From the NCBI RefSeq assembly GCF_006345805.1, contig NC_043000.1, positions 65,038,001 through 65,102,000 of the forward strand: a DNA stretch of 64,000 nucleotides. Direction: 5' to 3'. The stretch is from Octopus sinensis. Its lineage: Eukaryota. Position numbers and translations under genes: made by a program. Positions 1 to 64,000 of the stretch are shown piece by piece. Each line of letters starts with the position of its first letter. Within the stretch, counting starts at the first letter, position 1. Below the pieces are notes generated by a model. The model had not been told where the DNA came from and made no database searches. It saw only the letters and a program-made list of their open reading frames with translations.

Positions 1-470
1 GTCGAAAGAATCAAATTGGTAGGCTGTAAGAGCAAAAATGTACAGAGAATGGAGACAGAAAAATAAATGTCAAGATGTGTGGCCGGAAGTATTAAGTTGA
101 TAAATCAAATATATATTATTTCTAAGAAAGAAAAAAAATACGCATATGAGCATATCGGGATTTTAGTTTGTAAAATTGTTAAAATTTGTTCCTGTGTCCA
201 TAAGAGTGTAGTTACAAGTAGTACCCAAAATTATGAGAATATGCAAAATAAAGTTGAAAATATTCTCATTTCGCTTGATAAGCTGATTGCATTTCAGAAG
301 GACATAGCGTTTGAAAAAACTAAAGCTAAAGATGGTAACTTCGAAATACTCGCAATAATGTCAAGATAATTAATAGAAATAATTCTTGTTAGGTAGTTGA
401 AAAAATAGGAAGGCAATAAAAACTTTTATTTTCCAAATTAATAATAGGCTATTAAAATAAGTTTCCGGAC

Positions 471-849
471 ATCTATATTTAACATGTTCGTGTACACACA
501 AATATAAAAAGACTTACGCTGCGGTAAATGCCTGGGAAGAAAATTTTTTTTGTAAAACTGCCGTTCATAAATTTGCTGACAAAACTTAACACACACCAGC
601 AAATTTATTGTTTACTGTGTATATATAAGAGCGGTAGTTCTTAGTAGACTATGGACGATAGATTCCTTGTTGCTGATGAAACGTAACGACGCAGAAACAC
701 GCGTCCTACAATCTGATGACGTAATTCACGGCTAACTCGGCGTGTTTTTACATACATTCTCTGTAAGGAGAATTTCTCTTCCTAGATACTTAACGTCGTG
801 ATTGTCTTTCTATGTTTGAAGGTACACGGACATGTTAAAAATATAAATG
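471..849 (+). mobile_element. Short Penelope pLTR-like element with partial inverted ends, TATA-like box and hammerhead motif
   Basis: 471-513 (catctatatttaacatgttcgtgtac...aaagac) is an imperfect reverse complement of 804-849; tatataag at ~622; hammerhead motif at 667-711. Confidence 0.55.
667..711 (+). ncRNA. Minimal type-I hammerhead ribozyme motif (slightly degenerate)
   Basis: ttgttg-CTGATGA-aacgtaacgacgca-GAAAC-acgc-GTC-ctacaa; stem I ttgttg/ctacaa has 1 mismatch; palindromic ACGCGT stem III; GUC triplet; weak stem II (cgt/acg). Confidence 0.65.
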
Positions 850-1318
850 CACACAACCTTATTTTAATCATGACTGCCTAGTGTGCCTTTAACTAATAGA
901 ATTCTATAATGGGATTTGAAGCCTATTTATCAAAACTTTATTTGCTTAAAATTATCCGAAGGAAAAGAATTGGCTTCCATATCCAGCGATTGCAGATTTA
1001 AAATCAAGCCCGCATACATAACGGACATAATCGACACTGTCGGGTTGGTCAAATGGGTATTTACAGATTGGTATTAAGTTTAGCTGCGTGTTGTCCCACA
1101 ATAAGCCAACTCCGAACGTTGTTAAAATGTCATTAGTTTTTATCGAATATTATTATAGCAGAGTAGTGTGGTGTGTTAGAGACGAATGAAGTTTGCAATT
1201 CCATAACAAACAGATGGGATTAAATCACGTGAGAGGCGGGAATAATGTTCTGACCATCTTAGTTGAAGAATCTTTTTAACTCGGAGGTGAACTTCATCCA
1301 AGGAAAACTTGTCGATAT

Positions 1319-1931
1319 TATAACGAACCTAGTGTGAGTATATCTTCTCTTGTACTTTCGGGGTACAAGAAAGCAATCACTAGCCGTTGCTTTAATAATC
1401 CAGAATTCTACCAGTCAGAAACAACAAGACGCAGACGTAAATAATATATATACTACTTTATTCTCTAATGTGGTAACAGTAACAATAAGTGGTTATCTGA
1501 TGTCCTTGGTTCTGGGCGCGCAAGGCTGAAAGTTAATCGATTGTAATATTTACAATGTTCAGCCGCTAAAAACAGAACGGGTTAAAGATGGCGGCGAACA
1601 ATGGAGACGATGTTGGTCTGCAACAATTTGGTTAAAGGCCTTTTGGTAAGGTGCTGCTAGAATCAAGTCCAGACGGAGAGAAAATATTTCGTGACCGTCG
1701 CCTTCAGTCGCTGCTGTCTCAAGTCCCCGCTGACTGCTGCTAGTGGTCAAACGTTCTACGACCCCCTTGCCTTGGCTAACTACCACGTAGGCAAAAGGGT
1801 CGTGCTTCCGGTGGTTCGCGCATGCGCGAGAGGGCCCTTCCTTTCTGTGCCTTGGTGAAGGCACCAACACTCGCACGCGCGAAATAGAAAATGGACGGTG
1901 CGCGCGCGCGCACCGTTATAGGATCACTACA
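1319..1931 (-). repeat. 3' LTR
   Basis: Copy of 3477-4092; adjacent to the PPT. Confidence 0.9.
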
Positions 1932-3454
1932 AGGCTCCCCTCCAGTGCGTACGCACGAAGGAAACTTATTGTAGTGACTGCAAAACTCAAGGTGGATACC
2001 AGATAATCAAATAGCACACAATATAATAAAATGGCAAAATTTATAACATACACAAGAAATTTACTAAAGGAAAAAGAGAAAAAATACTCAATGAGCAAAA
2101 ATCAAGAGTGCATGCATGAAAGTGTATACGTCACAAAGTATAAACCCTTCCGCTGAAAGGAGCGGAGGGAAAGCAAAACTCACAGTCAATGAACCTAGGC
2201 GAAATTAAAATCCAACTTCTCTAAAGGTGGTTGATCTTGCAAAATAACAGTTAAATCAATTGCTGCAGGAGAGGAAATGGAATTGACAGAAGCTCGCTAG
2301 TAACACAAAAGGCAAAAGTGCAAACATGCTGGTGTGATGCGCGACACAGATAATTTTCTGTTAATTACGTGACCAACAGTGGTCTAACAGGGAAAAATAA
2401 TTACGCCTAAACATGGCGCAGCGCATGTGAACATCCGACTTCTATGAGTCGGGAAAAGAATTAAGCTAACGCAAACGTGTTGCAAAAAACAAGGCAATAC
2501 ACGTGCGAAGCAAAAGGCGCATGAAATGCAATAGTGCTTGCCAGACCGAAAAACAGCAATGAATATGCCAGTGGTTGAGCGATTATATGCCTCGTTCGTA
2601 CAGGAACAAAGGTATGGCATGCTGGCGCGTTATAATGGACAAACAACCCTCTCTATGTATACGTGACCCCTAGGGTCTATAGAAATGAGGGGTGTCCACA
2701 AAAGGCAAATTTAGCATGGAAAAAAAAACAAGCGAGAAAAGCATGTGTGACGTATGTATGTGAGAGATAGCATTTATGTGTGTGTACGTGTGTGCGACAG
2801 AAATACATACAAGGTGAATGCGAGCAAAAATAAATACAGCGCATAGAAAAAATGTCTCTCGGGGCTATTCCAGACAAGAGTTAATTTACCAGTCTGTAAT
2901 AGCCTGATGCACAATAGCAGTTCGTTCTGTAACAGAATGTTGAAATCACAAATGCAGATGCCGGTTGAACACAATGTGTAGCGGTTGTAGCTTCGATGCT
3001 GTGACATGTTAAATCGTTACAGAAGAATCTCGCAGATAGACGGTGCTGTTAATCCTTGGTGTGCATATGCACATACAGCGTGCACGCTAAAGTTCCGCGA
3101 GTTGCTATGTACATCTTGTGGAGGTCGACGGTGTTGAAAGGCGACGGTGGTGGTGGAAGGCGACTGTAGTGGACTTGAGACAACATCGTTCTTAGTGATG
3201 ATGGCGACGAAGATAACGACGACGTGAAGTAGAAAGACGACGATGGCGATGACGAAGGTGGAGAAAAGGCATCGAATATATGATGGCGTCCGTCATCATG
3301 GCTGTAGAATAAGAAAGAGGCTCCTTCTACAACTGTTTGTAGTGGCCGGAAACAAATCGTCGAAAGATGATGACTGCGTAGAGTTAAATCGTGTTCCGAC
3401 TTCGCAGAAAAACTGGATTTCTTTGTTGTTAAGTGATCTCCGGTTTTAGACTAG

Positions 3455-3475
3455 AATCACGTCGGGGGTCCACCA
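3455..3475 (-). promoter_or_regulatory. Primer-binding site, tRNA-Trp
   Basis: Plus-strand aatcacgtcgggggtccacca vs the tRNA-Trp 3' end AATCACGTCGGGGTCACCA (two extra bases); 1 nt from the LTR edge. Confidence 0.85.
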
Positions 3476-3476
3476 G

Positions 3477-4092
3477 TGTAACGACCTTAGTGTTGTGTGA
3501 ATATAATTCTCTTGTACTTTCGGGGTACAAGAGGCAATCACTAGCCGTTGCTTTAATAATCCAGAATTCTACCAGTCAGAAACAACAAGACGCAGACGTA
3601 AATAATATATATACTACTTTATTCTCTAATGTGGTAACAGTAACAATAAGTGGTTATCTGATGTCCTTGGTTCTGGGCGCGCAAGGCTGAAAGTTAATCG
3701 ATTGTAATATTTACAATGTTCAGCCGCTAAAAACAGAACGGGTTAAAGATGGCGGCGAACAATGGAGACGATGTTGGTCTGCAACAATTTGGTTAAAGGC
3801 CTTTTGGTAAGGTGCTGCTAGAATCAAGTCCAGACGGAGGGAAAATATTTCGTGACCGTCGCCTTCAGTCGCTGCTGTCTCAAGTCCCCGCTGACTGCTG
3901 CTAGTGGTCAAACGTTCTACGACCCCCTTGCCTTGGCTAACTACCACGTAGGCAAAAGGGTCGTGCTTCCAGTGGTTCGCGCATGCGCGAGAGGGCCCTT
4001 CCTTTCTGTGCCTTGGTGAAGGCACCAACACTCGCACGCGCGAAATAGAAAATGGACGGTGCGCGCGCGCGCACCGTTATAGGATCACTACA
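3477..4092 (-). repeat. 5' LTR
   Basis: Copy of 1319-1931; adjacent to the PBS. Confidence 0.9.
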
Positions 4093-4868
4093 ATATAAAG
4101 GGCTTGTTGCTTGTGCTTTCGAAGTACCGCTCTCTGATTTGTTTACGCCGGTTGTGCTTATATAACCACAAAAGCGCGGCTTCTACTTGTACAAAATAAA
4201 CCAAGCTTTAATATGGGGTGATATTTGAGGTTAATGAGCAGGACATATTTCGAGTTGATAAGCAGGACATATCGCCAGTCTGGTTTGGGTCTAGTTACTG
4301 AAGCTGTAAATTTTCAATTCTAGGACTTGCTACAGCACATTAGCTAAAAAGCTTTATCTATTTTAATCAAGTTTTGTACATCAGAATTTGAAGATTCTTT
4401 ACCACCCAGTAACATTAAATACAAGCGAAAATGAATGAGAGACATCTTGGCATTGAAAACAGATGTTTATCTCAAATACGTCCAAGCAGAAATGTCACTA
4501 CCAAATATGACGTTAATATTTCCTATCGATAACCTTTATTTAATACATATCTTTTAACTTTATTTGCAAAGTTCGGGAAAATATTTTTGTTTGCTTTAAA
4601 ATGTGCTGCGAGTAAAATATACTTTGGCAAAAAGTGATAAAGCTTTCTTATTAGTTCAATGCAGACCGAGCAACCGCGCAGAAAATCCTTCGTAGAGTCG
4701 TCCTTAAATTGTCTTATAACGAAGCCAATACACAGGGTTATCAACTTAGCTCATTTCTAGAAATAACTAACAGGAAAATAGTCACCTAGCGAATAAATAT
4801 AAATCCAGATAATTTTCAAAATAATGTAGTGAATTCTATCAAGTTTTTCAAATTAGTATTTTTATATA

Positions 4869-5047
4869 GGCGTAGGAGTGGCTGTGTGGTAAGTAGCTTG
4901 CTTACCAACCACATGGGTCCTGGTTCAGTCCCACTGCGTGGCACCTTCGTCAAGTGTCTTCTACTATAGCCTCGGGGCGACCAAAGCCTTGTGAGTGGAT
5001 TTGGTAGACGGACACTGAAAGAAGCCCGTCGTATATATGATATATAT

Positions 5048-5098
<51 letters not shown>

Positions 5099-5117
5099 AT
5101 ATATGTATGTATGTATG

Positions 5118-5149
<32 letters not shown>

Positions 5150-5387
5150 TGTATGTATGCATGTATGTATGTGTGTGTATGTTTGTGTGTCTGTGTTTGT
5201 CCCCCAACATCGCTTGACAACCGATGGTGGTGTGTTTACGTTCCCGTAACTTAGCGGTTCGGCAAAAGAGACCGATAGAATAAGTACTAGGCTTACAAAG
5301 TATAAGTCCTGGGGTCGATTTGCTCGACTAAAGGCGGCACTCCAGCATAGTCACAGTCAAATGACTGAAACAAGTAAAAGAGAGAGT
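4869..5387 (+). mobile_element. tRNA-derived SINE, family A (full length, internal microsatellite)
   Basis: Head ggcgtaggagtggctgtgtggtaag with A/B-box-like motifs, CORE-like ccttgggcaagt region, tail ...gactgaaacaagtaaaag; many copies in the window. Confidence 0.85.
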
Positions 5388-5952
5388 AACGAGTATAATT
5401 TCCCTTCTATGAGCAAATGACCGGCACTTTTGGAATATAATCATATTTGTTATTTTATTTAAAAATCAGCACAGTGCTTCAACTTTGTGGGAGTTATTCA
5501 CTAATTGGAGGGGAAAAGTAGTTTTTGAAGGTCAACTTACATGAGGCTATAGTTGACGAATGCGTGAACATTTCTGTGCCTATCTTTTGAAAAAATATAA
5601 TATATCTAAAATACTAAATTATATATGAGTGTAGAATAGCATAATGTAAAGCAACTGTTCTAATAAATGTAATTTGTAAGATTTGGTCATTATACTTGTT
5701 TCTGGATTGTACACTCTCTCACATACACACTCATACATACTCACATACACACGTACACACGTGAACACATACATACATAAATACATGGCAGCTGCCAACA
5801 GTATGACCATAACTGACAAATTATCTCATCCTAGATATTAAAGACAATAGCTGTCGGCAACGCCCGTGCAGAAATTAAAAGTCCGCTGTAGCTTGCACAA
5901 CATCACTACGACTCTCATTTCCAAAGCCAAGTTATTCAGAAACAAACAGAAG

Positions 5953-6012
5953 CAAGATGTTCGGTTTCGCAATGAGGTAGGTGTTATTTTGGAATTTTCT
6001 ACTCTTCAGATG
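5953..6012 (-). ncRNA. Decayed hammerhead-like motif
   Basis: Minus strand: cat-CTGAAGA-gtag...ttgc-GAAAC-cg-aac; cleavage triplet lost. Confidence 0.3.
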
Positions 6013-6519
6013 TCTGAACAAAGGCAAGGAATCTCTCACTCCTAGCTGTTGGATGGCCATTGAGTCTATTGAGTTTTTGCGTCTTTTGACAAATGTTGTT
6101 TTCCACCCTGTTGGATGTCTAACGAAAACCATCTTCCTTACCAAACAAGTTTGGTAGGGTTGTCGGTTTAGTTACTGACGGCCTGACCATGCGACAGGTT
6201 GTACTGGATTATATGTTACACGTAACACTAAGCGGGATTTGACATACATACACACATACACACTGCCTAAATACCAATCTTGAGAAATTGGGTTTCTCAA
6301 AACCAGAAAGGAGGAAGCTGATTCGAAGACTACAGATCCAAGCCATCAATGGAACTGTAAAAATCTGTAAAACTTTCCAGAAGTTTATCATTTAAGTATA
6401 TAAGAGTATATCTAGATATGCAAGTATAGTCATGAGAATACATACATAAAAAAAACATGCGATTCTGCACACATACATACATACATACATACATACATAC
6501 ATACATACATACATACATG

Positions 6520-6551
<32 letters not shown>

Positions 6552-6574
6552 CATACATTCATACATACATACCC

Positions 6575-6676
6575 TGCTGATGTTCTTGAAATTCCAGTGA
6601 AGGAGCCTTGGATCAGGGTTAGAAACCGGCTCTTTCTCTATTAGCAAGAAATTTTGAAGTAACATTGAATAATAAC
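6575..6676 (+). mobile_element. Short insert in (CATA)n with hammerhead-like motif
   Basis: GTGAAGG-agccttg-gat-cagggtt-a-GAAAC-cg-gct at 6597-6632: stem II and GAAAC-CG present, core altered. Confidence 0.35.
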
Positions 6677-6696
6677 ATACATACATAATGTGCATC

Positions 6697-7380
6697 GACA
6701 GCTCAACCAAATCACCAAGCTAACCACGTATTTACAAACAGCGGGAATTCTCTTAACTCAAAAAGTCCTGTCGCTTTGTTAGCGACCGATTTGAACTTTC
6801 TTAAGAACTTAGATAAAACTAAAAGAAAAATCATGCGCGCAACACATTTTTTGTTGATGAACTTAAAGTTATGTTGTGGCAACATGAACAACACAAAGAG
6901 ACAATTGGATCTAGTCACAACATTCTCACGAGACAGGAAGAGAGTTTGGGAAAAATAAATGTTCATACATAATAGTCAACCGAAGAAAGATTGTCGACCA
7001 TTTCTTGTACCTATCATCATAGGTGCACTAGGTTATGTACATACAAATTTACCTTTAAAAAACCCCTCGAAATATTTGATCTTTCGAAGAAAGAGCAAAA
7101 GAAACTGACGTGGATTCTCCAAATCCAATCTGTTAGCGACGCAGTAAAGTTTCATTAGACATTACAAAGATTCTTCATCTGAGATTCTTTAGACGCACAC
7201 ACTTGGCTATTCGTTGAACCGTCGATGCACACACTCAAGTGTGCGCATCAACAGCTCAACCAACACACTAACTCATCCAATTATTTGCAAATACGGGAAC
7301 TCTCTTAACTCAAAAAGCCATATCACTTTGTTAGTGACCGGCTTGAACTCTGAGAACTTCGATAAAACTCAAAGGAGAAA
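6697..7380 (+). repeat. Diverged direct repeat pair (~6697-6830 and ~7250-7380)
   Basis: acagctcaacca...ctcttaactcaaaa...ctttgttag.gaccg...gataaaact occurs twice. Confidence 0.7.
6995..7180 (+). pseudogene. 3' fragment of an RLE-type (R4/NeSL-like) non-LTR retrotransposon
   Basis: Translates RPFLVPIIIGALGYVHTNL, resembling the PIxxGALG C-terminal motif of restriction-like-endonuclease LINEs; frameshifted afterwards. Confidence 0.55.
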
Positions 7381-8155
7381 CACATACATACATACATACA
7401 TACATACATACATACATACATACATACACATACACACATACACATACACACATACACACATACATGCATACATGCATACATACATGCATACATAATGCAT
7501 ACATCCATGCATACCTACACATGCATACGTACATATATACATACATACATACATGCATACATACATGCATGCATACATATATGCATACATACATGCATAC
7601 ATACATACATACATACATACATACATACATACATACATACATACATACATACATGCATGCATGCATAAACTTTCGACATGTTCATGGTCACAAAGCGACG
7701 TATTTCAAAGATGCCAAATTTTTTGTGGTAACTTGTGATTGCGGTTTTGCAGTAGTTACAAACGATGAGACGCAGAAGTTAATTAGCTGCACGCTACAGT
7801 ACGTATATCTAATTGGTTTTTATTCGTTTCCTAACCTTCACCCAAAGTGAAATTAAACCAACTTCGTGTTTGATGTCATAAAATGTTAAATTTAGAGAAG
7901 TAAAACCTTAAAATGAAACTTAGTGTTTTTTTTTATTTATTTCTTTTTAGATGCGTGTGTCCTTTTTTGTAGTATAACCTGCCGCCTTTTTCTCCAGCAG
8001 TTAAGGTAATAAAGACTAGTTTTTCTTGCTTGCCTTAACCAAGCTACAAAAATACTTATTCGTTTACCGAGATATATATTAAAAACCATAAGAAAAACTT
8101 ATTCGTTTTCCTCTTCAAAATGTGCACAAACGATATATGTAAAAAAAAAAGATGA

Positions 8156-8225
<70 letters not shown>

Positions 8226-8338
8226 ATGTGTGTTTGTGTGTGCGTGTGTGCGTGCACTCACATAATACATACATACATAAATGCATACATTTATATATAT
8301 AATATATATACATATGTATATATATATATACACACACA

Positions 8339-8391
<53 letters not shown>

Positions 8392-9069
8392 CATATATAT
8401 ATGAATGTATGTGAGTGTGTATGTATGTATCTATGTATGTATGTATGTTTGTATGCATGTATGTATGTGTGTATATATGTATGTATATATGTATGTATAA
8501 TTCGGTTTCCAAATTGATGAAATATTTTGGAGTATCAAAAGAATCCATATCTTCTGCTGAATATCAAAAAAAAAAAAATATTAAAAAAACCCTTTATTGG
8601 ACCGGACCAATAAAATTGTTCTTGACCTTCTGAGCAGTGAAGTTTATTAATATTAATCTTATTCTGGGTACAATTTCTTTAAACGCCTTACAGACTTTTA
8701 TTTCAACTTTGAAACTTCCCCACTTCAATGCAGAAGTTTAAAGAATATTTAGTAGTATGAAGTATGATAAATCAAAGTAAAAGGGGTGAGGTGTGGGGAA
8801 CGGATAGAAGCTTCTTAATGTTATTTTATCTACAAACTTTGGTTTAATAATAAATGCTACTTCAGCTATGAATTATCCGACAAAACTTTATAAGCTATTG
8901 GAAAAATATAAATATATATTAATATAAATACAGAAATAGGCCTAAAAATCTTGAAATATTTGCAAGCAGGCCAGTCAACTTCAGCCATTGATAAGTTTTC
9001 GTAGTGCTTTCTTTTTATTATTTAAAACGTTATGTTTTTTGAAAAGAATCTGTATGTTAATTTGATGTT

Positions 9070-9218
9070 ATCTTTTACTTGTTTCAGTCTTTGGACTGTG
9101 GCTATATCGGGGTATCGCCTTGAAGGGTTACTTATTTTCAAGCTTGTCACTTTTTCCAAGTCGCTAACTCACGGCGACGAAAACAAACTAACCTGAATTG
9201 TCAAACGTTGTGGGGAAC

Positions 9219-9263
<45 letters not shown>

Positions 9264-9322
9264 ACGACAGGCTTCTTTCAATTTCCGTGTATTAAAACCA
9301 TTCAGAAAGCTTTGGTCGGCCT
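9070..9322 (-). mobile_element. SINE family A, degenerate
   Basis: ttttacttgtttcagtc...ggcttctttc...ctttggtcggcc is the reverse complement of family A. Confidence 0.7.
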
Positions 9323-9550
9323 ACAAGTATTTAATATTTTTCTTGACATTTAACATATCAATAAAATACGACTGGATTTTTTTTTATACTTCTTAATCTT
9401 ATGTACCCGACATTATATTTTGAAAAGATGCTGAACTGGAAATAACTGTCAAGCATCGAAATGTTGGCCATCGAAGTGATTTCCAATCCTGCTACTTCTC
9501 CGGAATCTGAATTCGAAAATTGTCGGTATTATTACAGGATCAAGATGTAG

Positions 9551-9917
9551 GGCAGCGAGCTGGTCGAAACGTTAGCACGTCGGGCGAAATGCTTACCGGT
9601 ATTTCGTCTGGCGCTACGTTCTGAGTTCAAATTCCGCCGAGGTCGACTTTGTCGTTCATCCTTTCGGGGTCAATGAAATAAGTACCAGTTACGCACTGGG
9701 GTCGATATAATCAACTTAATTCGTTTGTCTGTCCTTGTTTGTCCCTTCTGTGTTTAGCCCCTTGTGTGTAGTATTTCGTCCGTCTTCATGTTCTGAGTTC
9801 AAATTCTGCCGAGGTCGACTTTGCCGTTCATCCTTTCGAGGTAAATAAAATAGGTATCTGCCAAGTACTGGAGTCCCCCAAATTTCAGGCCTTGTGCCTA
9901 TAGCAGAAAGGATTATT
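9551..9917 (+). mobile_element. tRNA-derived SINE, family B (internal duplication)
   Basis: Head ggcagcgagctgg...gttagcac, B-box-like gagttcaaattcc, core gtcgactttg..ttcatcctttcggggtc; core repeated at 9770-9850. Confidence 0.8.
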
Positions 9918-9963
9918 ATAGGATTAAAAATATTCTGGAACATAGCGTTAAAAAAAAAACCTG

Positions 9964-10100
9964 CGTGGACGTGTGGTAAGAAGCTTGCTTTCTAACCACA
10001 TGGTGGCACTTTGGGCAAGTGTCTGCTACTATAACCTCGGGTTGACCAAAGCCTTGTGAGTGGATTTGGTAGATGGAAACGGAAAGAAGCCTGTCGTGTA
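9964..10100 (+). mobile_element. SINE family A, 5' half
   Basis: gtgtggtaagaagcttgc...gccttgtgagtggatttggtagatggaaac. Confidence 0.75.
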
Positions 10101-10169
10101 TATATGTTATTTAATAAATACAATGTAAATCTTAATGAGATACCATTTGTGTCATGCTATGAAAACAGA

Positions 10170-10700
10170 TCAGACAGCATTTTTCAACACATCTGGTGCT
10201 TTAGCGCAATCTTCAGGCTGTGTCCACAAAGTATAACAAGCTGAAAACAAGACGACAATATGAGAATAAAAACACAAAAGGCGAGAAGGAAGTAGATGTA
10301 AAAGGTGTAAGGTTGAAAAACCGAAAAACAAAAAAGCAAATAGAAAAAACAAAAGGTGGTGGTGGTGAGGGAGAATTAGAGTTATGACTCCTTCGACCGT
10401 GAAGCCATAAGGCTGAAAAGATGGTAGCCTAGAGTTTGTGGTACAGCTGCTCAATCCAGAGAGAAAGGTACTTTCCAATTTCGCTAACAGGAACATATTC
10501 AGATCTGAAATCCAGCGGTGCGGTACAGCTCTTAGATCTGAAAAAGATCTGTGTTCTTTCAGCTCTGCATAGCTTAAATATTTTGACCCGTTGACATATA
10601 GTGTGGACTTTTCAACTGTTTTCCACTTTATTGTATGTGTTGTGGCGTTAGACTTCAAACCCCACACGCAGCCAGCCAACTCAGTGGTTTTACTTTTGTT
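10170..10700 (-). pseudogene. Penelope-like element 3' remnant: GIY-YIG endonuclease C-terminus plus decayed hammerhead
   Basis: ORF segment KTTELAGCVWGLKSNATTHTIKWKTVEKSTLYVNGSK resembles the PLE endonuclease tail (TELSxYxWxLK...IKWKIxxxxxxY); downstream on minus, cacagc-CTGAAGA...GAAA-aat-gctgt at 10174-10221 with stem III lost. Confidence 0.7.
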
Positions 10701-10994
10701 CTGCCGAGATCGACATCGCCTTTCGTGTTCGATAGAATAATTATCAGTCAAGTACTGGGGTTGATTGAATTGACATTAAAAAATGCCGACATTGTGCCAA
10801 GATTTGAAATCATTATTAACAGAGGCATATATTAATTATGTATAATTTTTATCACCTATACTGATCGATGCGGATAGTGTAATTTAATGAAGATGCTCAC
10901 TTTGCAACCCATATAGTTCTGAGTTCGATTCCAGTGCGTGACATCATAAGCAAGTGTTTATTGTAGCCTGGAACTGACAAATGATTTGTTAGAC

Positions 10995-12900
<1,906 letters not shown>

Positions 12901-13504
12901 CGTGTTTAAAATAAATCTGATGTGTTGGCGATGTATTAGTTTCCTTCTGAGCCTGCAGCTTTGAACGAGATTCTGAATTAATTGTAATTTTAAGTTTCAC
13001 CTAGCCTGACTCAGTTTTGTGGTCACTCATCCAGTTTTCTTTTTCGAACTGAATATTCTGAGAAGGATTTTATCAGGAGTTTCAAAATTTCTTTCGAGGC
13101 CCTCCCTGCTAGTTTCCAATATATACAAATATTTTCTGAGATCCTTGGAGATTCGCTTGGTCGGACAACGATATACTCTTTGCTCACAATTCTCACAGGT
13201 CTTACCGCCGCCAACTTTCTATTTCTGTTTATCAGAACCTACTGTTTATCAATTACTGCTTTATTTTCTTAAAATATGCGTATCTATGTTTTAAACTAGA
13301 GTTTCTAGAGCCATTAAGTTTATTTCGATATAAAATACGTTCCTTGAAGTTATATGAGTTCATACGGCAATCTCATATATCAAACTGCCGTGGCGTCATA
13401 TGTATGAATGTCAATTATATATGTCTAGAAACACGAAAGAAACGCTTATGAATCTTGTATAAGATTTATCATTGTTATTGTTACTATCATAAGATTGATT
13501 AAAC

Positions 13505-13800
13505 TGACGAACTGGCAGAATCGTTTAAATATCGATGAAAAGATGTGCCTTGTAGTACTTCTTCCGGCTCTTTACATTCTAGGTTCAAATCTGGTCGGAG
13601 TCAACTTTGTCTTTCATCCCTCTTAGGAAGAAAAAATATTAAGTTCCAATGAAGTACTGGGGTCGGTGGTATCAACTAATCCATCCCCTTTAAATTGCTG
13701 GCCTTGTATCAATGAAAGCGATGAGCTGACAGAATCGTTAAAGTATCGGAAGAATGTATTTTGTGATATTTCTTCCGGCTCTTTACGTTTTGAGTTCAAA
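13505..13800 (+). mobile_element. SINE family B, two degenerate heads
   Basis: gaactggcagaatcgtt...ggttcaaat; gagctgacagaatcgtt...gagttcaaa. Confidence 0.65.
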
Positions 13801-14459
13801 TTAAATGTTCTCCTCTGATTCGTAGACCAGATTTGCGCTTATGGGATAACATTGAAAATGTGACGACAATAACACTGTGTAACACGATTTTTGATCTTGG
13901 ATAGCATCTGTTATTCCCTATTTGAAAATATGAAAAATAGCTAATATTTTCTTCAAACTTTGCTTTTGTTACATTTATTCAAACCCCAAAGAATCCTTCT
14001 CAACACATGACTATGATGCTCCCCCAATGACTATGATGCTCAGAGATGCACGTATTGTCAGCCACTAAAGGACATGCTCAAGTAGTTAAGGTCAACCAGC
14101 TCACAAGCTAATTCTGTGGCATTGAGCAGATTTGCTATAATGATATCTCTTCTTTGTCAACTCAGCGCTGAATCTATCTGAAATGTAATGGCGAATAAGT
14201 CAGTTTCAAATCATTGAAGTTCAGGTCACAAAAGCAAAGTTTGAAGGGAATAGTAGTAATTTTCTTTGATTTCTACATTGTAGTAAATACGAAATAACAC
14301 TTACTGACTAAAGATTAAAAAAAAAATAATAATATAATGAAATAAGAATTTTGCTACACAGTGTTAATTTCGATTGGCGTTCCAGATTTCTTTCCAGAAA
14401 TCCATCGCTAAATGAACCAGTATAACATAAGTAGAGAAACGAGTATGATAGTCTGCTTT

Positions 14460-15065
14460 TAACATAATTTCTTCCAAACTCAGTTCGTGCAGTTCTCGAT
14501 TATTTCTTCCTAGGCTGCTTTGATATTATTTATGGCCTTCATGATAAAGTGGTTCACCCAAAAGTCCCAGACAAGTTGTGCAACTGTTTGAAAGTGCGAT
14601 GAATGTAATGAGCCTGGATACAAGAACATTGTACCTTAGTGCAAGATATTTGCTGACAGGCTAGCTGCTTTGACAAGATTATTGATCTGATGGGTATCAA
14701 AATTCTTGGCGTGGCCTGAATTATTATTAGTCACTAATAATACCTTAGGTTAGAGATTTTCTTTTTTTCTTTTTGCAACAACTTCAAATTATCAGATGAC
14801 AAACGCATGAAAAAAACCGCTGATTTTGTTACCGAAATTTTCTAGTTTGATTCCCAAGCTACCACTGTTCTGAATAAGCTAGCAATGGGTTTAGCTTTTA
14901 ATCTCCTGAAGCTTTACCGCCACGTAATAATGTTAAATGGCCTATTCTGGCTTTGAATCTAGAAGCGGTTGTTTTTTTACTTCTCCAGCGATGGAGGTGC
15001 GACATGGTGCTTTTTTTTAAAAGTAAAAGGTCTGTTTTATCTGCATTGGATACAAGTTGAGGTGT
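14460..15065 (-). pseudogene. Tigger/pogo DDE transposase remnant
   Basis: Minus-strand peptides NADKTDL...FKARIGHLTLLRGGKASGD*KLNPLL (cf. NADETGL...FKxxKDRLTLLLGGNASGDxKLKPL), KVLLVTNNNSGH (cf. LLLLDNAPGH) and FWVNHFIMKAINNIKAA*EEI...VWKKL; stops and frameshifts present. Confidence 0.8.
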
Positions 15066-15384
15066 TGCCACGCTCGATGGTACCCTTAAGGACCTGGAAA
15101 AATTCGTTGACTGTCTGGGTATTAGTACATTCAGCTTTACAAAACATACGGACGCTGTATGGATTATGGTGTCATTTGGCTCGATCAAATCAGTCTCTGT
15201 GATCTATGAATGATCCGCCTCCTCTTTTTCCTCTTCCTCTTCCTCCTCCCCTTCTTTCTCTTCCCCCTCATCTCCCTTCTTCCTCATCATCTCTTTCTTT
15301 CTCTTTCTCTTTTCTTCCTTTGCTTTTCCTCTCCCCTTCTTCTTCTTCTTCTTCTTCTTCTTCTTCTTCCTGCTGTTGGTACCT

Positions 15385-15578
15385 TACCTGAAATTTTAGA
15401 GGAGGAAGATAGTTGATTACATCGACTCCTGTGCTCATTTGGTGGTTATTTTACTGACTCTGAAAGTAAGAAAGGTATAGTTGATCTCAGCGGCATTTTA
15501 ACTCAAAACGTAAAAGGCCGGAAGAAATACAACAAAGCATTTGCCCAGTGTACTAACAATTCTGCCAGCTCACCACCT
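15385..15578 (-). mobile_element. SINE family B, degenerate
   Basis: ctaacaattctgccagctcaccacc is the reverse complement of the family B head. Confidence 0.65.
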
Positions 15579-15722
15579 TAAATAAATAAATAAATAAGTA
15601 AAAATCTCTTTGTGTGTTTGAAATGTTATAACAGTTTTGAAATTTCTTTTCAGAGCATTTCTTTCTTAATTTTTATCATTGAGAATTCTTCATTAAAAGA
15701 AGACATTTCAGAGAGAGAGAGA

Positions 15723-15782
<60 letters not shown>

Positions 15783-16809
15783 TGCTTTGAAATGACATAA
15801 GTGAACAGTAACGAGCAGAATATCAAGGAGAATTTCTTGAAATGAGTCGAGTACGAAGAGAAAATAAAAAAAGTGAACATGAAATAGTTGCTTTATTTAT
15901 TCTTCAAACAAGAATGCAACTCCACAAACGATTTTGTGCTCCAAAAATACGGCATCAGAATGAACAATTTTCTTTCTTTCTTTCTCCTTTTTTTTTTTTT
16001 TTTGATTAACCTCAATTATCATAAAAGAATATTTTAACATAACAAAACTGTTATGAAAATATATAAATTTATGCTACAAAAGAAAAGGACATTTATATAA
16101 CGGGAAATTTCCAGGATCCAGTTCCTAGACTTAAGTAGTGCAATCCTAGTAAAAATATTGTCTCCTTAAAAAATAAAAGAGCGTTATAGCGAATAAGCAA
16201 TAAAAGAGTAACGCAAGGCATTACTGCTATGTATTAAACTTGTTCTCCGTGCTATATTTTTACATAACGGTATAAGGTTAAAGTAGAAACAGTACACAAT
16301 AGAATATTTATTGCCTGTTTACAAATGGTGATTTAATTTAATGTTAATGGTTAGTATTTGATTGGCTGCAATATATCAGTAATAATGTGATGCCTTCAAC
16401 CGATCTTAATTATGAGAAAATAATAATTAAGCTCAATTACTTTGTGACAGGTTTAATGCATCGGAAATGGGGAAACAGAATGGCAAGCCTAGTAATTTGT
16501 ATCTGACAAAAGTGAAGCAAGTTAGCCCATTACTACTGACGTCCAACTTAATTATTGTAATTTGTTTAATTTAAAATATATAGGATCAATCTTAAGCGTC
16601 CAGTGTTTCAAAAAACAGAAGAGAGTATAGTACCGCTGTAATAAAGCATTTAACGCAGAACTCTTGAAAATATGGATTTCATAGCATATTTTCTTACAAC
16701 TAGGTTAATTCAACACAGGCTGGAGAAGCGACATAACAAATTCAGTTACATATGAGACTCCCTCGACAAATATGTGGCAACGTGCCTATGTTAAATATTG
16801 TTACTGGGA

Positions 16810-17340
16810 TGCGGGAGAGCTGTGTTGGCGTATGCGGATGACGTCACCATGATGATATCACAAAAGTTCAGGTAGTAAATTACATTCTAAAGGAATACAA
16901 TGACAGAAGTAAAGATAAATCCAAACAAGTCGGTGGACAGGCTGCTCAGCAAGTGGAGAGCTAAGTCTATGCCATCAAAGAGCAGAGTAGGTTGCTGGAC
17001 ATACGGATTGGTGAAATTGCTCAGGATCTGGTTTGGTTCGAAATTTCAGGTGGACAGGAATTGGAACAAGGTTACAAGCAAGGTGGCCAGCCTAATTCAG
17101 AAATGGGTTGAAAGGAAACTATCTCTAAAAGGAAGAGCAGACGTCGCAAATGTCTACATTGCTTTCTTAATAACTTACCGCCTGACCGTTATGCCTTGCT
17201 CCAGTCCACGTTTAGCAGGACTGGAGTGCTTATATTGCCGCACCCACTGGTCAGGCAAGACATCTGTTGCCAACACCCTCTGGAAAACAGGTTAGTACGC
17301 CATGGATGCGAAGACACTCGCTGAGTCTATGCACCTACAA
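16810..17340 (+). pseudogene. Tx1/L1-clade LINE reverse transcriptase fragment
   Basis: gcgtatgcggatgacgtcacc = AYADDVT; ORF 16900-17295 KINPNKS...LRIWFG...NWNKV...WVERKLSLKGRADVANVYI matches the L1/Tx1 RT thumb region. Confidence 0.85.
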
Positions 17341-17864
17341 ATTTTCCTAAATGCTCTCTGACAAGGGCATTTTTTCTTGAAATATCGTTTATGGATGGAT
17401 AATTTGTTTACAATAAACTGTTCATATATTGCAGGTTACAGCTTTCTACTATTTTATTCATTGCTTCAGACACATGGTTGGCACTTGTAATAGCGACCGA
17501 CCCATTGTCTTGGTTTTACATTCTGATATATGATACTGACCGTTCGTATTGTGGTCGCTATTAATGTTGTTATTGCTTTTATTTTTGTTGTTGTTGTTAT
17601 CATTGAGCTTACATCATCTCTGATTAAATTCATTTTCCCTCTCTTTTCTACTATATTTGTGTGTATGTGTGTGCACGCGTGTTTATGTGTGTGTATGTGT
17701 GTGTGTGTGAGAGAGAGAGAAAAGGTGTGTATATCTGCCTATTTATGGAGGGTAGGTTTAATCATTATCTCCATCTTGTCATCGACCGTCTGTCTACTCT
17801 TAATACAACTCACATTCTCCCATCTCCTATTCTACCATGCCAGTGATAATGAACGTAATTTGCA

Positions 17865-18125
17865 TTTGACTGCGGCCATGCAGGAGCACCGCCTTAAAGA
17901 GTTTTAGCCGACCAAATCAACCCCAGGACTTATTTCTTAAACCTATTACTTATTCTATCGAACCCTTTTGCCGAACAGCTAAGTTACGGGGATGTAAACA
18001 CACCAACACCGGTTCTCAAACGGTGATGGACACACACGCGCGCACACACATGTACATATACGACGGGATTCTTTCAGTTTCTGTCTACCAAATCCATGCA
18101 CAAGGTTTTGGTCGGTCTGAGGCTA
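17865..18125 (-). mobile_element. SINE family A, 3' part
   Basis: catttgactgcggccatg...gccgaacagctaagttacgggg...ctttcagtttctgtctaccaaatcc. Confidence 0.75.
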
Positions 18126-18136
18126 TGTATGCATGC

Positions 18137-18217
<81 letters not shown>

Positions 18218-18221
18218 TATA

Positions 18222-18281
<60 letters not shown>

Positions 18282-18443
18282 GGCGCAGGAGTGGCTGTGT
18301 GGTAAGTAGCTTGCTAACAAACCACATGGTTCCAGGTTCAGTCCCACTGCGTGGCATCTTGGGCAAGTGTCTCTACTATAGCCCCGGGCCAACCAATGCC
18401 TTGTGAGTGGATTTGGTAGACGGAAACTGAAAGAAGCCTGTCG

Positions 18444-18481
<38 letters not shown>

Positions 18482-18685
18482 ATATATATGTTTGTGTGTT
18501 TGTGTGTCTGTGTTTGTCCCCCTTGACAACCGATGCTGGTGTGTTTACGTCCCCGTCACTTAGCGGTTCGGCAAAAAGAGACCGATAGAATAAGTACTGG
18601 GCTTACAAAAGAATAAGTCCCGGGGTCGATTTGCTCGACTAAAGGCGGTGCTCCAGCATGGCCGCAGTCAAATGACTGAAACAAG
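18282..18685 (+). mobile_element. SINE family A, full length
   Basis: ggcgcaggagtggctgtgtggtaag...gactgaaacaag. Confidence 0.85.
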
Positions 18686-18687
18686 AA

Positions 18688-18756
<69 letters not shown>

Positions 18757-19001
18757 TGTACACATACGCGCACACATACACATACGTATATGAAAGAATA
18801 GGGAGTGCCAGATAGATGCTTTGCGGTATTCAGTTGTATACATTTATGTTCTGGGTTCAAATTCCGCCGATGTTAATTTTTACCTGTCATTTTTCTTGGG
18901 TTGATAAAAAGAAACAAAAAAGGTACGAAAGTGGATAAAAACCACGATGCCCATCCCCTAATTTGAAACGTTCTGTCTATTTTATAAACCATCATTTTCA
19001 G

Positions 19002-20141
19002 TTTGGCTGCCAATTTCCGAAAATTTAAAGTTTATTGAAAATTTTAAAATTTGATACATTAATGTAGTTTTCCAAATTGAATGTCAGTAGATATTTCACC
19101 TTTTCCAGAATTAAAAAAAAAAAGTTATAGACGTCTAAAGTTTGATAATTTTCACTCAATCAGAAAAATAGGATTTGGAAGTTGTCATTTTGTGTGACAG
19201 CACAAACAAATGAAATACAACTGTAAACAAATGAAATACTTTTCTTTTTTCCTTTTCTACTCTAGCACGAAATTTTTGGGGAGGGGGCAGTCGCTTAGAT
19301 CGACTCCGGTACGCAACTGGTACTTAATTTATCGACCCCGAAAGGATGAAAGGCAAAGTCGACCTAGGCTGAATTTGAACTCAGAACGTAACGGCAGACG
19401 AAATACCTATTTCTATTTCTTTACTACCCACAAGGGGCTAAACACAGAGAGGACAAACAAGGACACACAAACGGATTAAGTCGATTATATCGACCCCAGT
19501 GCGTAACTGGTACTTATTTAATCGACCCCGAAAGGATGAAAGGCATAGTCGACCTAGGTGGAATTTGAACTCAGAACGTAACGGCAGACGAAATACCGCT
19601 ATGCATTTCGCCCGGTGTGCTGATGTTTCTGCCAGCTCGCTGCCTGTAAACAAACGAAATACTGTTGGAATTCTGCTTTACACACACCATATAACCCCTC
19701 GTAAATTTTTCATATTTTGGATTTTTCAGAAATTTTTTGCAAATTTGTTTTCTATGCTCGGGAATTCATATGATTATTCAAAACCCAAAATAAAAAAAAT
19801 TGGTGGGTACGTCATTTAAGGCCTATTTAGCTGTAATTTTTAGCACATCTCGCCACTACTTCAATGAATAGAATATACTTGTCAACACATACTTTCTCGC
19901 AGACAAAAGAGTTCTCATGCTTAGCCTTGTTACTACGGAAAAGGGAATGGATGTATCTTTGGCTTACGATTGGCTAAAATTACCCAAAATTTCCTCACTT
20001 AAAAAGCTAATAACTCTTTATTCATTGATTTATGGCGAAAATGAATTTCAAGGCATTGATTAGCATATAAAACTATATCATTACACCGAATATGAAATCA
20101 ATTGGAACAGAAATTGAAGAGTTTGAAAATTGGCAGCCAAA
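19002..20141. mobile_element. Non-autonomous DNA transposon with a nested SINE
   Basis: TIRs tttggctgccaattt / aaattggcagccaaa. Confidence 0.7.
19241..19643 (-). mobile_element. SINE family B (dimeric core) with target-site duplication
   Basis: Flanked by ctgtaaacaaatgaaatact (19221) and ctgtaaacaaacgaaatact (19644). Confidence 0.85.
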
Positions 20142-20846
20142 AATTATAATATTTATGAAAGACATAAAAGTTTGCTACTCCAGTTAATGTTGCTGGGTAT
20201 TTTGAGTCACTAGAACATTGGAATAACAAGTGAACGAGATAACCTCTATATGGTCTCTCAACATGCTAAAAACAACAACCAAAATTATCGCAAGTCATAT
20301 CTAGCTGAGGAAGATGGAAGGGCACATTCGGTAATGTAACATGATATAAACTACGAGTGAAAAGACAGCATGTCTGCCGCCAGAATGCTCTTGTTCATAG
20401 CTCTTCTCGATCAAAGCTGATATAGGCCTAAATAACAACTGTAACTTAAAATGAACTTTAAACAGCAATAGCTGTTGAAACAGTTTAGCGATGAATATTT
20501 TATCGTCTACATTACTGGAGGAAAATTATGTAGATTTATTTTCTTTGTAAATATAAACTAAATTATTTTTGTTAAACTGATGCGAAATATAATGTGCATA
20601 AGCATGTATGTATGCATGTATGCATGTATGCATGTAGGTATGTATGTATGTATGTATGCATGTATGTATGTTTGCATGTATGTATGTATGTATGTATGTA
20701 TGTATGTATGTATGCATGCATTCATGTATGTATGTATGCATGCATGCATGTTTGTATGTATGTTTGTAGGTATGTGTGCAAATATATATATATATGTGTG
20801 TGTGTGTGTGCGTCTGTGTGTGTGCAAATATATATATATATATATA

Positions 20847-21060
20847 TAACATAAGGGACTAAAGCCATCTGAATATGGCTAGGGACAGGCAGGGTGGTGG
20901 GGGGTTACTGTTGCATTTAGCCCCAGGCGAACATCAACGTCGCCAGGCAACAGTAACCCCCCCACCACCCTGCCCTGTCCCTAGCCATATTCAGATGGCT
21001 TTAGTCCCTTATGTTATGGAGCAGTTACTGTCTATATCTCATTTAGAGAATTATTATTGC
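20847..21060 (+). mobile_element. Hairpin pLTR-like element, family P1 (short)
   Basis: Arms 20847-20914 and 20947-21017 are reverse complements; unpaired tail ggagcagttactg...ttattgc; (TA)n on both sides. Confidence 0.75.
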
Positions 21061-21068
21061 TATATATA

Positions 21069-21138
<70 letters not shown>

Positions 21139-21212
21139 CACACACACAGACGCACACATACCTACAAATTTTATCATGGTAACCGAATAATTGTCACATA
21201 TTACATTTACAG

Positions 21213-21245
<33 letters not shown>

Positions 21246-21924
21246 CGTGTGTGCGTGTGTGTGTGTGTATACATGTATGTATGTATGTATGTATGTATGT
21301 ATGTATGTATGTATGTATGTATGTATGCATGTATTTATGTATGTATGCATGTGTGTGCGTGTGTGTGTTTATATGTGGAAGAGAAAGAGGTAGAGAGAGT
21401 TAGAGGAGGAGGAGGAGGAGGAGAGAGAGAGAGAGAGAGAGAGAAGCAGACAGACAGATTGACGAGTGGACTGGCAGACAGAAAGGAAGCCACTCCTCTT
21501 TTGTGTCACGAGAGAAATAGCGACATAGGAGTAGGAACTCTTGTTAGAGTTAAAATGTGCTGAAGCAGAAAGTCAGCAGCAAAAGGGTGACAGATGTGGA
21601 GTGAGTAAATTGTCTGTTTCTAAATTTTACAAGAACTTAAACTGTGTTCCTTTAACACTCCTTAAGGGCATTAATTTGCATTAAGTTCTTCCACGTCTAA
21701 CGGAACAGTAGGGGTATAAATGATGAGTGTACTTGATGCGTGTTGCGCACCCAACAAAAATGGTAAATTTCTTTATAATTCTACTCTTGCAGTATCATGA
21801 TAAAATCTTGTCAAAATTGAATAATCCTCACTTAGAAAATATGTATTAAGCAGGCTGAACTTTAAGTTGGTGTGTTCATGCTATTTCTGAATAGTGACTA
21901 TCAGACACAAAAAATAATATTATC

Positions 21925-22280
21925 ATTTATTTCTTTATTGCCCACAAGGGGCTAAACATAGAAGGAACAGACAAGGACGAACGAAGGGATTAAGTCGATT
22001 ACATCGACCCCAGTGCGTAACTGGTGCTTATTTAATCGACCCCCGAAAGGATGAAAGGCAAAGTTGACCCCGGCGGAATGTAAACTCAGAACATGATGGT
22101 CGAAAATGTTAACACAAAGGACAAAATACTTAGCGGCATTTTTTTAGGCTTTACGTTCTTGAGTTCAAATACTGCCAAAGTCGACTTTGTTTTTATCCTC
22201 TCAGAGTCGATAAAACAAGTATCAGTCAAGTACTGGGGTCAATGAAATCGACTTCCCCTTCTCCTCAAAATTGTTTGCCT
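21925..22280. mobile_element. Two SINE family B fragments in opposite orientation
   Basis: Minus copy ~21925-22092; plus copy ~22105-22280. Confidence 0.7.
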
Positions 22281-22406
22281 AGTGTCAACGCGTTCCTACG
22301 TTGCAGTCTGTTGTGTTCGAGAGTTACACTTACGCAAAGGAGGAAGGTAATAACTTGAATAGAGTATACATACACATATATATATATATGTGTGTGTATA
22401 TATATG

Positions 22407-22442
<36 letters not shown>

Positions 22443-22453
22443 TATTTATTATA

Positions 22454-22537
<84 letters not shown>

Positions 22538-22542
<5 letters not shown>

Positions 22543-22816
22543 AGGGGCATCAGCCATCTGAATGTGGCTAGGACAGGGCAGGGTGGTGGGGAGTGTTACT
22601 GATGCATTTAGCCCCAGGCGATCATCGACGTCACCAGGAGGGCTGACACCACCGAGATGGTGTCAGCCCTCCTGGTGACGTCGATGATCGCCTGGGGCTA
22701 AATGCATCGTAACACCCCCCACACCCTGCCCTGTCCCTAGCCACATTCAGATGGCTGATGCCCCTTATGTTATAGAGCAGTTACTGTTTATATCTCGTTT
22801 AGAGATTTATTATTGC

Positions 22817-22817
<1 letters not shown>
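22538..22817 (+). mobile_element. Hairpin pLTR-like element, family P1 variant
   Basis: ~115-bp arms around ggctgacacc-accgagat-ggtgtcagcc; same 3' tail as 21018-21060; inside (TA)n. Confidence 0.75.
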
Positions 22818-22874
<57 letters not shown>

Positions 22875-22887
22875 ATATTATTTATAT

Positions 22888-23730
22888 TATATTGAGGGTA
22901 CTACTATTCGTAGATACCATCACGCTAAGAGGGACCAATGCGGTCAAAACTACTAAAAATAAACAAAATTTTACCGAATGCAAAACTTCAAAACACATCA
23001 TTTTAAAAAAGAATTCAGTTACATATCACATGTGATTTCGCATTTAATGCAGAATATGCATTTCATGTTCATCAGTGCAACAAACTCAAGAAATATAAGA
23101 GAAAAACATAACATTAGAAGCTCGATAGCCAACCGTAGAATTCGTCGTATTTACGGATTTTTTCTCTTACGAGGTTTTTCACGCTGACTACTGATAATTT
23201 CTTTTAAAGATTTTATCCTCAATTGTTAATTTATATTTTTCACCGGAATAGTTCAATACTGAATTTTTATTCCGACTAGACAATTTGTTACCGAAATGCA
23301 TTGCGAATAAGCCCGCCATTTTCATAGATATGTAAAGATAAACATTCGTACATGCTACGACGAATTCTACGGTTGGCTATCGAGCTTGTAATGTTATGCT
23401 TTTCTCTTATATTTCTTGAGTTTGTTGCACTGATGAACATGAAATGCATATTCTGCATTAAATGCGAAATTACATGTGATATGTAACTGAATTCTTTTTT
23501 AAAATGATGTTTTTTGAAGTTTTGCATTCGGTAAAATTTTGTTTATTTTTAGTAGTTTTGACCGCATTGGTCCCTCTTAGCGTGATGGTATCTACGAATA
23601 GTAGTACCCTCAAATATATAATAATGAATATTTTCAAAGAGGAAGAATTTACGAATTTTTTCTCTTACGAGGTTTTTCACGCTGACTACTGATAATTCTT
23701 TTAAAGATTTTATCCTCAATTGTTAATGTG
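22888..23730 (+). mobile_element. Retrozyme/Penelope-like element, family P2 (inverted arm plus >1 monomer of ~500 bp)
   Basis: 22890-23145 is the reverse complement of 23357-23614; 23149-23228 repeats directly at 23648-23726; hammerhead in both arms; (TA)n flanks. Confidence 0.8.
23424..23487 (+). ncRNA. Type-I hammerhead ribozyme, AUA triplet (mirror copy 23018-23081 minus)
   Basis: gttgca-CTGATGA-acat...atgc-GAAAT-tacatgtg-ATA-tgtaac; 6-bp stem I; stem III is the palindrome ATCACATGTGAT in the mirror copy. Confidence 0.8.
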
Positions 23731-23788
<58 letters not shown>

Positions 23789-23834
23789 TATGTATGTATA
23801 TATATATATAATATATATATATATATATAAATAA

Positions 23835-23871
<37 letters not shown>

Positions 23872-23882
23872 ATATAATATAT

Positions 23883-23934
<52 letters not shown>

Positions 23935-23963
23935 GTATGTATATATATATATATGTATATATA

Positions 23964-25588
23964 TCAAAATGAAAACATGATGCCAAGGATTCAGCGGTAC
24001 AGTGTTTCGGGCCTTTATTAGACGGTTTTATAACAATGCATAATGTGTGTCTATGGCCTTCTTCAGCCGCGTACAATTACCACCTCAAGGACATGTATTA
24101 CATTATAAGTTTTACGTTGGGGAATCAAATCCTCATAGTCGCGTACGACAGAGTGGGGCACCAACACAAAAACTCCCCATGTGTGTGAGTGTGGGCGTGA
24201 GTGTAGGTGTATGCATATCTTTGTCCATAAGCATAGGGATTTACTTTCTCATGTGTGTGAGTGTGTCTGTATGTGCGCAGGTACGTGTATGTGTATACGT
24301 ACGTATGCGCGTCAGTTCTTGTACCCAACTACATGCACCTTTTTCCGTATGTATGTGTATATTGAGATATTTATGTATGTGCACATATACGTATATAAGT
24401 GGGTAGACGGGCGGGCTTTACATATGTATGCGTGAGTATGTATTTGTGTGTATACGAGTGCGTATGCAGAGGCAGGTTATTGTATTTGCTTTTATGTATT
24501 TAGCTGGTGCAAGCTTAGGTATCCGTACGTAGCGGGACGTATGTATATGCGTACCCCTGTCGGTATTTTTACACGAGAGTACGTATGTATATATACGTGT
24601 GGATGTGTATACGTGGGTATGTGTATGTGTATATGTGTATATGTATGCATGCGTGTACGTATGTACATGTTGACCACTAGTAACAAAGACAATTTACGAG
24701 GAAGTAGATAAACTGTTTAGCCACAAACCAGAAAACCAGACAACCGAAATTGACCATATACTTGATCTCCAGACTTTCTAGTTGATTTATGACACCCGCC
24801 ATTACGCTCGTAGGCTTCAACAACCGGAATATGTCATCTTTCTGACCACCATGTTAGTTCTTAACCCCTTTATATCCCTTATCCTTATTATTTTTTTTCT
24901 TTCGTCCTCAGTTCTCGCTTTATCTTTATCCCTATTTATTTATATTACCATGTTTTTTTTCACGTCTGTGTGTATTTAAATATTTATATATTTATATATT
25001 GATTTATATATTTATATACTTAGATACTTTTTTTTATATTCTTATATATTTCTTTGTATTCTTATAACTTTTTTTATATTCTTATATATTTTTAATATTC
25101 TTATATCTTTTTTATATATTTTTAAAATTTTTACTCTTTTGTAATTTTTTACGCTTTTACTACCATTTGCACCCACCACCCTCCCTCTTTGTGATCCCTA
25201 ACTCACTAAAGATTCAACCCTCCCCAACCCCTTCCCTCTCTATCTCAACATCCAAACTTCCTCATACTACATCGAGTGAAAGACGGGATGGACGCTTCGT
25301 TTTTGTGTTGGTGCCCCACTCTGTCGTACGCGATATGAAGATTTGCATCCCCAACGTAAAACTTATAATGTAATACATGTCCTTGAAGTAGTAATTGTAC
25401 GCGGCTGAAGAAGGCCATAGACACACATTATGCATTGTTATAAAACCGTCTAATAAAGGCCCGAAACACATGTACCGCTGAATCCTTGGCATCATGTTTT
25501 CATTTTGATTAATATACTCTATCACCTACACCACTAAATGGTATATACAGGTGCTTACAATTATCAAGTATTCACCCTGAATTTTTGT
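23964..25588 (+). mobile_element. Penelope-like element, family P3, with inverted pLTRs
   Basis: 23964-24172 is the reverse complement of 25299-25508; ~80-nt unpaired 3' tail; (TA)n flanks; hammerheads in both arms. Confidence 0.8.
25401..25478 (+). ncRNA. Type-I hammerhead ribozyme, GUA triplet (mirror copy 23994-24070 minus)
   Basis: gcgg-CTGAAGA-aggcc...ggccc-GAAAC-acat-GTA-ccgc; palindrome ACATGT. Confidence 0.8.
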
Positions 25589-25606
25589 ATATATATATAT
25601 ATATAT

Positions 25607-26483
25607 AAAATTAAATTTAGGTAAAAATTGATATTTATCCATTAGAACCAGTGGTCTAGCATATTAAAAGAAAGAATCCGAAGATTAAAATATTTATATG
25701 TACCAATTAAGGACTGAACACGAAAAGTGGACAGTCAACATGCTAGATATAGACGTCAAATCGCCAATCTCCACAAAAAGTCTATGTTCTCAGATCAAAC
25801 TCAACACAAAACCAAAGCAATAAACAAGTGAAAAATATACGAAATAAATATTTACCCATGTACTAAATTTAGTTTCGGCTGTTATTTTCCGCAAGGAAAA
25901 GTGCAGCCATCATCAGCATGGTCCCATATAAAATGAAATTTGCTGTACTAAATGCCAACACGATACCGAAATATCGCGTGCATGGAGTACGGATTCGTTC
26001 TTTTAATATGCTAGACCACTGGTTCTAATTGATAAATATCAATTTTTACCCTAAATTTAATTTTATATAAATATTTGTTCTCTAACCGATAAATTAACTG
26101 CTGCTAACTATTAGCTGCAGGCTAGTTTTCTCGGGTCTCATCGCGCCAAAATAAAGACATTTGAAATATATATTTCAAATGTAATAGGCCGTACTCCATG
26201 CACGCGATATTTCGGTATCGTGTTGGCATTTAGTACAGCAAATTACATTTTATATGGGACCATGCTGATGATGGCTGCACTTTTCCTTGCGGAAAATAAC
26301 AGCCGAAACTAAATTTAGTACATGGGTAAATATTTATTTCGTATATTTTTCACTTGTTTATTGCTTTGGTTTTGTGTTGAGTTTGATCTGAGAACATAGA
26401 CTTTTTGTGGAGAATGGCGATTTGACGTCTATATCTAGCATGTTGACTGTCCACTTTTCGTGTTCAGTCCTTAATTGGTACAT
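25607..26483 (+). mobile_element. Retrozyme-like element, family P4 (circularly permuted ~510-nt unit plus inverted arm)
   Basis: 25607-25990 is antisense to 25991-26483, but reads across the end-to-start junction of the sense unit; same family at 38929-40540. Confidence 0.8.
26260..26325 (+). ncRNA. Type-I hammerhead ribozyme, GUA triplet (mirror copy 25856-25921 minus)
   Basis: ccatg-CTGATGA-t-ggctg...cagcc-GAAAC-taaattta-GTA-catgg; palindromic ACTAAATTTAGT; all core bases present. Confidence 0.88.
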
Positions 26484-26488
26484 ATATA

Positions 26489-26534
<46 letters not shown>

Positions 26535-26553
26535 ATATATATATATATATATA

Positions 26554-26605
<52 letters not shown>

Positions 26606-26621
26606 GTGTATATATATATAT

Positions 26622-27531
<910 letters not shown>

Positions 27532-28039
27532 GTGAAGGGAAGAGTAAGAGAGAGAAAGAGGAGAAGACGGTCTCTACTCTTCTGCATTTGAGTGTTCAAA
27601 TCGCAGGCACAGTTGAAATGTTTAACTTAGTGAAACAATGTTAAACATTGCATTTATAAATTTATGCATTAAAAGATATATCGATAGAAAGTTAAATTAA
27701 AGTGAAATAATCTTAGTAAATAGCTGAGGATGTTACACTTTTACATTTTAAATGTTCTAGACCAAAAGCTGTACCCATGCTGGGACACCGCCATAACTAA
27801 TTTCTTTTTGTTATAAGATTTAAATATTTATGGGTATTATGAGAGCAGACAGATATAGAAAGGAAATTCAGATATGGTATTTCGTTTTTGGATTTGGTTT
27901 GCAAGATTCTTTATATGATTTCGTGTGTTGAAGCATATTCTTTTGCGTCTGGGGAGAGTAATTTTCTTTTTGTGCGTTATAATTTAACACACTCATCGAT
28001 AAAATTTCCACAGACAGGCAGACAGAATGACAGATAGAC

Positions 28040-28137
<98 letters not shown>

Positions 28138-28687
28138 GTGAGTTTACAAATATATCAACAGATATGCAGATAGAGAGATATGTTAATAGATATACAAGTA
28201 GATATGTAGCTGAACTTAAGTGAAATTAAAAAAATGAAATTGGTAAATAACTTTGACTGAGGCTTGGTGGATGGACAGCGAAAAGCGCGCGCGCGTGTGT
28301 GTATTATAGTATATATAGTAGTTGATAAAGAGATAAATGAATTAGAAATAAATTACAACCCATACAACTCTATGACCCTACTATGCTCCATGCAATTCTC
28401 AGAAGATGTAGTCTATTCTTAGCTACAATAGCGACATGAATTTCTTCTATCTTCTTGCTCTGTTAAAATATTTAAGAAAAATTATATTACTGTGTACGAC
28501 TTGTTAAAATTCCATTTATTTATTTGTGCAGCTGAAGATGGAATCACATTCAAATTGATGTAATAATTCCATTGTTCAATTAAATGGACATACTGCATTA
28601 TTACTTGATACCCTGTTGCTTATTTTGATATATGTATATATATATATATAATATAAAATAATATAAAATTAATATGGACAGCAGGCC

Positions 28688-28718
<31 letters not shown>

Positions 28719-28749
28719 ATATAATATAATGTAAAATTAATATGGACAG

Positions 28750-29325
28750 CAAGCGTGTCTGTGATAAGAAGCGATCTATTCGCTGTGTTGATTTTTGACG
28801 AGACGGACGGAATTTTTTGAGCTGCTTGTCAGCGGATTGTTGGTGAGTGTTGTACCAGTGGAAAGGAATGCATTTAGACATTAGCGAGTCTGAACTGTCT
28901 TCAGCAGAGGAGGAGCTCGTTAAGGCGGTAAACAGAAAGGAAGAGCATTTGGAAAGAGTAAAGAGTTTTGCTGAGGCTGCAGAAGTGAAGAAAAGAGAGA
29001 TGGACCTGGCCGGACTGAAGGAGCTGAGTAAGATAACACAGAAGGGGGACAGTGACGTAAAGTTATTACCCCCGCAAAGGGTAATGGAAAATATGGAAAA
29101 GAAGACCATTACCTACAAGGTGTACTCAGTGGAGAGTAGGAAGGTGAAATGGATGGAGATGGAAAAAGTAGAAAAAGCATTGAAGGGGCTTTCGAAGGAA
29201 GTGACATATATAGCGAAAGGATAGGGATGCAGGACGGTGGTTGTCCAGTTTAGGATAGCGGAGGAGGCAAAGAGGCTGGCGAATACAACTGTAAAAACGG
29301 AGGAACTTTTTCTTTCGAAGCATCT
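28750..29325 (+). pseudogene. Probable LINE (Tx1/L1-like) 5' UTR and ORF1 N-terminal fragment
   Basis: Purine-rich non-microsatellite ORF 28847-29224 (E/K-rich, then KTITYKVYS...VEKALKGL...YIAKG), continuing past a stop; family assignment is by resemblance only. Confidence 0.45.
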
Positions 29326-29788
29326 TTAAAAATTGTCCTCCCAACGCCTTTAGCAAGTTTAAATTTAGTCATCCATACAATTGCTTTCAAAATAATGGCT
29401 TCTCATTTTATCCGAGTTGAGACGAAAATTTAGCTCAAAAAGTTATGTGACTAATTTTAAAAAACCAACGGATAACTTAGAAAACCCAAGCCATAAAAAG
29501 CAAAAGTAGCTTCTTTGGTAGGAATAAGAAACTTCGGATCACATTTTCCTTAACTTTTTTCTGAAAAAAACAAACAAACTATATTACCGTAATCAACAAG
29601 CAATAACACTCGCTTTGCTCTTTTGAGATTGCAAATGGTCTTTAATATCCGACTTACCTCTATGTGCAAGAGAGAACTTTTCAAATCAGTGACCATGTTT
29701 TACCCTGTTCCCGTCAAGTTTTATTTAGGAATTTTCCCGTAAATGCACACTTTTTAGCATTACAAAAATATATCAAAATTATTTTATA

Positions 29789-30600
29789 CTAGTAGCACCC
29801 ATGTAAATTCCACGGTCAACACACTTGAAAACATTACGTAACGTCTTTCAAAACGTTCTTTTGATATCTTGCCATCTAATGAAAACTGCTTTTAAACATA
29901 ACTGAAATGAATACGTATGACAAATATGATGTACTTTATAGTTTAAGGAAATAAAAGATGAATTAGATAAAACTTATTCATATATATTTAGTAAATGTTT
30001 ATTATTTACGGTCTTTATTACATAGTTATAAAGTAAATGAATAAATACAAACGATAGTTTATATGATTATTATATGTATATAAAAAGAACAGGCACTTAC
30101 TGAATAAGATACAAACAATCTACATTACAAACAGGCCTGTACGAAGTCTATGTGACATACATACAAAAACAAAAATACAAAACCAATTTAAATGTGTCTG
30201 AAATAGGCATTGTATGTGATCATAGAAAATACTTAACAAACTGTATGAACTGAATGTAATACGAATGACATACATATACATGAGATAAATAAAATACTAG
30301 ATTTACTCTCTCAGCATTTAAAAAATTTTTATTTAGAAAGTTTTTAAGAATTTTACCTTCTTGTTTGTCTTGTCCGTTGGTCTCAACTACTCTTACAACC
30401 ACATCAGATAATTTTCTGGCCCTAGAAAATGCCACATATAATTGCTTATGGCTGAACACAGGAGGTGGTAAACATATTCCAATTTTGTTAAATGTTTGTT
30501 CTTGTGCCTTATTTACTGTCATAGAGTAAGGCAGCCTTACAGTTCTGAAATTAAAGGAAAACTGGAAACATTTGGAGTCAGTTTGATGTGAGGTTATTAG
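29789..30600 (-). pseudogene. Helitron 3' remnant with a PIF1-type helicase fragment
   Basis: [16 protein letters not shown]...[15 protein letters not shown] matches the PIF1/Helitron motifs TINKAQGQT and VFSHGQLYVAxSR; minus-strand hairpin plus CTAG|T at 29789-29818. Confidence 0.85.
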
Positions 30601-31135
30601 GAAGCGTATTTCTTCTTGTTACGTGTTATTGAAGTGGATCCAATGCAATTATTGTAGAGGCAGACACATCTTACATATAGTACATGCTTGCTTCTAATTA
30701 TTTCTTTTTCTGAAAAATAACCGCTTTCATTTATTCTCCTTTAAGCTCATGTCGTCTATCGTTGCCCATATTTTACAAAGAAATGTTTCGATTGAGCATC
30801 AGAGAATTAATTGCACCAAAGCGCATGTGTTAAGTGAAGGAACTTTAAAAACTAAAAATATATAAACAAACTACACCTTCGCTGTCCAACCACCACCAAG
30901 GCCCAATAAAAGTTATTTACCAATTGAGATTATTTTCATTTCTTTTCATTTCACTTTATGTCAGCAACATATCTATTTGTATATCAATTAATATATCTTT
31001 CTATTTGCATGACTTGATATATCGGTAGACTCATCTACCTACCTACCTACCTACTTACCTACCTACCTACCTACCTACCTACCTGCCTACCTGCCTGCCT
31101 GCCTGCTTGTCTGCCAGTCTGTCTGCCTGTCTGCC

Positions 31136-31191
<56 letters not shown>

Positions 31192-31576
31192 CGGGTAATT
31201 ATCATGTCTACTTTCCCTTCTGCCGATGTGTGTATGTTTACTTTCATAATACCGAGAATTTAAACCTGAAAAGAAAAAAAAAAGGGAATTGTGGCGGTGC
31301 CCCAACATAGCCACGGGTTTGGTCTGGAATACGTAAAAGATAAAACAATAACTTCCACAGCTATTTGTTAGCCAAGGTTATTTCACTTTAATTCAACTGT
31401 TTACCGATATATCTTTTAAAGCGTAAATTTATTGCTCTTCATAATATTGTTTTATATGTTAAACATTTCGATTGTGCCAGCGTTTTTTTTACACACAAAT
31501 GCAGAATAATAGAGACCTCTATCCTCCTGACTCTCTCCCTCTAATAGTACACACACACACGCACACACACACACAC

Positions 31577-31647
<71 letters not shown>

Positions 31648-32199
31648 TTTTCTCTCTGTGTGTCTCTTTCGTGTTTTCCCTTTCTATTTTTTCACTGATT
31701 CTACTATTCCCGTTTCGTTTCTTTCTTTGTTACCCTCTCTTCCTTTCTCCCCCTTTTCTTTATATATTTCTACATTCAGGCTATAACCTCACTTGATGAC
31801 CTAAATGTAACACACGGATGAGACTGTCAGGAACGGAGGAACAAACTGAATAATATTATAATGATTCAATGTCAAAGTACGATTAATGTACGCTGACTAA
31901 AGAATAAATTTACTCAGTTAATTAAATCATAAGAAAAATATATTGTTGGCGTCAGCAATTATATATGACACATCGAATTGTTCGTTTATGACACAATGAA
32001 AAATATCAGTGTTACTTAATCCGAAAGATCATATTTACAATACAAAGGTGTGCACAGCAAAAACATTTGAATATTCACAGAGGAGCAGTATGGGAGTGAG
32101 TTTGTGTGTGCGTGAGTAAAAAGACGGATTGAGTTTGGTTGTAAAAATCCAGCGCTTGTTTTTGACTATCATATCTTTGTTGAGAAAATGTGAAATAGC

Positions 32200-32410
32200 C
32201 CTTCTACTATAGGCACAAAGCCTGAAATTTTGTGAGACAGGGGTGCTAGTCGATTACATCAACCCCAGTGCTCATCTGGTGCTTATTTTATCGATCTCGA
32301 AACGATGAAAGGCGAAATCGACCTCGGTGAAATTTGAACTGAGAACATAAAGATGGACGAAATGCTGTTAAGCATTTTTGTCCGGAGTCCTAAAGATTCT
32401 GCTAGCTCAC
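32200..32410 (-). mobile_element. SINE family B
   Basis: gatgaaaggcgaaatcgacctcggtgaaatttgaact...gattctgctagctc. Confidence 0.7.
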
Positions 32411-33053
32411 AAAAATAGAAGTGGAAGTGAGGGAGTACCTCATCAGCTACTTTTGTCAGCTTTGATGAGATGTCTTTGAAGCGTGTTGAATCGTCCAAGT
32501 TCTGCAGCTTTTCCCCTTTCTTATGGAAAACGTGAGTTGTATAAGACTTAATTTTAACAATAATAAAAAACGAACAGGTCAGAATTTAGAGAACTCAAAA
32601 GATTTCCTAGGTTTCCTATCACCAACTGGTTTTCCTTGTAGTTAATTGAGCCTTCAAATGTCATCTACTTGGCTTTATCTGTTGTAGGAACAGTTTCCCG
32701 TGTGAGTGAAGCAGAGGGGGTTAGTTTCAAATCCTAGTTGACTTGCTGCTCTAGATGTTTCATAACGCGCTAGAGAAGCTAATCAACCATTTGTCTTTCA
32801 ATCAAACCAGGATAAAAATCATAAAAAATAAAAAGGAAATTGGATAATATTTCAAACCGGCTGAGATACCAGAACGTCTGTACACATACCACACATACGC
32901 ACGCACGCACACACTGACAGGGGGGGGGGATAAAGAGTCGACAATTCAGTAGAAAACTTTTAATTTCGTATCTTATTAAACAATCTAAAGTCTTTCTGAG
33001 TGCTAAAATACTTCTTCACGGTTTGTTGTGGAGGAGATAAGATCAAGGAGAGA

Positions 33054-33104
<51 letters not shown>

Positions 33105-33431
33105 TGTGTAAGATAGAGAGAAATAAGTAGAGAGTGTGTGTGGTAGTGGGGAATGGCAGTAATAGTTTAGATATAAGTAGAAAATGACGTGTAATTTGTT
33201 TACAGTTACTGAGATGGATGCTCATTTGAAGTTAGAATAGATCTTAAATTTACCGTTAAAGTGTATGGATTGCTGGGAAAATTCTGGTGAGTGTTTCAAG
33301 AGCTTTCCTAACCTGACATGTAGTAATTAATAGATATATTCGAAAGGAGATATTGAAATAGAGCATTTACGTGCCGAGTCAGTTTTATATTCGTTATGAT
33401 TGCAAACAGAACTCTAATAAAATAAATAAAT

Positions 33432-33474
<43 letters not shown>

Positions 33475-35049
33475 AAATAAATATGATCTCAAATGTTATC
33501 TTTGATATTAAGATTTCGGACACTGCCTATCGTTAAAAGTAAATTATACTTTTTAGTTTTGTAGGTCGGCACTTGAGATTTTGATTAAATTATCGAAAAG
33601 TGACTTTCTGGAAATATTGGAAGAGATCGCCTTGTCCTCGTTTCCAGGAACTGACTGAGGGCCGCTTCTCGTAACTATCGGTATGACTTCTGTCCTTATC
33701 ATCTTGCGATTAGAAAGAGATGGAAAATGAGCATGAATAGAAGACTTTGGAGACATCAGACAAAGCAAGCAAGAGGTGGTGGGGGGAGCACTCTTCGAGG
33801 AAAAAAGAGAATAGCCACTTATAGATTTCAAGTAAGAAGTGTCAGGAGGAGCCCATCTTCCCTAACATTGTTTGGAAATTCACAGATCTATGCACAAAAA
33901 ACGAACAATTGACTAACAGCATAGATGAGGCCATTTCGAGACAAATTCAATACAAGCAGGTGAGTGAATAGGCTCCAACTAGTTGAAGAATGAGAAAGGC
34001 AGCACATTGAGGGAGAAAACGACGAACAATGTCACGAAGAAATTTACTTAGACTATTAACTGGATGTGAATTATTTCTTAGCCACTCTGACATCAAAAGT
34101 ACCCATTAGCACTTTTGAAAAGAACAATTATGTGGGCTATACGTTTAGAAAAGAGATGGCGGTGGCGGGGTGGGGAATCAGAATTGTGGGAGCCGTGGGC
34201 TGACCCAGATAGAGGATCATCATCCGTGTATGGGTCGGCTGCCCTATTTTCTTAAAATTCTATCTGTGTTTTACAATTTTATTTAATTATTTTGTGATTA
34301 CTTTCTGTCATATACAAAATATGTTCAGCATGCTCTAATATAATGTAAAATGTCTTTAATACGCACAATTTCTTTTATCTCGTCTTTTTTTCCGTATTCC
34401 AACGTTTTGTAATACTTTTTAATTTGTCTATGGACTATTTGGATGGTCTTGGTGGCAAATTAATGAAATAATTCCTTTCAAGTTAGTTAAATCTAATACC
34501 ATTAAATTTATATTTATTAGTGCGAAGAAAACCAAGACCGCATAAAAAGAAACACGCATCATGTGCCAAAATTACTTTACAAAAACGAACGAAACATGGG
34601 TTTAGGCTGCGTGACAGATGTATAGATATATAAATACAGATGTTAGACAAAAATATCTTTCTGACGTATATATGTCTATGATTGTATCTTATCTAGTTCT
34701 GTCTGGCTGTCTGTCTTTCTGTCTGCCTGTATGGATGGATCGATGTGTGTATAAATGCATGTGTGTGTATGAGTGTGTGTCTATGTATCTGTGTGTGTAT
34801 AATGATCTACTGTGTTATTTATAATTTTAAGAAATTAAGAAGTTAGACATTCACTGTTTTCCATTAGTGGTAAACTATAGGTTTTAGTTTTGTAGGTCGG
34901 CGCTTTAGATTGGAAATATTACTTCCTTGTCTTATCAATTGCACGTGTAATTAGTAAAATTATGAATAACGTTTTTCAAGATATTCAAGCATACGTATAT
35001 TAAAAAAATGGAATGGTTCTGGTGAAGCATTGTGTGGTATTACTTTTAA

Positions 35050-35872
35050 GAGATTTGTTGTGTAATGCCGGAACAATGCAAGAAGAAAAGAAAAGAAAAC
35101 AAAGATGCAGGTCTACCTTGTATGTCTTCATTTCAGGGTTATGACACCTTCGAAAAACGACGGATGGAAAAGTCATTGCTCAGATGTGTGGGGGATGAAA
35201 GAGGAAGAGGGAGGAATAGGAAGGTAACAAGCGCAGACTGGTTACTATAGCAACACCAGTTGGCACATGTCACCTTTCTTCCCCCTCTCCCTTTCTCTTT
35301 CCTCTCCCACACGTCTGAGCAACGAACTTTTCCATCCCTCGCTTTTCCAAATGTCCTGAAGAAGTGGATATAGTCTCAAGATATAGAAATATTAGCAGTA
35401 TCGCCCGGCGTTGCTCGGGTTTGTTTCGACCCTTTAGAATTAGAATTTTTGAAAAGTAAAAATTTTGCATTATGTAGCTTGTTATTCTCTTTAAGTGAAC
35501 ATTTTTCTGGTTGAAATATACCGAAAAATGGCGACACGGCAGTGAAAAAATCGTAAAAAATAGGGATTTTCATAGAAAAAAAGCACCTTTTTTATGTAAA
35601 TAATTTTTGGTGTTAACATGGTCAGATTTAAATTTTTTCTTCTACGGAAGGAAGAGCAAGCCTTCTTCTGTCATACTCTCAATTTTGGTCAACTTGTGCC
35701 GCAGGGTCTCGGAGGAAATAGTGTTAGTTAAAGGCTACCAAACCTGCCATACACAGACAACTTCAGCTTTATATAGAGAGATAAGGTAAAACAGCAGTTT
35801 TGTTTTGTTTACTTTTTCTTTTGTGCTATACTTTGTACCTTCTCGCGTTGTTCCGACGGTACACAACAAATC

Positions 35873-35875
<3 letters not shown>
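35050..35875 (+). mobile_element. Decayed hairpin pLTR-like element interrupted by a Helitron
   Basis: 35050-35229 is reverse-complementary to 35268-35348 plus 35790-35875; CTGAAGA at 35356; ends in (TA)n. Confidence 0.55.
35392..35781 (-). mobile_element. Non-autonomous Helitron
   Basis: Reverse complement of 55444-55767; 5' TC, 3' hairpin cccgagcaacgccggg, terminal CTAA (mutated CTAG). Confidence 0.8.
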
Positions 35876-35922
<47 letters not shown>

Positions 35923-36034
35923 TACCGAACCTCTCATCCGGAATTCAGAAATCCGGCTGTTTTTGAAACTGGCTAGCTTTGAATTTCATATACGTAAAAT
36001 ATAGGATAGCGAATTTTTTTTTAGAAATTTCATT

Positions 36035-36275
36035 GCTAGTGGCCTAGCATGTATACAAAGTCAATAGGCAACATATTCTCCATATAAAATTAGTGTACAT
36101 TAAACACAAAATTTTTTCATTTGCTGCTCTTAAATTTAGTATTGGTCGTTTTGACTGCTCCTTCTAGCATGTAAGGCTGCCTGTTAAGGGTCGTCTCTTT
36201 TGTGTTTAAATGTACACTAATTTTATATGGAGAATATGTAATCTATTTACTTTTTATACATGCTAGGCCACTGGC
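36035..36275. repeat. Inverted repeat / MITE-like foldback
   Basis: 36035-36110 is the reverse complement of 36198-36275. Confidence 0.7.
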
Positions 36276-36587
36276 CAAGATGTTTGTAAAAGTTTGAAGC
36301 GCACCGAGATATAACTTGCAGCCCATTAGGATGTCACACCGTTTGAGAACTGTTTACAAAGGATTTTTTTTCTTTAACTGAAGTTCTTAAAAACAAAGTC
36401 ACTGGTGTGATGAGAGAAGGGAAAAATGAAGAGAAGTGTTAGCGACTTCTTGTACTCATTTCCACCAACTCAAATTTTTGGAAAGAAAAAGAAAGGAGAA
36501 TCATTGGTGAATGGAATCAATAAAACCTTTCCATACAAAATGTTTTGAACGGGGATTCTGTAACTACTATTATTATAATTCAGGAAA

Positions 36588-36775
36588 AGGCGGCGAGTTG
36601 GCAGAGTCGTTAGTGGAAATTCGTCCGTCTTTACGTTTAGAGTTCAAATTCCGCCGAAGTCGACTTTGCCTTTCTTCCTTTCGATGTCGATAAAATAAGT
36701 ACCAGTCGAGCACCGAAGTTGATGTCATCGATTCCCCCCTCCCCCGAAATTGCTGGCCTTGTGCCCAAATTCCAA
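36588..36775 (+). mobile_element. SINE family B
   Basis: ggcggcgagttggcagagtcgttag...gagttcaaattccgccgaagtcgactttgcc. Confidence 0.75.
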
Positions 36776-37908
36776 TATAATTCAGGATGTTCTCCATGCT
36801 TTTGTATTTTATGACTACTTTTGTTCTAGCTTTTATTGTTACTGTTGTTGGCGCTGACTTTTATATCTTAGTATACGGAAAATAATGAAGATCAATGCTT
36901 TTATGGAGTTCATAATAATTTGAAGACGTTTCAGCATATTTTAATATAAATCAACGCATTGACTGTTGTCAAATAAAAATTTGAGAAAATTATCAGAAGG
37001 CATGATGAGGTGAAATTACATATTACCATACCGAAGAAATTAATAAGAAAATAAGAAATCCTATTAAAAGTGACACAGACACTATTTGTAATCATAATAG
37101 CTTGTCCTAAGAAGAAAGTGATGAATATGTAAATTAGTAAAAGTTTTTTGTTATATAAATCAAAACATATGTCTGTGGAGCACCATTTCCGATAATTTAT
37201 TTCTTTATACTCTGACACAAGTTATCATAAATAACAGATACTTTCATATATTTAAAACACGGTACGATCGACGATAACGTAATAGTTGTGATACTCATGC
37301 CTTTCCTTGGGAACATCAGTTATAAATGTAAGATAAAGAGAACCAAAAGTGAGAACTAAGAATATTTGATACGCATTACTGAGTATAAATAACTGTTTCT
37401 TATAAAACTTTGGGTTAACATGCAGTTTACCGTTATAAAAAAGTGAAGGTAAATTGTCCTAAAAAATTAAAGTAAATTCCAAACCGGAAGTGACAATGTC
37501 ATGCCTAAATTTCATGTAAAAAATAAAGAACTCCTTCATTATATCACGTCCACAGGTACCTACATGTATAGTACGTTCTAGTGATATCTTAGATATTCTA
37601 GAAATAGCAGCTGAGATAGATTGGAATGATGTATCTCAGCTGCTACACATCGTCCCAACGTATTTATACCTAGTAACAAATACTTCTGAGAAGGCACTTC
37701 GGTGATTTGCATGTCAACGCATGGTAGCCGACATGGTCATATGAAGAATACAATAATTCCGCACGATTGAGTTATAAAGAACCAATAGGAAGTGGAGGCG
37801 ATATTCCTGTGGATTCACTCGAGTCGATTCCTTTTTTGAGAGGAAACATTTGATTCTCAAAGCCTTGTGAATAGATTTGATTGGCCGGAAACTGAAAGAA
37901 CCCCGACG

Positions 37909-37967
<59 letters not shown>

Positions 37968-38011
37968 TAATATATATACATACAACACACACACAACACA
38001 TATATATATAT

Positions 38012-38065
<54 letters not shown>

Positions 38066-38070
38066 CATAA

Positions 38071-38836
38071 CGTTTCGCTGACGATATCGTACTCATTACT
38101 GAACAGGGATCAGCTTCAGACCATGCTGACGGAGCTCGACATCAAAGCTCTGAGTAGGTTCAAGATGAACCGCATGAAAACAAAGTTCATGCGGTCAGAC
38201 AAAGTACCAACAGGTCGATGGTGATCGGCAGTGATGAAATAGGTAAGGGAATACGTCTACCGGGATAGAAGTAATATGTGCCGAGATATCGAATCGAAAA
38301 GGAGCTCACGGAGAGTAGGGCGGTGAAGGCGTTCAATGGCATAAGGGACTGTGCTCAAAGGAAGGTTGGACAGACCACCCGCGCCAACCTCTATAACAGT
38401 GCAGTTCTGCATGCAATGTTATATGGTAGTGTGAAACATGGGCTACCACAAAGAGAGAAGAGCAAGACTGGTAACGTCAAAGAGCCATGGAAAGGTCAAT
38501 GCTTGGTATCTCGTGAGAGAGCACATAAGTAGCGAGATCATCAGAAAGAAGTCCGGTGAGAGATGTCATCGCAGAGTATACACGCAGCAAGTATAGATGG
38601 CTGGACACGTCGCCCGGCTCACCGATAATCGGTGGACGCAACAGTTGCGAGTGGTACCCGACGCGAGCGGAAAAGCCACCCGGAAGACTTCCACGAGGTG
38701 GAGTAACGAGTAGGAGGACGATTGGCATCACGTGGATGAGAAAGGCGCGATCCAGAGAGAAGTGGGACAGCGTGCTGTGACCAGGCGGTGTCAAATGGAC
38801 GCCTGACGGACTGGTCGGTCAAGGTGATAAAGGTGA
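38071..38836 (+). pseudogene. 5'-truncated RTE-clade LINE (RT C-terminus)
   Basis: ttcgctgacgatatcgtactc = FADDIVL, then QLQTMLTEL...[10 protein letters not shown] and LYNSAVLHAMLYGS; followed by a (TACA)n-like tail; frameshifted. Confidence 0.85.
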
Positions 38837-38928
38837 TATATATACATACATACATACATTACATACATTTAACATACATACATACTACATACACATAATA
38901 TACATTATATTATATATATATTATATAT

Positions 38929-40535
38929 ATACCAATTAAGGACTGAACACGAAAAGTGGACAGTCAACATGCTAGATATAGACGTCAAATCGCCATTCAC
39001 CACGAAGATTCTGTTCTCAGATCAAACTCAGCACCAAAACCATAGCAATAAATCAAGTGAAAAATATACGAAATTAAAAAATTACCCTGTATAATTAGTT
39101 ATCGGATGTTATTTTCGCAAGGAAAACTGCAGCCATCACAGCTGGTCCGTTAAATGCAATTTGCTGGACTAGATGCAAACACGATACGAAATATCGCGTG
39201 CATGGAGTTCAGCCTATTAATTTGAATATATCTTTCAAATGCCTTTACACGCGTTGAGACCCGAGAAACTAGCCTGCAGCTAATAATTAGCAGCGTCAAT
39301 TTATCGGTTAGGAACATATTTATATAAAATTAATTAAGGGTAGAAATTGATATTTATCAATTAAGACCAGTGGTCTAGCATATTAAAAAAGAATCCGAAG
39401 ATTAAAATATTTATATATACCAATTAAGGACTGAACACGAAAAGTGGACAGTCAACATGGCTAGATATAGACGTCAAATCGCCATTCACCACAAAAGATT
39501 ATGTTCTCAGATCAACTCAGCACAAAAAACATAGCAATAAACAAGTGAAAAATATACGAAATAAAATATTACCCATGTACTAATTAGTTTCGCTGTTATT
39601 TTCCGCAAGGACAAAAACCTGCAGCCATCATCAGCATGGTCACGCGCGCCAAAGTAAAGGCATTTGAAAGATATATTCAAATGTAATAGGCTGAATCCAG
39701 CACGCGATATTTCGGTATCGTGTTTGCATCTTAGTCCAGCAAATTGCATTTCTAACGGACCATGCTGATGATGAAACTAATTAGACATGGGTAATATTTT
39801 ATTTCGTAATTTTTCACTTGTTTATGCTATGGTTGTGCTGATTTGATCTGAGAACATAATCTTTGGGTTTGACATGGCGATTTGACCGTCTATATCTAGC
39901 ATGTTGATGTCCATTTTCGTGTTCACTTAATTGGTATATATAAATATTTTAATATTCGGATTCTTTTAATATGCTAGACCACATGGTCTTAATTGATAAA
40001 TATCAATTTCTAACCTTAATTAATTTTATATAAATAAATATGTCTCTAACCGATAAATTGACTGCTGCTAATTATTGCTGCAGGCTAGTTTTCTCGGGTC
40101 TCAACGCGCCAAGTAACGGCATTTGAAAGATATATCAAATGTAATAGGCTGAACTCCATGCACGCGATATTTCGGTATCGTGTTTGGCATCTAGTCCAGC
40201 AAATTGCATTTATAACGGACCATGCTGATGATGGCTGCAGTTTTCCTTGCGGAAAATAACAGCGAAACTAATTCGTACATGGGTAATATTTTATTTCGTA
40301 TATTTTTCACTTGTTTATTGCTATGGTTTGTGCTTGCTGAGTTTGATTGAGAACATAATCTTTTTGTGAAGTGTGGCGATGATTCCATACGTCTATATCT
40401 AGAGCATGTTGAGTGTCCACTTTTGTGTGTCAGTCCTTAATTGGTATATATAAATATTTAATCTTCGGATTCTTTTTTAATATGCTAGACCACTGGTCTT
40501 AATTGATAAATATCAATTTCTACCTTAATTAATTT

Positions 40536-40540
<5 letters not shown>
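38929..40540. mobile_element. Family P4 array: ~1.5 antisense and ~1.8 sense head-to-tail units, four hammerhead positions
   Basis: accaattaaggactgaacac at 38931 and 39420; ttggtatatataaatat at 39931 and 40441 (510-bp period); inversion near 39642; motifs at 39573-39639 (-), 40220-40282 (+), stem-II-deleted 39760-39790 (+), degenerate ~39085-39146 (-). Confidence 0.8.
40220..40282 (+). ncRNA. Type-I hammerhead ribozyme (family P4)
   Basis: ccatg-CTGATGA-tggctg...cagc-GAAAC-taattc-GTA-catgg. Confidence 0.75.
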
Positions 40541-40609
<69 letters not shown>

Positions 40610-40669
40610 TATATATTATATATATATACACATACATATATATACACACACACATACATTACACGTGTG

Positions 40670-40840
40670 TCTTAGTGTTCTGTTTGTCCCCCACCACGAC
40701 TTGACAATCAAAAGGAGACCGATAGAATAAGCGCTAAGTTTCAAAAAATAAGTATTGTGGGGGTCGATGTATTTGACTAAAACCTTCAATGCGGCACCCC
40801 AGCATGGCCACAATCTAATGACCGAAACAAGTAAAAGAAT
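40670..40840 (+). mobile_element. SINE family A, 3' part
   Basis: gtttgtccccc...gagaccgatagaataag...gaaacaagtaaaag. Confidence 0.7.
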
Positions 40841-41434
40841 AATAATTCAACTAATGTAAACGTGGGTTAGAAAGTGATACATACATACATTGTTTACATG
40901 ATATTTTGGGATGTTACTGTCGTCATTTCCGGTTTCTATTGCAATTTACTTTAATTTTTTTTTTAGAATAACTTACTTTCACTATTTCTATGACAGTAAA
41001 CTGTTTGTTAACCAATATTTGAACCTTTTACACTGCCAGTTATAAAAATATATACAACTTTCCAAATAATCTCGATTTCATACAAGGACTAATTCTATAG
41101 CAGGAAATACAGTATAGTATGAATAATAAGAGGAACAATACAACCTCAAATTGGTCAACAGACCTCAAGATGTATATTACAAAAACATGTATAAATAGAG
41201 AGCTTTATCTTACACACACACACCACACACACACACACACACATACATACACACACACACACTCACGCACACACACACACACTCACGCGCGCACACACAC
41301 ACACATGCACACACACATGCACATACACGAACACACATATACCCCCCATTCATACGTAGTTATACATATATAAACACTCTGATATATATTAATGTACGTG
41401 CATGTATTAAAATGGCAGAGTTACTATCATATAC

Positions 41435-41600
41435 TTTTTATTCTTTACTGGTTTCAATATTGGACTGTAGTCATGCTGGAGCACTGCCTTCAAGGATTTA
41501 GCCGATAATATCTATACCTGTAAAAAATCTTAGCCCACTATTTATTTTATCAATCTGTAATGTCGAATCGCTAAGTCAAGGGACATAAAGAGACACACGA
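41435..41600 (-). mobile_element. SINE family A, degenerate 3' part
   Basis: catgctggagcactgccttcaagg is the reverse complement of the family A tail. Confidence 0.55.
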
Positions 41601-41780
41601 CATAAACAACCACCGTCTGCTTTTCAGATTAGTGTAAACATAAAACACAATCACGGATACTGTTGCGTAAGCGCGCATGCACACATTCACACACACACAG
41701 ACTTTCCTCCCTCTCTCTCTTTCACATACATACATACATACATACATACATACATACATACATACATACATACATACATA

Positions 41781-41824
<44 letters not shown>

Positions 41825-41999
41825 ACACACTCATGTAATTGAACAAATAACAGCTTCAAGGATTTAGGACAAATAATAAATGAGGAAGGTCATTGTGAAG
41901 AATTTACTCAAAGAATAAAAAAAGAGTGAATCAACATTTTAAGAATGAAAAAGATCTTCGTCTCATAACACATAACACTGCACCCAGAATTGAGGCTAG

Positions 42000-42395
42000 T
42001 TATCCTCTACACTTGACTGACATAACGTGGACAGTGTATACATTTATGGTGGGAAAGACTGAAGGATTTGAGACTCAGGTATTTTTCAGATTGGGCAGGA
42101 TAAACTGGAGAGACAGGGTAATAGAAATTGCAGAACTAGAAAATCTGAAAGTCCAAATAGACATATTGTCGAGAATCGAGTCCACAAAGCTATCATACTT
42201 TGAACCACTCCGCAAGACCGTTCTGACAGAAAGTGTTGAGGGTAATAAAGCAAGAGACCGTCGTGGGCGTTTGTGGACTGAGGATGGCGACGAATATACT
42301 AGAAAAGTGAACCTTAGTGATTGTATGTATGCAAGTCAGCACTGAGAGAACTGGAGAATCTTAGCAAGCTGATCCCTAGACAGGAATGGCAGAGG
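42000..42395 (+). pseudogene. RTE-like LINE 3' fragment
   Basis: TWT...EGFE...RLGRINWRDRV...LSYFE...VEGNKARDRRGRLWTED resembles the RTE C-terminus (WxDxV...EGKRxRGRP..W.D). Confidence 0.65.
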
Positions 42396-43149
42396 ATTAC
42401 ATTTTATACATGGCGTTGAACCTTATTTTCGGTACTGGAACTTCCTAACCGTAACCTATACCCAAGGTACTTAATATTGAACCGAAAAATTCCCAAAGAG
42501 AAAGTGCCATTTAAGCCTTATTAATTTAATATTCTGTTAGAACAACGGATTTGTAAGATATTTGAAAGAAATGACAGCTTTAGTTTTTGACTTGCTGCAG
42601 TGAATTACACATATAAGCTACCATCCTAAGTACAGCCACAAGGACAAATTTGGCTACAGAGAAACATAAGAATAAAAGAAAATAGGAAAAAGAAAAACAT
42701 TGTTTCAGTACATTAAGGGTCGGTACTTCCTTTAATGCAAAGGAAACACCAATGTAAATATAAGGAAACGAAATAAGTGTTTACATACGTGGAAATATAA
42801 ATACATTATTTATATCCGTTTAAAGCTGCATAAATATGCTGTTATATATAGATATTTGATACACGTACATGATACATGCACACATCGATAAATTTATATT
42901 TCATACTTTCACACACACATATATAAATATACATATGTATGTATATATATATTTATATATGTATGTCTGTCTGTATGTATGCATGTATGTGTGTATGCAT
43001 GTACGTTTGAATAGACACACGCACAGAAACTACACACTCATATATAGACACACACATGGACGCTTGTATGCATACACATGATGTATATATGCACATATGT
43101 ATGCATACATATACTGCATATATGCACATATGTATGCATTATATATGTC

Positions 43150-43185
<36 letters not shown>

Positions 43186-43192
43186 CTGTATG

Positions 43193-43226
<34 letters not shown>

Positions 43227-43229
43227 TAA

Positions 43230-43263
<34 letters not shown>

Positions 43264-43279
43264 ATGGTGTGTGTGTGTT

Positions 43280-43312
<33 letters not shown>

Positions 43313-43314
43313 GT

Positions 43315-44035
43315 GAAGGAGGATAAAAGGAAGTACAGCATAACTTGGTCCATAATAAGGCAGACGAAACCATACAATATAATTTCCAGGAGATGCTGTC
43401 TCTGCTCCGAGGAATCCCTGTCTATTCCGTGGACTAATCAGAAGATCAATTAAAGAATTTCTGAAAGACTCTCGAGATGCCTACACGCATATAAATGTAC
43501 ATTCGTACAATGCAGTGGGAATGAATTTTGAGTAACCGTTGACATAATTTACTTTAACGTATGGATGACTTAAGTTTACTGTTAACCCCCCCCCCCATTC
43601 TTACAAACACCAAGTTGATAGTTAACTCGCTTTGTGATCATGAATGCACCAAACTTCCACGTCTGCGTATACTCGCAGTTTCGCGGATGCTTGTATGAGC
43701 GAGTGTACTCGCATCATGCAGCTTGCGCTTGGGCGTTTATACATCTCTGTTTGTTAACGGTTATTTTAAATGATTTTCTCGCAGTATTGCGTGAACGTTT
43801 CTCTTTTCTCCATCTGTGATTTTATTTTTGGTCTTCTATGTAAATGAAAATATTTCCTCCGTTTCGCTGCTTTTCTTTCTACAAAACGAGAGGTTACATC
43901 TGCACCGCCGGATGCTCCTGAACCTGTTGTTGAGTGTCTTACCCGTGAGGGATCGAGACTAGATGTGCCGAAACAATTGTCGTGATTAATAATAAATTCT
44001 CGTATATTCCATCTTCCGTCTTTCATTTACCATAT
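43315..44035 (+). pseudogene. Penelope-like element 3' end: GIY-YIG tail, UTR and decayed hammerhead
   Basis: YSITWSIIRQTKPYNIISRRCCLCSEESLSI...SE..SRCLH resembles PLE WSI...PY...RCxLCxxEK..I...SE...CxH; stem II ggttacatct/agatgtgcc then GAAAC-aatt-GTC at 43892-43981 with CUGANGA eroded. Confidence 0.8.
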
Positions 44036-44129
44036 ACATAACGATCACTGTGAAAGTGGTCGTGCTTTACCAGTAAGCTACCAGGTGTAAACCGTTCGTT
44101 TTACTATCCATTAATAATAATAATAATAA

Positions 44130-44163
<34 letters not shown>

Positions 44164-44164
<1 letters not shown>

Positions 44165-44375
44165 ACAATGGCACTCTTCTTTATTTGCTTTACTTTCTGG
44201 AGAAGTAACCTCAATCATATAAATATTACCAAAATGAAGTAGATTGGCAAGTTTATTTTTGAACCTGTGGAAGACACACAAGATGTCGAAATATCGTTCA
44301 TTTGATAACAATAGCACTCTTCTTTATTTGATTTTTTTCTTTCTGGAGGAATAACCTCAATCATATAAATATTAT
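44164..44375 (+). repeat. Short direct duplication (44164-44230 / 44307-44375) between (TAA)n/(TAG)n tracts
   Basis: taacaat.gcactcttctttatttg...taacctcaatcatataaatatta occurs twice. Confidence 0.75.
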
Positions 44376-44386
44376 TATCATTATTT

Positions 44387-44440
<54 letters not shown>

Positions 44441-44516
44441 TATATGTGTGTGTGTATATATGTATAAATGTACTTATATATGGATGTATATATGTACTTA
44501 CATATGTGTGAGAGAA

Positions 44517-44549
<33 letters not shown>

Positions 44550-45549
44550 TGAGAGAGAGAGAGAGATACATTTAGGCATAAATGTGTAGATGAATAGAAG
44601 TATTTATTCATATGTCTCTTTCCAAATGGAATCCTATTTTTGTTTGTTTATCGATATTAAAATTCTCTTGCACCAAATCCGATTAAAATTATTCTTATTT
44701 CAAGTTCACCATGAACTCAATATAACAGATGTTAACAGATGCTAACAAAAAGAAATAAATTTTCCATTTCTAAACAATTTGAAACTACACCAAACACAGT
44801 GTGTACAACTTTTTGAACATAATTTAGCCAATGAATATTCGAAATATATTAGAATATTTTCTTATAGTTTATTGAGTTGTAGTTATGAAGTTGTTAGCAT
44901 ACCTACAATTATAGCCTTAATAATGCCAATATCAAAATGACCTATAAAAAGCTAAGAAATTCGTTGAAATAATTTCTTCCTAATAGAAACGATATAACTT
45001 AAATTAAATCCGTTTCGAATTTAGTGCTCTGTATTTCAGACAACAAATATTTTGTCACTTCCATATTTCACTTCTTCACCTGCCTAAATCTGAGATGGTA
45101 TATCTATGTAAGAAATCAATACAGTGTTATCTATTTATAATTTCCATAGATATTATCATTCTTTAAATACCACTCACTGTTCCCACCATCTTTTTAGACT
45201 GTGGCATGTACTGACTGTAGAGAAGAATCATAAGTAATCTTTGTGAAAACCTTATTCCCAGTTGACGCCATTTCACTTCACTTATGTCGCTAATGTCTTC
45301 GAGAAAGATGATGAAAATAAAATAAAAAGAATTTCTCCCCACTTACAATCTTTATTCCAACGTGATAACATTTTTGTTTTATTCAGTTCACAGTAAGCTG
45401 ATGGTTTTTATACCAAAAATTGATTTCCTATTTAGACACAACCACACACCACAGAGGAAGGAAGACGGACACGTATATATATATATATATGTGTTGTGTG
45501 TGTGTGTGTGTGTTGTGTGTGTGTGTGGTGTGTGGTGTGTGTGTGCGTG

Positions 45550-45581
<32 letters not shown>

Positions 45582-45615
45582 CACATATTATATATATAAT
45601 ATGTATATATATATG

Positions 45616-45684
<69 letters not shown>

Positions 45685-45949
45685 GATGATATTTTCATAA
45701 GCATAAATGGAGTAATTGAAATGAACTGAATTCAAACGGGCATTGAATGTTTTTTTGTAACTTTTTTTCACGGTTTTATCAACGGTAGAAAGGCAGCACT
45801 AATGGCCTTACAGGGCATCCAACGCTTGTTGACGGCAGGGCGATGGATTAAATTTTCCACTCAAGAATAGTAATGACAGAATTCAAACTCTCGCTTGTTT
45901 TTGCTCTCATGATCCTCTTCTATGTACGTTGTATTGAATAAATGCCTTA

Positions 45950-46135
45950 AAGCGATGTAATGGTAGAATCGTTAGCAAGTTGGACAAAAATTTTTAACAA
46001 AATTTCTTTCAGCGCTTTACGTACTTGGTTCAAATTCCGCTAAGGTCGACCTTTCCTTTCATCCTTTCGGGGTCAATGTAATCGACTTACGCTCTCTCTT
46101 AAAATTGTTGACCTTGTGCAAAAATTTGGAACCGT
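45950..46135 (+). mobile_element. SINE family B
   Basis: tggtagaatcgttagc...ggttcaaattccgc...ttcatcctttcggggtc. Confidence 0.7.
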
Positions 46136-46499
46136 TATATAAATGCATAACCGGATGATTGCCAGTTAAGATTCATCAACCTTCTTCCTTCAATTAATAA
46201 GTAAAAGGTTTGATATAATTTTTTTTCTAAAAAATTTTTTTAATGCTATAGTCTGCCATGGTTATGAAATTATTTAGTATTTACTAACCATTAGGTCAAT
46301 TATTACTTCCTTTAATGTCAGAGATCAAAAAGTGTCAAATTTTTTCCAAGTAAAAATGGATAATGAAAAGAACTGATTTAATCAACGGAAATAACTCTGA
46401 TGTTGAATATGACCTTTGTCGCTACTAAAACCGTATTGCAATTAATGAGCAAGAAGAAACGAGAGGAAAACCCAAACAAACAAACAAATTAAAACAACA

Positions 46500-46542
<43 letters not shown>

Positions 46543-47036
46543 CACACACACACACACACTACAGTGTTGTTAATGAATCTCTATAATATCGATTTATAGG
46601 TGGTTGAATTCTTTCTTAAACTTTTGTGTCTTAGAAACTTTAAATATGGTCATTGCTATCTTTTTTTTTTTTAATAAAGTCAAATATTCATACTACTTTT
46701 TTACAAAGTTAATCTCCATGTCTCAGCACTGAAATAAAAACAAAAAGAGTTTAATAGAGATAATATTTAGTTTGAATTATTGTAGTTTAAAGAGGAAACA
46801 TAGGCATAATTCTGGAAAGTGGGTTAAGGAAAATATTTATAAAATTATTTTTTGTTAAACGATATATGAGGTTATTGAGTCATTAGTAAAAGTGAAAGTT
46901 ACAGGATACCACGTTGGTTATAGAGTGTTGATTAGTAAAAGCAATAGCCTTATTTTGCGATAAATCTACCCAGAAGACGCTTAATCTTTTCTAGGGTAGA
47001 ACATTTTATTTTGCATTGCAATATTCAAGACTTATA

Positions 47037-47205
47037 GGCGGCGAGCTGGCAGAATCGTGAGCACGCCGGGCAAAATACTTAGCCGCATTTCGTCCACCTT
47101 TACGTACTGGGTTCAAATTCCGTCGAGGTCGATAAAATAAGTACTAGTTAAGTACTGGGGACGATGTAATAAACTTATATACCCCGAAATTGCTGGCCTT
47201 GTACC
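47037..47205 (+). mobile_element. SINE family B
   Basis: ggcggcgagctggcagaatcgtgagcacgccgggc. Confidence 0.75.
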
Positions 47206-47265
47206 AATGTTAAACCAATTTTTCACGACTCGAATCTTTTATATATATATATATATATATATTGT

Positions 47266-47321
<56 letters not shown>

Positions 47322-47374
47322 CCTACATACATACATACACACGCACATATATGTGATTCTTTCATTCTGACAGA

Positions 47375-48005
47375 TGATAGCCGTTCCATCAACATACACA
47401 TTACACAATTACACACCACAATTCCTCCGTTGATGAGCCCTCAGATGACTTTTAAAACCAACTGCTGACTGACGGGGTCTAAAACACAAGTGACAGATAT
47501 TCAAGTTTCTTCTACATCTTTGCCCATTCTGAAGGAGTGCTTTTGTGAACTGGCATATGTCTTTTAAGTTCAGATAAGATTTGTCACATATGACACAAGT
47601 CATAAGAGGCGGTTGGGGTTTTATATTATTATCTACCTGTGCATTTCGATTTTCGTGTGACTTCATATGATTCACGTATCCTACTTTTGACAACAGAACA
47701 CGATCACACGTGATACATATCCAATATTCACAGCTGATTCCAGTTCCAATTGTTCCTTTCCATCTTTTCCTCTCATGCCTTGCAACCAGTCATAGCAACA
47801 CTACTCCACTTGTTCCAATCCAGAGCATCAGTTTCCCAATCACTTTTGATCACATCTAGTTTCTTCAGGTTTTCCTTCACACAATCTTTATACCTTTTCC
47901 TCGGCTTATGTTGTGGTCACTTACCAAAGCTGAGCTCACCGTAAAGAAGACGCTTTGGCAATCGCTCATTTTTCATCTAATAACATGTCCAGCCTATCTC
48001 ATTTG
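47375..48005 (-). pseudogene. RTE (BovB-like) LINE 3' end with C2H2 zinc fingers
   Basis: Minus RLPKRLLYGELSFGK*PQHKPRKRYKDCVKENLK, then Cys/His motifs (NHMKSH, CVICDK, CHLC...SHLRAH). Confidence 0.8.
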
Positions 48006-48009
48006 AAAC

Positions 48010-48420
48010 GTGTACAACAAAAAATACGAAGTATGAGTACATGGAATATGAACTATTTTTTTGAACAACGAAAGACACAAATGGAAATCAAGACAAACAA
48101 CGCAGAAAACGACCCTTCATCAGGTGTTGGCTGTTTTTCTACTCTCGTATTTCGAGCATTTAACAACAAGATACGTTTTCGATAAAGCAGTTTATATACA
48201 TATATATATGCGACCCTTCTGTCCGGCCTTCGCCATGATAGATCGCTAGCCACTATAATTCTCTATTTTCTCTCGTTGGTTCTTTCTGTGTTCCTTTCTG
48301 TGGAAGAGCATAGGCTCGAAACGTTAAAGACCTTTTCACTTCCTGAGCGTTATACTAATACATCTATTTGTTGTCTTCACCACCTGTCTTCGGTCTTTTG
48401 TTTGCTTTGTGAATTCTCCC
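48010..48420 (+). mobile_element. Short pLTR-like element, family P6, with variant minimal hammerhead
   Basis: cttt-CTGTGGA-a-gagc-atag-gctc-GAAAC-GTT-aaag at 48294-48329; ends in (TA)n; similar layout at 57815-58010 on minus. Confidence 0.55.
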
Positions 48421-48477
<57 letters not shown>

Positions 48478-49306
48478 TTATATATATATATATATTGTTT
48501 ATATCATTATATGTATATATACATCAGAAACGATTAAGAGAAAATGGATTGAATGATATTCTTTATCCCATTATCCCATTACTACATTTGTTTCTACATA
48601 TCGTAAAAACTGTAGTACTTTGGTGATATGATATAATTAACTTATTGCATAATCTCTACCATCCATCAAGGGTGTAAAATGTGTTTCTTCAGGTATTTTG
48701 AATACGTTTTTCGTTAAATCTGTCATTTCACTCCAACCAGAATGAATAACCACAGCAGTGTGCTATACTCGACAATTTGCAAACGAAATTAAACCTATAT
48801 ATATAAAGACATACAAAAATATCATATAATAAAAATAGAAAATTCCAAAACAAAGAAACAAAAACCAAAAGAACTCCCTGTTCAGTTAACTATAAAACAC
48901 AATTCTATGTTCATGGTCAGATTATTAAGAAGAAAAATAAAAAATAAAATAAGGAGTGAAATCAAGCGTATAGAGACAAAAACGTGATAAAGTGATAAAG
49001 ACCGACCGTTTGCTGTTCTTGACAATTATGTACTTGAAAGGTATCTAAAGAATCACTTCTCTGTAATAACAAATCATTTGGTTCCACTCTCACTAGAATC
49101 TGCCTAGGTACAAATCTAATTTATGACTGTCTCTTCTATACTTTTTTAAAGCCACTATATAAAGTTTAGTTAGTAGGTAACCTCTCCCTCCCATGCATAC
49201 ATATTCTTTCACATACCCAGATACAAAGTAGTGTATATAGCTTTATGTGTTATATATATGTATGATACATACATATATATATAATACATACACACACTAT
49301 ATATGT

Positions 49307-49348
<42 letters not shown>

Positions 49349-49454
49349 ATATATATATACATACATACATATATAAATACATACACACACATATATATGT
49401 ATAAATATGTGTGTGTATGTATATATGTATGTATGTATAATACCAATGTATAAT

Positions 49455-49492
<38 letters not shown>

Positions 49493-49930
49493 TGATAATA
49501 CTAAAACTCTTGAGATGTTTGTGTGTAACTGAAATATCTCAGAAATAGTGTATCTTATCTTAATGCTTTTTACATAAATATTTTCATATCTTCGGCAGTG
49601 CAGTACAAATTTTTGTGACATTGGAACCTCTATTTAAAGGATTAAACACAATTTTTGTTATTTCTTGACGAAAGAACATATGGCTTCCGTGACGTCAACA
49701 CACATACATAATATACACATATATAATGAATGTCATGGCGAGTCAATCAGCACAAACACTCGTCCGCTACCTGTGACATATATACACACATAGTTCTCGC
49801 CTTCTCTAAGAAAAAACTATCGACATTTTGACCTACACACTATTTTAATCATTTAGAAATACTTTTAACTGAATGTGATTTCATCATCCGGAGTTCGTTA
49901 ATTTCCGTAAAAAAATTTTATTTATGTACC

Positions 49931-50145
49931 TTTGTTTTAAAGTGAAAGAGAGGAGAAAGTGAAAGATGTATGTACGTGTATATGAAATGAACGTGCGTGT
50001 GTGAAAGAAAGAGGGCAAGAGAGAGAGAAGGGAAGAGAGAGAGAAAAAGAGAGAGTGAGTGAAGGGATGTGTTGTCCTGTATACATACGTACATCAATAC
50101 ATATGCGCACATCATTTTTGTATGTACGTGTGTATGTGTGTGTTT

Positions 50146-50179
<34 letters not shown>

Positions 50180-50407
50180 GAGTGAGAGAGACAGGGGGAG
50201 GGAGAGTGTGAGTGAACGTGTGTATTCTCATTTATGTGTAAGTAGCACACTCTCTTTCTCCCTCTCAAACACAGAGACACACAAGCACACACACATACAC
50301 ACAAACACACACACATACACACAAACACACACATATACCACACACATCCATTTCATATATACGTTGATACATCTTTCACTTTCTCTTCTCTTTCACTTTT
50401 AAACAAA
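49931..50407. repeat. Inverted repeat (49931-49995 / 50343-50407) around simple repeats
   Basis: tttgttttaaagtgaaagagaggagaaagtgaaagatgtat vs atacatctttcactttctcttctctttcacttttaaacaaa. Confidence 0.75.
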
Positions 50408-50615
50408 ATTAGAAGATGATTTTCAAGATAAAAATTGTTCAAAAAAAAACTTCTACTTGTGTAAATTGATTACTATTGTTTGGATAGTTCCAGTAAAATA
50501 AGCTCAGAAGTTAGGTTAAATATATATACATGCATAAGTACGTGAATTCACATTCTACAAACTGGCAAACAATTCCTAGAATACTCTACCTGTGTAGTAT
50601 ATATATGTGTGTATA

Positions 50616-50647
<32 letters not shown>

Positions 50648-51026
50648 TAATATATATTAATATATATATATTATATATAATATATATATATTATATATAT
50701 ATAATATGTATATATATATATAGTGTGTGTTGTGTTATATATATATATATATATATCTATTTATAGATATATATATATACACACACACCAACAACCACAC
50801 ACACCACCACACCACACACACACACATATCTATTTATATATGCCTACATATATATTTCTTACATTCTTTATATCTTTACTATTTGTATAAATATTAGTAT
50901 ATGCTAAGTTCTAAGTTTATGTGCAACGGAGATCTACTACGATGATAACTAGAATTTGTTATACATACATACATACATTCATATAGAAAATACATACATA
51001 CATACATACATACATACATACATACA

Positions 51027-51097
<71 letters not shown>

Positions 51098-51099
<2 letters not shown>

Positions 51100-51505
51100 C
51101 AATAATAATTCTCTAAATGAGATATAGACAGTAACTGCTCCATAACATAAGGGACTAAAGCCATCTGAATATGGCTAGGGACAGGGCAGGGTGGTGGGGT
51201 GTTATTGTTGCATTTAGCCCCGGCGAACATCAACGTCGCCAGATAGGCTTGACACCATCACGGCGTCCTTTATCCTGCAAAGGAGATAATTCCCCGATGA
51301 AGCGGAAACACACACGGACCTAGTTTTCAAGGTATTGCCTATCATCAACGTGTGGTAGGCCCCCGCTTCCTTGCAGGATAAAGGACGCCGTGATGGTGTC
51401 AACCTATCTGCGACGTTGATGTTCGCCTGGGGCTAAATGCAACAGTAACACCCCCACCACCCTGCCCTGTCCATAGCCATATTCAGATGGCTTTAGTCCC
51501 TTATG

Positions 51506-51508
<3 letters not shown>
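51098..51508 (-). mobile_element. Hairpin pLTR-like element, family P1 (long), hammerhead in the loop
   Basis: Arms ~51143-51283 / 51369-51508; tail 51098-51142; same family as 20847 and 22538. Confidence 0.8.
51311..51354 (-). ncRNA. Minimal hammerhead motif (two substitutions)
   Basis: Minus: cacacg-TTGATGA-t-agg-caata-cct-t-GAAAA-ctag-GTC-cgtgtg; perfect 6-bp stem I; CTAG palindrome loop. Confidence 0.7.
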
Positions 51509-51552
<44 letters not shown>

Positions 51553-51730
51553 ATAAAATACGTTTTCCGCGTATGTATGTGTGTGTGCATGTATAGAGAT
51601 GTATATATTAGCGTAGTGATGCGTACGTATATATGCGTGTGTATGTGCGTGTATGCGTAGACATATATATGTATATATGTGTGTTTGCATGTATATGCAC
51701 ACGTGCGTGTGAGTATGTATATAGATATAT

Positions 51731-51761
<31 letters not shown>

Positions 51762-51855
51762 ATATATATATATACATAAATATATATATATATATACATA
51801 ATATATATATATATATGTATATGTATATGTGTGTCTGTGTGTGTGTGTGTATGTA

Positions 51856-51898
<43 letters not shown>

Positions 51899-51901
<3 letters not shown>

Positions 51902-52022
51902 GAAGGTATATGAAAAGTCTCGAACCTCAAAAGATGCAAAGCATGGTACAAGACATCTGATGAAGGCACAAGACTTCAAAGCTCAAAAGTTTGAAGGCTC
52001 AAAACTTTTCATACACCCCATA
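51899..52022. mobile_element. Tc1/mariner-type MITE
   Basis: Imperfect TIRs cgaaggtatatgaaaagtctcgaacct / aggctcaaaacttttcatacacccca; TA flanks. Confidence 0.6.
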
Positions 52023-52212
52023 CTCTTTTACTCTTTTGCTTGTTTCAGTCATTTGACTGTGGCCATGCTGGATCACCGTGTTTAGTCGAGCAAATCGACC
52101 CCTAGTACTTTTTCTATCGGTCTCATTTGCCGAACCGCTAAGTTACGGGGACGTAAACACACCAGCATCATTTGCCAAGCGATGTTGGGGGACAAACACA
52201 GACACACAAACA
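52023..52212 (-). mobile_element. SINE family A, 3' half
   Basis: cttgtttcagtcatttgactgtggccatgctgg...gggggacaaacacagac. Confidence 0.8.
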
Positions 52213-52230
52213 TATATATATATATATATA

Positions 52231-52615
52231 CTAGCAGTATCGCCCGGCGTTGCTCGGGTTGTAAGGGAAATAACTATATAAGCATTTTTAGAAAGTTATA
52301 GCCAAAAAATGCATTAAAAATTGAAAAAAAATTAAGGTAAATATTTTTTAAATCGTTGACCCATCGTAGATATTTTTAGAGAGTTACTTCCCTTATATAA
52401 AAGCGAAAAAAATGCATTAAAATGGAAAAATATGATGGTAAATTTTTTTTAAATCGTAGACTCATCGTAGACGCACGCTAATACCCAGAAGGGCTCGATA
52501 TGAATCACGACTATAAGATACCCCGCTTTGGTTAAACTGCACTGCAAAATGTGGGAGTAGTTAGGAATCTAAATCGTAGGAGAGACAGACACACAACTTC
52601 ACTCTTATATAAAGA
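52231..52615 (-). mobile_element. Non-autonomous Helitron (second family, same 3' hairpin)
   Basis: a|ctagcagtatcgcccggcgttgctcggg...ttatataaaga|t, i.e. minus 5' TC...hairpin-CTAG inserted at AT. Confidence 0.8.
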
Positions 52616-53779
52616 TGCTTTTTTTTTTTCAGTCATAGAGTTAGATTTATGAAGGTCTTCAGTAGAAAATCCTTCGAATTCTGACTCGCTGCTTGATATA
52701 ATGAAATTCGTATCCATTTTTTGTCAGAATTAAAAATTTTGAAAACACAATAGGAACAAATTTCGGAAAAAAATCTCCCATAATTCACGGAATTAAAATT
52801 ACACTTCGATTTTTGTACAAAACTAGTTGAAGTGTTTACGAAGTATAATACGTGTTTTCACGGATGTACTAAAGAGATTTGCTCTGATATTCTCATTTAA
52901 ATATGAATAGGTAAATTCGGGCGGCTTGGTAACTATATATAAGTGTCGTCTGTTTATACATAAACACTGTTTCATACTGCAATTATATATACATATATCT
53001 ATATAATATTATATAATAAAATATATACAGAGTAAAATAAAAGCCAATTTACCTTTCTGTCCTCCGTGTGTCTTTGCAAATGTGTTGGAATGATAAGTGA
53101 CTTGTGTTTTTGCGCCTTTTTTACTAATAACAAACACACACGTGTTTGTATGTAGTTGTATGTGTATGTAGTTGTATGTAGTTGTATATGTATGTGTATG
53201 CGTGTGTGTGAAGAATGACACACACACACTCACGCACGCACACATGTACATCAATGCTTTCGGAGTGATATGTTAAAATATTGAGTTTTCTCGAATTTTG
53301 TCTTAATTGGGGGGAAATTGAAAAAATATATTATGGCATGAGCGAATGGAGTACTTTGAAAAATCTTAGGTAAATTCTAATTGAAGAAGTTGTGTGAGGA
53401 TTAAATGGTTATGTATTTATTTGTTTCTGTTTGCTGTGTTTTTTTTTTTTTTGAGTAGTGGTTTAAACACTTTCAGTTTAGTCTTCCTCAAATCACTCTG
53501 TCGCTATTTACTTTCATTTTATTCGTTGCCCACTGTGTGTGTGCGTTTGCGTGTGGTGTAAACCAGACTAAGAAAAGCATTTGACACACACACCAGAATG
53601 TGAGTTTTCTGTAAATTTTGCTTAATTGGAGTTTAAATTTTAAAAACTGGACCTGGCATGACGCGATGCATTGTACTCTTAAAAATGCTAGGTAAATTGT
53701 AATTGAAGAAATCCTATATTGTAGATTTGTATAACTCCCAAAGGGAGGCAGATAAAATCTGCCTTTTATAATAAGAGAT

Positions 53780-54150
53780 ATACAACGGTTTTTTTTCAGT
53801 TTCCGTCTTCCAAATCCACTCACAAGGCTATAGCAGAAGAATCCGGAACCATGTGGTTGGTAAGCAAGCTACTTACCACACAGCCACTCCTACGCCTATT
53901 ATATATATATACTACGCCTACATATATATATATATATATACTAGCAGAGATACCCAGCCTCGCTCGGGATTAAAATGGCATAGTTTTTTTTGTTTTACTT
54001 GTTTCAGTCATCTGACAGCGGCCATGCTGGAGCACCGCTTTTGGTCGAACATTGTATGCCTCGTAGTTATTCTATTAGACTCTTTTGCCAAACCGCTAAG
54101 TTATGGTAACGTAAACACAGCAACATTGGTTGTCAATCGATAGTGGTAGT
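53780..54150 (-). mobile_element. SINE family A fragments plus a Helitron 3'-end stub (53941-53970)
   Basis: cttaccacacagccactcctacgcc head; ctagcagagatacccagcctcgctcggg; ttacttgtttcagtca tail. Confidence 0.7.
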
Positions 54151-55443
54151 AGAAACACACACACACACAGACGTCGTTTGCATGCACGCTCATTTGTATG
54201 TATGTATGTATGTATGTATGTATGTATGTATGTATGTATTATGTATGTATGTATGTATGTATGTATGTATGTATGTGTGTATGTATGTGCTTAATAGAAT
54301 GTTGATTCATTCACATGTCAATAGAAACATCATTACATATTCATTAAGTTTTATGATACTTAATGATTATGTAATATTTCTACTCATATTATTACTAACT
54401 GGTTGGCTTGGCTGGAAGCTGAGGATTATGGATGAAGTGTTTTAGATTAATGGATGAGTATGTCATTTGATGCGGCACATTTTTGCTCAAATCCACTTAG
54501 GGCTGACTTTGGTTTATTTTATTCTCGTGACTATAATGGAGTTGATTCAAAAAGCCTTACTAAATTGCCGTCAGACTAAACAAAATAAGCATGACCAAAT
54601 TCTTAGGAAATCTACGCTGAAATGTAGTGCAAGATTTATAGGTAACAATTAATTTGCATAAGAATAATTAATTTACTTTGGAGACTATATTGTTAAGGTA
54701 TACTCTACTGGAATAAAAGTATGTTAATTGCATTGGTTTAAGAATAATACATTAATAATTCCTTCTTGTAATTTATTAGTGTCTACTCTAATTTCCTTTT
54801 TGATTTGTTTTGCACTAATTTGTTCTACGTTAATTTTGCTTTGAGGAATGTAATGATAATAAACACAAAAATTTAACTATCCACCATACACAACCTTAGC
54901 TACAAACTTTATTTCGACATCTCGCTCTCATAATCAATTCTCTAACAAACGACAGTTTTATGAATACAATGGCTTGCCTCCCAAGTTTTAAATTTTACAG
55001 CTCTTTTATTTCGTTTCCGTTTAGTTCTGGAGTATTTTAACAAAGAAAAGCTGCATTATCGTGTCTGTCAAGATTTCTTTTCATTTTATGAGAGCCCCCA
55101 CAAAGTTAAAATAAAAAAAAAGTAATGTATTTAAAGGAAGATATATTGCTGTGGTTTTATTGCTTTGTAGCAGTCAGCAGTTAACGTTGTTGTTTGCAAT
55201 AAAGGAGAAACGTTTCGAATGTTCCTGTTTAGGATTTTAAAAAATATTACACTAAATATATTATTAACAACGACTGATAATCGGTAACATAAATTTAAGT
55301 TTGCAATCTTTTCTCTCAAAGCTTTAGCAAATACTCTTCTGTCAATCACTAGACCCCCTTCTTTTAATTTCATAACAACTGTGTCATATGCATTTTAGTC
55401 TGAAGCATCCTGCAAATGAGTGACTCGGTGTACAATAAATATA

Positions 55444-55767
55444 TCTCTCTATATATAAAGCTGAAGTTGTCTGTGTATGGCAGTTTTGGTAGCCTTCAAC
55501 TAACACTATCTCCTCCGAGACCCTGCGGCGCAAGTTGGCCAAAATTGAGAGTATGATAGAAGAAGGCTTGTTCTTCCTTCCGTAGAAGAAAAATTTCAAA
55601 TCGGACCATGTTAACACTAAAAATTATTTATATAAAAAAGGTGCTTATTTTCTATGAAAATCCATATTTTTTACGATTTTTTGACTGCCGTGACGCCATT
55701 TACTTTTCAAAAATTCCAATTCTAAAGGGTCGAAACAAACCCGAGCAACGCCGGGCGATACTGCTAG
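55444..55767 (+). mobile_element. Non-autonomous Helitron
   Basis: A|TC start; cccgagcaacgccggg hairpin then CTAG|T; deletion variant of 35392-35781. Confidence 0.85.
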
Positions 55768-56576
55768 TAATAAATAAAGAAGCTTTAAATACCTCCCATG
55801 TAGTGAGTTGCATTTACTTCTCTGAAGATTCACAACCTCCAAATAAGCATCGTTAGAATAGTTGTCTGTGGTCATTTTACTTTTTCTACTTACTTTGATG
55901 AAATAAAAATACTCATATATTCTAAATGTTTACTGATTATGTAATTTGCAGACACTATTTAGTCTGTTTCTTTAAAATAATAAGAATCTTCAGTTTTTCC
56001 AGAGATTTCCAAACAAAAATTTAAAGAGTTTTATGTAACTTTAATTTAAAATCTCCCCTCTCTCTCTCTCTTTCTCTCTCTCTCTTTACCATTCACCAAT
56101 TGTAGCTTCTGACTACATCATTAACGAATATATTCATGAAACATTATTTACCATTAACTGCTGCGTAGACATGAAGTAGACTCACTGTCATCTGCAAAAT
56201 ACATAAAAATCATTCATTGATTTAACAAAAGTACTATATATTTCATTTCACTAACATGGAAATATACATAGGTGTTTTTTTCTTTCTTGAATTTCACTGA
56301 CTACATAAACTACAGACTGAATATGTAAAAATCTTTACATATAAATTCCTATATAATGGTAATTAGTTCAAGAACTTGAATAATTTTTTAAATCTCTTTT
56401 TCTCTGTCTCTTTCTCTCTTTCGCGTATGCTCAGACACACATGCGTTTATGTATGTATGTATGTTTCCGGAGTGTGCACGCGCGCGCGTATGTTTGTGTG
56501 TGTGTATGTATCTCTCTCTCTAGCTCTGTATATATATCCGAGTTTTATATATATATATATATATGTGTGTGTGTTG

Positions 56577-56607
<31 letters not shown>

Positions 56608-56609
56608 TG

Positions 56610-56954
56610 TGTGACAATTAGTTGGTTGTCATAATAAAATTCAGAGTTTCGGATGCCGGGGCTGAAGTCTGCTTCGGCATCTCATCAGTTATTAAGACAA
56701 ACCAATGGTCCAATAGTATAGAAGTCGTTGACTGGTTTAAAGCCATTAGGAAAAAAAGAAAGCGAGATTTATCACAATTTGAGGTTTATCTTAATAACTG
56801 ATGAGATGCCGGAGCAGACTTCAGCACCGGCATCCGCAACTCTGAGTGTTATATTGACAACCAACTAACTGTCACATATATTTATAGATAAATTCCTCTA
56901 TTTGTATAATATCGAGGTCTCATTCATTGTTTTGTTGTCATATTGTTATTATTA

Positions 56955-56955
<1 letters not shown>
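56610..56955 (+). mobile_element. Hairpin pLTR-like element, family P7
   Basis: 56610-56703 is the reverse complement of 56783-56876; ~75-nt tail to (TA)n; hammerhead in each arm. Confidence 0.75.
56794..56852 (+). ncRNA. Type-I hammerhead motif (mirror copy 56633-56692 minus)
   Basis: ataa-CTGATGA-gatgccgg...ccggcatc-c-GCAAC-tctga-GTG-ttat; the mirror keeps GAAAC, so the two arms carry different lesions; 8-bp stem II. Confidence 0.7.
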
Positions 56956-56987
<32 letters not shown>

Positions 56988-57374
56988 CACACACACACAT
57001 ATATGTATATATGTATGTATGTACGTATGTATGTATGTATGTATGTATGTATGTATGTATGTATGTATGTATGTATGTATGTATGTATGTATGTATGTAT
57101 GTATATCCGTGTTTGTATGTCTGTGTATAGAAGAATATATTAATCAATGAAATTCCAACTAAGTCTGGTCTTCACGTTTCATTATTTGCAATTTTTACAA
57201 TTTTGCAATATTGAAATGAACTAGTATTTTTATGCGTTTCGCAATCATTAGGTTTATGTAATAACAGCCGTGTTCCCAAATTTATTATATCATCATTATT
57301 GTATAAGTTTATATATTGTTCTATTTTGTATGTATTTATATATAAACACACACACATATATATATACACACATG

Positions 57375-57412
<38 letters not shown>

Positions 57413-57420
57413 TATATATA

Positions 57421-57698
57421 TTTAAAAAAGGAGATGTGGAACACGAGTTGTGATATATAAAAAGGAATGAAGGAAATGCTGACAAAATAATTTAAGTAAT
57501 TTAAGTAATTTAATTAGGTGAAAGTTCTTTTTACCGGTTGCGCATTTGTTATGCTTATCAAAATATATTTTTTAAAGAGAGATTCTTTAAAAAATATATT
57601 TTGATAAGCATAACAAATGCGCAACCGGTAAAAAGAACTTTCACCTAATTAAATTACTTAAATTACTTAAATTATTTTGTCAGCATTTTCTTCATTTC

Positions 57699-57705
<7 letters not shown>
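57421..57705. mobile_element. Near-perfect palindrome (family P8) with AT-shifted hammerhead motif in both arms
   Basis: ~57455-57577 pairs with ~57585-57705; TTGATAA-gcat-aacaa-atgc-GCAAC-cg-GTA at 57601-57630; ~33-nt unpaired tail 57421-57453; (TA)n flanks. Confidence 0.7.
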
Positions 57706-57737
<32 letters not shown>

Positions 57738-57762
57738 CATGCCTACCTACATATATATATAT

Positions 57763-57800
<38 letters not shown>

Positions 57801-57814
57801 GCATATGCATATAT

Positions 57815-58010
57815 ATGTAGTCAATTCAAATAAACGAATAAAAACTGATAACACGAGGACGTGCATAAGAAATATATTAGCATTAGGATCGGCGATAGAA
57901 GAGAGTTTGACGTTTCGAGCATAGCTCTTTGTCGGAAAGGAAAAAGGGAAAAGTCCAAAGAGGGAAAAGAAATCGCAAAACGACACACGTCTAGTTACAT
58001 TGCTGAAATA
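57815..58010 (-). mobile_element. Short pLTR-like element (P6-like) with minimal hammerhead
   Basis: Minus ttt-CCGACAA-a-gagc-tat-gctc-GAAAC-GTC-aaa at 57906-57938. Confidence 0.6.
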
Positions 58011-58379
58011 ATATATCAATAGCAGATGTTGCTTTTGGCCGAACGGTTAAGAAGCTCGCTTCACAAGCACGAGGTCGCACGTTCGATCACATTTCGACAC
58101 AACTTGGGAAAATGTCATCTCTTACAACCACGAGTCAGTCTATTCCATATGTTGCGAGTCAAACTGAATACCTACATACATACATACATACATAAATAGT
58201 ACAATATATAAACTTATACAATATCGATAATATAATAAATACCAAGCAAATTGTTTTGGAATGGAATGGCTTGTCATGTATGTATGTATGGATGGATGGA
58301 TGTATGGATGTATGGATGGATCGATGGATGGAGGTAGGTAGGTAGGTACTTACGTACGTATGTATGCATGCATGTATGT

Positions 58380-58676
58380 GAAGTCTCCTGTCAAAAACGA
58401 CGCATGAGTGTTCAGCTCTTTTTGATGGATGATCTGCACAAATGATTTGCTTATACTGATCAAATATATGCGTTATGCTTGAACTCACTCCCGCCATCGA
58501 ATCGCCATTGCTTGAACAAGTGTACAGTATGTCACACGTCAGATGTCGAAGTGATCGGAGAGCAACGTGAGGTGAAATTGCTTTGCCCAATGACACAATG
58601 CGTCTCCCGGTCAGGGAATCGAACCCATGATCTAGCGATCATGAGTTCTGCACTATTATCGCTCGGCTACGCACCA
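58380..58676 (-). mobile_element. tRNA-derived SINE, family C
   Basis: Minus head ggtgcgtagccgagcg (A box), ggttcgattcc (B box), then gtgtcattgggcaaagcaatttcacctcacgttgctc. Confidence 0.7.
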
Positions 58677-59521
58677 TGACACATACGCTTGCACATACAC
58701 ACACAAACACATCACCCCCCCCCCACACACACACACAAACGCACACGCACACACACATACACACACACTGAGTTTTTAATATAAGCGTTTGTTTAGAGTG
58801 TGACGTGCATCACTAAAGAAGGCAGGAAAAGCAATATGAAAGGAAAAGGAAAATCGAAATGGAAATGCAGAAGAAAAAATTGAATCAAACCGCGTTAATG
58901 CGAAACTGTGCCAACCGAATACCGTGCACACGTATACACTCATTCTCACCCCAAAGAGGTGAATACGCTTCGCTGATAAGATCTAATAAAATCTGTTGCT
59001 GTAACCAGCTCACATTAAAAGCAAGATCCATTTCAAACTGCAGTGTCTTTTTGTTTTCAGAGATTTGAAATAGTTGTTATTATTAAAGTTATCTCTTCTC
59101 GGATGTTGTTTTTAGATTTAGAACACTTTGAACCCACCCTCACAAGCGGCGGTTTTTATACTAGCAAAAAAAACTCAACTAATACACGTTTTTCAACTTA
59201 CTATATACACACACTCACAAGAGCGCACGCGCACACATATGTAGATATGTATGTATGCATGCATGCATGCATGTTGTATGTATATATGCATGTATATATG
59301 TATGTATGTATATATGTATGTATGCATGTATGTATGTATCTATGTATATATCTCTGTATAAAGACATGCTCCAAACTTTAGATTTATACATATAATTTTC
59401 CCTGTTAAACTTTCACCGATTGTCGGAGTAATACTATTCACACTAAGTTTCTTTGTCTTTCGTCGCTTTTGATTTTATACTTGAATCCGTCGCTCATCAT
59501 ACACACACGCATATATATATA

Positions 59522-59572
<51 letters not shown>

Positions 59573-59589
59573 ATATATAATATATATAT

Positions 59590-59686
59590 ATATATATATA
59601 CATATAAATTATATATTTTTATGTACATACATATATAAGGAATACTAGGAACTCTACAACAGTCACTCACACACACACACACACAC

Positions 59687-59721
<35 letters not shown>

Positions 59722-60004
59722 TATAAATTAGGGTATCTACGAGATACCACCATGCTGAAAATAGCAGCCATGAACCGACTCTAAAACCACCTTAAGTTTT
59801 CATATAGCAACATGGAGAAAAGACAGAGAGACAAGATGAAACTAGTAAAAAATTACTGGAGAATTCTAGATCCCGGATTTCTGACTTTGCGTTTAGAAAT
59901 GCTTTGCCTTGTCAGTAGATATATATATATATATATACATATAAATTATATATTTTTATGTACATACATATATAAGGAATACTAGGAACTCTACAACAGT
60001 CACT

Positions 60005-60045
<41 letters not shown>

Positions 60046-60241
60046 TATAAATTAGGGTATCTACGAGATACCACCATGCTGAAAATAGCAGCCATGAACC
60101 GACTCTAAAACCACCTTAAGTTTTCATATAGCAACATGGAGAAAAGACAGAGAGACAAGATGAAACTAGTAAAAAATTACTGGAGAATTCTAGATCCCGG
60201 ATTTCTGACTTTGCGTTTAGAAATGCTTTGCCTTGTCAGTA

Positions 60242-60243
<2 letters not shown>
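59590..60243 (+). repeat. Tandem duplication, ~325-340-bp unit bounded by (TA)n
   Basis: catataaattata...gccttgtcagtag at 59601-59918 and 59938-60242; differs only in microsatellite lengths. Confidence 0.9.
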
Positions 60244-60285
<42 letters not shown>

Positions 60286-60407
60286 TATATATATACATAA
60301 ATAAAGTGCAGACATGACTATGTGACCCACTTCGCAGGAGAAATATCTCCTACGATAACCCGGACCGACCGATATCTTGTTAGTGAATTTGCAATATATA
60401 TATATAT

Positions 60408-61282
60408 AAGCCAATTTGCAGTTGAAAATGCACTTAAATTTGAAAAACTTGTAATTGTCTTAAAATAAATTTATTTGCATATATACCAAACTAGTTTCAA
60501 CAATATTTTTTGTTTATCAATAGTAAAAAATTTAGAATTATGAATTAGAAAAACATGTTTAAATGTTTTAATGTTGACAAGTTTAAATGTTCATAATAAA
60601 CAAATTTAGAATTATGAATTAAGAAAACATGTTTAAAAGTGTCAACGTTGACAAGTTTAAGTGTTCATAGCAGTCAATAATATAAAAACTGTTGATCAAC
60701 TTGTTTAAATTTACAAAATTCAGCGAAAGTTCCTGCACACGACGGAAAGAGAATCACAGAAACTGTAACCAAATTCCCCTTTTTTTACTATCTTCATTTC
60801 TCCCTTGTTTTTCTCCTTCTTAATTCAGTATGACTGAAACTTTGATTATATTCATTTCTTGATGACTACTACTACTAACACTATAAATGTTTCAGTCGTA
60901 CTGAATTAAGAGGGAGAAAAACAAGGGAGAAATGAAGATAGTAAAAAAAAAAGGGGAATTTGGTTTACAGTTTCTGTGATTCTCTTTCCGTCGTGTGCAG
61001 GAACTTTCGCTGAATTTTGTGAATTTAAATAAGTTGATCAACAGTTTTTATATTATTGACCGTTATGAACATTTAAACTTGTCAACATTGAAACTTTTAA
61101 ACATGTTTTTCTAATTCATAATTCTAATTTTTTACTATTGATAAACAAAAAATATTGTTGAAACTAGTTTGGTATATATGCAAATAAATTTACAAGAAAA
61201 TTTTTCAAATTTAGGTGTATTTTCAACAACAAATTTGCCTATATTTTTTCTTGCGTGGAAATACACCACGTCTTTTGTTTTA
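60408..61282 (+). mobile_element. Long foldback element (family P9) with AT-shifted hammerhead motif in both arms
   Basis: 60408-60840 pairs with 60889-61240; ~40-nt tail then (TA)n; tacta-TTGATAA-acaa-aaaata-ttgt-t-GAAAC-ta-GTT-tggta at 61133-61174, mirror 60484-60525. Confidence 0.7.
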
Positions 61283-61396
61283 TATATATATATAATATAT
61301 ATATATATATAAAGTAAAATGTGATTGAGGCAGCTAGTTTTCTGATGGAAGCAAAAAAATTAGGTTTTCATTGGTTTTTCAAGTCCTAGATTGCTA

Positions 61397-61520
61397 CTTT
61401 ATTTATCGACCCCGAAAGGATAACAAGGAAAAGTTGATATCAGTGAGATTAGATTCAGAAAGCTAAGAGTCAAAAGAGATACAACAAAGGAGTCTAACGG
61501 CTCAGCTATTTCACCACCTC
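61397..61520 (-). mobile_element. SINE family B, degenerate
   Basis: tttatcgaccccgaaaggataa... Confidence 0.55.
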
Positions 61521-61560
61521 TTACAAAAAAAAAAAAAAAAAAGAGAGAATATTGAAGATA

Positions 61561-61652
61561 TACCGTATTTTCCATTATGCAAGTCGAATATTTCAGATCA
61601 AAATTTACAGTCAAAAGAAGACAACATTGACTTGTATGCCGGAGAATACGTT
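61561..61652. mobile_element. Small Tc1/pogo-type MITE remnant
   Basis: taccgtattttcc...caagtc / gacttg...ggagaatacg imperfect TIRs. Confidence 0.45.
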
Positions 61653-62370
61653 GATATTAATTAATCAATGTGTTCCTTTCTTAGGTCCAACATTAATGTT
61701 TTGGATAATATGGAATTCACTCCAATACATTAAGATCGCTTATTATTGAAATCCGGTATGGAAATTAAATATGTCTTACAGTTGTTAATTCGTGACTTAA
61801 GGTGCCTTTCTTCCCTTGGCTAGTTATCAGTTGAAAGCAAAAATAACGCAGAGCACTGGTTAATTGCCATTATTTGGCATCTGGTGCACCAGTTGGCAGT
61901 AAAGATTAAGTCTTTAAATAGAGAGTAGAAAGTAGGAAATATGAATAAATAGATGCTTACAGTATGTTCAGGAGATTTGTTTCGAAGTATCGTAAGCCAT
62001 CAGACATCTTTCTTTTTTGTACTTCTATTCTTTGGAAATAATGATAGATTTGCCAAGAAATTGATTCAGAAGACAAACAGGTAGCTTTCTATAGCAGATA
62101 TGTAGCACACTAAAACGTATACCTGACTTGATAAAATAAAATTAGACAAACAACTATAAAAGAGAAAGCGCTCCAAATAAAAACATAAATAAAAATGGAA
62201 TAAAGGAGATAAGAGAAAGGAAAAAGAAAAAAAGAACAGTAATGTCAAAATAGATGCAAGATAGATAATAGAAATAGAACAGAGAGAGAAGCGGAAGAGA
62301 TAGTAAAATGGGAAAAATAAAGTACAGATGATATACAGAATATTAGGAGGAAGAGACAATTAAGATGTGC

Positions 62371-62445
<75 letters not shown>

Positions 62446-63008
62446 ATCAAAATAGCTAAAAAGAAATTCGAGGCTAAAAGTAGATTTAATTATATTCAAA
62501 GACAAATGACCGAATTAATTTCGTGTTTCAAAACTTTATTTACAGATTAATATAATCTCTAGATTTAATTCTTGTTTGTTTGTCGATCATAACAAACATT
62601 TTAGATTTGTTTTCTGGAAACTCATTTCTCTCTTTCATTCTTATTCCGTAGAAATTGTCTTTGCTGTAAAAATAAATCGGAAGAATTTTATTTCTATTTT
62701 CCTCTGACAAATTCCTTGTTTATTTGTATGGCTTCTCTGTACATATGTAAGTATATAAGCATTACGTACATGTATAAAACATCTGTAAATTCATACATAA
62801 ATTCAAAAATACTTTTTCTCTCTCTCTCTCTCACACATACACATATGTATGTAAGTGTGTGTGCGTGTGTACATGTGTGAGCGCGTATATATGTGTAAAC
62901 ACAAACACACACATATATGAATGTATATGAACACACACATACATATATGTGTGTGTGTGTTTGTGTAACAAATGAAAAGGGTGGCTTATTAGAACCTAAA
63001 GGTAAAAT

Positions 63009-63352
63009 TAATAGAGGTCACAAAAGTGACTGAGGGTGCTGACTAGCACCGCTTAAACTAAAAAAAAGAATTAAATTAACTCCAAAGCCACTAAATCCCT
63101 ATACTTAAATGACTGACAAAGGGAGGTAAGTCCCTAGCGTATATAGCTCTTTCGCGATTTCGAATCTTGGTGTAGACCACCTTAATTCTCAGCAGCAGCT
63201 CTTAGCGCATAGGGTTAAACCCAACTTCCTTGGTCAGAAAAATCGTTGAAATCATGTGCTGATTTTTAAAACGGTATATAACGACACGGCTATATATGCT
63301 AGGGACTTGCGGTGCTAGTCAGCACCGTCCGTCACTTTTGTGACCCCTATTA
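63009..63352. mobile_element. MITE with ~44-bp TIRs
   Basis: taatagaggtcacaaaagtgactgagggtgctgactagcaccgc / gcggtgctagtcagcaccgtccgtcacttttgtgacccctatta; inner IR aagtccctagc / gctagggactt. Confidence 0.8.
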
Positions 63353-63358
63353 CATATG

Positions 63359-63396
<38 letters not shown>

Positions 63397-63397
<1 letters not shown>

Positions 63398-63772
63398 CAA
63401 AATGAGACAAGAACGCAAAACATCCGGACAACTAGGTGATACAAAAAGGGACAACAAAACATCCAGATAAACGATACAAAGAAAACAAGGACGGGTCATT
63501 CGAAATTTTCTTGCACCAGATTATCCTCGCAGTTTCGGCTGATTATTCTTGAGATTGCTCCAATCTGGCCATATTTCGTTTTTGGATTTGGTTTGCAAGA
63601 TTCTTTATGTTGTATCTGGGGAGAGTCATTCTCTTTTAGTTCCTTATTATTTAACACACTCACCGGTAAAGTTTTCATTTACTTAATTATTTTCCCTAAA
63701 ATTTTCGTTGCGTCTTGCAACCTTTTCAATAGTCGTTGACTGTCTGTTATCCGAGTTGCGTTCTTTTTGTTT
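63397..63772. repeat. Dispersed repeat next to (TA)n; partial second copy at 27879-28010
   Basis: Shared atttcgtttttggatttggtttgcaagattctttat...tctggggagagt...atttaacacactca. Confidence 0.65.
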
Positions 63773-64000
63773 GTTTGTGCGCATGTTTGTCGGTCAGTGT
63801 GTGTACGCATAAACATGTATGTATGTATGTATGTATGTATGTATGTATGTATGTATGTATGTATGTATGTATGTATGTATGTATGTATGTATGAATGTAT
63901 GTATGTATGTATGTATGTATGTATGTATGTATGTATGTATGTATATATGTACATACGTGTGTGTGTGTATGCGTGTGTGTGTACAGAAAGAGAGCGAGAG

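Follow-up and report, generated by a model that had tools for sequence, protein, structure and literature searches.

Insertions of Penelope-like elements (PLEs), as set out in the available sections of PMC8557442, are partial tandems with an inverted 5′-truncated copy at the 5′ end and an optional tail, and they are biased towards microsatellites. According to the accessible part of PMC11167929, the PLE protein cuts AT-rich DNA on both strands and inserts uncleaved RNA with a mutated hammerhead; it starts reverse transcription at two internal sites of the RNA, between which the tail lies. The hammerheads of PLEs have a palindromic helix III, are predicted to fold as dimers, and occur as opposite-strand pairs 100–700 bp apart (available text of PMC4209133). 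Animal retrozymes are defined as tandem units and have been proposed to be PLE derivatives (PMC7229834; 10.64898/2026.07.22.740005, both in part). Li et al. call a retrozyme active if it has two units on the same strand whose ribozyme is complete (available text of 10.64898/2026.07.22.740005). Natural hammerheads with an AUA triplet have been described in ELVd (+), sCYDV-RPV (+), and csc RNA (−), and in ELVd the AUA triplet is active but the slowest of the four tested (PMC1636495, in part).

The window analysed here is the whole stretch of 64,000 nucleotides of Octopus sinensis contig NC_043000.1. It contains an 842-nt insert of a repeat family, P2, embedded in a (TA)n microsatellite. The insert consists of a leftward inverted arm followed by a rightward segment of 585 nt, which corresponds to 1.17 turns of a 498-nt unit. 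Its features are:

22820..22891, no strand: left (TA)n microsatellite, the likely insertion target (from the sequence)
22892..23149, − strand: inverted 5′-truncated arm, the outer end of which is the 3′ end called site A (reverse complement of 23356-23613, 254/258 matches)
23149..23236, + strand: first copy of the repeated block R, which starts at the inversion junction (sequence comparison)
23237..23613, + strand: non-coding body of the P2 unit, up to site A at 23613 (from the sequence; covered by family contigs)
23614..23646, + strand: AT-rich linker from site A to R (thin cover by family contigs, hence variable or rare in the family)
23637..23666, + strand: predicted 13-bp hairpin with a UACG loop (23650-23653) that straddles the boundary between linker and R (it contains the inversion junction)
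23647..23733, + strand: second copy of R, which terminates at the 3′ end called site B (from the sequence; family contigs leave at the equivalent base 23236)
23734..23964, no strand: right (TA)n microsatellite (from the sequence; 23725-23970 is 97% A+T)

The two copies of R lie on both sides of the hammerhead, as the first-pass annotation of the window had noticed, and agree at 95.5% over 88 columns. The repeat is real, and its period has been revised from about 499 to 498 nt because the second copy starts at 23647. The unit is non-coding and has a GC content of 31%. There is no ORF of at least 100 aa inside it, and the two ORFs that overlap the unit edges run out of the (TA)n sequence. A 22-codon ORF at 23625-23693 (+) starts in the linker and enters R; it is possibly a vestige and was given no weight. 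No second P2 copy was found elsewhere in the 64-kb window. The locus had been described as a terminally redundant unit, which is correct for the repeated end block; as a whole, the locus is arranged as a partial tandem of PLE type to which an inverted arm is attached. The 258-nt inverted arm and the hammerhead on the minus strand had been overlooked.

The two arms of the inversion are separated by 206 nt and differ by four substitutions and no indels over 258 nt. At three of the four differences the left arm agrees with the majority of the family; the fourth position has no listed family variant, which means that here it is the + copy that agrees with the family. Differences of this kind, without indels and with a left arm that mostly matches the family majority, are better explained by genuine decay following a single insertion than by a fold-back artefact. 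Many palindromic stretches occur in the window, as might be expected if the inverted arm were produced by assembly or library preparation and the hammerhead were a chance motif in AT-rich DNA. However, the substitutions and the spacer between the arms make such an origin very improbable. The P2 insert is genuine and young, and the family to which it belongs is large.

On each side the insert terminates in a 3′ end of the unit, on the left in site A (equivalent to 23613) and on the right in site B (23733), 120 nt apart. The inverted arm begins at site A, and the + segment reaches as far as the start of R, which lies 34 nt downstream of that site. The last 10 nt of the linker pair with R within the 13-bp hairpin. 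No target-site duplication is visible at the insert in (TA)n. The direct repeats of about 85 nt that flank the + segment could be taken for true terminal repeats of a miniature LTR element or of an LTR-type retrozyme. However, R neither begins with TG nor ends with CA, and the inverted arm and the second 3′ end would be left unexplained. In addition, plant-type LTR retrozymes carry a type III ribozyme within the LTR, as described in the available part of 10.64898/2026.07.22.740005, but the P2 ribozyme belongs to type I and is not part of R. It is hard to credit that R belongs to an element of this type.

The insert contains one predicted hammerhead ribozyme on each strand, with the cores 355 nt apart:

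23424..23487, + strand: predicted type I hammerhead, cut after 23481 (structure scan; family variants)
23018..23081, − strand: second predicted type I hammerhead, predicted cut after 23024, CUGAUGA at 23075 (structure scan; perfect 12-nt palindrome in stem III)

Both copies have the core elements CUGANGA, GAAA, and NUH. Helices I, II, and III surround the core; helix I is open, and stem II has a predicted energy of −6.8 kcal/mol. In the + copy, the six base pairs of stem I (23424-23429 with 23482-23487) are followed by CUGAUGA (23430-23436), stem II (23437-23465) with an A·C at its base, GAAA (23466-23469), the palindromic stem III (23469-23480), and AUA (23479-23481). An alternative GAAA at 23441 was rejected by inspection, as it leaves no room for stem II. 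The 12-nt palindrome reported previously for stem III is perfect in the − copy and in the family, and imperfect in the + copy, which has a G·U pair. Position 10.1-11.1 is an A·C mismatch instead of G-C in both local hammerheads.

The reported hammerhead with the GAAAU/AUA combination is borne out by the structure scan. The strict scan identifies two sites in the window (23430 on the + strand and 23075 on the − strand) compared with 0.05 on average per shuffled window (100 shuffles), and the relaxed scan identifies five compared with 0.23 in 60 shuffles. Rfam detects no hammerhead at the gathering score, nor at E ≤ 10 over 22850-26700, where the only matches are microsatellite-driven ones to miRNAs and snoRNAs. 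The lack of an Rfam match would suit a chance motif, but the motif is rare in shuffled sequence, and the family variants described below avoid its constrained positions.

The comparison with type I hammerheads of PLEs (Cervera & de la Peña 2014, PMC4209133, available text) shows the same core, palindrome, predicted dimer, and opposite-strand pairs. The P2 hammerhead differs in having A10.1·C11.1 in place of the highly conserved, although not universal, G-C pair, in its long stem II with an internal loop, and in the absence of a PLE ORF. The palindromic 15.2-16.2 pair is a general feature of PLE hammerheads, and the hammerhead Saccoglossus (2) has a 10-nt palindrome (same source). The AUA/GAAAU core, which had been singled out as unusual, is not: U15.2-A16.2 occurs in 15 of the 56 published animal hammerheads and AUA in two of them, from Schmidtea and D. 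willistoni, by our own count from a machine-read Fig. S3 of PMC4209133, in which the GAAA column is displaced. The AUA core is already in print and adds nothing new. The triplet is also shared with the viroid and satellite hammerheads; those belong to infectious plant RNAs, whereas P2 is a genomic repeat (PMC1636495, in part).

The minimum free energy structure of the P2 hammerhead homodimer is the double-hammerhead fold with unpaired cores, and the probability of the active monomer fold is below 0.5%. The ribozyme is thus predicted to act as a dimer through its palindrome; the energy gained by dimerization is unexceptional, as 50 and 42 out of 300 shuffles gain as much. An A10.1·C11.1 mismatch would be expected to slow hammerhead cleavage. 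Together with the AUA triplet, this mismatch leads to the prediction that the P2 ribozyme is slow. Literature searches on the AUA cleavage triplet and on a G10.1/C11.1 mismatch gave no paper. Block R contains no ribozyme and the locus has a single hammerhead per strand; therefore, it cannot release a monomer. In read-through RNA of the locus, the arms are predicted to pair as a hairpin of 258 bp, in which neither core is exposed. With one ribozyme per strand and both of them hidden in this modelled hairpin, the copy is likely a dead end.

Of the 24 public sequencing runs listed, 20 runs from 12 studies contain the P2 unit, whole or in part; one of the runs may be the source of the window. Family contigs were aligned from four public runs (assembled contigs only), and the family is present in all four, with 1329, 736, 36, and 1 records. 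In three of the four runs, family contigs exit the unit at 23236 into simple repeats, including (AT)n in runs X1 (20) and X3 (13). The exit into (AT)n at this base identifies site B as a 3′ end of the family. Terminal redundancy had been proposed as a property of the family, and many copies indeed end where the repeated block ends. The sole run recorded as RNA contains one P2 contig of 250 nt with a depth of 2.2; the RNA labels of other runs are guesses. A search for the AUA-hammerhead pattern returned seven metagenome loci, which were discarded as chance matches because none aligns to the window and none folds fully. The same pattern has no match in viral contigs, and the R-block pattern has none in prokaryote genomes or viral contigs.

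Family variants, which are unphased and listed at a cutoff of 5%, comprise 25 substitutions, each at 5% or more. None of them affects U15.2, the AUA triplet, or any of the 12 invariant core positions, in agreement with the expectation that AUA is conserved across the family. Eight of the 25 fall within the ribozyme. One of these, 23471 T>C, is found in nearly all of the family depth; the change in the + copy is thus private, and the palindrome of the family is perfect. Position 23471 was left out of the subsequent test as private to the P2 locus. Six of the other seven variants lie on the 16 of 64 positions that are unconstrained (P = 6e-4; 2e-3 when all eight are counted). The seven include N7 and an A>G change that restores G10.1-C11.1. 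G at 10.1 accounts for about 8%, 14%, and 48% of the summed depth in X1, X3, and X4, respectively. The statement that covariation supports the fold was too strong, as U15.2-A16.2 departs from the textbook pair in one compensated instance, and the unphased variants of the family include no double change. It is the sparing of constrained positions by the variants, not the compensatory pair, that is evidence, at the level of sequence, for a P2 fold that is probably under selection.

The linker at 23614-23646 is thinly covered, with a depth of 167 in X3 compared with about 1e5 elsewhere, and a depth in X1 of about 12,000 over the 3′ part of the linker; these are summed contig depths, a weak measure that was not used for copy numbers. 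The greater depth near the 3′ ends and the thin linker, as judged by this measure, could indicate that the 498 nt of P2 are 3′-terminal pieces (pLTR and tail) derived from an autonomous PLE of greater length, and that the second R is a short piece by itself. Most PLE hammerheads are single and lie in truncated copies (available text of PMC4209133), in line with such pieces. However, three of the four runs contain family contigs in which the body follows R without a break, the end of the linker pairs with R in the 13-bp hairpin, and the neighbouring P4 family, identically laid out, makes true tandems of about 494-511 nt. The derivation from a long PLE is unlikely. No joint between the end and the start of the P2 unit is listed among the family contigs, which are short and cannot show the absence of tandems.

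The insert is best explained as a copy of a large non-coding hammerhead family that was likely copied into (TA)n by the enzyme of an autonomous PLE, a reading to which we assign a probability of about 0.78. The partial tandem (585 nt of a 498-nt unit), the inverted 5′-truncated copy at the 5′ end, the microsatellite target with (TA)n on both flanks, and the palindromic stem III are together the published signature of PLE insertions. Anatomy, target, the two 3′ ends, and the conserved core are all directly visible, and from them we infer mobilization in trans by a PLE. The locus resembles insertions of endonuclease-bearing PLEs (Penelope/Poseidon, Neptune, Naiad; non-autonomous Chlamys such as MRC1) in its partial tandem, inverted 5′-truncated copy, (TA)n target with no visible target-site duplication, and two 3′ ends, as far as the available parts of PMC8557442 and PMC11167929 describe them. 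It differs from them in lacking an ORF for reverse transcriptase (RT) and GIY-YIG endonuclease, and no RT or GIY-YIG domain was found in the 61 of 70 window ORFs that were scanned.

Under the PLE reading, a head-to-tail P2 master array would be transcribed, and the GIY-YIG endonuclease of the PLE would nick the AT-rich target on each strand. Two cDNAs would be made: one of 585 nt, with its start at site B, and one of 258 nt, for which site A in the unit upstream would be the start. The two cDNAs would then be joined head to head with the loss of the 33-nt linker, in the style of twin priming. The geometry of twin priming is known from L1. The template would have to be at least 876 nt long (258 + 33 + 585), or 1.76 units, with both ribozyme sites intact. 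As such a template spans both intact sites, cleavage would likely be unneeded for the insertion of P2. Both copies of R carry the minority allele G at 23186, where the family majority is A, as would be expected of one source. Among the observations that count against the PLE reading are the following: the near-contiguous twin-priming geometry, which fits the P2 locus, fails at the larger P4 locus, and the interval of 120 nt between sites A and B exceeds the 30-40 nt of the PLE tail.

It is possible, although the lesser prospect, that the template was instead a 498-nt circular RNA, formed by hammerhead cleavage and ligation according to the retrozyme model and reverse transcribed 1.17 times round. 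A circle would account for a copy that is longer than the unit and has permuted ends, and for the minority allele common to both R copies. Animal retrozymes do form circles (available text of PMC7229834), and the P2 unit folds somewhat better than its shuffles (z −2.8, 40 shuffles). However, the P2 core is suboptimal for such a cycle, with the slowest of the four triplets (PMC1636495, in part) and A·C at 10.1-11.1, and uncleaved RNA is inserted by the PLE protein in vitro (PMC11167929, in part). A linear multimer directly explains why the + segment ends 34 nt from the second start site.

Three further hammerhead families, all with inverted arms, are present in the window, and P4 shares short hairpins with P2:

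25588-26491 and 38915-40545, both strands: P4 family with GUA hammerheads, palindromic stem III, and inverted arms (structure scan, self-comparison)
23637-23666, 25675-25686, 39392-39403, and 40460-40471: hairpins with UNCG loops, located where the repeated block starts in P2 and P4
23955-24173 and 25299-25517: third hammerhead family, adjoining P2, with 220-nt inverted arms, CUGAAGA cores, and a 1.1-kb interior of decayed simple repeats
56610-56876: fourth, hammerhead-like family, a palindromic insertion between microsatellites with the core or stem III damaged in each arm

The P4 locus at 38915-40545 contains true head-to-tail tandems on both strands with a period of about 494-511 nt; the P4 copy near 39765 is without stem II. 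P2 had been regarded as independent of P4. The profile searches agree with this view, as they gave nothing better than E = 29 in either direction, whereas the spacing and the UNCG hairpin, which match, speak against it. The pairwise global scores of P2 have z-values of 3.9 with one P4 copy and 1.6 with the other (2.8 and 0.6 relative to local-block shuffles) and are a hint only. The distance from the end of R to the ribozyme is 194 nt in P2 and 196 nt in P4, and a UNCG-capped hairpin precedes site B by 84 and 80 nt, respectively. Two of the three inversion junctions in the window, that of P2 and one of the two of P4, lie inside the UNCG hairpin. The UNCG pattern has five matches compared with 0.23 expected; it was written after P2 and P4 had been seen and hence provides no test. 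The hairpin common to P2 and P4, having been found after the fact, is a lead only.

P2 and P4 could, tentatively, be two passengers of one PLE machine, which have lost their overall sequence likeness and kept a common cis-acting layout. In this layout, the far 3′ end is preceded at 80-84 nt by a UNCG hairpin and followed at 194-196 nt by a hammerhead, and there are two start sites of reverse transcription. The hairpin would then serve as a signal for the first cDNA to end and to be joined to the second. We consider this proposal doubtful. If it is true, thousands of copies would map how inverted PLE insertions are assembled in vivo from uncleaved multimeric RNA.

No partner ORF was recognised in the third hammerhead family (23955-25517). 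More palindromic insertions, most of which adjoin microsatellites, are located at 20846-21017, 22540-22770, 35149-35350, 36019-36291, 50738-51898, 57352-57818, and 60602-61131. Structure scans detected no hammerhead in these insertions, and those at 20846, 22540, and about 51026-51555 form one family. A dispersed SINE-like repeat family includes several inverted pairs (9551-9875, 19271-19654, 21928-22284, 32212-32408, 36611-36765, and 47032-47177). Weak Pfam matches below the curated cut-offs were obtained for 47412-47789 (−), a C2H2 zinc finger with E 7e-6, and for 30223-30618 (−), a UvrD-like helicase C-terminus with E 0.002 that could be a Helitron remnant.

P2 is filed as a non-autonomous hammerhead element of PLE type. 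It resembles metazoan non-LTR retrozymes in being non-coding, with less than 50% GC and a type I hammerhead, and its 498-nt unit is within the range of 51-972 of Li et al. (10.64898/2026.07.22.740005) but above the 150-450 of Cervera (PMC7229834), as given in the available parts of these sources. The ribozyme of P2 is of the palindromic PLE type, and the locus does not contain two units on the same strand whose ribozyme is complete, unlike the neighbouring P4 family, which does. For this reason, P2 is filed as a PLE-type element, although it works like the retrozymes and may prove to be one. No description of the P2 family was found in the literature, including the available parts of PMC6962438 and PMC6765202; Repbase or Dfam may include the family.

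Likely PLE passengers with a hammerhead are a kind already described in many animals, and the P2 family is one more of them. Its value lies in mechanism, namely how tandem and inverted PLE insertions form and what purpose the hammerhead serves, which are open questions according to the available sections of PMC8557442 and PMC11167929. The junction geometry of P2 and the hairpin shared with P4 are leads that merit a genome-wide check. Such a test would be feasible with families that are short and present in many copies, and that have two fixed 3′ ends and junctions that can be scored. The amplification of a family in which the AUA hammerhead is mostly closed by A·C is also relevant to the question of whether mobility requires cleavage.

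Follow-up and report, generated by a model that had tools for sequence, protein, structure and literature searches.

The inverted pair of repeat arms at positions 25607-26483 of the window (the whole 64-kb stretch of DNA that was analysed) is built from a 511-nt unit that very probably represents a non-autonomous derivative of Penelope-like elements (PLEs), that is, an animal non-LTR retrozyme, and whose copies were probably placed in TA microsatellites by a PLE enzyme working in trans. The unit is a new family within the already known class of animal non-LTR retrozymes. Its insertions carry the mechanical marks of PLE integration, namely an inverted partner, a one-sided tail and a TA target, and two likely reverse transcription (RT) start sites on the unit are marked by fixed 3' ends. 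An earlier note on this DNA had set a retrozyme against a PLE. The retrozyme-type, non-coding unit was recovered, but the opposition dissolved, as PLE insertion marks and a PLE hammerhead architecture are present in the same unit. The gain lies in supporting evidence on retrozyme mobilisation and in a new family, not in a new kind of element. A search of the literature on octopus hammerhead ribozymes, Penelope and transposable elements, and circular RNA found no paper on the 511-nt family. PMC8557442, PMC4209133, PMC7229834 and the preprint 10.64898/2026.07.22.740005 are cited below from parts of their text.

Structure of the 511-nt unit

Locus 1 (25607-26483) consists of an inverted pair of non-coding repeat arms in permuted order, which align as two blocks with 300/303 and 81/85 identical positions. 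The sense arm (25991-26483, plus strand) comprises unit positions 1-493 and stops at the first fixed 3' end in a (TA)n tract. The inverted arm (25607-25992, minus strand) extends from unit position 199 through the unit junction to the second fixed 3' end, also in (TA)n, and overlaps the sense arm by 3 nt (25990-25992). The junction itself, leading from unit end to unit start, is 18 nt long (25680-25697, minus strand) and is also found in tandem at locus 2 and in the public run X2. Together, the 493 and 18 nt make up a unit of 511 nt with a GC content of 33%. The earlier note's account of a circularly permuted unit of about 510 nt, with a sense copy at 25991-26483 and an inverted arm that contains the end-to-start junction, is thereby confirmed. 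It had further described the unit as free of ORFs, and this holds when the unit is read round the junction, where the longest stop-to-stop frame spans 65 codons and the longest ATG-started frame 41. An autonomous PLE with an RT plus GIY-YIG ORF was ruled out, as the unit closes on itself without an ORF.

One arm only carries an extension of about 90 nt (25608-25697, minus strand), corresponding to a PLE-type 'tail'. The locus is bordered by (TA)n tracts on its left (25588-25607) and right (26484-26620) ends, the left tract being common to the 3' end of an adjoining hammerhead-bearing insertion. As each arm holds a single hammerhead, and a read-through transcript would form a 303-bp hairpin over it, locus 1 is an integration product that could not release a monomer. 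No tRNA was found within the 64-kb window.

Hammerhead motif and predicted fold

The sense arm contains a type I hammerhead at 26260-26325 (plus strand), with an identical copy in the inverted arm at 25856-25921 (minus strand). Its elements follow in the order stem I (5 bp), CUGAUGA, stem II (5 bp, with a further 6-bp helix), GAAA, palindrome and GUA; stem I is open, while stems II and III are closed. Helix III is a perfect 12-nt palindrome (26308-26319), and cleavage is predicted after GUA, between 26320 and 26321. A motif scan reproduced the core bases, the 5-bp stems I and II and the 12-nt palindromic stem III that had been noted earlier, and added an extra U between A9 and G10.1, which had been overlooked. 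PLE hammerheads are described as having one additional base between positions 9 and 10.1, combined with a short helix I and a helix III that is palindromic (parts of PMC4209133). With a strict pattern, three hammerheads were matched in the 64-kb window, compared to none in 30 dinucleotide shuffles. Rfam gave no match at gathering score within the window, and its eight matches at E up to 10 over 25500-26600 did not include a hammerhead. Identity with a plant LTR retrozyme was ruled out, as the hammerhead is of type I (stem I open) and not of type III within LTRs.

The unit as a whole is predicted to fold strongly, with z values of -5.0 as a circle and -5.2 as a linear molecule, and one of 14 other stretches of the window folded lower. 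A long imperfect hairpin (26172-26255, plus strand) lies directly upstream of the hammerhead and forms the tip of the predicted rod. When the whole unit is folded, its minimum-energy structure contains helices I-III, with pair probabilities of 0.5-0.6, 1.0 and 0.4, respectively. Among 18 family substitutions, five break a predicted pair, compared to an expectation of 52% (P 0.03, for variants that are not independent), and no compensatory base change was found among these 18 variants.

A second locus with tandem units

Another inverted pair of the 511-nt family, locus 2 (38918-40545), is situated 12 kb from locus 1. Its inverted arm (38918-39641, minus strand) contains 1.46 units head-to-tail without a tail, and its sense arm (39645-40545, plus strand) contains 1.87 units head-to-tail with an 86-nt tail. 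Each arm holds two hammerhead copies, of which one per arm (2/4 overall) passes a relaxed scan. One copy in the sense arm, at 39760-39790, lacks the whole of stem II (about 36 nt), which reflects either a genuine deletion or an error of sequencing. In the copy at 39634-39578 the helix III palindrome stays perfect at 10 nt, compared to 12 nt at locus 1. The locus 2 arms required 34 and 49 gap openings in alignment, compared to 0 and 1 at locus 1, and these indels may be sequencing errors. Two consecutive units with complete hammerheads, the mark of an active copy in the preprint 10.64898/2026.07.22.740005 (parts of its text), occur in no arm of either locus as assembled, locus 2 being indel-rich. 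Substitutions shared within locus 2 mostly coincide with variants in public contigs, and locus 1 is accordingly a minor variant of the family. Since two loci are readable whole, the counts of ends and tandems rest on four arms.

Could the 511-nt pieces derive from an autonomous PLE as its 5'-truncated ends (pLTRs)? PLEs most commonly leave remnants of this sort, namely ends that are inverted, truncated and equipped with a hammerhead (parts of PMC8557442 and PMC4209133), and the neighbouring insertions at 23965-25587 and 26620-27420 resemble them. Such an origin is nevertheless improbable, as both arms that exceed one unit loop back into the 511-nt unit after about 500 nt. Unit follows unit upstream in 2/2 arms that are long enough, and the 511-nt loci are therefore not truncated ends of a coding element. 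The continuation of genomic copies upstream into an RT-coding PLE, which the earlier note had named as evidence against its reading, was thus seen in neither long arm. The lack of any ORF above 65 codons and the presence of the junction in at least three of four aligned public runs also speak against pLTRs.

We further considered whether the loci could have arisen in place, as a satellite expanding by unequal crossover, or could be a fold-back artefact introduced during sequencing or assembly. The indel-rich state of locus 2 would be compatible with an artefact, and local amplification of a PLE end has been raised as a route (parts of 10.64898/2026.07.22.740005). Against both, the arms are permuted and not mirror images, the flanks of locus 1 and locus 2 are not mirrored, the same pair of 3' ends recurs at two loci separated by 12 kb, and the junction and ends are also found in independent runs under two organism labels. 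This explanation is therefore rated as very improbable.

Insertion anatomy

The four arms start at different unit positions (1, 199, 268 and 152), whereas their 3' ends fall at unit positions ~493-501 or 83-84 in 4/4 cases, with one of each per locus. These two fixed 3' ends lie about 90 nt apart, and (TA)n is found at all four arm ends. Both loci (2/2) possess an inverted, 5'-truncated partner copy and a one-sided extension, of 90 nt at one locus and 86 nt at the other. The extension results from the 3' ends of the two arms lying at two different unit positions, one per arm. An inverted 5'-truncated copy, a one-sided tail and a preference for (TA)n are characteristic of PLE insertions (parts of PMC8557442), in which the tail corresponds to the stretch between two RT start sites (PMC11167929). 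Work on a PLE protein in vitro showed cutting and extension of both strands, with starts at two internal sites of the RNA that delimit the tail (PMC11167929). The length of the tail, about 90 nt, exceeds the 30-40 bp described for PLEs and counts against the PLE reading.

An insertion with inverted arms at 23965-24167 and 25305-25587 adjoins locus 1 on its left. Its hammerhead lies at 25405-25474, and the arm at 25305-25587 has, as read from the flank, a tail of about 80 nt that is confined to this side and stops in the TA tract bordering the 511-nt unit. This insertion is probably a truncated PLE end. Directly to the right of locus 1, the element at 26620-27420 ends in (TA)n and contains a hammerhead (27133-27236) with a palindromic helix III and a long stem II.

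Template and proposed mechanism

All four arms read through the predicted cut site, at locus 2 twice each, and the template was consequently either a re-ligated circle or an uncut multimer. The end of a linear monomer released by the cut would lie 163 nt upstream of the first start site. The earlier note had argued for a template that is continuous round the unit, as a multimer or a circle, and the junction together with the tandem arrangement at locus 2 bears this out. The permutation is equally compatible with an uncut linear multimer and with a circle, so that it does not single out the circle by itself. The choice between a re-ligated circle and an uncut multimer is nearly balanced, and we place an RNA circle as template at slightly under an even chance.

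We postulate the following course of events. A tandem donor would be transcribed, and cleavage by the hammerhead after GUA (26320), perhaps in a dimer formed via the palindrome, would then free 511-nt monomers. By analogy with PMC7229834 (parts of its text), a host RtcB-type ligase would circularise these monomers. A PLE GIY-YIG/RT protein acting in trans would nick both (TA)n strands, reverse transcription would start at two internal RNA sites (twin priming), and the two cDNAs would join at their 5' ends, as the 3-nt overlap at locus 1 may reflect. Taken one step further, and more tentatively, the insertions may be fossils of rolling-circle reverse transcription, with two priming events by the PLE enzyme on a single 511-nt RNA circle, itself made by the hammerhead, and an inverted pair of copies longer than one unit as the outcome. 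If true, this rolling-circle reading would amount to direct proof, at the sequence level, of the life cycle proposed for retrozymes, with the RT start sites mapped on the circle, and, taken with the 498-nt neighbour described below, would imply that the genome hosts several abundant circular-RNA parasites of PLEs.

It is also quite conceivable, at somewhat less than an even chance, that the same non-autonomous PLE derivative has a weak or silent hammerhead and moves only as an uncut linear multimer, with no cellular circle. The crossing of the cut site by all four arms is consistent with this, as is the behaviour of an Anolis PLE, which needs no hammerhead cleavage in vitro and uses uncut RNA (PMC11167929). 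Eight of nine Xenopus retrozyme dimers did not cut (parts of 10.64898/2026.07.22.740005), and metazoan PLE hammerheads cut poorly in vitro (parts of PMC4209133), which counts against the circle. On the other hand, the core of the 511-nt hammerhead is intact, its helices I-III are present in the minimum-energy fold, and circles were found for the retrozymes of coral, mussel and axolotl (parts of PMC7229834). A possible sign of two donor units is that the first segment, present twice at locus 1, differs at 3/79 positions, compared to 2/295 in the other shared segment; in this comparison, from which terminal columns in the TA tract were dropped by hand, the difference is not significant (Fisher P 0.066). 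Moreover, the differences at locus 1 are not common to other copies.

The mover enzyme of animal retrozymes, and the circle as template, are stated as open in parts of 10.64898/2026.07.22.740005 and PMC7229834, where the prior evidence on the mover consists of co-occurrence and sequence kinship with pLTRs. The marks of PLE integration and the two likely RT start sites on the 511-nt unit bring the question of the mover within reach of the PLE assay already available in vitro.

The family in public contigs

Part of the unit is contained in 20 of the 24 public runs listed, under six organism labels. All 24 runs consist of contigs, and for none of them is RNA recorded as the source, although X1 and X2 are guessed to be RNA. 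Four runs were aligned, namely X1, X2, X15 (organism A) and X17 (organism D), yielding 89 (X1), 4 (X2), 1170 (X15) and 209 (X17) contigs that match the unit. Among the rows listed, the end-to-start junction was observed in one X2 contig with the letters of the window and in one X17 contig with a variant, and its letters also occur as loose ends in X1 (2 contigs) and X17; the junction is present in at least three of the four aligned runs. Likewise among the rows listed, 25 contigs of X15 enter TA repeats behind 26480, and contigs of X1 and X17 do so behind 26057 and 26074. The share of aligned material continuing into unlike sequence was 0 in X15, 0.02 in X1 and 0.03 in X17. In X2 it reached 0.42, a value from four contigs that counts against the reading as a PLE derivative. 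As judged from these alignments, the public contigs represent a diverse family in which the junction and the ends recur.

In X2 (four contigs, one study), one contig ends at 26316, 4 nt before the predicted cut, and 26331-26398 is uncovered. One contig has loose letters before 26400, which we take to be a cDNA template-switch adaptor. This pattern would fit a linear RNA extending from about 26391 round the junction to the cut, although contig ends need not be RNA ends and a single study is too little, so that no weight is given to it here. Two X1 contigs reach beyond the cut site, but by no more than 21 and 15 letters, which is too short to be taken as bridging. The four aligned runs list no pile of contig starts or ends, and contigs cannot show RNA ends. 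Further loose ends were seen in X17 (before 26404, 4 contigs) and in X2 (behind 26472); they point to related families that have the segment beside the first fixed 3' end in common, and may offer a lead to the autonomous partner.

Partner search and neighbouring elements

An autonomous partner with matching ends was not found within the 64-kb window, which counts against the reading as a PLE derivative. The fragments at 10581-10712 and 43337-43426 match short unannotated proteins and are presumably PLE GIY-YIG pieces. More generally, we assume short pieces in the window to be PLE endonuclease and RT fragments; Pfam gave no PLE-domain match for these candidate fragments. Four matches were obtained in a search of representative proteins. 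Three of them, P0002-P0004, are short unannotated pieces, and P0001 was rejected as the partner protein, being a chance match to a repeat protein. No longer protein relatives of a window fragment or of P0003 were found. A scan with a 22-nt pattern found no match in viral contigs and none in prokaryote genomes, and its three matches in metagenome contigs were dismissed as chance, as they are confined to the pattern and lie in DNA of 56-61% GC.

A further unit, laid out like the 511-nt unit, is located 2.3 kb away at 22875-23733, with a 276-nt inverted arm and a sense arm with a period of 498 nt. Its hammerheads (23430-23481, plus strand; 23075-23024, minus strand) have one additional base behind A9, and their helix III is a palindrome of 12 nt. 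The 498-nt unit has no real similarity to the 511-nt unit, its longest open frame spans 84 codons, and its fold z is -2.6 for an approximate unit. It is a candidate second retrozyme family. As a whole, four hammerhead families are found within 5 kb.

Other parts of the window hold additional repeats. At 56610-56876, a palindrome with a hammerhead-like fold in its arms encloses a short spacer, the translation of which, in our assumption, resembles a PLE RT motif. Another family is represented by three palindromes (20849-21014, 22539-22769 and 51145-51506) that lie in (TA)n, vary in their centres and bear a tail of 46-52 nt on one side; hammerhead scans of these three copies found none. Near-identical direct duplications at 59600-60304 (period 337), 1332-4093 (601 nt, 98.8%) and 11359-12738 (306 nt, 100%) are either recent duplications or assembly artefacts. 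The fragment at 30220-30618 (minus strand) resembles a helicase C-terminal region, with weak Pfam matches below the cut-off, and we take it to be probably a Helitron remnant.

Comparison with known systems

Animal non-LTR retrozymes, which have been proposed as non-autonomous PLE derivatives with family lengths of 51-972 bp (parts of 10.64898/2026.07.22.740005), resemble the 511-nt unit in their non-coding tandem organisation, one type I hammerhead per unit, a GC content below 50% and strong predicted self-pairing. The unit falls within this range of lengths. Judged by its DNA features it belongs to this class. At 511 nt, it is longer than the animal retrozyme circles reported in parts of PMC7229834 and 10.64898/2026.07.22.740005 (~170-400 nt). 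Its hammerhead is of the PLE type, in contrast to the canonical loop-loop type of animal retrozymes. Furthermore, it occurs in short inverted pairs with a tail in (TA)n, and the main texts of PMC7229834 and 10.64898/2026.07.22.740005, as far as cited here, describe no such insertions.

PLE insertions share with the 511-nt loci the inverted 5'-truncated partner, partial tandems, a one-sided tail between two start sites and (TA)n targets (parts of PMC8557442 and PMC11167929). PLE hammerheads likewise have the extra base after A9 and the palindromic helix III (parts of PMC4209133). The 511-nt unit differs from PLEs in lacking an ORF, in its length of 511 nt compared to about 3 kb, in a tail of about 90 nt instead of 30-40 bp, and in a helix III that exceeds the minimal form in length.

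Non-autonomous Chlamys PLEs, such as MRC1 of Chlamydomonas, are likewise non-coding, head-to-tail multicopy insertions moved by PLE proteins (parts of PMC8557442). Naiad and Chlamys elements are reported, in the same parts of PMC8557442, to be without canonical hammerheads, whereas the 511-nt unit has one and appears to reside in an animal host, whose microsatellite load is reminiscent of cephalopods. Plant LTR retrozymes, as far as described in the sources consulted in part, are hammerhead-bearing non-coding retroelements as well, but combine type III hammerheads with LTRs, PBS/PPT and 4-bp target duplications, whereas the 511-nt unit carries a type I hammerhead in a tandem arrangement.

What the first reader, a model, noticed from the sequence alone, without database searches (positions are those of the whole stretch)
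38929..40540. Second P4 locus: head-to-tail multimer that flips orientation mid-array
About 1.5 antisense units are followed by about 1.8 sense units (510-bp period between 39931 and 40441), with one hammerhead position per unit, all between (TA)n tracts. One HHR per tandem unit is what rolling reverse transcription of a circle would leave, and it would allow monomer release by self-cleavage. The many small indels may be consensus noise.
Basis: partly seen in the sequence, partly recalled or inferred. Interest (0 to 1): 0.8.

Follow-up and report, generated by a model that had tools for sequence, protein, structure and literature searches.

The report
Penelope-style inverted hammerhead retrozyme insertion
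This is one copy of an abundant, protein-free jumping repeat with a predicted self-cutting RNA motif, and its mid-array flip is the normal layout of the family (two back-to-back arms, each ending at a different one of two fixed sites), which a Penelope-type retrotransposon enzyme likely produces; it is a new member of a known kind of element.

Summary
The layout is real: a 718-nt antisense arm (1.4 units) joined head-to-head to an 897-nt sense arm (1.8 units) of a ~507-nt non-coding unit, between TA tracts. There are four hammerhead positions, but only two have intact cores as assembled. The indels are local assembly noise: ~4 per 100 nt here and in the unrelated LINE next door, against ~0.3 in other copies.

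The flip is the family norm, not a fold-back artefact. Of 90 insertions picked only by one end motif, 76 have an inverted partner arm ending at the other fixed site ~90 nt upstream and none at the same site. An autonomous RT+GIY-YIG Penelope-like element (PLE) in this genome does the same (7 of 7, 32-nt offset).

Best reading: a non-LTR retrozyme, i.e. a non-autonomous PLE, likely inserted by both target strands priming at two internal RNA sites. Rolling-circle copying is allowed but not shown: most arms stop before the ribozyme, and long arrays hold mosaic variants. No partner PLE was found by sequence; cleavage, expression and circles are untested. The inverted-plus-tail layout is in print, and this scan noted it before on other DNA of this genome.

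The parts
38838..38929 (.). Left simple-repeat/TA target tract
38924..39641 (-). Antisense arm, 718 nt: unit positions 446 to 507, one full unit, then 1 to ~160 (position 1 = base after the predicted hammerhead cut); ends at site A, without tail
38930..38939 (-). Site A, terminal: short end of the element, runs into the TA tract
39086..39145 (-). Hammerhead position, core broken as assembled
39573..39639 (-). Type I hammerhead, core intact; predicted cut between 39578 and 39577
39641..39645 (.). Head-to-head junction, asymmetric (unit position 446 joined to 332), 3 nt between arms
39645..40541 (+). Sense arm, 897 nt: unit positions 332 to 507, one full unit, then 1 to ~250; ends at site B, with tail
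39760..39790 (+). Hammerhead position lacking stem II (32-nt gap) as assembled
40220..40282 (+). Type I hammerhead, core intact; predicted cut after 40277
40447..40539 (+). Tail: ~90 nt between site A (40437-40446) and site B (40529-40539), terminal at this end only
40536..40644 (.). Right TA target tract
25597..26483 (.). Sister insertion (other subfamily), same layout mirrored: antisense arm ends at site B, sense arm at site A

Best explanation
The locus is one insertion of a dispersed, non-coding ~507-nt hammerhead repeat whose two head-to-head arms end at two different fixed sites, likely made when a Penelope-type RT/GIY-YIG enzyme cut both strands of a TA tract and primed reverse transcription from each cut end. 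Shown: layout, copy number, TA target, one-A-one-B end rule, shared variants between arms, compensatory changes in the hammerhead. Inferred: the enzyme acts in trans, probably as a dimer; one target end primes at internal site B and the other at site A ~90 nt upstream, each next to a TATA-like stretch of the RNA that can pair with the target; both copy RNA from one source (uncut multimer or circle), stop at variable points, and the two cDNA ends are joined head-to-head. Here both arms ran past one hammerhead, so the template was not a cut linear monomer. The scattered indels are assembly noise.
For: End rule: 76 of 90 loci picked by the site-B end alone have a complete inverted arm ending at A, 0 at B, 2 elsewhere, 9 single, 3 cut by the stretch. 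Picked by the site-A end: 21 of 30 partner at B, 1 at A, 5 scored single, 3 cut. Similarity-picked set: 45 of 53 inverted loci A/B, 0 A/A or B/B, 8 with one odd end. An intact 781-aa RT+GIY-YIG element in G000 shows the same: 7 of 7 complete inverted arms among 30 tail-anchored loci end 32 nt short of the tail end. In 18 of 76 loci neither arm is contained in the other, so one cDNA cannot have copied itself there. Arms of one locus are closer than the median arm elsewhere in 45 of 48 loci. In vitro, a PLE protein cuts and extends both target strands, starts at two internal RNA sites that bound the tail, is predicted to be a dimer, and uses uncut RNA (PMC11167929). Inverted 5'-truncated copy, tail at one end and TA targets are described for PLEs (PMC8557442; PMC3846280).
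Against: No autonomous element with sequence similarity to the unit among 45 GIY-YIG loci, so the partner is unidentified. Arm lengths are coupled (Spearman 0.49) and 30 of 76 loci have near-symmetric centres against 10.7 in shuffles, which also fits fold-back self-priming. PMC11167929 saw no difference in start site between top and bottom strand and reported initiation without homology to the target, whereas here both sites sit at TATA-like stretches. This locus is one of 3 of 48 whose arms are not closer than average (2.3% versus 1.7%), probably through noise. Shared variants could also come from later gene conversion.
Confidence: 0.72

Rival explanations
1. Same element and enzyme, but the second arm arises by fold-back: the first cDNA primes on itself (or the RNA self-primes) and is copied back until it meets the other target end.
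For: Near-symmetric centres in 30 of 76 loci (10.7 expected) and the A arm contained in the B arm in 50 of 76 (39.6 expected); this locus is one of the contained cases. Self-priming was proposed for Penelope inverted repeats (PMC3846280).
Against: 18 of 76 loci have arms that do not contain each other. It gives no reason why the second end always falls at the other site, even in multi-unit arms that pass several A and B sites. Symmetric centres are also expected if both arms stall at one structure (28 of 76 A arms and 31 of 88 B arms stop at unit positions 50-75).
Confidence: 0.15
2. One reading: each arm is the print of rolling reverse transcription round a self-cleaved, ligated monomer circle. 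This concerns the template only and is compatible with the best explanation.
For: Arms of up to ~10-12 units; some arrays carry variants fixed in all units and seen in no other sampled locus (e.g. L084, L069, L073); the monomer folds strongly as a circle (z -5.3 and -8.3); circular RNAs are shown for other animal retrozymes (PMC7229834).
Against: Most arms never cross the cleavage site and the median insertion is 308 nt; many long arms have variants in only some, often adjacent, units (L061, L063, L065, L066, L074, L080, L084, L086), pointing to multimeric templates or DNA-level duplication; PLE insertion in vitro does not need cleavage.
Confidence: 0.3
3. The inversion at this locus is an assembly fold-back or chimera.
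For: The patch ~37.9-40.6 kb is poorly polished; no independent record spanning the junction was found.
Against: Flanks are not mirrored, the centre is asymmetric, and the two ends are the family's two different sites, which a fold-back read would not give; 78 of 87 uncut end-selected loci are inverted.
Confidence: 0.04

Closest known systems
Animal non-LTR retrozymes (PMC7229834; bioRxiv 10.64898/2026.07.22.740005)
   Same: Non-coding, low-GC tandem units with one type I hammerhead each; dispersed monomers to multimers; PLEs proposed as the mobilising partner.
   Different: Unit (507-512 nt) is longer than the 150-450 nt of PMC7229834, within the 51-972 nt of the preprint. PMC7229834's main text has no occurrence of 'inverted', while inversion is the rule here. 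Expression, cleavage and circles are not shown here.
Endonuclease-bearing Penelope-like element insertions with inverted pLTR and tail (PMC3846280, PMC8557442)
   Same: 5'-truncated inverted copy head-to-head with tandem copies, tail at one end only, TA-microsatellite target, type I hammerhead in the repeat.
   Different: No ORF; tail ~90 nt rather than 30-40; both arms can be multimers; no autonomous relative found by sequence.
Poseidon PLE of Anolis in vitro (PMC11167929)
   Same: Two internal start sites bounding the tail, downstream of the hammerhead; both strands cut and extended; AT-rich target.
   Different: That work did not pair one site with each end of an insertion and found no target homology at the start sites.
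L1 twin priming (recalled, no call)
   Same: Second target strand primes on the RNA and leaves an inverted arm.
   Different: Occasional and at variable sites in L1; here the majority outcome, at a fixed site, with arms that often overlap.

Membership tests
Animal non-LTR retrozyme | Short tandem units, dispersed as monomers to multimers | tested here: met
   507/512-nt units; 505 exact matches to the hammerhead 5' half, 272 and 614 exact end motifs in G000
Animal non-LTR retrozyme | Type I hammerhead in each unit | tested here: met
   Family: core plus three stems, 7 of 19 pairs with compensatory change (related sequences, few independent events). This locus: 2 of 4 cores intact as assembled
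Animal non-LTR retrozyme | Low GC, no protein | tested here: met
   GC 0.33; longest stop-to-stop frame 89 aa here, 73 aa inside a clean array
Animal non-LTR retrozyme | Two consecutive complete hammerheads on one strand ('active' criterion of the 2026 preprint) | tested here: inconclusive
   Not met at this locus as assembled, but the patch is noisy; met in other arrays
Animal non-LTR retrozyme | Self-cleavage and expression as linear and circular RNA | not testable with these tools
   Only contigs available
EN+ Penelope-like element (autonomous) | ORF with RT and GIY-YIG | tested here: not met
   so not an autonomous PLE
Non-autonomous PLE derivative | Tandem/inverted layout with tail at one end | tested here: met
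Non-autonomous PLE derivative | Insertion in TA or AT-rich simple repeats | tested here: met
   61 of 76 A ends run straight into further TA repeats; B ends were selected on TA
Non-autonomous PLE derivative | Sequence similarity to the pLTR of an autonomous PLE | tested here: inconclusive
   None in 45 GIY-YIG loci, a small part of 5029 candidates
Non-autonomous PLE derivative | Target-site duplication | tested here: inconclusive
   Cannot be read inside TA tracts

The most novel reading that the evidence does not exclude
Penelope-type insertion is an obligate two-site twin priming: a dimeric enzyme binds one structured RNA domain (unit positions ~70-270, nearly invariant between subfamilies whose other parts diverge), and its two halves always start at different sites, so the long-known 'inverted pLTR' and 'tail at one end' are one event. 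If the template is a ribozyme-made circle, both halves roll round it in the same direction and leave multimeric arms on both sides. This family, with an intact 781-aa PLE of the same genome, would make that directly testable.
Probability: 0.35. Interest if true: 0.55.

Novelty: new member of a known kind. Interest (0 to 1): 0.3.

Why it matters
The locus itself is ordinary for its family. The family-wide counts turn a qualitative remark in the PLE literature (tail often at only one end) into a near-strict rule, seen in two non-coding hammerhead families and one autonomous PLE of one genome. That gives footprint evidence that animal retrozymes are moved by PLE enzymes and a concrete model for how PLE inverted repeats form, which PMC8557442 names as an open task.

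Tried and rejected
Rfam: no hammerhead match at gathering or E-value thresholds; not evidence against, as the motif has an extended stem II.

Sequencing runs: no RNA holder listed. Contigs of 4 runs laid on 38960-40500 cover most bins at great depth, including one run guessed to be RNA, but no listed piece spans the junction, so neither structure nor expression was tested.

Partner search: blastn of both subfamily units against 45 GIY-YIG loci gave nothing; the 781-aa family has its own ends; long ORFs near family copies were not joined to them.

5' ends at the hammerhead cut: 3 of 24 B arms and 5 of 24 A arms at risk stop in positions 1-13, too few to claim cleaved templates.

Stop hot spot at positions 50-75: a transcription start and a structural stall both fit; not resolved.

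Real divergence as the source of the indels: rejected.

Paper searches for a twin-priming account of PLE inversions or for this family found none; the library lacks most subscription papers. Earlier-findings look-ups by sequence and nearby place were blank.

Full report
Observation. The window lies in G000, a 2.7-Gb genome rich in simple repeats. BLAST and k-mer mapping resolve 38924-40541 into a 718-nt antisense arm and an 897-nt sense arm of a ~507-nt unit, joined head-to-head at 39641-39645, between TA tracts. Numbering the unit from the predicted hammerhead cut, the antisense arm runs from 446 through one unit to ~160 (site A) and the sense arm from 332 through one unit to ~250 (site B). 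Only two cores are intact as assembled, one per strand. The unit has no long frame and 33% GC.

The ribozyme. Rfam gives no hit. The sister copy at 26255-26330 folds into the three stems of a type I hammerhead. Across 12 aligned copies from several subfamilies, 97% of cells pair and 7 of 19 pairs show changes on both sides; slid controls pair at 29-44%. The sequences are related, so these are few independent events. Stem III is short and mostly self-complementary; that such motifs cleave as dimers is from PMC7229834 and recall. Cleavage is untested.

Indels are noise. The two arms carry 3.6 and 4.4 indel events per 100 nt against a median of 0.3 (maximum 2.9) in 68 other arms of the subfamily, with substitutions at 1.8-1.9%. 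The unrelated LINE fragment at 38070-38835 has 3.9-4.1 per 100 nt against 7 other copies, which differ among themselves by 0-0.25. Repeats at 35.4-36.8 kb and most matches at 43 kb look normal. The broken hammerheads may therefore be artefacts.

The family. Similarity searches gave 1479 and 1637 candidates, 40 scored each, at 96-99% and 92-94% identity for the best copies. Exact motif counts: 272 site-B ends, 614 site-A ends, 505 hammerhead halves, 0 for reversed controls. After dropping 22 overlapping stretches of 100, 53 of 78 loci were inverted: 45 A/B, none A/A or B/B, 8 with one odd end. Because that set favours long arms, I took 90 of the 272 B-end matches (the first 30 and 60 of the next 70 listed; 3 already held and the last 7 were skipped): 76 partner arms end at A, 0 at B, 2 elsewhere, 9 single, 3 cut. 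Of 30 A-end matches, 21 partner at B, 1 at A, 5 scored single, 3 cut; two of the five are A/B on reading, and 4 overlap the B set. So the flip is the family norm, and a fold-back read, which gives mirrored ends, cannot account for it.

Link to Penelope-like elements. G000 holds intact RT+GIY-YIG frames of 762-883 aa. Among 30 loci of the 781-aa family picked by the tail end, 7 had a complete inverted arm within 1.5 kb and all 7 end 32 nt short of the tail end; 1 was cut and 22 showed none. A second non-coding hammerhead family sharing a tail motif gave 9 offset ends and 1 tail/tail locus among 30 matches, the rest single, unanchored or internal repeats. No autonomous element matched the unit by sequence. 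In print: inverted 5'-truncated copies, a 30-40-nt tail often at one end and TA targets (PMC8557442, 12 of 15 passages; PMC3846280, 9 passages); a PLE protein that cuts and extends both strands from two internal start sites bounding the tail and does not need ribozyme cleavage (PMC11167929, parts 1-2 of 4 and passages); animal retrozymes as tandem type I hammerhead units that make circular RNA and are probably PLE-driven (PMC7229834, passages and Discussion; bioRxiv 10.64898/2026.07.22.740005, parts 1-3 of 5). I saw no supplements; species lists there may include this family.

Template. Arms of one locus are closer to each other than to the median arm elsewhere in 45 of 48 loci, often sharing variants seen in no other sampled locus; this locus is an exception, probably through noise. 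One RNA source per insertion is the simplest reading; gene conversion is not excluded. In 18 of 76 loci neither arm contains the other, which needs two primings on RNA. Against a purely independent model, arm lengths correlate and 30 of 76 centres are near-symmetric (10.7 in shuffles), so fold-back may contribute, or both arms stall together: 31 of 88 B arms and 28 of 76 A arms stop at positions 50-75. That is the edge of a block (~70-270) that stays nearly invariant between subfamilies and is closed by a predicted helix.

Rolling circle. It is possible: arms reach ~10-12 units, some arrays have private variants fixed in all units, and the monomer folds well as a circle (z -5.3, -8.3 on 40 shuffles each). 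It is not required: 67 of 88 B arms and 57 of 76 A arms stop before the cut site, the median insertion is 308 nt, and many long arms have variants in only some adjacent units, which points to multimeric templates, later duplication or assembly error. At this locus both arms cross the cut site, so the template was an uncut multimer or a circle.

Verdict. A new family of a known kind: an animal non-LTR retrozyme with the Penelope insertion footprint. The A/B end rule is shown; twin priming by a dimeric PLE enzyme is inferred. My searches found no paper that pairs one start site with each end, but the layout is in print and earlier notes of this scan report it on other DNA of this genome. Interest 0.3.

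Noticed in passing
window 38070-38835: 5'-truncated LINE fragment (RTE-like by recalled motifs) with ~4 indels per 100 nt against its family; marks a poorly polished assembly patch of about 37.9-40.6 kb.
   Followed up: yes
window ~25400-25480 and ~27130-27240: Two further hammerhead-like motifs of other families, seen by eye; the first also occurs in L209.
   Followed up: no
L139:1-653 and 5936-6591: Intact 781-aa RT+GIY-YIG element with an upstream 479-aa frame, flanked by a 99% direct repeat that holds a second hammerhead family and a SINE-like piece; looks like a 3' transduction or tandem duplication.
   Followed up: partly
L304-L333: Second non-coding hammerhead family sharing a tail motif with this one; 9 offset-ended and 1 tail/tail inverted loci; some copies carry an internal inverted tail.
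   Followed up: partly
L199, L209, L211: Diverged subfamily: unit positions ~70-270 nearly identical, remainder diverged with compensatory changes in the hammerhead.
   Followed up: partly
L036:1330-1390: An arm of this family joined head-to-head to a different hammerhead-like sequence; possible two-template insertion.
   Followed up: no
L061-L062 (G000:C1:190067971-190076624): Array of about 17 units in one orientation with interleaved unit variants, suggesting growth by unequal exchange.
   Followed up: partly
L141:6629-7129, L150:6762-7262: A further hammerhead family in the same head-to-head arrangement.
   Followed up: no
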